This document shows positions 1 to 64,000 of a DNA stretch of 64,000 nt, piece after piece. Origin of the DNA: Escherichia coli (lineage in GTDB: Bacteria; Pseudomonadota; Gammaproteobacteria; Enterobacterales; Enterobacteriaceae); NCBI RefSeq assembly GCF_002854065.1, contig NZ_CP024147.1, one strand, 5' to 3'. The translations under genes and the position numbers were made by a program. Within the stretch, counting starts at the first letter, position 1. Each line of letters begins with the position of its first letter. The notes beneath the pieces are model-generated. The model did not search any database. It was given only the letters and a program-made list of their open reading frames with translations, and was not told the DNA's origin.

Positions 1-14921: not shown

Positions 14922-16148
14922 TCAGTTCGATACCTGGGGTATTCGACGACGACGTAGACTGTTCCATGAATAGACTGCGTTGAATAACACTACGCCAGCG
15001 GTGACGAGAAATACCGCTCTGAAACCGTAGTTCGCTGAAATCGCTGCTCCCATCAATGGTCCGGTAACGTTGCCAATATCACGAAACGATTGGTTATAGC
15101 TGAAGATACGTCCGGCGATTTGGTTGCTCGAGTTGTAAACCAACAGTGTCTGTACGGCGGGGAGTAGTGCACCATCGGCGGCACCGAGCAAAAAACGTAA
15201 AATCCCAAGTTGTAATGGCGTCTGAACGTATGACATTGGGATCAACAGCAGTACAGAGAAGATCAGCGCCGTAATCAGGATCTTTTCGGGGCCGATTCGA
15301 TCGCCAAGTTTGCCGAGTCGTGGTGCACTCAGCAGAGCCGCCACGCCTGGCACCGAGGCGATCATGCCACTGATAAAGGCGACGTTACTGACGTTACCCG
15401 CCAGTTCGCGGACATACAGCGTCAGAATGGGGGCAATTGAGCCCGTCGCCACCTGGATGATTAACGTAGTGACAAACAGGCTGAGTACCAGTTTCGGGTT
15501 TTTAAGTGATGTCACCACTTCCCGCATGTGCAGCATCTCTTTTTTGCTGACCGGCTGGAATTTTTCTCTGATGCAGAACAGGGTGACAAAAAAGCAGAGT
15601 ATGAGCACACTGGCGGTAATAAAGAATACCGGACGTAAGCCGTAGCTATCGGCGAGCAGGCCGCCAGCCATTGGGCCGAGCAACGCGCCGCTAACGCCGC
15701 CTGTGGAGAGCGTACCCAGCGCCCAGCCGCTTTTATTACGCGGTACTTGTGTGGCGATAAGAGCATTAGCGTTGGGGACAAATCCGCCAAGTAAACCAAG
15801 AAGCGCCCGCAGGATCAAAAACTGCCAGATATTTTGTGCCAGTCCCATCAACACCATCACGATGCCCATGCCGAGGGCAGAGCGTAATAGCATGAGTTTT
15901 CGGCCTTTACGGTCGGCGAGTCCACCCCAAAACGGTGAGGCGATGGCCGAAAATAAAAATGTAATGCTGAAGACAATACCGGACCACATATTCAGGGCGG
16001 AGTGGCCGGTAACGCCAAGCTGCTCAACGTAGAGGGGTAAGAAGGGCATTACCAGACTGAAGGCGGCACCGGTAAGAAAACAGCCTAGCCAGGCGACGAT
16101 CAGGTTTCGTTTCCAGTTTATAGGGGTGTCATTTTCACAGGGTGACAT
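14922..16148 (-). CDS. mdtG: MFS multidrug efflux transporter MdtG, 408 aa
   Basis: 12-TM MFS-like translation; full-length. Confidence 0.9.
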
Positions 16149-16283
16149 AGCAATCCGCTGTTGGTGCGCCAGGCGCGGTGAACATAAGAAGAAAAGATAA
16201 GCACACTAATTATGCGCCCGACTTCCAGGGGGCGCAATCCAGAGAGCTTTTATCGCTAAATCAGGGGGATTTGCTGTGGTAAT

Positions 16284-16310
16284 GCCGGATGCCATTCTGA
16301 AGCATCCGGC
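16284..16310. repeat. Perfect 9-bp-stem palindrome (REP-like) between mdtG and lpxL
   Basis: GCCGGATGC-cattctgaa-GCATCCGGC; no adjacent U-tract, so probably not an intrinsic terminator. Confidence 0.3.
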
Positions 16311-16319
16311 ATGGAAGAT

Positions 16320-17240
16320 TTAATAGCGTGAAGGAACGCCTTCCGGGCGTGTTTTAAAGCGACGGTGTAACCACATATACTGCTCTGGTGCCATCATGAT
16401 GCATTTTTCGACAACTTTGTTCATCCACGCGGCGGTAGTTTCGGCATCATCCAGCGGCGGAGAACACTCTGGCGGCAGCATAATCAACTGATACCCTTTT
16501 CCATCTGGCTTACGGCGTGGAACGAAGGGCACCAGACATGCGCCGGACATCCGTGCCAGCATCCAGGTTCCGGTCGTGGTCGCAGCCTGCTCAACGGCAA
16601 ACAACGGGACGAAAACGCTTGAGCGCGGGCCGTAATCATGATCCGGTGCGTACCAGACCACTTCGCCTTTTTTCAGGGCTTTAATCATGCCTTTTAAATC
16701 TTTGCGGTCGAGCATCGATTTATTTGAGCGCAAACGGCCCCAGGTTTGTAGCCAGTCAATCAGTGGATTATCGTTCGGGCGGTAAACGCCAATCCCCGGT
16801 TCCTGCATACCAAACTGCCGCGCGCCCAGCTCCAGTGTCAGAAAATGGATGCCAACTAACAGGATGCCGCGTTTTTGCGCCTGCACGTCACGAATGTGTT
16901 CCATGCCGATCACTTCCGTCCAGCGGGCGATTCGGCGGTCCGGCCAGAACCACGCCATGCCGGTTTCCATCAGGCCCATGCCAACGGATTCGAAATTCTT
17001 CACCACCATTTTACGGCGTTCTTGTTCGCTCATTTCCGGGAAGCACAGTTCCAGGTTGCGATGCACAATTTTTGCGCGTCGTTTCATAAAACGTAACGCC
17101 AGTTTTCCTAATCCACAACCGAGGCGGTAGATAACCGGGTAGGGCAATTGCACGACCAACCAAAGTACGCCAATACCCAACCAGGTTAACCAATAACGCG
17201 GATGAAGCAGTGCGGTGGAGAACTTGGGTAGATTCGTCAT
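16320..17240 (-). CDS. lpxL: Lipid A biosynthesis lauroyltransferase LpxL (HtrB), 306 aa
   Basis: ATG at 17240 ([17 protein letters not shown]...); acyltransferase H(x)4D-type region. Confidence 0.92.
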
Positions 17241-17464
17241 ATCAATCCTGTTTTTCAACCTATACGGGCAATTGTATGTATTGTCGCATTTTTTCGTCCG
17301 CAACCAAAATTTGTGACTGAAGACTGGGCGAAATTGCCGCGCTTGTAAATAACAAATAATTTTTAATGCGCAAATGTAGCGTAAAATGTGTGGATGTTAA
17401 TTATCGATAATTGCTATATCATGCCGCGGATTTTTACTTTCCCATCTCGCAGGAACCGTACACC

Positions 17465-18517
17465 ATGCCAGTGTTACACAACCGCATTTCCAACGACGCG
17501 TTAAAAGCCAAAATGTTGGCTGAGAGCGAACCGCGAACCACCATTTCGTTTTATAAGTATTTCCACATCGCCGATCCTAAGGTGACCCGTGACGCTTTAT
17601 ATCAGCTGTTTACCGCGCTGAATGTTTTTGGGCGAGTGTATCTGGCGCATGAGGGCATTAACGCGCAAATCAGCGTACCAGCGAGCAATGTTGAAACATT
17701 TCGCGCGCAGCTCTATGCCTTCGACCCGGCTTTAGAGGGTTTACGCCTGAATATCGCGTTGGATGATGATGGGAAATCTTTCTGGGTACTGCGCATGAAG
17801 GTCCGCGATCGTATCGTTGCCGACGGTATTGACGATCCTCACTTTGATGCCAGCAATGTTGGTGAGTATCTGCAAGCGGCGGAAGTGAACGCCATGCTTG
17901 ACGATCCCGATGCACTGTTTATCGACATGCGTAACCACTATGAGTATGAAGTGGGGCACTTTGAAAACGCGCTGGAAATTCCGGCAGATACTTTCCGTGA
18001 GCAGCTGCCAAAAGCAGTCGAGATGATGCAGGCACATAAAGATAAAAAAATCGTTATGTACTGCACCGGCGGCATTCGTTGTGAAAAGGCCAGTGCCTGG
18101 ATGAAACATAACGGATTCAACAAAGTCTGGCATATCGAGGGCGGAATTATTGAATACGCCCGTAAGGCGCGCGAGCAGGGCTTGCCGGTGCGTTTTATTG
18201 GCAAAAATTTTGTTTTTGACGAGCGGATGGGCGAACGTATATCTGATGAGATTATCGCGCATTGCCACCAGTGCGGTGCGCCGTGCGACAGCCATACCAA
18301 CTGTAAAAATGATGGCTGCCACCTGCTGTTTATTCAGTGTCCAGTATGCGCGGAAAAATACAAAGGTTGTTGTAGTGAAATTTGCTGCGAAGAAAGCGCG
18401 TTACCGCCAGAAGAACAGAGACGCCGTCGGGCAGGACGTGAAAATGGCAATAAGATCTTTAATAAGTCTCGTGGACGTCTGAATACAACACTGGGCATTC
18501 CTGATCCAACAGAATAA
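17465..18517 (+). CDS. trhO: Rhodanese-domain tRNA U34 hydroxylase YceA/TrhO, 350 aa
   Basis: [16 protein letters not shown]...; rhodanese active-site region [10 protein letters not shown]; Cys-rich C-terminus. Confidence 0.9.
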
Positions 18518-18524
18518 ATATCAT

Positions 18525-18555
18525 TGCCGGATGCGTGCCATCCGGCAACATTTCA
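18525..18555. terminator. Hairpin between convergent yceA and yceI, putative bidirectional terminator
   Basis: Perfect stem TGCCGGATG/CATCCGGCA; weak U-tracts. Confidence 0.4.
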
Positions 18556-18878
18556 CTCTTACTTCTGCTGTACGCCTTCCACTGAAATAATCAGATCCAC
18601 TTCCTGAGAAGCTGGACCTAAATCTGTCTTGATATTGAAGTCCTTGAGCTTAATTTTGCCTTCGGCCTCGAAGCCTGCACGTTTACCACCCCACGGGTCG
18701 TCGCCCTGACCAATTAATTTCGCTTCCAGCGTGACGGGTTTGGTTACACCATTCAGCGTCAGATCGCCGGTAATATCCAGTTCGTCACCGTCTTTCTTCA
18801 CGCTGGTGGAGGTGAATGTTGCCTGTGGATATTTTGCGGTATTGAGGAAATCCGCACTGCGAAGATGTTTATCGCGTT

Positions 18879-18887
18879 CGGCGTGGT
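18879..18887. repeat. Target-site duplication (left) of IS1 copy 2: CGGCGTGGT
   Basis: Identical 9-mer abuts both ends (18879..18887 and 19656..19664). Confidence 0.92.
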
Positions 18888-18942
18888 GGTGATGCTGCCA
18901 ACTTACTGATTTAGTGTATGATGGTGTTTTTGAGGTGCTCCA

Positions 18943-19218
18943 GTGGCTTCTGTTTCTATCAGCTGTCCCTCCTGTTCAGCTACTGACGGGGTGGTGCGTA
19001 ACGGCAAAAGCACTGCCGGACATCAGCGCTATCTCTGCTCTCACTGCCGTAAAACATGGCAACTGCAGTTCACTTACACCGCTTCTCAACCCGGTACGCA
19101 CCAGAAAATCATTGATATGGCCATGAATGGCGTTGGATGCCGGGCAACCGCCCGCATTATGGGCGTTGGCCTCAACACGATTTTCCGCCATTTAAAAAAC
19201 TCAGGCCGCAGTCGGTAA
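18943..19218 (+). CDS. insA: IS1 InsA, 91 aa (copy 2)
   Basis: Identical translation to copy 1. Confidence 0.92.
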
Positions 19219-19640
19219 CCTCGCGCATACAGCCGGGCAGTGACGTCATCGTCTGCGCGGAAATGGACGAACAGTGGGGATACGTCGGGGCTAAATCGCG
19301 CCAGCGCTGGCTGTTTTACGCGTATGACAGTCTCCGGAAGACGGTTGTTGCGCACGTATTCGGTGAACGCACTATGGCGACGCTGGGGCGTCTTATGAGC
19401 CTGCTGTCACCCTTTGACGTGGTGATATGGATGACGGATGGCTGGCCGCTGTATGAATCCCGCCTGAAGGGAAAGCTGCACGTAATCAGCAAGCGATATA
19501 CGCAGCGAATTGAGCGGCATAACCTGAATCTGAGGCAGCACCTGGCACGGCTGGGACGGAAGTCGCTGTCGTTCTCAAAATCGGTGGAGCTGCATGACAA
19601 AGTCATCGGGCATTATCTGAACATAAAACACTATCAATAA
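19137..19640 (+). CDS. insB: IS1 InsB frame (copy 2; InsAB' by -1 frameshift)
   Basis: Identical to copy 1 except Ser instead of Arg at one position (...AYDSLRK... vs ...AYDRLRK...). Confidence 0.85.
19192..19200 (+). other. IS1 programmed -1 frameshift motif TTAAAAAAC (copy 2)
   Basis: A6C slippery run in the insA/insB overlap. Confidence 0.7.
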
Positions 19641-19655
19641 GTTGGAGTCATTACC

Positions 19656-19664
19656 CGGCGTGGT
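19656..19664. repeat. Target-site duplication (right) of IS1 copy 2: CGGCGTGGT
   Basis: Identical 9-mer abuts both ends. Confidence 0.92.
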
Positions 19665-19914
19665 TAGTATCGACGCTGGTGGTGTTAATTGTCACATTCA
19701 CTTTATCGGCAGCTGGATTTTTTTCATCAAAGGTAAAAGTACCGTCGAAATCTTTAAAGGTGCCATATAACCAGCTATAGCCAAGATGCTGGATGCGGAA
19801 GTTAACAAAGGCGTGCTGACCTTCTTTGTCAATTTTGTAATCGGCGGCAACCGCTGAACCGGCAGAGAACATCAGGGACGCGAAGGTTAAACCAAGCAGG
19901 CTTTTTTTCATTTT

Positions 19915-20481
19915 TTATACTCCATAGTCAGATGACGACTTTCCCAGCATGCGCTTCAGAGTGTCGTCTTTATCGATGAAATGATGCTTCAGGGCCATAA
20001 ATCCGTGCATAACGGACAGTACCACGACGCTCCACGCGAGCCAAAAATGCAGGGCACCGGCAAAGTCTGCCTGTGCGCCAGCGTCGGCAAGGGTCGCGGG
20101 GACGTCAAACCAGCCAAAAACGCTGATCGGTTTACCATCGGCAGTTGAGATCAGATAGCCGCTGATGCCGATGGCGAACAGCAATAGGTACAATGCGAGA
20201 TGTCCAGCTTTTGCGGCAAGACGAGTCATGGGCGAATAACTCGGCAGCGGACCCGGCGGTGGAGATATGACACGCCACAGAACGCGAATAACCAGCCCCA
20301 TCATTAATAAAATACCGATGCTTTTATGCAGTTCGGGTGCTTTGTGATACCAGCCATCGTAATAACTGAGCGTGACCATCCACAGACCTAAAGCAAACAT
20401 GCCGTAGACAATAATTGCGCTTAGCCAATGGAAGGCCGCAGATATAACACCATAGCGTTCAGGGGTATTTGTGAATGACAT
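19915..20481 (-). CDS. yceJ: Cytochrome b561 family protein YceJ, 188 aa
   Basis: ATG at 20481 (MSFTNTPERYGVISAAFHWL...); His-containing TM helices; immediately upstream of yceI in the same operon orientation. Confidence 0.9.
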   Translation of the reverse strand: MSFTNTPERYGVISAAFHWLSAIIVYGMFALGLWMVTLSYYDGWYHKAPELHKSIGILLMMGLVIRVLWRVISPPPGPLPSYSPMTRLAAKAGHLALYLLLFAIGISGYLISTADGKPISVFGWFDVPATLADAGAQADFAGALHFWLAWSVVVLSVMHGFMALKHHFIDKDDTLKRMLGKSSSDYGV

Positions 20482-20741
20482 AAGTGCATCCAAAACGAAT
20501 TTGCGAGAGAAAGAAAATGGCGTGTCGGAGAATGAATTGCAACACAAAAATAACAAATTGAATGATATTTATTTTTATTTCAATAATTTTGAATTAATAA
20601 TGAAAGAATCTTCATAAGTTTAGTGGGTTCAGCATCAGAGATGTCTGGTGAGTGCTGTAGAAGCAGGAATAATCTCATTCAATTTTTCACGCTAAATGAA
20701 AGGGAGATTAAATATTTGTCAGTTTATGTCAGTGCGGAAAA

Positions 20742-20882
20742 CTAAAAATAAAACACATAGATCAGATCCATAATTGCCAATAATCCCCAGAGAAAAAGAT
20801 AAAGCATCAGATGCTCGCGAATATTATTGGTGAGATAGTGCAACAGCCGACGCATTAAATACTCCTGTAAAAACGGCCTCAT
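20742..20882 (-). CDS. yceO: Small protein YceO, 46 aa
   Basis: Manual translation of the minus strand: [46 protein letters not shown]; below the ORF-track size cutoff; expected position between yceJ and solA. Confidence 0.6.
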
Positions 20883-20902
20883 TCTGGAGGCCGTAATGAT
20901 GA

Positions 20903-22021
20903 TTATTGGAAGCGGGAAAGCCTGAATGGCGTCAAATCAAAATCGCTTTTTTTGTCTTGCGCAAAATCGGCAGCTATTTCCCCTAAAACTGACGCAAATT
21001 TAAAACCGTGCCCACTCAGGCCGGTAATGAGCAGTGTATTATCGTAGCCGGGTAGGGTATCGATAATAAAATCTTCGTCAGGCGAATTATCATAGGTGCA
21101 GGCAGCGCCGTACAGGCAGCAACCGATACCCGGCAATACATTGCGCAAGAACGGGAAGGCTTCTGACCCATCACTGGCCACTTCCGCAAACGGAACACGT
21201 TCATCCGCTGAATGGATAACCTGGCCTCCGTTATGTTTGCCAATCTTCAACGCGTCGTTTTCTGCCGGAAAACCATAATATTGATCGCCATTGGGCAGTT
21301 CACCGGTAAACGCCGGGAATTTATTCTTCACGCTATAGCGGCCATCGGCCTGATACCAGGCAAATACTTTACGTACGGGCTGGACAGGCAGCTCCGGGAG
21401 CAGGTCTTTTACCCATGTTCCCGCGCAGACAATCGCTTTTTTCGCCTGATACTCACCATCAGCCGTTTCAATAGTTACGCCATCATCCTCATGACGAATT
21501 GCGGTGACCGGGCAGTTGAACAGTTGCGCACAGCCCGCTTCCTTCGCCAGTTGGATCCAGGTTTTAATCGCCAGTTCGCTGCGCAAAAAACCGGAATCAG
21601 TCTCAAATAAGCCGATGTAGTTGTCCGGGACGCGTATTTCTGGCCAGCGGGCCATAATCCCTTGCGCATCGAGCTTTTCAACGTTGAGTTGCCACTGTTC
21701 GGCGCTGTGGGCGACGTTGGCGAGAAATGCGGAGTCAGCCGGGCCAAGGTTAATGACACCAGAGCGTACAAAAATGGGATCATCTTCGTTGTGGCGGGAG
21801 AGGTCATCCCACAGCGTTTGTGCGCGGAGGACCAGCGGGACATACTTTTCGCCTTCACCATAAGCATGGCGAATTAATCGCGTATCGCCGTGGTGGCTGC
21901 CGTGTTGATGTGGTGGCATATGGGCGTCGGTCATAAGCACGTTTAAACCGGCGCGGGTTGCATAATACCCGGCGGCAGCGCCTACGGAACCGCTGCCAAT
22001 AATGATGAGATCGTATTTCAT
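20903..22021 (-). CDS. solA: N-methyl-L-tryptophan oxidase SolA, 372 aa
   Basis: FAD-binding [14 protein letters not shown]-terminus; full-length. Confidence 0.95.
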
Positions 22022-22135
22022 TTTTTTCTCTCTGCTCTCATGGTTTAAGCAGAGTAATTAACTGAATGCAGATATACAACCCAGAAATGGTAAAGGCACC
22101 GGTGAGGTGCCTTTTGGGTGGATGGTCATGTCATG

Positions 22136-22390
22136 TTAATGACGCCGATACTCGTTTACCGGGAAATCACCGGATTCAATTTTGGCGATTCCTGCTTCTA
22201 ATATCGAAATAAATTGTCTGGCAACATCAGTGGTTAACCAGAGCGTCTGACCAACTTCAGTCCCTTCCTGCTCGGACTTATTTGGGGTCTGGTAGTGCAA
22301 ACGCAACATCAGCGCATCATAGCTATCAACGGTGCTGATGTCCCACCCTACGAGCGGATGAGTCTGAATGACTTCATTATTTTTTTCCAT
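22136..22390 (-). CDS. bssS: Biofilm regulator BssS, 84 aa
   Basis: MEKNNEVIQTHPLVGWDIST...; full-length. Confidence 0.9.
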   Translation of the reverse strand: MEKNNEVIQTHPLVGWDISTVDSYDALMLRLHYQTPNKSEQEGTEVGQTLWLTTDVARQFISILEAGIAKIESGDFPVNEYRRH

Positions 22391-22632
22391 CATGGCCCCC
22401 TAATTCGTGTTACTAGACAACGTTATTCGAGGTTCAATGCGTTTTTATCTGAAGCAACTTCAGTATACCAATAAGTAAGGGTATTCACCGAATTTTTAAA
22501 GGGGGAAACGGATAAATTTCTGCTTTTAAGATTTATATGAACAATAAAACAGCATGTCATTCATATTTTTTTAGCATATTGTGCAATTATTTTGAGGAAG
22601 TGTAGAAATTTTGTACTCAAAATTTGTAAGTA

Positions 22633-22660
22633 AAATAAAAAAGCCGGGGCGACCCGGCAA
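22633..22660 (-). terminator. Rho-independent terminator of dinI
   Basis: Minus-strand hairpin GCCGGGTCGCCCCGGC followed by TTTTTTATTTT, immediately 3' of the dinI stop. Confidence 0.65.
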
Positions 22661-22679
22661 AAACAAAAATCACTGCATA

Positions 22680-22925
22680 TTATTCGCTGACAAACCAGTC
22701 ATCGGCGCTTTCCCACGTTTCCTGGAGAATTTCGCTAATGCGCTGTTTATCTTCTTTTGTCGCGCCAATAACCGATAAATTATTCGCTGCGGCGTAACGT
22801 ACCGATACGTGGCCTTCATTATCAGGAAACGCATACTGAATACGGCGGGAAAGTTCGCCAGCCAGGGCGTCAATAGCCCCAGCTGGCAATGGAGAAGTTT
22901 TCGCTATGGTGACTTCAATTCGCAT
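22680..22925 (-). CDS. dinI: DNA damage-inducible protein DinI, 81 aa
   Basis: MRIEVTIAKTSPLPAGAIDALAGELSRRIQYAF...; ATG at 22925. Confidence 0.9.
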   Translation of the reverse strand: MRIEVTIAKTSPLPAGAIDALAGELSRRIQYAFPDNEGHVSVRYAAANNLSVIGATKEDKQRISEILQETWESADDWFVSE

Positions 22926-22946
22926 AATAGCCCCCTGTTGAATATA

Positions 22947-22962
22947 CTGGTTATTTATACAG
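22947..22962 (-). promoter_or_regulatory. LexA (SOS) box upstream of dinI
   Basis: CTGTATAAATAACCAG on the minus strand fits CTG-N10-CAG with AT-rich centre; located in the dinI promoter. Confidence 0.65.
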
Positions 22963-22998
22963 GTAAAATAACCTAATGACAACAGAAAGCTAGGATTT

Positions 22999-24045
22999 TT
23001 ATTGTTTAACGGACCAGCGTACCGTTTCCCCGGCGAGGAATGGCACCAGGGTGTCATCAGTCAGTGCGATGCTTTCAGCAACCTGTTGCTCTTCACGTAC
23101 CAGTTCGATGAATGTGTCGTTGACCGGCAACCCGTAGAACTGCGGGCCGTTTACAGAACAGAATGCTTCAAAGTGCTGCAGAGCATTCATCTCTTCAAAG
23201 ACGGTAGCGTAACTGCCCAGCGCGGTTGGGGCGTTGAAGCAGCCCGCGCAGCCGCAACTGCTCTCTTTGCGATGACGTGCATGTGGCGCAGAATCCGTAC
23301 CGAGGAATACTCGATTAAAACCGCTGGCGACCAGTTCACGCAATGCCTGTTGGTGAATATTGCGTTTGAGGATGGGTAGACAATACAGGTGCGGACGCAC
23401 GCCTCCAACCAGCATATGGTTGCGGTTAAACATCAGATGCTGCGGAGTGATGGTGGCAGCCAGCCGTTCATTTCCGTCACGGACATAGTCGGCAGCATCT
23501 TTGGTGGTGATGTGCTCAAAAACGACTTTCAGCGCAGTCAGGCGCTGGCGCAGAGGTTCCATCACGCTTTCTATAAAGCGCGCTTCACGATCAAAAATGT
23601 CGATATCTGCATGTGTCACTTCACCATGCACCAGTAGCGGCATACCGATTTTTTCCATGCGCTCAAGTACCGGCATGATTGCGTCAATTGACGTCACGCC
23701 GTGGCTGGAGTTAGTGGTTGCGTTTGCCGGGTAAAGTTTTGCAGCGGTGAACACGCCTTCGTTAAATCCGCGCTCCAGCTCATTAGGATCCAGCGAATCT
23801 GTTAAATAACAGGTCATCAATGGGGTGAAATCGTGCCCGGCAGGTACGGCGTCAAGAATACGCTGGCGATACGCCACGGCAGCCTCAACGGTGGTCACGG
23901 GCGGAGCCAGATTGGGCATTACGATAGCCCGTCCATAAATTTCGCTGGTATACGGCACGACAGTTTTTAACATGTCGCCATCGCGGAGGTGAAGGTGCCA
24001 GTCGTCTGGGCGGCGGATCTTTAATACCTGGGATGGTGCAGTCAT
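22999..24045 (-). CDS. pyrC: Dihydroorotase PyrC, 348 aa
   Basis: DWHLHLRDG zinc-binding N-terminal motif; full-length. Confidence 0.95.
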
Positions 24046-24150
24046 TAATCTCTATGCTCCGGCTGAAGGGATGTTTTTGCCGGAGACAAAGGATAAGCGG
24101 AAACGTTTTCCTTTGCACGAAAAATAAAGGGCGCGAATGCGCCCTCGTGA

Positions 24151-24711
24151 TTAATCAGTAAATGGAATGACAATTTCGCCTGGCTTCACTTCAATGCCTT
24201 TCGCCAGTTTTTTCGCCATTGCTTCGCCCTGGCTGCCATCTTCGCGCAGGACGTAAGCAGGTTGCTGGTTAAAGTAATTGCGTAATGCCTGGTTCAAATA
24301 GGGAAGCAACGTTTGCATCACCGTTTGCATTTTTTCCGGTTGTACCGTCGCATCGACCACTTCCATCTCTTTCAGGAAGATCGCACCTTTTTCTTTATCA
24401 AACACGGGCAGCGCTTTCAGCTTCAGTTTCATGGTCGCTTTCTGACTACCGAACAGGGAGTTCATGTCCAGATTGGCGTCTCCGGTTAGGGTAACCTTAT
24501 TCGGCTCTTCGCGACCAATTTGGCTGGTCAGGTTTGTCAGAACAATATGGGCGTCAGCCACGCCGGGTAAACCGATATCTTTTGAGAAATTATTATGTTT
24601 CGCAAGCGACTGGTTAATTTCTTGTTCGGTGATGGTGTATTGGGTGAGTTGATTACAGCCAACGAGCAGGCCACTGACGATCAATGCAGCGGCAAATAAA
24701 AACTTGTTCAT
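24151..24711 (-). CDS. yceB: Lipoprotein YceB (DUF1439), 186 aa
   Basis: ATG at 24711; MNKFLFAAALIVSGLLVGC lipobox. Confidence 0.85.
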   Translation of the reverse strand: MNKFLFAAALIVSGLLVGCNQLTQYTITEQEINQSLAKHNNFSKDIGLPGVADAHIVLTNLTSQIGREEPNKVTLTGDANLDMNSLFGSQKATMKLKLKALPVFDKEKGAIFLKEMEVVDATVQPEKMQTVMQTLLPYLNQALRNYFNQQPAYVLREDGSQGEAMAKKLAKGIEVKPGEIVIPFTD

Positions 24712-24844
24712 GGTAGTCCTCGACATGAAATCTGCGTCAATATCCTGACACAACGCAGCATGTGTCACCAGCGATAAACTCGCCAGCAGAAAAAACTGAA
24801 AACGGCGGCAACCCGCGAATACAGGCTGCCGCGGCGGGTCAGGA

Positions 24845-25492
24845 TTAAATCGCCATTGATGATAACAAATTGATTTGTGTCTGTTTCGCCATATTATCGC
24901 GGTAATCAGCAACGCGGCTTGGCCAGTTAATTCCGGCTACCAGCGTCAGATTACGCAGTAGCGGGAATAGCTGAATATCATCTTCCGAAAGTTCGCCATT
25001 CACGGCGTTCGGTTTGACGATCAGTTTGTCCAGCGCACGTAAATCATCGCTGATATTCTTAATCAGACCGTCAGAGTGGGCCAGCAGGTCGGCAAAATTA
25101 CCCGCGCTGGCCTCTTTCTTGTCGACGAAATATTTGCGCGCGGCAGGAGTAGAAAACTCATCAAATGCCGATTTGGCAAAACGCGGCAACAGCAGTTTGT
25201 TGGCGTAGCCATTGACCTTGCGCAGCCACTCTTCAATGGCAGGGGAACGTTTGCCGGTCAGTAACGGTTTGCCGTCGAGTTTATCGACATAGTGAACGAT
25301 ATCCATGCTTTCTGGCATATAGCGGCTGTCATCTTTTTGCAGAATGGGAACCTGTTTTTGACCGACCATCCGGGTGGGTGTTTCTGCGTCGTCGTTGAGC
25401 AGAACATGTAATTCGACGGGGATATTTTTCAGGCCGAAAATCATGCGGGCTTTGAGGCAGTAAGGGCAGTGATCGTAAATGTATAGCTTCAC
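24845..25492 (-). CDS. grxB: Glutaredoxin 2 GrxB, 215 aa
   Basis: MKLYIYDHCPYCLKARMIFGL with CPYC active site. Confidence 0.95.
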   Translation of the reverse strand: MKLYIYDHCPYCLKARMIFGLKNIPVELHVLLNDDAETPTRMVGQKQVPILQKDDSRYMPESMDIVHYVDKLDGKPLLTGKRSPAIEEWLRKVNGYANKLLLPRFAKSAFDEFSTPAARKYFVDKKEASAGNFADLLAHSDGLIKNISDDLRALDKLIVKPNAVNGELSEDDIQLFPLLRNLTLVAGINWPSRVADYRDNMAKQTQINLLSSMAI

Positions 25493-25555
25493 GTGACTCC
25501 TCCATTTGGCTGTCAGTTCACTTTCAGTATGGAGGAGTCAGGGGGGAGTATCAAA

Positions 25556-26764
25556 TCAGGCGTCGCGTTCCAGCAAACGACGCGCGGCGCGTTTCTGGCT
25601 AAACTGCCAGCCCAGCGCAAGGAAAGTGAAGATGCCAATAATGCCCAGCATCATCCACGGAAGCTCTGGTTGGTGCGCCGATTTGCCCAGGTCAAACAGC
25701 CAGCCGCCACCGATATAACCAATAGCGCCACCAATCGCCAGACCCAGACGGCTAAACCCCATATAGCTGCCGCGAGCTCTTGCGTCCGCCAGCGAAGCAC
25801 TTAAGGTTTCACGCGCAGGCTCGGCAATGATCGACCCGATATAAAACAGACAAATCAGGGTGAAAAGTTGTTGCAGGCCGCTGACCATGCCCACCGGCAT
25901 CATGCTTAATGACATTATCAACAGCCCAGCCATCAACCGGTGTTCCAGACGAAAATGCTTTTCACTCCAGCGGGCGATAGGGTAGAGCAACGTTAACGAC
26001 AGACACGCTTCAATGGCATACATCCATTTAACGGCAGAGGGCGCACCAGCCACGTCGTTGACCATAATTGGCAGCATCAGCATCACTTGTACAGCCAGCA
26101 TGTAGTAACCCGCCAGCGTCAGAACATAGGTGACAAAACGCTTGTCACGCATCACGCGGGTCATGCCTTCGCGAACGGGCGTGCGTACGGTGGAGAGTTT
26201 CCATGCTGGTAACAACCACGCATTGAACGCCGCACACAGCACAAATAGAACTGCCCCTGTGGCGCAGACCAGGCGAAAGTCGTATTGCAACAGCCAGCTC
26301 CCCAACAATGCGCCAATGACCGCACCGGCACTGTCCTGCATCATCAACAGCGAGAAAAAACGACCACGTTGTTGTGGACGGATTAGTTTCACCACCAGCG
26401 CCGAACGCGGCGGATCAAACAACGTGCCGCCGAGTCCCGAGAGCAGGCATGAAAACCACAATAGCCACGGTTCGTGGGCGATACCCATTGTGGCGAATCC
26501 GGCGGCGCGCATCAGCATACCGGTAACAATCATCGGTTTGGCACCAAAGCGGTCGGCAATTGCGCCGCCGAAAATACCCAGACCTTGCTGAATAAACTGG
26601 CGTAGACCGAGAGCAATACCGACCATGACGGCGGCCCAGCCCATTTGATCAACGAAGCGGATAGAGATCAGCGGGAAGACAACAAAGAACCCCAGCACGA
26701 CCAGCATATTATCGATGAGCAGGAAATATTTACCCAGGTTCCTCGCCTGCGACACGCGGGACAT
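25556..26764 (-). CDS. mdtH: MFS transporter MdtH, 402 aa
   Basis: ATG at 26764 ([21 protein letters not shown]...); 12-TM MFS. Confidence 0.9.
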
Positions 26765-26998
26765 TTCCCCTCTCGGGAAATAAAAGATGAGCACTTTCTA
26801 TTCTGCATTGCCGCTAAGACTTTTCCCATCACTTCGGGGACAATATTTTTTATCAAAACGTCGCTTTGATAGAGAGTTTTTATCAAATATGTGAATAATG
26901 CAGACAATGGCATTTTGGACTTTTCACAGGGTCTGGTTGCGCAGGTATAGTAATACTTACAGCGTATTAAAGACGTTACGGGAAGGAGTAGGTATAGA

Positions 26999-28241
<1,243 letters not shown>

Positions 28242-28242
28242 A

Positions 28243-29166
28243 GTGAAAAAATTACGTATCGGCGTAGTGGGATTAGGCGGCATTGCGCAAAAAGCGTGGT
28301 TACCGGTGCTGGCGGCAGCGTCTGACTGGACGTTACAAGGAGCCTGGTCGCCTACGCGCGCGAAAGCCCTGCCAATTTGTGAAAGCTGGCGCATTCCTTA
28401 TGCCGATTCGTTATCCAGCCTTGCCGCCAGTTGCGATGCGGTTTTTGTACATTCCAGCACCGCCAGTCACTTTGACGTGGTCAGTACGTTACTCAATGCG
28501 GGGGTACATGTCTGTGTCGATAAACCGCTGGCAGAAAATCTGCGCGATGCTGAACGGCTGGTGGAACTGGCGGCGCGGAAAAAACTGACGTTGATGGTCG
28601 GTTTTAACCGTCGTTTCGCACCACTCTACGGTGAGTTAAAAACGCAACTCGCCACCGCAGCCTCGCTAAGAATGGATAAACATCGTAGCAATAGCGTCGG
28701 GCCACACGATCTTTATTTCACGTTGCTGGATGATTATCTGCATGTGGTGGATACCGCGCTGTGGTTGTCGGGCGGCAAAGCCTCTCTGGATGGCGGTACG
28801 CTACTGACTAACGACGCTGGCGAAATGCTGTTTGCCGAGCACCATTTTTCGGCCGGTCCTTTGCAGATCACCACCTGTATGCATCGCCGTGCCGGAAGTC
28901 AGCGTGAAACCGTGCAGGCCGTGACTGACGGTGCGCTGATCGACATTACGGAAATGCGCGAATGGCGTGAGGAGCGTGGGCAGGGTGTAGTGAATAAACC
29001 GATTCCTGGTTGGCAGAGCACGCTTGAGCAACGTGGATTTGTCGGCTGTGCGCGGCACTTCATTGAATGTGTGCAAAATCAGACAGTTCCGCAAACCGCC
29101 GGCGAACAGGCCGTGCTGGCGCAACGTATCGTTGACAAGATCTGGCGCGATGCGATGAGTGAATAA
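28243..29166 (+). CDS. yceM: Gfo/Idh/MocA-family oxidoreductase YceM (MviM), 307 aa
   Basis: GTG start at 28243 after GGGAGA; N-terminal Rossmann motif VKKLRIGVVGLGGIAQKA. Confidence 0.85.
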   Translation: MKKLRIGVVGLGGIAQKAWLPVLAAASDWTLQGAWSPTRAKALPICESWRIPYADSLSSLAASCDAVFVHSSTASHFDVVSTLLNAGVHVCVDKPLAENLRDAERLVELAARKKLTLMVGFNRRFAPLYGELKTQLATAASLRMDKHRSNSVGPHDLYFTLLDDYLHVVDTALWLSGGKASLDGGTLLTNDAGEMLFAEHHFSAGPLQITTCMHRRAGSQRETVQAVTDGALIDITEMREWREERGQGVVNKPIPGWQSTLEQRGFVGCARHFIECVQNQTVPQTAGEQAVLAQRIVDKIWRDAMSE

Positions 29167-29188
29167 ACCCTGTAACATCTGGCGGTAG

Positions 29189-30811
<1,623 letters not shown>

Positions 30812-30850
30812 CAATGCATTCCGGCCTGCAGTGCAGGCCGGAGATAATCT

Positions 30851-31267
30851 TCAGATCGAAATCTTTTTACTGCCGCGATGGGTTGTTGAGGTCTGACCGT
30901 TCGCCCCATATAGCGTCGGTTCCTGATGCGGTTTCAACATTTCCAGCGCCTGTTGATTGCGCTCAATCTGTCCTTCCAGTAACCAGCCGTTATGTTGATT
31001 CATTTGGCGTAGTTGCTGCGTTTTCACAGCAATTTCCTGCCAGCGTTGACTAACATCAACGCTATTTGCTGTATTGGGTTCTTTCCTGCGTAACTGTTCG
31101 AGGTAATCCAACGTTGCCAGCAGTGAGCTTTTTTGTTCTGTAATCCATTGCAACTGGCTGCCGTTGATCTGCCCCATAGAGAGATGTTGCTGCTCTTGAT
31201 CCATTACCGTTTTGAGATCGTTAAGCACAGCGGACATCTGGTCGAGGATCTCTGCAAGACGCGTCAT
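30851..31267 (-). CDS. flgN: Flagellar export chaperone FlgN, 138 aa
   Basis: Full-length; downstream of flgM in the same orientation. Confidence 0.95.
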   Translation of the reverse strand: MTRLAEILDQMSAVLNDLKTVMDQEQQHLSMGQINGSQLQWITEQKSSLLATLDYLEQLRRKEPNTANSVDVSQRWQEIAVKTQQLRQMNQHNGWLLEGQIERNQQALEMLKPHQEPTLYGANGQTSTTHRGSKKISI

Positions 31268-31271
31268 ACGA

Positions 31272-31565
31272 TTAATTACTCTGCAAGTCTTGCTTCGCTT
31301 CGTTGATCAGCGCATCGGCAATTTTGCCGGTGTCCATTTTTAGTTCACCGTTACGAATCGCCAGTTTTAACGCTTCGACACGTTCAAGATTGATATCACT
31401 GCTGCCGGGTTGCATCAGTTTTGCTTGTGCGTCGCTTAACGTCACACTGGTGCTGGTGGAGGCTGTTGTTTTTGCCGCCCGGGTGTTCGTTACCGGCGCG
31501 TCAGTGGTTTCGCGCGGTTGAACGGTGCTTACGGGCTTCAGAGGCGAAGTGCGATCAATACTCAT
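31272..31565 (-). CDS. flgM: Anti-sigma-28 factor FlgM, 97 aa
   Basis: Full-length [27 protein letters not shown]... Confidence 0.95.
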
Positions 31566-31608
31566 GGTTTATTCCTCATTGAGGGCGCTTTTATCATGTG
31601 TTGCTTAT

Positions 31609-31635
31609 TTATCGGCAAGGGACGGGTAATCTTTA
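31609..31635 (-). promoter_or_regulatory. Sigma-28 (FliA) class 3 promoter of flgMN
   Basis: Minus strand reads TAAAGATT-N11-GCCGATAA, a near-perfect match to TAAAGTTT-N11-GCCGATAA. Confidence 0.7.
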
Positions 31636-31640
31636 ACAGC

Positions 31641-32300
31641 TTACAGGTTTATAAGAATATTCCCATCTGCATCAACAACGCCGCTGACTACCTGTCCAGA
31701 TACCATGCGCACCCGCGCATTCTGTGCGACGGCTGCATTGTTAAGCGCCTGACCTTCTGCGTTGGCGCTAAACCCATCACCGCTGGCGATCACGTTGACG
31801 CGTTGTCCCGCTTTTACCCGCCATGCCTGGCGAAACTGGGTTAACTGGATAGGTTGATCGGGTGATAGATCGCGCAGGCTAACGGCATCAACAAGTTGAT
31901 TGATATCCAGCACCGTACGCGGCGGCAGGGTATCCAGCCGTCCGCGTTTTAGTTTGACATTGCCAGCTTCCAGCTTTCCTCCCCGCACAATGGGCATCGC
32001 GGCAACCACATAATTTCCTGTGGCCTGCACATTAACCTGTAAATATCGTTTGTCGTTACCGCAGCGTGCCAACACATTCACATTGCCCCACAGGCGGGAA
32101 TTATTGCTCATCGAAAGCAATGGCTGCTCGCACGGCGGTAGTAGATTGGGCGCTGTACGAATAGAAACACGAACCTCATCACTTACCCCCGCGAGTTGGG
32201 CGCTAAAAAAGTTGTGCAATTGCGATGTGAGATTGCTCGCCGTGCTTAACGGACTGAACAGTATCGCGATGATCGCCACGCTACGTTTTATTGTCAGCAT
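31641..32300 (-). CDS. flgA: Flagellar P-ring assembly chaperone FlgA, 219 aa
   Basis: Full-length with signal peptide; divergent from flgB. Confidence 0.95.
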   Translation of the reverse strand: MLTIKRSVAIIAILFSPLSTASNLTSQLHNFFSAQLAGVSDEVRVSIRTAPNLLPPCEQPLLSMSNNSRLWGNVNVLARCGNDKRYLQVNVQATGNYVVAAMPIVRGGKLEAGNVKLKRGRLDTLPPRTVLDINQLVDAVSLRDLSPDQPIQLTQFRQAWRVKAGQRVNVIASGDGFSANAEGQALNNAAVAQNARVRMVSGQVVSGVVDADGNILINL

Positions 32301-32454
32301 TTTCGCCCCCAGCCATTTCTACAACGTGAATTGTACCTGTCCGCAATGACCATCAACGGCATAAATAGCGACCCATTTTGCGTTTATTCCGCCGATAACG
32401 CGCGCGTAAAGGCATTTAAGCTGATGGCAGAATTTTGATACCTGCGGAGGAGAT
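32301..32454. promoter_or_regulatory. flgA/flgB divergent class 2 promoter region with FlhD4C2-box-like inverted repeat
   Basis: Imperfect inverted repeat AAATAGCG-N10-CGTTTATT at about 32363..32388 resembling an FlhDC box; a GCCGATAA motif at 32391..32398 lacks a convincing -35. Confidence 0.5.
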
Positions 32455-32871
32455 ATGCTCGATAAGCTCGACGCCGCCTTACGTTTTCAACAAGAGGCGC
32501 TCAATCTGCGCGCCCAGCGTCAGGAAGTGCTGGCAGCAAACATCGCCAATGCCGATACCCCTGGTTATCAGGCGCGCGATATCGATTTTGCCAGTGAACT
32601 TAAAAAAGTCATGCAACGTGGACGGGATGCAACCAGTGTGGTTGCTCTGACGATGACCTCAACGCAACACATTCCGGCGCAGGCGCTGACGCCTCCTACC
32701 GCAGAACTGCAATACCGTATTCCGGACCAGCCTTCGCTTGACGGTAATACCGTCGATATGGATCGCGAACGCACCCAGTTTGCCGATAACAGCCTGCAAT
32801 ACCAGATGAGCCTTAGTGCGTTGAGCGGGCAAATCAAAGGCATGATGAACGTTTTACAGAGCGGAAATTAA
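32455..32871 (+). CDS. flgB: Flagellar proximal rod protein FlgB, 138 aa
   Basis: Full-length; rod-family N-terminal heptad region. Confidence 0.95.
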
Positions 32872-32874
32872 CGG

Positions 32875-33279
32875 ATGGCACTGCTGAATATTTTTGATAT
32901 CGCCGGATCGGCGTTAACTGCCCAGTCCCAGCGCCTGAACGTGGCGGCCAGTAATCTGGCGAATGCTGATAGCGTGACCGGTCCCGATGGACAGCCATAT
33001 CGGGCAAAACAGGTGGTATTCCAGGTTAACGCTGGACCAGGTGCTGCGACAGGCGGCGTAAAGGTTGCCGATGTTATAGAAAGTCAGGCCCCGGACAAAC
33101 TGGTTTATGAACCGGGTAATCCGCTGGCGGATGCAAAGGGCTACGTAAAAATGCCGAACGTTGATGTTGTCGGAGAGATGGTTAACACCATGTCGGCGTC
33201 ACGCAGCTATCAGGCCAATGTTGAAGTGCTCAACACGGTGAAAAGCATGATGCTGAAAACCCTTACGCTCGGTCAATAA
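32875..33279 (+). CDS. flgC: Flagellar proximal rod protein FlgC, 134 aa
   Basis: Full-length; ANADS rod motif. Confidence 0.95.
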
Positions 33280-33290
33280 AGGAGAAAGCT

Positions 33291-33986
33291 ATGTCCATTG
33301 TGGTAACCACCACCGATCCGACAAATATCGGCGTCAGTATCACCAGCAGTAGTTCGCTCACGGGCAGCAACGCCGCAGATTTACAAAGCAGTTTTCTGAC
33401 TTTGTTGGTGGCGCAGCTGAAAAACCAGGACCCGACCAATCCAATGGAAAACAACGAGCTGACGTCGCAATTGGCACAAATCAGCACGGTCAGCGGGATT
33501 GAAAAACTCAATACCACGCTCGGATCTATTTCCGGACAGATTGATAACAGCCAGTCGTTACAGGCCAGTAACCTGATCGGTCACGGCGTGATGATCCCCG
33601 GCACCACTGTTCTTGCGGGAACCGGCAGTGAAGAAGGGGCTGTGACCACGACCACGCCGTTTGGTGTTGAGCTGCAACAGGCGGCAGACAAAGTTACGGC
33701 CACCATCACCGATAAAAATGGCGCGGTTGTGCGCACCATTGATATTGGTGAACTGATCGCCGGAGTCCACAGTTTCACCTGGGACGGTACGTTGACTGAC
33801 GGCAGCACTGCGCCGAACGGTTCTTACAACGTAGCGATTAGCGCCAGTAACGGTGGTACACAACTGGTTGCCCAGCCGCTGCAGTTTGCTCTGGTGCAGG
33901 GTGTGATCCGCGGCAACAACGGTAATACGCTGGATCTCGGCACTTACGGCACCACCACCCTCGACGAAGTACGGCAGATAATTTAA
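33291..33986 (+). CDS. flgD: Flagellar hook capping/scaffold protein FlgD, 231 aa
   Basis: Full-length. Confidence 0.95.
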   Translation: MSIVVTTTDPTNIGVSITSSSSLTGSNAADLQSSFLTLLVAQLKNQDPTNPMENNELTSQLAQISTVSGIEKLNTTLGSISGQIDNSQSLQASNLIGHGVMIPGTTVLAGTGSEEGAVTTTTPFGVELQQAADKVTATITDKNGAVVRTIDIGELIAGVHSFTWDGTLTDGSTAPNGSYNVAISASNGGTQLVAQPLQFALVQGVIRGNNGNTLDLGTYGTTTLDEVRQII

Positions 33987-34010
33987 GCCTTCACATTTCA
34001 GGAGTCAGTC

Positions 34011-35219
34011 ATGGCCTTTTCTCAAGCGGTTAGCGGATTAAACGCTGCCGCCACCAACCTCGATGTTATTGGCAACAATATCGCCAACTCCGCCACCTAC
34101 GGCTTTAAATCAGGCACGGCCTCTTTTGCCGATATGTTTGCCGGTTCGAAAGTGGGATTGGGGGTAAAAGTTGCCGGTATCACTCAGGACTTTACCGATG
34201 GCACGACCACCAACACCGGGCGTGGTCTGGACGTTGCTATCAGCCAGAACGGTTTTTTCCGTCTGGTAGACAGCAACGGTTCGGTGTTCTACAGCCGTAA
34301 CGGACAATTTAAGCTGGATGAGAACCGTAACCTGGTGAATATGCAAGGTTTACAGCTGACGGGTTACCCGGCAACCGGTACGCCGCCGACTATTCAGCAA
34401 GGGGCGAATCCGACCAATATTTCGATCCCGAATACCCTGATGGCAGCGAAAACTACCACCACGGCGTCGATGCAGATCAACTTGAATTCCAGTGATCCGC
34501 TTCCCTCTGTTAACGCATTCGATGCCAGCAATGCGGATAGCTATAACAAAAAAGGTTCGGTGACTGTTTTCGACAGTCAGGGTAATGCTCATGACATGAG
34601 CGTGTACTTTGTGAAGACCGGGGATAATAACTGGGAGGTCTACACCCAGGATAGCAGTGATCCAAACAGCATTGCGAAGATAGCGACAACACTGGAATTT
34701 AATGCTAATGGCACATTAGTGGATGGTGCGATGGCGAATAATATCGCAACCGGCGCAATTAACGGCGCAGACCCCGCCACGTTTAGCCTGAGTTTCCTCA
34801 ACTCCATGCAGCAAAATACCGGCGCTAACAACATTGTGGCAACCACCCAGAACGGCTACAAACCGGGCGATCTGGTGAGTTATCAAATCAATGATGACGG
34901 TACGGTTGTCGGCAACTATTCCAACGAACAAACCCAACTGCTGGGGCAGATTGTACTGGCGAACTTTGCCAACAACGAAGGTCTGGCATCCGAAGGCGAC
35001 AACGTCTGGTCTGCGACGCAATCTTCTGGCGTGGCGCTGTTGGGGACAGCCGGAACGGGCAACTTTGGCACCCTGACCAACGGTGCGTTGGAAGCGTCCA
35101 ACGTCGATCTCAGTAAAGAACTGGTCAATATGATCGTTGCCCAGCGTAACTATCAGTCTAACGCCCAGACCATCAAAACCCAGGACCAGATCCTCAACAC
35201 GCTGGTTAACTTACGCTAA
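34011..35219 (+). CDS. flgE: Flagellar hook protein FlgE, 402 aa
   Basis: MAFSQAVSGLNAAATNLDVIGNNIAN... and conserved C-terminal segment. Confidence 0.95.
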   Translation: MAFSQAVSGLNAAATNLDVIGNNIANSATYGFKSGTASFADMFAGSKVGLGVKVAGITQDFTDGTTTNTGRGLDVAISQNGFFRLVDSNGSVFYSRNGQFKLDENRNLVNMQGLQLTGYPATGTPPTIQQGANPTNISIPNTLMAAKTTTTASMQINLNSSDPLPSVNAFDASNADSYNKKGSVTVFDSQGNAHDMSVYFVKTGDNNWEVYTQDSSDPNSIAKIATTLEFNANGTLVDGAMANNIATGAINGADPATFSLSFLNSMQQNTGANNIVATTQNGYKPGDLVSYQINDDGTVVGNYSNEQTQLLGQIVLANFANNEGLASEGDNVWSATQSSGVALLGTAGTGNFGTLTNGALEASNVDLSKELVNMIVAQRNYQSNAQTIKTQDQILNTLVNLR

Positions 35220-35238
35220 TCGCTGACGGGATAGCTCA

Positions 35239-35994
35239 ATGGATCACGCAATTTATACCGCGATGGGAGCAGCCAGCCAGACGCTGAATCAACAGGCGGT
35301 AACCGCCAGTAATCTGGCCAATGCCTCTACGCCCGGTTTTCGTGCGCAGTTAAACGCCTTGCGCGCAGTGCCGGTGGAAGGGCTTTCACTGCCCACGCGC
35401 ACGCTGGTAACGGCGTCAACACCGGGTGCAGACATGACGCCCGGCAAGATGGATTACACCTCGCGCCCGCTGGACGTTGCATTGCAGCAGGATGGCTGGC
35501 TGGCCGTGCAGACCGCTGACGGCAGCGAAGGGTATACGCGTAATGGCAGCATTCAGGTTGATCCCACCGGGCAACTGACAATTCAGGGGCATCCGGTGAT
35601 AGGCGAGGCGGGGCCAATTGCTGTGCCGGAAGGGGCGGAAATCACGATAGCTGCCGATGGCACAATCTCGGCGCTGAATCCGGGCGATCCGGCAAATACG
35701 GTTGCGCCAGTAGGGCGTCTTAAACTGGTGAAAGCCACGGGCAGCGAAGTGCAGCGCGGTGACGACGGCATTTTTCGTTTAAGCGCAGAAACCCAGGCCA
35801 CGCGTGGGCTTGTACTGCAGGCAGATCCAACTTTGCGTGTGATGTCGGGTGTTCTGGAAGGCAGTAATGTCAATACCGTTGCGGCAATGAGCGACATGAT
35901 TGCCAGCGCGCGGCGTTTTGAAATGCAGATGAAGGTGATCAGCAGCGTCGATGATAACGCAGGCCGTGCCAACCAACTGCTGTCGATGAGTTAA
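35239..35994 (+). CDS. flgF: Flagellar proximal rod protein FlgF, 251 aa
   Basis: Full-length. Confidence 0.95.
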   Translation: MDHAIYTAMGAASQTLNQQAVTASNLANASTPGFRAQLNALRAVPVEGLSLPTRTLVTASTPGADMTPGKMDYTSRPLDVALQQDGWLAVQTADGSEGYTRNGSIQVDPTGQLTIQGHPVIGEAGPIAVPEGAEITIAADGTISALNPGDPANTVAPVGRLKLVKATGSEVQRGDDGIFRLSAETQATRGLVLQADPTLRVMSGVLEGSNVNTVAAMSDMIASARRFEMQMKVISSVDDNAGRANQLLSMS

Positions 35995-36020
35995 TTGAAA
36001 GGATACATGACAAGTATAAG

Positions 36021-36123
<103 letters not shown>

Positions 36124-36147
36124 AAGACATATGCACTTTGTCACTAA

Positions 36148-36948
<801 letters not shown>

Positions 36949-37000
36949 GGCATAACCGGTGGCAGGTTCACCGGTTTATTGATTTTTGAAGATGATAGCC

Positions 37001-37699
37001 ATGCAAAAAAACGCTGCGCATACTTATGCCATTTCCAGCTTGTTGGTGCTTTCACTAACCGGCTGCGCCTGGATACCCTCCACGCCGCTGGTGCAGGGGG
37101 CGACCAGTGCACAACCGGTTCCCGGTCCGACGCCCGTCGCCAACGGTTCTATTTTCCAGTCTGCTCAGCCGATTAACTATGGCTATCAACCGCTGTTTGA
37201 AGATCGTCGACCACGCAATATTGGCGATACGCTGACCATCGTGTTGCAGGAGAACGTCAGCGCCAGCAAAAGCTCCTCTGCGAATGCCAGCCGTGACGGT
37301 AAAACTAATTTTGGCTTTGATACTGTGCCGCGCTATTTGCAGGGGCTGTTTGGTAACGCTCGTGCCGATGTCGAAGCCTCCGGTGGTAACACGTTCAACG
37401 GAAAGGGCGGGGCCAATGCCAGCAATACCTTTAGCGGCACGTTGACGGTGACGGTTGACCAGGTACTGGTCAACGGCAACCTGCATGTGGTGGGTGAAAA
37501 ACAGATTGCCATTAATCAGGGTACCGAATTTATTCGCTTCTCGGGCGTGGTTAATCCACGCACTATCAGCGGCAGCAATACCGTACCGTCTACTCAGGTG
37601 GCGGATGCGCGTATTGAATACGTAGGCAATGGCTACATTAACGAAGCGCAAAATATGGGCTGGTTGCAGCGTTTCTTCCTTAACCTGTCGCCAATGTAA
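37001..37699 (+). CDS. flgH: Flagellar L-ring lipoprotein FlgH, 232 aa
   Basis: ATG at 37001; lipobox LSLTGC. Confidence 0.95.
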
Positions 37700-37710
37700 G
37701 TGAGGCTGTG

Positions 37711-38808
37711 GTGATTAAATTTCTCTCTGCATTAATTCTTCTACTGGTTACGACGGCGGCTCAGGCTGAGCGTATTCGCGATCTCACCAGTGTTCAGGGG
37801 GTAAGGCAAAACTCACTGATTGGCTATGGTCTGGTGGTGGGGCTGGATGGCACCGGTGACCAGACAACCCAGACGCCGTTTACCACACAAACGCTTAATA
37901 ACATGCTCTCACAGCTGGGAATTACCGTTCCGACGGGCACCAATATGCAGCTAAAAAACGTCGCTGCGGTAATGGTGACAGCGTCACTTCCTCCGTTTGG
38001 ACGTCAGGGGCAAACCATCGATGTGGTGGTTTCTTCCATGGGTAATGCCAAAAGCTTGCGTGGAGGTACGTTGTTGATGACACCGCTTAAGGGCGTTGAC
38101 AGTCAGGTGTATGCGCTGGCACAGGGCAATATTCTGGTTGGCGGCGCAGGAGCCTCCGCTGGCGGTAGCAGTGTTCAGGTGAACCAACTGAACGGTGGAC
38201 GGATCACCAATGGTGCGGTTATTGAACGTGAATTGCCCAGCCAGTTTGGCGTCGGGAATACCCTTAATTTGCAACTTAACGACGAAGATTTCAGCATGGC
38301 GCAGCAAATCGCTGACACCATCAACCGCGTGCGTGGATATGGCAGCGCCACCGCGTTAGATGCGCGGACTATTCAGGTGCGCGTACCGAGTGGCAACAGT
38401 TCCCAGGTCCGTTTCCTTGCCGATATCCAGAATATGCAGGTTAATGTCACCCCGCAGGACGCTAAAGTAGTGATTAACTCGCGCACCGGTTCGGTGGTGA
38501 TGAATCGCGAAGTGACCCTCGACAGCTGCGCGGTAGCGCAGGGGAATCTCTCAGTTACAGTCAATCGTCAGGCCAATGTCAGCCAACCAGATACACCGTT
38601 TGGTGGCGGACAGACCGTGGTAACGCCACAAACGCAGATCGACTTACGCCAGAGCGGCGGTTCGCTGCAAAGCGTACGTTCCAGCGCCAGCCTCAATAAC
38701 GTGGTGCGCGCGCTCAATGCGCTGGGCGCTACGCCGATGGATCTGATGTCTATTTTGCAATCAATGCAAAGTGCGGGATGTCTGCGGGCAAAACTGGAAA
38801 TCATCTGA
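37711..38808 (+). CDS. flgI: Flagellar P-ring protein FlgI, 365 aa
   Basis: GTG start at 37711 ([19 protein letters not shown] signal peptide). Confidence 0.93.
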
Positions 38809-39749
38809 TGATCAGCGACAGCAAACTACTGGCAAGTGCGGCCTGGGATGCGCAATCACTCAACGAACTAAAGGCGAAAGCGGGCGAAGATCCGGCGGCA
38901 AATATCCGTCCGGTGGCCCGCCAGGTGGAAGGGATGTTCGTGCAGATGATGTTGAAAAGCATGCGCGACGCTTTACCAAAAGATGGCCTGTTCAGCAGCG
39001 AGCACACTCGCCTGTATACCAGTATGTATGACCAGCAGATTGCCCAACAGATGACGGCGGGCAAAGGTCTGGGGCTTGCAGAGATGATGGTTAAGCAGAT
39101 GACGCCAGAACAACCATTGCCAGAGGAGTCCACGCCAGCAGCACCGATGAAATTCCCGCTCGAAACCGTGGTGCGTTATCAAAATCAGGCGCTTTCGCAG
39201 CTGGTGCAAAAGGCCGTGCCACGTAACTACGATGATTCGCTGCCGGGTGACAGTAAAGCATTCCTCGCGCAACTCTCGCTGCCCGCCCAACTGGCAAGCC
39301 AGCAAAGCGGTGTGCCACATCATTTGATCCTCGCTCAGGCGGCGCTGGAATCTGGTTGGGGGCAACGGCAAATCCGCCGCGAAAACGGCGAGCCGAGCTA
39401 TAACCTGTTTGGCGTCAAAGCCTCTGGCAACTGGAAAGGGCCAGTTACTGAAATCACCACGACTGAATATGAAAATGGCGAAGCGAAGAAAGTAAAAGCG
39501 AAATTTCGGGTCTACAGCTCGTATCTGGAAGCATTGTCGGATTACGTTGGGCTTTTAACCCGTAACCCGCGCTACGCTGCCGTGACGACCGCCGCGAGTG
39601 CGGAACAGGGGGCGCAGGCCCTACAGGACGCGGGCTATGCCACCGATCCTCACTATGCCCGTAAACTCACCAACATGATTCAGCAGATGAAATCGATAAG
39701 CGACAAGGTGAGCAAAACCTACAGCATGAACATTGATAATCTGTTCTGA
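38808..39749 (+). CDS. flgJ: Flagellar rod-cap / peptidoglycan hydrolase FlgJ, 313 aa
   Basis: ATG overlaps the flgI stop by 1 nt (TGATG); C-terminal glucosaminidase domain. Confidence 0.95.
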   Translation: MISDSKLLASAAWDAQSLNELKAKAGEDPAANIRPVARQVEGMFVQMMLKSMRDALPKDGLFSSEHTRLYTSMYDQQIAQQMTAGKGLGLAEMMVKQMTPEQPLPEESTPAAPMKFPLETVVRYQNQALSQLVQKAVPRNYDDSLPGDSKAFLAQLSLPAQLASQQSGVPHHLILAQAALESGWGQRQIRRENGEPSYNLFGVKASGNWKGPVTEITTTEYENGEAKKVKAKFRVYSSYLEALSDYVGLLTRNPRYAAVTTAASAEQGAQALQDAGYATDPHYARKLTNMIQQMKSISDKVSKTYSMNIDNLF

Positions 39750-39754
39750 ATAAC

Positions 39755-39781
39755 TCAAGTCCGGCGGGGCGCTGCCGATAA
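39755..39781 (+). promoter_or_regulatory. Sigma-28 class 3 promoter of flgKL
   Basis: Perfect -10 GCCGATAA at 39774..39781; -35-like TCAAGTCC 11 nt upstream (5/8 match to TAAAGTTT). Confidence 0.5.
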
Positions 39782-39814
39782 TACTCTGTAATTGAAGGCT
39801 TATAAGGAACCTCC

Positions 39815-41458
39815 ATGTCCAGCTTGATCAATAACGCCATGAGCGGACTGAACGCGGCCCAGGCGGCGTTAAATACGGCAAGTAATAATATCTCCAGCTA
39901 TAACGTTGCCGGATATACCCGCCAAACCACTATTATGGCGCAGGCCAATAGCACGTTGGGTGCTGGCGGCTGGGTTGGCAATGGTGTCTACGTTTCTGGT
40001 GTGCAGCGCGAGTATGATGCGTTTATTACCAACCAGTTACGTGCGGCGCAGACGCAAAGTAGCGGCCTGACTGCCCGCTATGAGCAGATGTCGAAAATCG
40101 ACAATATGCTCTCCACCAGTACCTCTTCGCTGGCAACACAGATGCAGGATTTCTTCACCAGCCTGCAAACGCTGGTGAGTAACGCGGAAGACCCGGCAGC
40201 GCGCCAGGCGCTGATTGGGAAATCAGAAGGGTTGGTGAATCAGTTTAAAACCACCGATCAGTATCTTCGCGACCAGGACAAACAGGTCAATATCGCGATA
40301 GGTGCCAGCGTTGATCAGATCAACAATTACGCTAAACAAATCGCCAGCCTGAACGATCAAATCTCCCGCCTGACAGGCGTGGGGGCAGGGGCGTCACCTA
40401 ACAATCTGCTGGATCAACGCGATCAACTGGTGAGCGAATTAAACCAGATTGTTGGTGTAGAAGTCAGCGTGCAGGATGGCGGCACTTATAACATCACGAT
40501 GGCCAATGGTTACTCACTGGTTCAGGGAAGTACGGCTCGGCAACTGGCGGCAGTTCCTTCCAGCGCTGACCCTTCTCGTACGACTGTCGCTTACGTTGAT
40601 GGGACGGCAGGCAATATTGAGATCCCGGAGAAATTGCTGAATACCGGGTCGCTGGGCGGCATTCTGACATTCCGTTCTCAGGATCTGGACCAGACGCGTA
40701 ATACGCTTGGACAACTGGCGCTGGCATTTGCTGAGGCTTTCAACACCCAACACAAAGCCGGATTTGATGCCAACGGCGATGAGGGTGAAGATTTATTTGC
40801 TATCGGTAAGCCCGCGGTTCTGCAAAACACTAAAAACAACGGTAACGTTGCGATCGGTGCCACGGTAACTGATGCCTCCGCGGTACTGGCGACAGATTAC
40901 AAAATCTCGTTCGATAATAATCAGTGGCAGGTCACCCGCCTTGCCAGCAATACCACTTTTACGGTGACGCCGGATGCCAACGGTAAAGTGGCATTTGATG
41001 GTCTGGAGTTGACGTTTACAGGAACGCCTGCCGTTAACGACAGCTTCACGCTGAAACCAGTAAGTGACGCCATCGTCAACATGGATGTATTAATCACCGA
41101 CGAAGCGAAAATAGCGATGGCGAGCGAAGAAGATGCGGGTGATAGCGACAACCGCAACGGTCAGGCCCTGCTGGATCTGCAAAGCAACAGTAAAACGGTG
41201 GGCGGTGCGAAATCCTTTAACGACGCTTATGCCTCGTTAGTGAGTGATATTGGTAATAAAACCGCGACGTTGAAAACCAGTAGCACCACGCAAGGTAATG
41301 TGGTGACGCAGCTTTCCAATCAGCAGCAGTCGATTTCCGGTGTCAATCTCGATGAGGAGTATGGAAATCTGCAACGTTTTCAGCAGTATTACCTGGCGAA
41401 TGCGCAGGTTCTGCAGACGGCAAACGCGATTTTTGATGCACTGATTAACATTCGCTAA
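39815..41458 (+). CDS. flgK: Hook-associated protein 1 FlgK, 547 aa
   Basis: Full-length. Confidence 0.95.
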   Translation: MSSLINNAMSGLNAAQAALNTASNNISSYNVAGYTRQTTIMAQANSTLGAGGWVGNGVYVSGVQREYDAFITNQLRAAQTQSSGLTARYEQMSKIDNMLSTSTSSLATQMQDFFTSLQTLVSNAEDPAARQALIGKSEGLVNQFKTTDQYLRDQDKQVNIAIGASVDQINNYAKQIASLNDQISRLTGVGAGASPNNLLDQRDQLVSELNQIVGVEVSVQDGGTYNITMANGYSLVQGSTARQLAAVPSSADPSRTTVAYVDGTAGNIEIPEKLLNTGSLGGILTFRSQDLDQTRNTLGQLALAFAEAFNTQHKAGFDANGDEGEDLFAIGKPAVLQNTKNNGNVAIGATVTDASAVLATDYKISFDNNQWQVTRLASNTTFTVTPDANGKVAFDGLELTFTGTPAVNDSFTLKPVSDAIVNMDVLITDEAKIAMASEEDAGDSDNRNGQALLDLQSNSKTVGGAKSFNDAYASLVSDIGNKTATLKTSSTTQGNVVTQLSNQQQSISGVNLDEEYGNLQRFQQYYLANAQVLQTANAIFDALINIR

Positions 41459-41469
41459 GGGGAGATAAA

Positions 41470-55547: not shown

Positions 55548-56570
55548 ATGAAAAAAGTGTTATTGATAATCTTGTTATTGCTGGTGGTACTGGGTATCGC
55601 CGCTGGTGTGGGCATCTGGAAGGTTCGCCATCTTGCCGACAGCAAGTTGCTTATCAAAGAAGAGACGATATTTACCCTGAAGCCAGGGACCGGACGTCTG
55701 GCGCTAGGTGAACAGCTTTATACCGATAAGATCATCAATCGCCCACGGGTTTTTCAATGGTTGCTGCGTATCGAACCGGATCTTTCTCACTTTAAAGCCG
55801 GGACTTACCGCTTTACACCGCAGATGACCGTGCGCGAGATGCTGAAATTGTTGGAAAGCGGTAAAGAAGCCCAGTTCCCGCTGCGACTGGTAGAAGGGAT
55901 GCGTTTGAGCGACTACCTCAAGCAATTGCGTGAGGCTCCGTATATCAAGCACACGCTGAGTGACGATAAGTACGCCACCGTAGCGCAGGCACTTGAACTG
56001 GAAAACCCGGAGTGGATTGAAGGTTGGTTCTGGCCAGACACCTGGATGTATACCGCCAATACTACCGATGTCGCGTTACTCAAGCGAGCGCACAAGAAAA
56101 TGGTGAAAGCGGTCGATAGCGCCTGGGAAGGGCGTGCGGACGGTCTGCCTTATAAAGATAAAAATCAGCTGGTGACGATGGCATCAATTATCGAAAAAGA
56201 AACCGCCGTTGCCAGTGAACGCGATCAGGTTGCCTCGGTATTTATCAACCGTTTACGCATTGGTATGCGCCTGCAGACCGACCCGACCGTGATTTACGGG
56301 ATGGGAGAGCGTTATAATGGCAAACTTTCTCGTGCAGACCTGGAAACGCCGACAGCGTATAACACCTATACCATTACCGGTTTGCCGCCAGGTGCGATAG
56401 CTACGCCGGGGGCGGATTCGCTGAAGGCTGCTGCGCATCCGGCAAAAACGCCGTATCTCTATTTTGTGGCCGATGGTAAAGGTGGTCACACGTTTAATAC
56501 CAATCTTGCCAGTCATAACAAGTCTGTGCAGGATTATCTGAAAGTGCTTAAGGAAAAAAATGCGCAGTAA
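55548..56570 (+). CDS. mltG: Endolytic murein transglycosylase MltG (YceG), 340 aa
   Basis: N-terminal TM helix and YceG-like domain. Confidence 0.92.
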
Positions 56571-57201
56571 GTATATCGTCATTGAGGGGCTGGAAGGCGC
56601 AGGCAAAACTACCGCGCGTAATGTGGTGGTTGAGACGCTCGAGCAACTGGGTATCCGCGACATGGTTTTCACTCGGGAACCTGGCGGTACGCAACTTGCC
56701 GAAAAGTTAAGAAGCCTGGTGCTGGATATCAAATCGGTAGGCGATGAAGTCATTACCGATAAAGCCGAAGTTCTGATGTTTTATGCCGCGCGCGTTCAAC
56801 TGGTAGAAACGGTCATCAAACCTGCGCTGGCTAACGGCACCTGGGTGATTGGCGATCGTCACGATCTCTCCACTCAGGCGTATCAGGGCGGAGGACGTGG
56901 TATTGACCAACATATGCTGGCAACACTGCGTGATGCTGTTCTCGGGGATTTTCGCCCCGACTTAACGCTCTATCTCGATGTTACCCCGGAAGTTGGCTTA
57001 AAACGCGCGCGTGCGCGCGGCGAGCTGGATCGTATTGAGCAAGAGTCTTTCGATTTCTTTAATCGCACCCGCGCCCGCTATCTGGAACTGGCTGCACAAG
57101 ATAAAAGTATTCATACCATTGATGCCACCCAGCCGCTGGAGGCCGTGATGGATGCAATCCGCACTACCGTGACCCACTGGGTGAAGGAGTTGGACGCATG
57201 A
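56560..57201 (+). CDS. tmk: Thymidylate kinase Tmk, 213 aa
   Basis: P-loop [10 protein letters not shown]; start overlaps the mltG end. Confidence 0.95.
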
Positions 57202-58202
57202 GATGGTATCCATGGTTACGACCTGATTTCGAAAAACTGGTAGCCAGCTATCAGGCCGGAAGAGGTCACCATGCGCTACTCATTCAGGCGTTACCGGGCA
57301 TGGGCGATGATGCTTTAATCTACGCCCTGAGCCGTTATTTACTCTGCCAACAACCGCAGGGCCACAAAAGTTGCGGTCACTGTCGTGGATGTCAGTTGAT
57401 GCAGGCTGGCACGCATCCCGATTACTACACCCTGGCTCCCGAAAAAGGGAAAAATGCGCTGGGCATTGATGCGGTACGTGAGGTCACCGAAAAGCTGAAT
57501 GAGCACGCACGCTTAGGTGGTGCGAAAGTTGTCTGGGTAACCGATGCTGCCTTACTAACCGACGCCGCGGCTAACGCATTGCTGAAAACGCTTGAAGAGC
57601 CACCAGCAGAAACCTGGTTTTTCCTGGCTACCCACGAGCCTGAACGTTTACTGGCAACATTACGTAGTCGTTGTCGGTTACATTACCTTGCGCCGCCGCC
57701 GGAACAGTACGCCGTGACCTGGCTTTCACGCGAAGTGACAATGTCACAGGATGCATTACTTGCCGCATTGCGCTTAAGCGCCGGTTCGCCTGGCGCGGCA
57801 CTGGCGTTGTTTCAGGGAGATAACTGGCAGGCTCGTGAAACATTGTGTCAGGCGTTGGCATATAGCGTGCCATCGGGCGACTGGTATTCGCTGCTGGCGG
57901 CCCTTAATCATGAACAAGCTCCGGCGCGTTTACACTGGCTGGCAACGTTGCTGATGGATGCGCTAAAACGCCATCATGGCGCTGCGCAGGTGACCAATGT
58001 TGATGTGCCGGGCCTGGTCGTCGAACTAGCAAACCATCTTTCTCCCTCGCGCCTGCAGGCTATACTGGGGGATGTTTGCCACATTCGTGAACAGTTAATA
58101 TCTGTCACAGGCATCAACCGCGAGCTTCTCATCACCGATCTTTTACTGCGTATTGAGCATTACCTGCAACCGGGCGTTGTGCTACCGGTTCCTCATCTTT
58201 AA
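57198..58202 (+). CDS. holB: DNA polymerase III delta-prime subunit HolB, 334 aa
   Basis: ATGA overlap with the tmk stop; AAA+ clamp-loader-like with CxxC zinc module (CGHCRGC). Confidence 0.93.
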
Positions 58203-58212
58203 GAGAGACATC

Positions 58213-59010
58213 ATGTTTTTAGTCGACTCACACTGCCATCTCGATGGTCTGGATTATGAATCTTTGCATAAGGACGTGGATGACGTTCTGGCGAAAGCCG
58301 CCGCACGCGATGTGAAATTTTGTCTGGCAGTCGCCACAACATTACCGGGTTATTTACACATGCGGGATCTGGTAGGCGAACGTGACAACGTCGTATTTTC
58401 TTGTGGCGTGCATCCACTCAACCAGAATGATCCCTACGATGTAGAAGATTTACGCCGTCTGGCGGCAGAAGAGGGTGTTGTAGCGCTGGGTGAAACCGGG
58501 CTGGATTATTATTACACACCGGAAACTAAAGTACGTCAGCAAGAGTCCTTCATCCATCATATCCAGATTGGTCGTGAACTGAACAAGCCGGTTATCGTCC
58601 ATACCCGTGACGCCCGCGCCGATACGCTGGCAATTCTGCGCGAAGAAAAAGTGACGGATTGCGGTGGCGTACTACACTGTTTTACAGAGGACAGAGAAAC
58701 GGCGGGCAAATTACTGGATCTCGGATTTTACATCTCCTTTTCCGGCATTGTGACCTTCCGTAATGCGGAGCAACTGCGCGATGCTGCGCGTTATGTCCCC
58801 CTGGATCGGTTACTGGTGGAAACTGACTCACCTTACCTTGCGCCGGTACCGCATCGAGGAAAAGAGAATCAACCTGCGATGGTTCGTGACGTTGCAGAAT
58901 ACATGGCTGTGTTGAAAGGTGTTGCCGTTGAAGAACTGGCGCAGGTAACCACCGATAACTTCGCCCGTCTGTTTCACATCGACGCTTCCCGCCTTCAATC
59001 CATCCGTTGA
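58213..59010 (+). CDS. ycfH: TatD-family metal-dependent hydrolase YcfH, 265 aa
   Basis: [16 protein letters not shown]... with TatD HxH motif. Confidence 0.9.
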
Positions 59011-59269
59011 ATGAGTTTTTTTAAAGCTCGTAATTAATGGCTAAAACGAGTAAAGTTCACCGCCGAAAATTGGGCGGTGAATAACCACGTTTGAAATATT
59101 GTGACATATGTTTTGTCAAAATGTGCAACTTCTCCAATGATCTGAAGTTGAAACGTGATAGCCGTCAAACAAATTGGCACTGAATTATTTTACTCTGTGT
59201 AATAAATAAAGGGCGCTTAGATGCCCTGTACACGGCGAGGCTCTCCCCCCTTGCCACGCGTGAGAACGT

Positions 59270-59320
59270 AAAAAAAGCACCCATACTCAGGAGCACTCTC
59301 AATTATGTTTAAGAATGCAT
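59270..59320 (+). promoter_or_regulatory. ptsG translation-initiation region (target of sRNA SgrS in E. coli)
   Basis: RBS AGGAG 8 nt upstream of ATG 59305. SgrS pairing at this site is established knowledge for E. coli ptsG, not computed here. Confidence 0.45.
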
Positions 59321-60738
59321 TTGCTAACCTGCAAAAGGTCGGTAAATCGCTGATGCTGCCGGTATCCGTACTGCCTATCGCAGGTATTCTGCTGGGCGTC
59401 GGTTCCGCGAATTTCAGCTGGCTGCCCGCCGTTGTATCGCATGTTATGGCAGAAGCAGGCGGTTCCGTCTTTGCAAACATGCCACTGATTTTTGCGATCG
59501 GTGTCGCCCTCGGCTTTACCAATAACGATGGCGTATCCGCGCTGGCCGCAGTTGTTGCCTATGGCATCATGGTTAAAACCATGGCCGTGGTTGCGCCACT
59601 GGTACTGCATTTACCTGCTGAAGAAATCGCCTCTAAACACCTGGCGGATACAGGCGTACTCGGAGGGATTATCTCCGGTGCGATCGCAGCGTACATGTTT
59701 AACCGTTTCTACCGTATTAAGCTGCCTGAGTATCTTGGCTTCTTTGCCGGTAAACGCTTTGTGCCGATCATTTCTGGCCTGGCTGCCATCTTTACTGGCG
59801 TTGTGCTGTCCTTCATTTGGCCGCCGATTGGTTCTGCAATCCAGACCTTCTCTCAGTGGGCTGCTTACCAGAACCCGGTAGTTGCGTTTGGCATTTACGG
59901 TTTCATCGAACGTTGCCTGGTACCGTTTGGTCTGCACCACATCTGGAACGTACCTTTCCAGATGCAGATTGGTGAATACACCAACGCAGCAGGTCAGGTT
60001 TTCCACGGCGACATTCCGCGTTATATGGCGGGTGACCCGACTGCGGGTAAACTGTCTGGTGGCTTCTTGTTCAAAATGTACGGTCTGCCAGCTGCCGCAA
60101 TTGCTATCTGGCACTCTGCTAAACCAGAAAACCGCGCGAAAGTGGGCGGTATTATGATCTCCGCGGCGCTGACCTCGTTCCTGACCGGTATCACCGAGCC
60201 GATCGAGTTCTCCTTCATGTTCGTTGCGCCGATCCTGTACATCATCCACGCGATTCTGGCAGGCCTGGCATTCCCAATCTGTATTCTTCTGGGGATGCGT
60301 GACGGTACGTCGTTCTCGCACGGTCTGATCGACTTCATCGTTCTGTCTGGTAACAGCAGCAAACTGTGGCTGTTCCCGATCGTCGGTATCGGTTATGCGA
60401 TTGTTTACTACACCATCTTCCGCGTGCTGATTAAAGCACTGGATCTGAAAACGCCGGGTCGTGAAGACGCGACTGAAGATGCAAAAGCGACAGGTACCAG
60501 CGAAATGGCACCGGCTCTGGTTGCTGCATTTGGTGGTAAAGAAAACATTACTAACCTCGACGCATGTATTACCCGTCTGCGCGTCAGCGTTGCTGATGTG
60601 TCTAAAGTGGATCAGGCCGGCCTGAAGAAACTGGGCGCAGCGGGCGTAGTGGTTGCTGGTTCTGGTGTTCAGGCGATTTTCGGTACTAAATCCGATAACC
60701 TGAAAACCGAGATGGATGAGTACATCCGTAACCACTAA
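59305..60738 (+). CDS. ptsG: Glucose-specific PTS enzyme IICB PtsG, 477 aa
   Basis: [33 protein letters not shown]...; EIIC membrane domain and C-terminal EIIB with phosphorylatable Cys in the [10 protein letters not shown] context. Confidence 0.97.
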
Positions 60739-60762
60739 TCCGTAAGACGTTGGGGAGACTAA

Positions 60763-60787
60763 GGCAGCCAGATGGCTGCCTTTTTTA
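60763..60787 (+). terminator. Rho-independent terminator after ptsG
   Basis: Hairpin GGCAGCCA-ga-TGGCTGCC followed by T6. Confidence 0.7.
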
Positions 60788-60797
60788 CAGGTGTTAT

Positions 60798-62987
60798 TCA
60801 GAATTGATACGTGCCGGTAATGCTGAAATTACGCGGTGCGCCGTAGACGATAGAACCTTCCACGTTGGTATCGTAGGTTTTGTCGAACAGGTTATTGACG
60901 TTCCCCTGTAACGAGAAGTTTTTCGTCACCTGGTAGCGGGTGAAGAGATCCACCAGCGCGTAGCTACCTTGCTCGGCGCGGAAGGTGCCATACGGTGTCA
61001 CGGTGTCGGTATACACGCGATTTTGCCAGTTAACACCACCGCCGACCGTCAACTCTGGCATGACAGGCAACCGGTAGCTGGTGAACATTTTAACCGTGGT
61101 GCGAGGCAGATTAGGATTAACGGCGTTTCCTTCGTTATCCTCTGCAATATAGCGCGTTGCGCCAAATGTCAGCTGCCAGTTGTCGGTAATTGCGCCGTTG
61201 AGTTCAAATTCCACACCTTTACTGACTGTCCCATCCACCGCTTTATAGGCGGTTTCGCCGTTGCTGCCGGGGATAGGTGTACCGGTGGACTGAGCGACAT
61301 TATCCTGCTCAATACGGAAGATGGCTAACGTGGTGGTCAGACGGCTATTCATCCAGTCCGATTTCAGACCCAGCTCGTAGTTGTTACCGGTGATTGGAGC
61401 CAGATATTTGCCTGAACTGTCACGATCATTTTGCGGCTGGAAAATAGAGGTATAGCTGGCGTAGGTCGACCAGTTGTCATTGATGTCAAACACCAGACCA
61501 GCGTAAGGCGTGGTGTGGTTTTTCTCCATGCTGTAAGTCAGCGTATCAACCCGCCAGTTGGTATAACGTGCGCCGAGGATCAGATGCAGCGGATCGGCAA
61601 GGGTGACACGAGTGGCAGCATATAACGATTTCATATGTGTGGTATCGTCCTGCGCCAGGCTCTGTGGTGACCAGTCGGTTTGTGGGAAATTGCCATTAAA
61701 GTTGTAGAAACTGCCAATTTCATCCGGGAAGATGTTGGCCCATGAACTGAAGTAACGATTGTTTTGTTTGCTGTAACTGCCACCAAACATTAGATTGTGC
61801 TGACGACCAAACAATTCATAACTACCGTCAGCGAACAAATCCAGCGCATCAACTTTACGTTTGCCACTGTTCCAACCGGTGCCGCCGACATAATCAAAGC
61901 CAGGTCCATAATTACTGTATGGCCCAACCAGCATACCATCCGCTTTGTTTACATAGGCATCGACATACATCATTTTGCTGTCAAATTCGACTTCAGAGTG
62001 GGTGGCATTCAGTGTCGCTTGCCAGGTATCAGCAAACCGCTGCTTCAGGGTCATAAAGACCTTGTTGATCTCTTTATCGTTGTACGCCCAGTCAGGTGCG
62101 GTACTGCGTGCGCGATCGTAACTGTTGCTGCTGCCATCAGTATTCCAGCGCGGTAAACCGCCCCAGGTTGGGCTATTAACATCAATGCGCTGATATTCGT
62201 AACCGGCTGAAAGCGTCGTAAGATCGCCTAAATCAGCATCGACAATGCCGGAGAAGAAGGTCTTTTCACTATTGTAGCGGTCCAGCCATGAGTCGTTATT
62301 CTGGTAGCCGCCGACAATTCGCGCGCGGATTTTACCGTCTTCGGTGAGTGGGCTTTGTAAATCCGCCACATACCGTTCTTTGTTCCAGCTACCGTATTCC
62401 GCCGAGACATCGCCTTTAAATTCACGACTGGTCGCGTGTTTTCGAACCATATTAATTGCCGCAGATGGATTACCCGTCCCGGTCATGAGTCCTGTCGCGC
62501 CACGCACTACTTCTACGCGTTCAAACAGTGCCATATCAGAAAGTGCGTCGCCCAGATTCCAGCGCGATTCAAAATAGGTGGGGATACCATCAACCATATA
62601 GTTATCGATCTGGAATCCGCGGGAATAATAAAGAGCACGATCGGAATCCGCCTGACTTTTGCTGATCCCCAGCGTGTTTTCCATCACTTCGCCCAGCGTT
62701 TGTAACTGCTGATCTTCCATCCGCTGCTGGCTAACAATAGTGACCGACTGAGGAATATCACGTTGAGTCATCTGCATTTTGGTACCCGCAGAGGTAGACG
62801 TTACGCTGTAATCATTTTCGCCATCATCTGGAGCTGTGGCTGAACCCTCAACAATCACCGTTTCTTCAGTGGCTGGTGCAGCAAAAGCGGCAGAAGGTAA
62901 TAGTGCCAATGCTATGCAACCGGCAAGTAGTGACGGTTTGGTGATGGCTTGATATTGATTATCCCTGTTAAATTGTGTTGAAAGCAT
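60798..62987 (-). CDS. fhuE: TonB-dependent ferric-coprogen/rhodotorulic acid receptor FhuE, 729 aa
   Basis: Signal peptide, TonB-box region, C-terminal ...NFSITGTYQF beta-barrel terminus. Confidence 0.95.
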   Translation of the reverse strand: MLSTQFNRDNQYQAITKPSLLAGCIALALLPSAAFAAPATEETVIVEGSATAPDDGENDYSVTSTSAGTKMQMTQRDIPQSVTIVSQQRMEDQQLQTLGEVMENTLGISKSQADSDRALYYSRGFQIDNYMVDGIPTYFESRWNLGDALSDMALFERVEVVRGATGLMTGTGNPSAAINMVRKHATSREFKGDVSAEYGSWNKERYVADLQSPLTEDGKIRARIVGGYQNNDSWLDRYNSEKTFFSGIVDADLGDLTTLSAGYEYQRIDVNSPTWGGLPRWNTDGSSNSYDRARSTAPDWAYNDKEINKVFMTLKQRFADTWQATLNATHSEVEFDSKMMYVDAYVNKADGMLVGPYSNYGPGFDYVGGTGWNSGKRKVDALDLFADGSYELFGRQHNLMFGGSYSKQNNRYFSSWANIFPDEIGSFYNFNGNFPQTDWSPQSLAQDDTTHMKSLYAATRVTLADPLHLILGARYTNWRVDTLTYSMEKNHTTPYAGLVFDINDNWSTYASYTSIFQPQNDRDSSGKYLAPITGNNYELGLKSDWMNSRLTTTLAIFRIEQDNVAQSTGTPIPGSNGETAYKAVDGTVSKGVEFELNGAITDNWQLTFGATRYIAEDNEGNAVNPNLPRTTVKMFTSYRLPVMPELTVGGGVNWQNRVYTDTVTPYGTFRAEQGSYALVDLFTRYQVTKNFSLQGNVNNLFDKTYDTNVEGSIVYGAPRNFSITGTYQF

Positions 62988-63320
62988 TTGAAATCTCTTG
63001 GTTTATGTTGTCGTCAGGCTCATGCCGGAGGAGGGTGATGAGCGGTTATATTTAGTGTGCGAATAATTTTGTTTGTAAATGCAAATGAGAAATATACGCA
63101 TTCATATTTGTCGTGTAAACCAAACAGAGAATGTCTTTTCAGCGCATTCGCAGGCAGAAATGGGAATAATGGAGATATATACGGCAGCAAAACGATTTTT
63201 TGCTTAAGAAATCGTGAGTTAAGGTTGAAAGAGCAGGTTTAACTCGACCATACTCTATACTCGCAGTGTGGCGCGGCGTAGCATGGCGCAACGCATGGCT
63301 ATTTGAAAAAGGAAAATGTC

Positions 63321-63680
63321 GTGGCAGAAGAAACTATATTCAGCAAAATTATTCGTCGTGAGATCCCCTCCGATATCGTCTACCAGGATGATCTGGTAAC
63401 GGCGTTTCGCGATATTTCGCCGCAAGCGCCAACGCATATTCTGATCATTCCGAATATCCTCATTCCGACTGTGAACGACGTGTCAGCTGAGCATGAGCAG
63501 GCGCTGGGACGCATGATCACCGTAGCGGCAAAAATTGCTGAGCAAGAAGGTATTGCCGAAGATGGCTATCGTCTGATCATGAACACCAACCGCCATGGCG
63601 GACAAGAGGTTTACCACATCCATATGCACTTGTTGGGTGGCCGTCCGCTGGGACCAATGCTGGCGCATAAAGGTCTGTAA
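63321..63680 (+). CDS. hinT: Purine nucleoside phosphoramidase HinT (HIT family), 119 aa
   Basis: GTG start at 63321; histidine-triad motif HIHMHLLGG. Confidence 0.9.
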
Positions 63681-63682
63681 CG

Positions 63683-64000
63683 ATGAGAAAAGGATGCTTT
63701 GGGTTGGTGTCTCTGGCGTTGTTACTGCTGGTGGGCTGTCGTTCACATCCGGAAATTCCGGTGAATGATGAGCAATCGCTGGTGATGGAGTCATCTTTAT
63801 TGGCTGCGGGCATCAGTGCAGAAAAGCCGGTCCTTTCGACGTCTGATATTCAACCTTCAGCATCCTCAACGCTTTATAACGAAAGGCAAGAACCCGTTAC
63901 CGTTCATTATCGTTTTTACTGGTATGACGCCAGAGGGCTGGAGATGCATCCTCTGGAAAGGCCACGCAGCGTTACCATTCCCGCACATTCGGCGGTAACG
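63683..64000 (+). CDS. ycfL: Lipoprotein YcfL, 5' portion (partial at window edge)
   Basis: ATG at 63683 three nt after the hinT stop; lipobox LLLVGC; runs to the window end. Confidence 0.8.
   Translation, partial: MRKGCFGLVSLALLLLVGCRSHPEIPVNDEQSLVMESSLLAAGISAEKPVLSTSDIQPSASSTLYNERQEPVTVHYRFYWYDARGLEMHPLERPRSVTIPAHSAVT

Follow-up and report, generated by a model that had tools for sequence, protein, structure and literature searches.

A recent IS1 insertion splits yceI in a very small clade of Escherichia coli

The stretch of Escherichia coli DNA analyzed here, referred to below as the window, comprises 64,000 nucleotides and carries on its minus strand the operon yceJ-yceI, the second gene of which is interrupted by an insertion sequence. 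The upstream gene, yceJ (19915..20481, minus strand), encodes a cytochrome b561 family protein of 188 aa and lies 3 nt upstream of yceI, a gene order retained in all relatives examined. As interrupted, yceI extends over 18559..19911 (minus strand) and is divided into a 5' fragment (19651..19911, minus strand) and an orphaned 3' fragment that runs from codon 86 to the stop codon (18559..18887, minus strand). Between the two lies a complete IS1 of 768 bp (18888..19655, plus strand), antisense to yceI. A hairpin terminator past yceI (18522..18550, minus strand) is common to the convergent gene trhO, and the IS1 now stands between this terminator and yceJ. YceI is a periplasmic polyisoprenoid-binding protein that folds as an eight-stranded beta-barrel and is induced by high pH and osmotic shock, and its function is still poorly defined.

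The first-pass annotation of this locus had identified the inserted element as IS1 with boundaries at 18888 and 19655, and both the identity and the boundaries, which enclose exactly 768 bp, are confirmed by its anatomy. The left terminal inverted repeat, IRL (18888..18910, plus strand), and the right one, IRR (19633..19655, plus strand), fit the family pattern of ~23-bp imperfect repeats starting with GGTRATG, and a script comparison of GGTGATGCTGCCAACTTACTGAT with the reverse-complemented GGTAATGACTCCAACTTATTGAT found agreement at 18 of 23 positions. IRL holds an inward-facing promoter-like site for insA (18895..18922). The insA gene (18943..19218, plus strand) encodes a 91-aa protein with a zinc ribbon and a helix-turn-helix (Pfam PF03811 and PF12759), and the overlapping insB' frame (19137..19640, plus strand), with its DDE transposase domain (PF03400, E=6e-78), is open and intact, placing both products in Pfam families of IS1. 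The motif TTTAAAAAAC (19191..19200, plus strand; IS position 304) is the A6C site of the programmed -1 frameshift that gives rise to the InsAB' transposase, a role that is established for IS1 and reflected in the 'programmed frameshift' annotations of RefSeq. The element is 99.87% identical to a copy in the E. coli genome CUWW06 that RefSeq annotates as 'IS1-like element IS1B family' and 98.96-99.74% identical to the IS1A/IS1B copies of loci L001, L008, and L009. Length, ends, overlapping ORFs with the A6C site, target-site duplication, and near-identity to annotated copies thus all correspond to those of the IS1 family and, with its ORFs and ends intact, this copy is plausibly competent for transposition.

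The element is flanked by two copies of the 9-bp sequence CGGCGTGGT, at 18879..18887 on the left and 19656..19664 on the right. The duplication is perfect, and a script check showed that the match stops at 9 bp on both sides. Counting both strands, CGGCGTGGT occurs at just three other places in the 64-kb window, and because the 9-mer is so rare there, two copies lying flush with the ends of the IS are not attributable to chance. The length agrees with the 8-9 bp expected for target-site duplications of IS1 (PMC5009759). In both CUWW06 and a second relative, strain 100416, the site is empty and holds a single CGGCGTGGT, and the BLAST-aligned flanks overlap by exactly 9 bp, as in CUWW06 (locus L004), where the two flanks of the window map to positions ending at 21179 and starting at 21171 of an intact yceI. 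The duplication described by the first-pass annotation is therefore present at both ends of the element and single in two relatives with an empty site. The junctions themselves are defined by two 31-mers, one joining CGCGTTCGGCGTGRT to GGTGATGCTGCCAACT and the other joining AGTTGGAGTCATTACC to CGGCGTGRTTAGTATC.

Removing the IS1 together with one repeat restores a 576-nt ORF of 191 aa that is identical to K-12 YceI (YCEI_ECOLI), matches PDB 1Y0G over residues 1-191 (E=2e-126), and matches PF04264 over residues 25-186 (E=2.9e-49). In the interrupted frame, the protein reads ...TNHA, ending at residue 85, followed by Gly and a TAA stop codon (19651..19653) within the right end of the IS1, as had been read from the sequence initially. 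The split was placed after codon 85 and, in strict terms, the first base of codon 86 also precedes the break. The resulting 86-aa ORF consists of the signal peptide, YceI residues 23-85, and the terminal Gly; the N-terminal 25 residues, judged by eye, resemble a typical Sec signal peptide with an AXA cleavage motif, which we take to be a putative one. Of ~162 domain residues, the truncated protein keeps 61 and has lost ~62%. Within the 3' fragment, no ORF is longer than one of 80 aa (from a GTG start at 18801), which has no signal peptide and is missing half of the barrel. The window thus holds YceI only as residues 1-85 plus Gly, with no intact beta-barrel ORF, and the locus is a pseudogene of the YceI family. 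That no functional YceI would be made, as previously proposed, is a safe inference with more than 60% of the domain absent and with the 3' ORF devoid of both a signal peptide and a detectable promoter; as the greater part of the beta-barrel is lost, the yceI::IS1 allele can safely be regarded as a predicted null.

The upstream gene, by comparison, has been spared. The reading frame of yceJ is uninterrupted over its 188 aa, its product belongs to PF01292 and matches CUWW06 WP_000011108.1, and positions 19665..20100 of the window equal CUWW06 base for base, in agreement with the original description of yceJ as intact. The sole nearby difference from CUWW06 is at 20627, upstream of yceJ. It was considered as a derived promoter SNP of yceJ, an idea that was rejected, as the G found here is the common state and the A is private to CUWW06. 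Since the yceJ-yceI operon ends with yceI and trhO is convergent, no downstream gene is exposed to polarity from the insertion.

The window contains another IS1, at 2941..3708 on the plus strand and hence in the same orientation as the copy in yceI, so the wording "second IS1" used in the first-pass annotation is accurate. This first copy lies in csgD and, with its duplications, occupies 2932..3717; its target-site duplication is CGTCCAGAG, distinct from CGGCGTGGT, and the yceI copy accordingly has a 9-bp duplication of its own, as had been noted. The gene csgD encodes the master regulator of curli and biofilm and is split by this element. The two IS1 copies, direct repeats that lie 15,947 bp from each other, are identical at 767 of 768 nt; they differ at IS position 444 (3384 in the csgD copy and 19331 in the yceI copy; G/T), a change of AGG to AGT that corresponds to R65S in InsB'. 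Because this one nonsynonymous base differs, the yceI copy is not a verbatim copy of its csgD neighbor. Were the csgD copy the donor of a local hop, ~0.15 differences would be predicted in 768 bp at the rate of 12 SNPs in 63 kb, compared with the one that was seen, a result that speaks neither for a local hop nor against it. The genes between the copies are csgBAC, ymdA, ymdB, clsC, mdoCGH, yceK, msyB, mdtG, lpxL, and trhO. With two direct IS1 copies on its borders, this 15-kb segment carrying curli, osmoregulated-glucan, and lpxL genes would be prone to deletion by IS1-IS1 recombination. Mobilization of the bracketed segment in the manner of Tn9 is likewise a potential of the arrangement, and neither deletion nor mobilization has occurred here.

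The comparison with reference loci and the population survey suggested at the outset were both carried out, and together they place the insertion in time. Among complete genomes, the nearest is CUWW06; the 64-kb window aligns with it collinearly over its entire length, with 12 SNPs, and the IS1 in yceI is the only structural difference between them. The csgD::IS1 insertion is common to the window and CUWW06, at the same position and base for base, whereas in strain 100416 the csgD and yceI sites are both empty; across the 15.2 kb that the IS1 copies enclose, the window shows 100% identity to both genomes. It follows from the presence of csgD::IS1 and an empty yceI site in CUWW06 that the yceI insertion is later than that in csgD. 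A K-12 background was considered for the window strain and rejected: its YceI protein is identical to that of K-12, but the best-matching complete genomes are CUWW06 and 100416. As csgD::IS1 is common to CUWW06 and absent in 100416, the clade formed by the window strain and CUWW06 is probably curli-negative. Across 5,426 complete RefSeq E. coli genomes, neither yceI IS1 junction was present as a contiguous match, and a protein look-up found the exact 86-aa product on only a few public contigs. One draft assembly, GCA_035821435.1, has an identical right junction on a contig that breaks inside the IS1, and 1 SNP over 10.3 kb separates this draft from the window. Recovery of the junction in this independent draft indicates a genuine insertion passed on by descent among a few close relatives. 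By these comparisons, yceI::IS1 is recent and confined to a very small clade, the window strain plus GCA_035821435.1.

We consider a simple, recent IS1 transposition into chromosomal E. coli yceI, yielding a null allele, to be by far the best account of the locus, with a probability of about 0.95 and no observation against it, and three other explanations were weighed against it on the structure of the locus itself. IS1 is a multi-copy element (a median of 10 places in each E. coli genome), and misjoins arise most often at repeats, so a copy misplaced during assembly is a natural concern; a misjoin, however, would not leave a precise 9-bp direct duplication at both ends of the IS, the right junction recurs in an independent draft of a near-identical strain, and an artefact is extremely unlikely. 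The ends of IS1 form hybrid promoters in some insertions, and the element might therefore act not as a null but as a neomorphic, regulatory insertion, either supplying an outward promoter to the 3' fragment of yceI or producing antisense RNA against yceJ and yceI. The insA promoter does aim, in antisense, at the 5' fragment and yceJ, but there is no promoter-like site leading out of IRL toward the 3' fragment, the region as a whole has 3 promoter-like sites against 3.2 in shuffled sequences, and a product of the 3' fragment would be limited to the signal-less half barrel described above. A regulatory role is thus very improbable. The least credible of these proposals, to which we give next to no weight, is that the 15.2-kb interval and the IS1 copies on either side of it constitute a composite transposon or a horizontally acquired block. 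The shared orientation, spacing, and near-identity of the copies are what such a unit would present, and two direct copies bracketing a segment are indeed the point of likeness to Tn9-type composite transposons. In those elements, though, a single duplication surrounds the whole unit and the cargo is foreign, whereas here each IS1 has its own (CGTCCAGAG or CGGCGTGGT), the "cargo" is native chromosome, and the pair has not moved as a unit: the interior keeps its synteny with relatives free of the IS, both it and the two outer flanks are collinear with genomes missing one or both copies, and CUWW06 carries the csgD copy alone, which makes the insertions sequential. The empty-site comparison thus refutes the composite reading.

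Loss of yceI in nature is not peculiar to this strain. Other yceI::IS1 alleles were found among complete E. coli genomes, in CUVET19-1426, W21, and LR881940, in WS0115A, and in ETEC1746; they agree with the present allele in element, gene, orientation, and the 9-bp length of the duplication, the junction queries being such that they could detect this orientation only. Their positions differ, lying at codons 8-11 (duplication CGAAGGTTA), near codon 140 (TAATTTCGC), and in the last codons (CGCCTTCCA), from which it follows that they are independent events. When the duplications are read in the orientation of the IS1 (window 18879..18887 and 2932..2940, L001 2817..2825, L008 824..832, and L009 824..832), four of the five, CGGCGTGGT, CGTCCAGAG, CGAAGGTTA, and CGCCTTCCA, start with CG, and the fifth is TAATTTCGC, a sample too small to interpret. 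A common natural allele involves a run of A residues at 19716..19724 (codons 63-65 of yceI), where a single-base frameshift leads to 70-aa products (proteins P0003 and P0004) that end in ...FDEKIQLPIK or ...FDEKIRLPIK and are present on 762 and 478 public contigs, Shiga toxin-producing E. coli included (e.g., ECSTEC94C_1263). YceI is cut early in this allele as well, although the cause is one-base slippage with no mobile element involved. In further E. coli assemblies, insertion sequences of other families were also detected inside yceI, a DDE_Tnp_1 element (IS4/IS5-type) in locus L014 and an IS3-family element (HTH_Tnp_1 and rve) in locus L017, and a look-up based on the ORF of the 3' fragment returned further nonsense and frameshift alleles. 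The commonness of the frameshift allele shows that yceI is dispensable in nature and, because the gene has been repeatedly inactivated across E. coli, we assume that yceI::IS1 is, in all likelihood, neutral or close to neutral. A literature search combining yceI and IS1 returned nothing relevant.

A second lineage has been hit at the very nucleotide interrupted in the window. In the Logan contig SRR10499913 (L003/L007), the right end of an IS1 joins yceI at the identical nucleotide (equivalent to 19655/19656) and in matching orientation. The background of this contig differs, being 97.6% identical to the window over 3.3 kb; its yceI allele differs at 12 nt, including one within the target (CGGCGTGAT), and also carries D124N. 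The complete genomes closest to the contig, EC28 among them, are 100% identical to it over 3.3 kb and have an intact yceI. A Shigella origin of the lineage was considered and rejected, since ordinary E. coli genomes, EC28 for example, match the contig with 100% identity. The insertion in SRR10499913 is best read as an independent hit at an identical site. This coincidence, together with the occurrence of at least five independent IS1 events within the 576 bp of yceI, raises the question of whether the recurrence is other than random and neutral, with the boundary of codons 85 and 86 acting as a true IS1 hot spot or with loss of YceI being positively selected. We regard this as unlikely. IS1 is reported to lack a clear target motif apart from a preference for AT-rich DNA and to favor local hops (PMC5009759); the yceI site is not AT-rich (47% AT, the 34th percentile of the locus), an IHF-like consensus is absent near it, and its resemblance to the ends of IS1 is no better than that of shuffled sequences (fractions of 0.23 and 0.97). 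By our own arithmetic, uniform insertion (~10 copies per genome x 576 bp / 5 Mb x 5,426 genomes) would place ~6 IS1 copies in yceI, whereas ~5 of the 5,426 genomes have one in or near the gene; IS1 hits in yceI show no sign of enrichment among complete genomes.

The same-site coincidence itself can be viewed in a similar way. Under uniform insertion, its chance is, as a rough estimate, 0.1-0.3. The look-up of the exact truncated product covered ~15 billion proteins, and any one combination of position and orientation is 1 of 1,152 such states in yceI; in a search of that size, one coincidence falls short of strong evidence for a hot spot. In addition, the left junction of the SRR10499913 lineage was not recovered through look-up of the 80-aa ORF of the 3' fragment in either allele, which returned frameshift, nonsense, scaffold-gap, and other-IS alleles and no IS1 at this site, and a scan of metagenomes for the right junction gave 0 matches. 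Chance is thus a sufficient explanation for the second lineage, given the size of the databases. More doubtful still is the specific proposal that IS1 prefers the codon 85/86 nucleotide as a target, which would have been hit independently and in the same orientation in two unrelated lineages although it is GC-rich and shows none of the recognized hot-spot features. If true, this would point to a determinant of IS1 targeting that has gone unrecognized (local DNA structure or access coupled to transcription, for example) or else to selection favoring loss of YceI.

Under our preferred reading, a simple and recent transposition, the course of events would follow established IS1 biology. The InsAB' transposase, produced by -1 frameshifting at the A6C site, would have bound the ends of the element and joined these to yceI DNA cut with a 9-bp stagger, and repair of the gaps would have generated the duplication. 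Translation of yceI would now stop after 85 native residues and the Gly at the TAA in the IS1 end, and no periplasmic polyisoprenoid-binding protein would be produced; yceJ remains coding, with its mRNA now expected to read into antisense IS1 rather than to its own terminator. In all of these respects, the allele resembles the IS1A/IS1B-type insertions that have created pseudogenes in E. coli and Shigella, in which an element of 768 bp with 23-bp imperfect repeats, insA and insB' linked by A6C, and a 9-bp duplication breaks a gene and contributes a stop codon from its end. There is no difference in kind, and only the target gene and the position are peculiar to this small clade. The insertion is therefore an ordinary, already-understood kind of mutation, and all elements of the first-pass annotation are borne out. 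It provides a clean lineage marker, and the series formed by strain 100416 (no IS1), CUWW06 (csgD::IS1), and the window strain (both) puts the two IS1 events in order and shows ongoing IS1 activity in the clade. As one more natural null allele of yceI, it supports the dispensability of the gene, with little import beyond the bookkeeping of strains.

Follow-up and report, generated by a model that had tools for sequence, protein, structure and literature searches.

The overlapping junctions that join mltG, tmk and holB are the ordinary packing of a described Escherichia coli housekeeping operon and are already known. On balance, we consider it probable that this operon, in which spacing is minimal or negative and purifying selection holds the tmk and holB ribosome-binding sites within the closing codons of the genes before them, is translated by mixed initiation. 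The additions made here are only quantitative: the synonymous constraint on these ribosome-binding sites, the lack of a conserved occluding structure, and the recognition of pabC-mltG as the junction that appears most in need of coupling. The window, i.e. the whole stretch of DNA that was analysed, covers 64,000 nucleotides of an E. coli chromosome (NZ_CP024147.1), and the features discussed below are collected in Table 1.

The preliminary description of this DNA had treated mltG, tmk and holB as one chain at the end of the fab cluster. The overlaps in that chain are real, but it was drawn too narrowly, omitting pabC (+2) and ycfH (+10), and the attachment to the fab cluster does not hold. An intrinsic terminator of fabF lies upstream of pabC, and pabC-mltG-tmk-holB-ycfH is therefore a separate five-gene operon beyond that terminator rather than the tail of the fab genes. 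The successive junctions of the unit have spacings of +2, -11, -4 and +10 nt. Between its genes we found no strong terminator-like or promoter-like site, the counts being at the level of shuffled sequences, and an Rfam scan of positions 54500-59400 at a permissive threshold (E <= 1) returned zero matches. Antisense open reading frames over the junctions (56253-56753 and 56998-57213, minus strand) lack a Pfam match, and the longer one (166 codons), which runs across the mltG-tmk junction, was open in just 8 of 77 species, so both were rejected as spurious.

The gene identities are secure. All five genes, pabC, mltG, tmk, holB and ycfH, gave full-length NCBIfam equivalog matches, and the RefSeq boundaries are identical in the E. 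coli genomes that match at 100% identity and in K-12 MG1655 (b1096-b1100). Protein structures in the PDB have the same termini: Tmk corresponds to 4TMK (residues 1-213) with one substitution (V54L) in 213 residues, the delta' subunit encoded by holB corresponds to 1A5T (residues 1-334) with a few amino-acid differences, and the MltG C-terminus, ...LKEKNAQ, is that of 2R1F (to residue 340). The names mltG, tmk and holB, which had been assigned from the letters alone, are thus correct by NCBIfam, RefSeq annotation and PDB termini. Over the region 54700-59100, two complete E. coli genomes matched at 100% identity, and 5,424 of 5,426 matched at 95-100%; the annotation shows the same arrangement in these 5,424 genomes. 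Compared with the b1096-b1100 cluster of K-12, gene order, boundaries and overlaps are identical, and nothing of substance differs. The span 56560-57201, under which the preliminary description had filed the whole chain, is exactly the tmk coding sequence.

Table 1. Features of the pabC-mltG-tmk-holB-ycfH unit and its surroundings, with positions given in the numbering of the window.
Feature	Position	Strand	Remarks
fabF intrinsic terminator	54638..54663	+	AAAAGGTCCG-CTTG-CGGGCCTTTT + TT; hairpin of 10 bp plus U-run, present in the MFE and the centroid fold
pabC, aminodeoxychorismate lyase	54736..55545	+	first gene of the unit; strong SD TAAGGAG, -8.5 kcal/mol
pabC-mltG junction	55543..55550	+	pabC stop TAG 55543-55545, 2 nt, mltG ATG at 55548; read from the sequence
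mltG (yceG), endolytic murein transglycosylase	55548..56570	+	NCBIfam NF007619, 1-340 of 340; annotation
TATAAT hexamer in mltG (Y256-N257), candidate	56313..56318	+	perfect hexamer from our own scan; poor -35 GTGATT, 18-nt spacer
tmk SD AAGGA, in mltG codons K335-E336	56550..56554	+	duplex with 16S -6.1 kcal/mol; spacing 4-5 nt
A7 run, spacer from SD to tmk ATG	56554..56560	+	'slippery' motif behind the GeneTack frameshift-cluster listing
mltG/tmk overlap, 11 nt	56560..56570	+	ATGCGCAGTAA; mltG TAA 56568-56570, tmk ATG at 56560
tmk, dTMP kinase	56560..57201	+	TIGR00041
holB SD AAGGAG, in tmk codons K209-E210	57184..57189	+	8 nt before the ATG; -8.3 kcal/mol
ATGA, holB start over tmk stop (-4)	57198..57201	+	tmk TGA 57199-57201, holB ATG 57198-57200
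holB, DNA polymerase III delta' subunit	57198..58202	+	NF005941, 1-334 of 334
ycfH, TatD-family metal-dependent hydrolase	58213..59010	+	last gene of the unit; full-length NCBIfam match

Both overlaps had been placed exactly to the base in the preliminary description, the 11-nt overlap of mltG and tmk as judged from the sequence and the list of open reading frames, and the holB ATG on the tmk stop as the ATGA at 57198-57201. The arrangement had also been called conserved, and this was borne out. We scanned one genome per species with Tmk and obtained 80 Enterobacteriaceae loci, 84-98% identical, among which the -11 overlap of mltG and tmk is kept in 76 of 79 species and the -4 overlap of tmk and holB in 77 of 80. 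Within E. coli, a 51-nt query spanning the tmk-holB junction was present in 5,423 of 5,426 genomes.

The conservation extends to the nucleotides around the two starts. The mltG-tmk junction sequence, cttAAGGAAAAAAATGcgcagTAA, is nearly invariant in Enterobacteriaceae, and so is the motif AAGGAAAAAAATG, which constitutes the ribosome-binding site of tmk. Its AAGGA shows zero synonymous variation in 76 species, and the A7 run that follows is invariant across the same number of sampled species. At the second junction, GGAG-N8-ATGA (GGAG-cagggcgc-ATGA) hardly changes across the 80 species, although the neighbouring codons and amino acids vary. We quantified this constraint by computing synonymous-codon entropy on codon alignments. 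The mean over mltG was 1.22 bits, whereas codons 335-338 (K-E-K-N) had zero entropy, and the six-codon window of lowest entropy was the last one of the gene. Of the 532 amino-acid-conserved degenerate codons of mltG, tmk and holB, nine were invariant, and six of these nine lie at the two junctions; only 2 of 277 three-codon windows were invariant throughout, both within mltG 335-338. The codons AAG GAA AAA are situated upstream of the tmk ATG and are not dual-coding. Here the constraint acts on the RNA, namely on the SD AAGGA and its A-rich spacer. No synonymous positions in mltG, tmk and holB are more tightly constrained than those of the two embedded ribosome-binding sites.

Beyond the family, a word-index protein search with Tmk returned Enterobacteriaceae and a few chimeric assemblies only. 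We therefore describe more distant relatives from a wider sample, consisting of representatives of the 50%-level Tmk clusters (41-58% identical) that were traced to their contigs and read through automatic gene calls. The order fabF/pabC-YceG-tmk-holB-tatD recurs among these relatives. Their YceG-tmk spacings were -4, +8, -1 and -4, and the loci with an identified holB after tmk had overlaps of -1, -14, -17 and -31; tmk overlaps of -4 and -10 were found next to a cut downstream reading frame without Pfam assignment. In three distant loci, tmk was followed by something other than holB. Every sampled distant locus in which holB follows tmk is overlapping, the longer overlaps being uncertain as products of automatic gene calling. 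The tmk-holB overlap survives even in two reduced genomes of endosymbionts (599 kb and 454 kb) from which mltG has been lost. The exact AAGGAAAAAAATG is confined to enterics, with SD-like motifs before tmk elsewhere. Judged from these loci, adjacency and tight packing are old, and the exact 11/4 geometry is a trait of the family.

Overlaps as such are common. In the window, 5 of 51 co-directional neighbour pairs overlap. Co-directional overlaps account for about 15% of gene pairs in most prokaryotic groups, and among unidirectional E. coli pairs 707 of 2,987, about a quarter, fall at spacings of -8 to +6, with -4 the most frequent spacing overall; a further 203 pairs lie at +9 to +12. The word striking, which had been used for the arrangement, was too strong, as no spacing class is more frequent in prokaryotes than such overlaps, and some 70% of close E. 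coli pairs (69.6% of those tightly spaced) encode proteins that form no complex. The linking of functionally unrelated enzymes is therefore not unusual. The bare occurrence of the overlaps is not beyond chance; the conserved feature is.

How would such junctions be translated? On terminating at the UAA of mltG or the UGA of tmk, a ribosome would be only a few nucleotides away from the following AUG. At the tmk UGA, it would already cover the holB AUG, and at the mltG UAA the tmk AUG would lie 5 nt behind the P-site codon. The adjacent SD would then help re-initiation at the next AUG, which would be termination-reinitiation coupling, and the same SD sites of tmk and holB would also permit fresh loading of 30S subunits. 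Translational coupling is plausible on this geometry, above all for tmk-holB. The size of any contribution of upstream translation to downstream initiation, like the contribution itself, is something we infer, and one coupled unit, as claimed in the preliminary description, is at most a plausible reading of the geometry.

The individual junctions probably differ in this respect. The mltG gene has no recognisable SD, its duplex with the 16S 3' end amounting to just -1.9 kcal/mol, whereas tmk and holB reach -6.1 and -8.3 kcal/mol. These conserved SDs give tmk and holB each a usable independent initiation site. Because mltG lacks an SD and starts at a spacing of +2, pabC-mltG would be, on sequence grounds, the junction that depends most on coupling. 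Among 79 Enterobacteriaceae, 43 have the +2 spacing here and 24 have a -4 overlap instead. Coupling is probably strongest from tmk to holB, with the -4 ATGA, and from pabC to mltG, with +2 and no SD, and probably weakest from mltG to tmk, where the A-rich site is open and lies downstream of an inferred internal promoter.

Precedents exist for the -4 geometry. Of five native -4 overlaps examined in E. coli, four proved to be coupled and one, bioBF, did not (Huber et al., 2019). The tmk-holB junction shares with the coupled pairs hyfHI, astDB, ydbH-ynbE and menDH (Huber et al., 2019, 2023) the canonical -4 ATGA and an SD within the 3'-terminal part of the preceding gene; it differs from them in that any coupling there is predicted from the sequence and its products are not subunits of one complex. 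The mltG-tmk overlap is, at 11 nt, longer than the enriched and tested overlap classes of -1, -4 and -8. Huber et al. (2023) used spacings of -8 to +10 to predict reinitiation, a range just missed by mltG-tmk but covering the other three junctions of the unit. Reinitiation is known to drop steeply with distance. In Pseudomonas putida, the tmk-holB overlap has been described as a 'predicted translational coupling architecture' and was rebuilt as TGATG in viable strains (mBio 2023, PMC10653934). There too, tmk overlaps holB with fabF, pabC and mltG flanking, and the same study notes that tmk typically adjoins holB in gamma-proteobacteria, with mltG flanking. The case differs from ours in species, in the genomic island that splits the P. 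putida tmk, and in that coupling was designed in rather than measured (PMC10653934).

We also asked whether RNA structure bears on the choice between mechanisms. Folding predictions leave the initiation region of tmk unpaired (z = -0.64). In E. coli, the SD and AUG of holB fall within a predicted hairpin, which is marginal (z = -1.65; 11 of 200 shuffles fold equally well). A conserved structure over the holB start was considered and rejected, as an alignment of 45 species gave a consensus of -2.06 kcal/mol with 0 compensatory pairs. Without a conserved occluding structure at either holB or tmk, the model in which the upstream ribosome unfolds the ribosome-binding site finds no comparative support here, which leaves SD-assisted termination-reinitiation as the route for any coupling. 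A 2025 review regards unfolding and scanning models as possibly both applicable and the matter as unsettled. In a kasugamycin translatome, holB was average (1.25, p = 0.23) and gave no hint of 70S-type reinitiation, a value that says nothing either way because whole mRNAs were measured.

Tight packing could also have arisen without any coupling. In that case, the overlaps would be a by-product of selection for short spacing together with drift of starts and stops, fresh ribosomes would load at each gene's own SD, and the nucleotide constraint would reflect only the need to keep SDs inside coding sequence. We regard this as possible, although rather unlikely. The SD sites of tmk and holB are strong and correctly spaced, the tmk site is open and holB carries no conserved occluding structure, all of which speaks for it. 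The variation of overlap length outside the Enterobacteriaceae, from -1 to -31 for tmk-holB and from -4 to +8 for mltG-tmk, looks as if only proximity mattered. The uncoupled -4 overlap of bioBF provides a precedent, and no complex of MltG, Tmk and HolB is known, so that a fixed stoichiometry is not obviously needed. However, four of the five native -4 pairs tested in E. coli were coupled, and a ribosome terminating at ATGA would occupy the holB initiation site, so some interplay would be hard to avoid. Moreover, tmk and holB overlap wherever holB follows tmk in our sample, the reduced endosymbionts included.

An internal promoter for tmk and holB would likewise favour packing without coupling. 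Such an intragenic promoter for the 'tmk-holB operon' has been inferred from Cappable-seq (bioRxiv 10.1101/2024.06.16.599206). In the 57-codon E. coli project, a fitness defect of the fabH-ycfH segment was traced to recoded intragenic promoters, the preprint counts the 'tmk-holB operons' among the cases, and insertion of promoters partly rescued fitness (bioRxiv 10.1101/2024.06.16.599206). Our own scan picked up the TATAAT hexamer within mltG listed in Table 1, which is kept in only 40 of 76 species and is therefore no more than a candidate for this published promoter inference. If a promoter in mltG feeds tmk and holB, part of tmk translation would be independent of mltG translation.

A functional rationale for the linkage, by which it would fix the ratio of the peptidoglycan strand terminase, dTTP synthesis and the clamp loader during growth, is very improbable. 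Many proteobacterial relatives retain the order fab-pabC-mltG-tmk-holB-tatD, and this and the regular adjacency of tmk and holB in gamma-proteobacteria (PMC10653934) would fit such coordination. Against it, mltG is dispensable for the linkage: it was lost from the endosymbiont loci and is absent from others while tmk-holB remains. Unrelated genes sometimes follow tmk elsewhere, and about 70% of tight E. coli pairs encode unrelated proteins. More improbable still is that the zero synonymous change in AAGGAAAAAAATG marks more than a ribosome-binding site, namely an element of regulation (for instance an A-tract bound by a protein or by S1, or a site of low-level recoding) that might tune Tmk and thereby HolB relative to MltG by growth or nucleotide status; if true, the element would link cell-wall and replication supply.

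The A7 run itself has a history as a recoding signal. It is an A_AAA_AAA-type run, invariant in the 76 species, and tmk is read in frame +1 relative to mltG. GeneTack placed the junction in a cluster labelled +1, whose 100 genes come from 25 genera and carry a poly-A/T stretch in 93% of cases (Antonov et al., 2013; PMC3711429). The sequence tested for this 'Thymidylate kinase' cluster (984773919), beginning GATTATCTGAAAGTGCTTAAGGAAAAAAATGCGCAGTAAGTATATCG..., is identical to the window from position 56533 onward and represents the same locus. Antonov et al. (2013) cloned exactly this E. coli mltG-tmk sequence and saw no frameshift product; their supplement lists the exact sequence with an empty efficiency column (PMC3711429). 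They placed the thymidylate kinase cluster in the translational-coupling class and reported downstream initiation for constructs of clusters of that class, thymidylate kinase included (PMC3711429). The first of the two junctions, mltG-tmk, is therefore already covered by their result. The A-run is fully explained as the spacer of the SD, and the motif is not kept outside the Enterobacteriaceae. The C-terminal domain of MltG is periplasmic, and a cytoplasmic kinase fused to it would be mislocalised. We reject, on the published negative test of the exact sequence (PMC3711429), the reading that the run drives a +1 frameshift or transcriptional slippage into an MltG-Tmk fusion, to which we give next to no credence.

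What follows from the embedded ribosome-binding sites is mainly practical. Those of the essential genes tmk and holB lie within the preceding coding sequences, where no synonymous change is tolerated in nature, which matters to genome engineers. As the sites are embedded upstream, recoding, deleting or inserting sequence in mltG or tmk can be polar. Both the 57-codon E. coli project and the P. putida work on tmk (PMC10653934) have run into this. The locus also offers a convenient native comparison of -11, -4, +2 and +10 junctions in one operon. The last of these, holB-ycfH, has the ycfH start 10 nt past the holB stop, a spacing that is kept in 67 of 79 species and fits the '+10 nt peak' typical of E. 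coli, and the SD duplex of ycfH reaches -5.4 kcal/mol.

On sequence grounds, the junction within the operon that most likely requires translational coupling is pabC-mltG, where no Shine-Dalgarno sequence was recognisable for mltG (-1.9 kcal/mol for the duplex with the 16S 3' end). The spacing of +2 at this junction is replaced by a -4 overlap in 24 of 79 Enterobacteriaceae. The junction is absent from the chain of linked genes, mltG-tmk-holB, drawn in the preliminary description.

At the upstream end of the operon, the operon promoter should be located within the 70 nt separating the intrinsic terminator of fabF from pabC; this terminator is missing from the list produced by a simple consensus scan. 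In the 57-codon genome preprint, an intragenic promoter for tmk-holB was inferred from Cappable-seq (bioRxiv 10.1101/2024.06.16.599206). The perfect TATAAT hexamer inside mltG, conserved in 40 of 76 species, may be this promoter.

Coordinates of features in and around the operon and elsewhere in the window
Feature	Position	Strand	Description
ymdB-clsC overlap region	7730-7788 (reference-strain coordinates; offset of ~777 nt in the window)		
IS1 copy	18888-19657		770 bp; 99.9% identical to IS1B of strain CUWW06
Intrinsic terminator	54638-54663	+	clean; directly 3' of fabF
pabC-mltG junction	55543-55550	+	pabC stop, 2 nt, mltG start
TATAAT	56313-56318	+	perfect hexamer; within mltG, ~240 nt 5' of tmk

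Two reduced endosymbiont genomes, of 599 kb (locus L087, CP132901.1) and 454 kb (locus L092, CP135049.1), retain fabD-fabG-acpP-(pabC)-tmk-holB-tatD, while both mltG and fabF are gone. The tmk-holB overlaps in these genomes are, as called, 31 nt and 14 nt long, respectively. The longest annotated overlap in the window is that of ymdB-clsC with 59 nt, and mdoG-mdoH and flgI-flgJ overlap by 8 nt and 1 nt, respectively.

Some database entries were doubtful. An enterobacterial mltG-tmk-holB locus was found on a contig labelled Chryseobacterium sp. 18061 (L040, CACSKA010000011.1), and its Tmk is 87% identical to that of E. coli; this entry of the species-representative collection is probably a contaminant or a mislabelled assembly. 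Two Tmk entries of the protein database, P0001 and P0003, are aberrant: a 255-aa protein that contains internal duplications, and a PanB-Tmk chimera of 316 aa. Both look like assembly artefacts rather than natural fusions.

The reference strain is otherwise near-identical to the window, but its IS1 element disrupts csgD instead of occupying the position found here, and the window therefore derives from a different strain.
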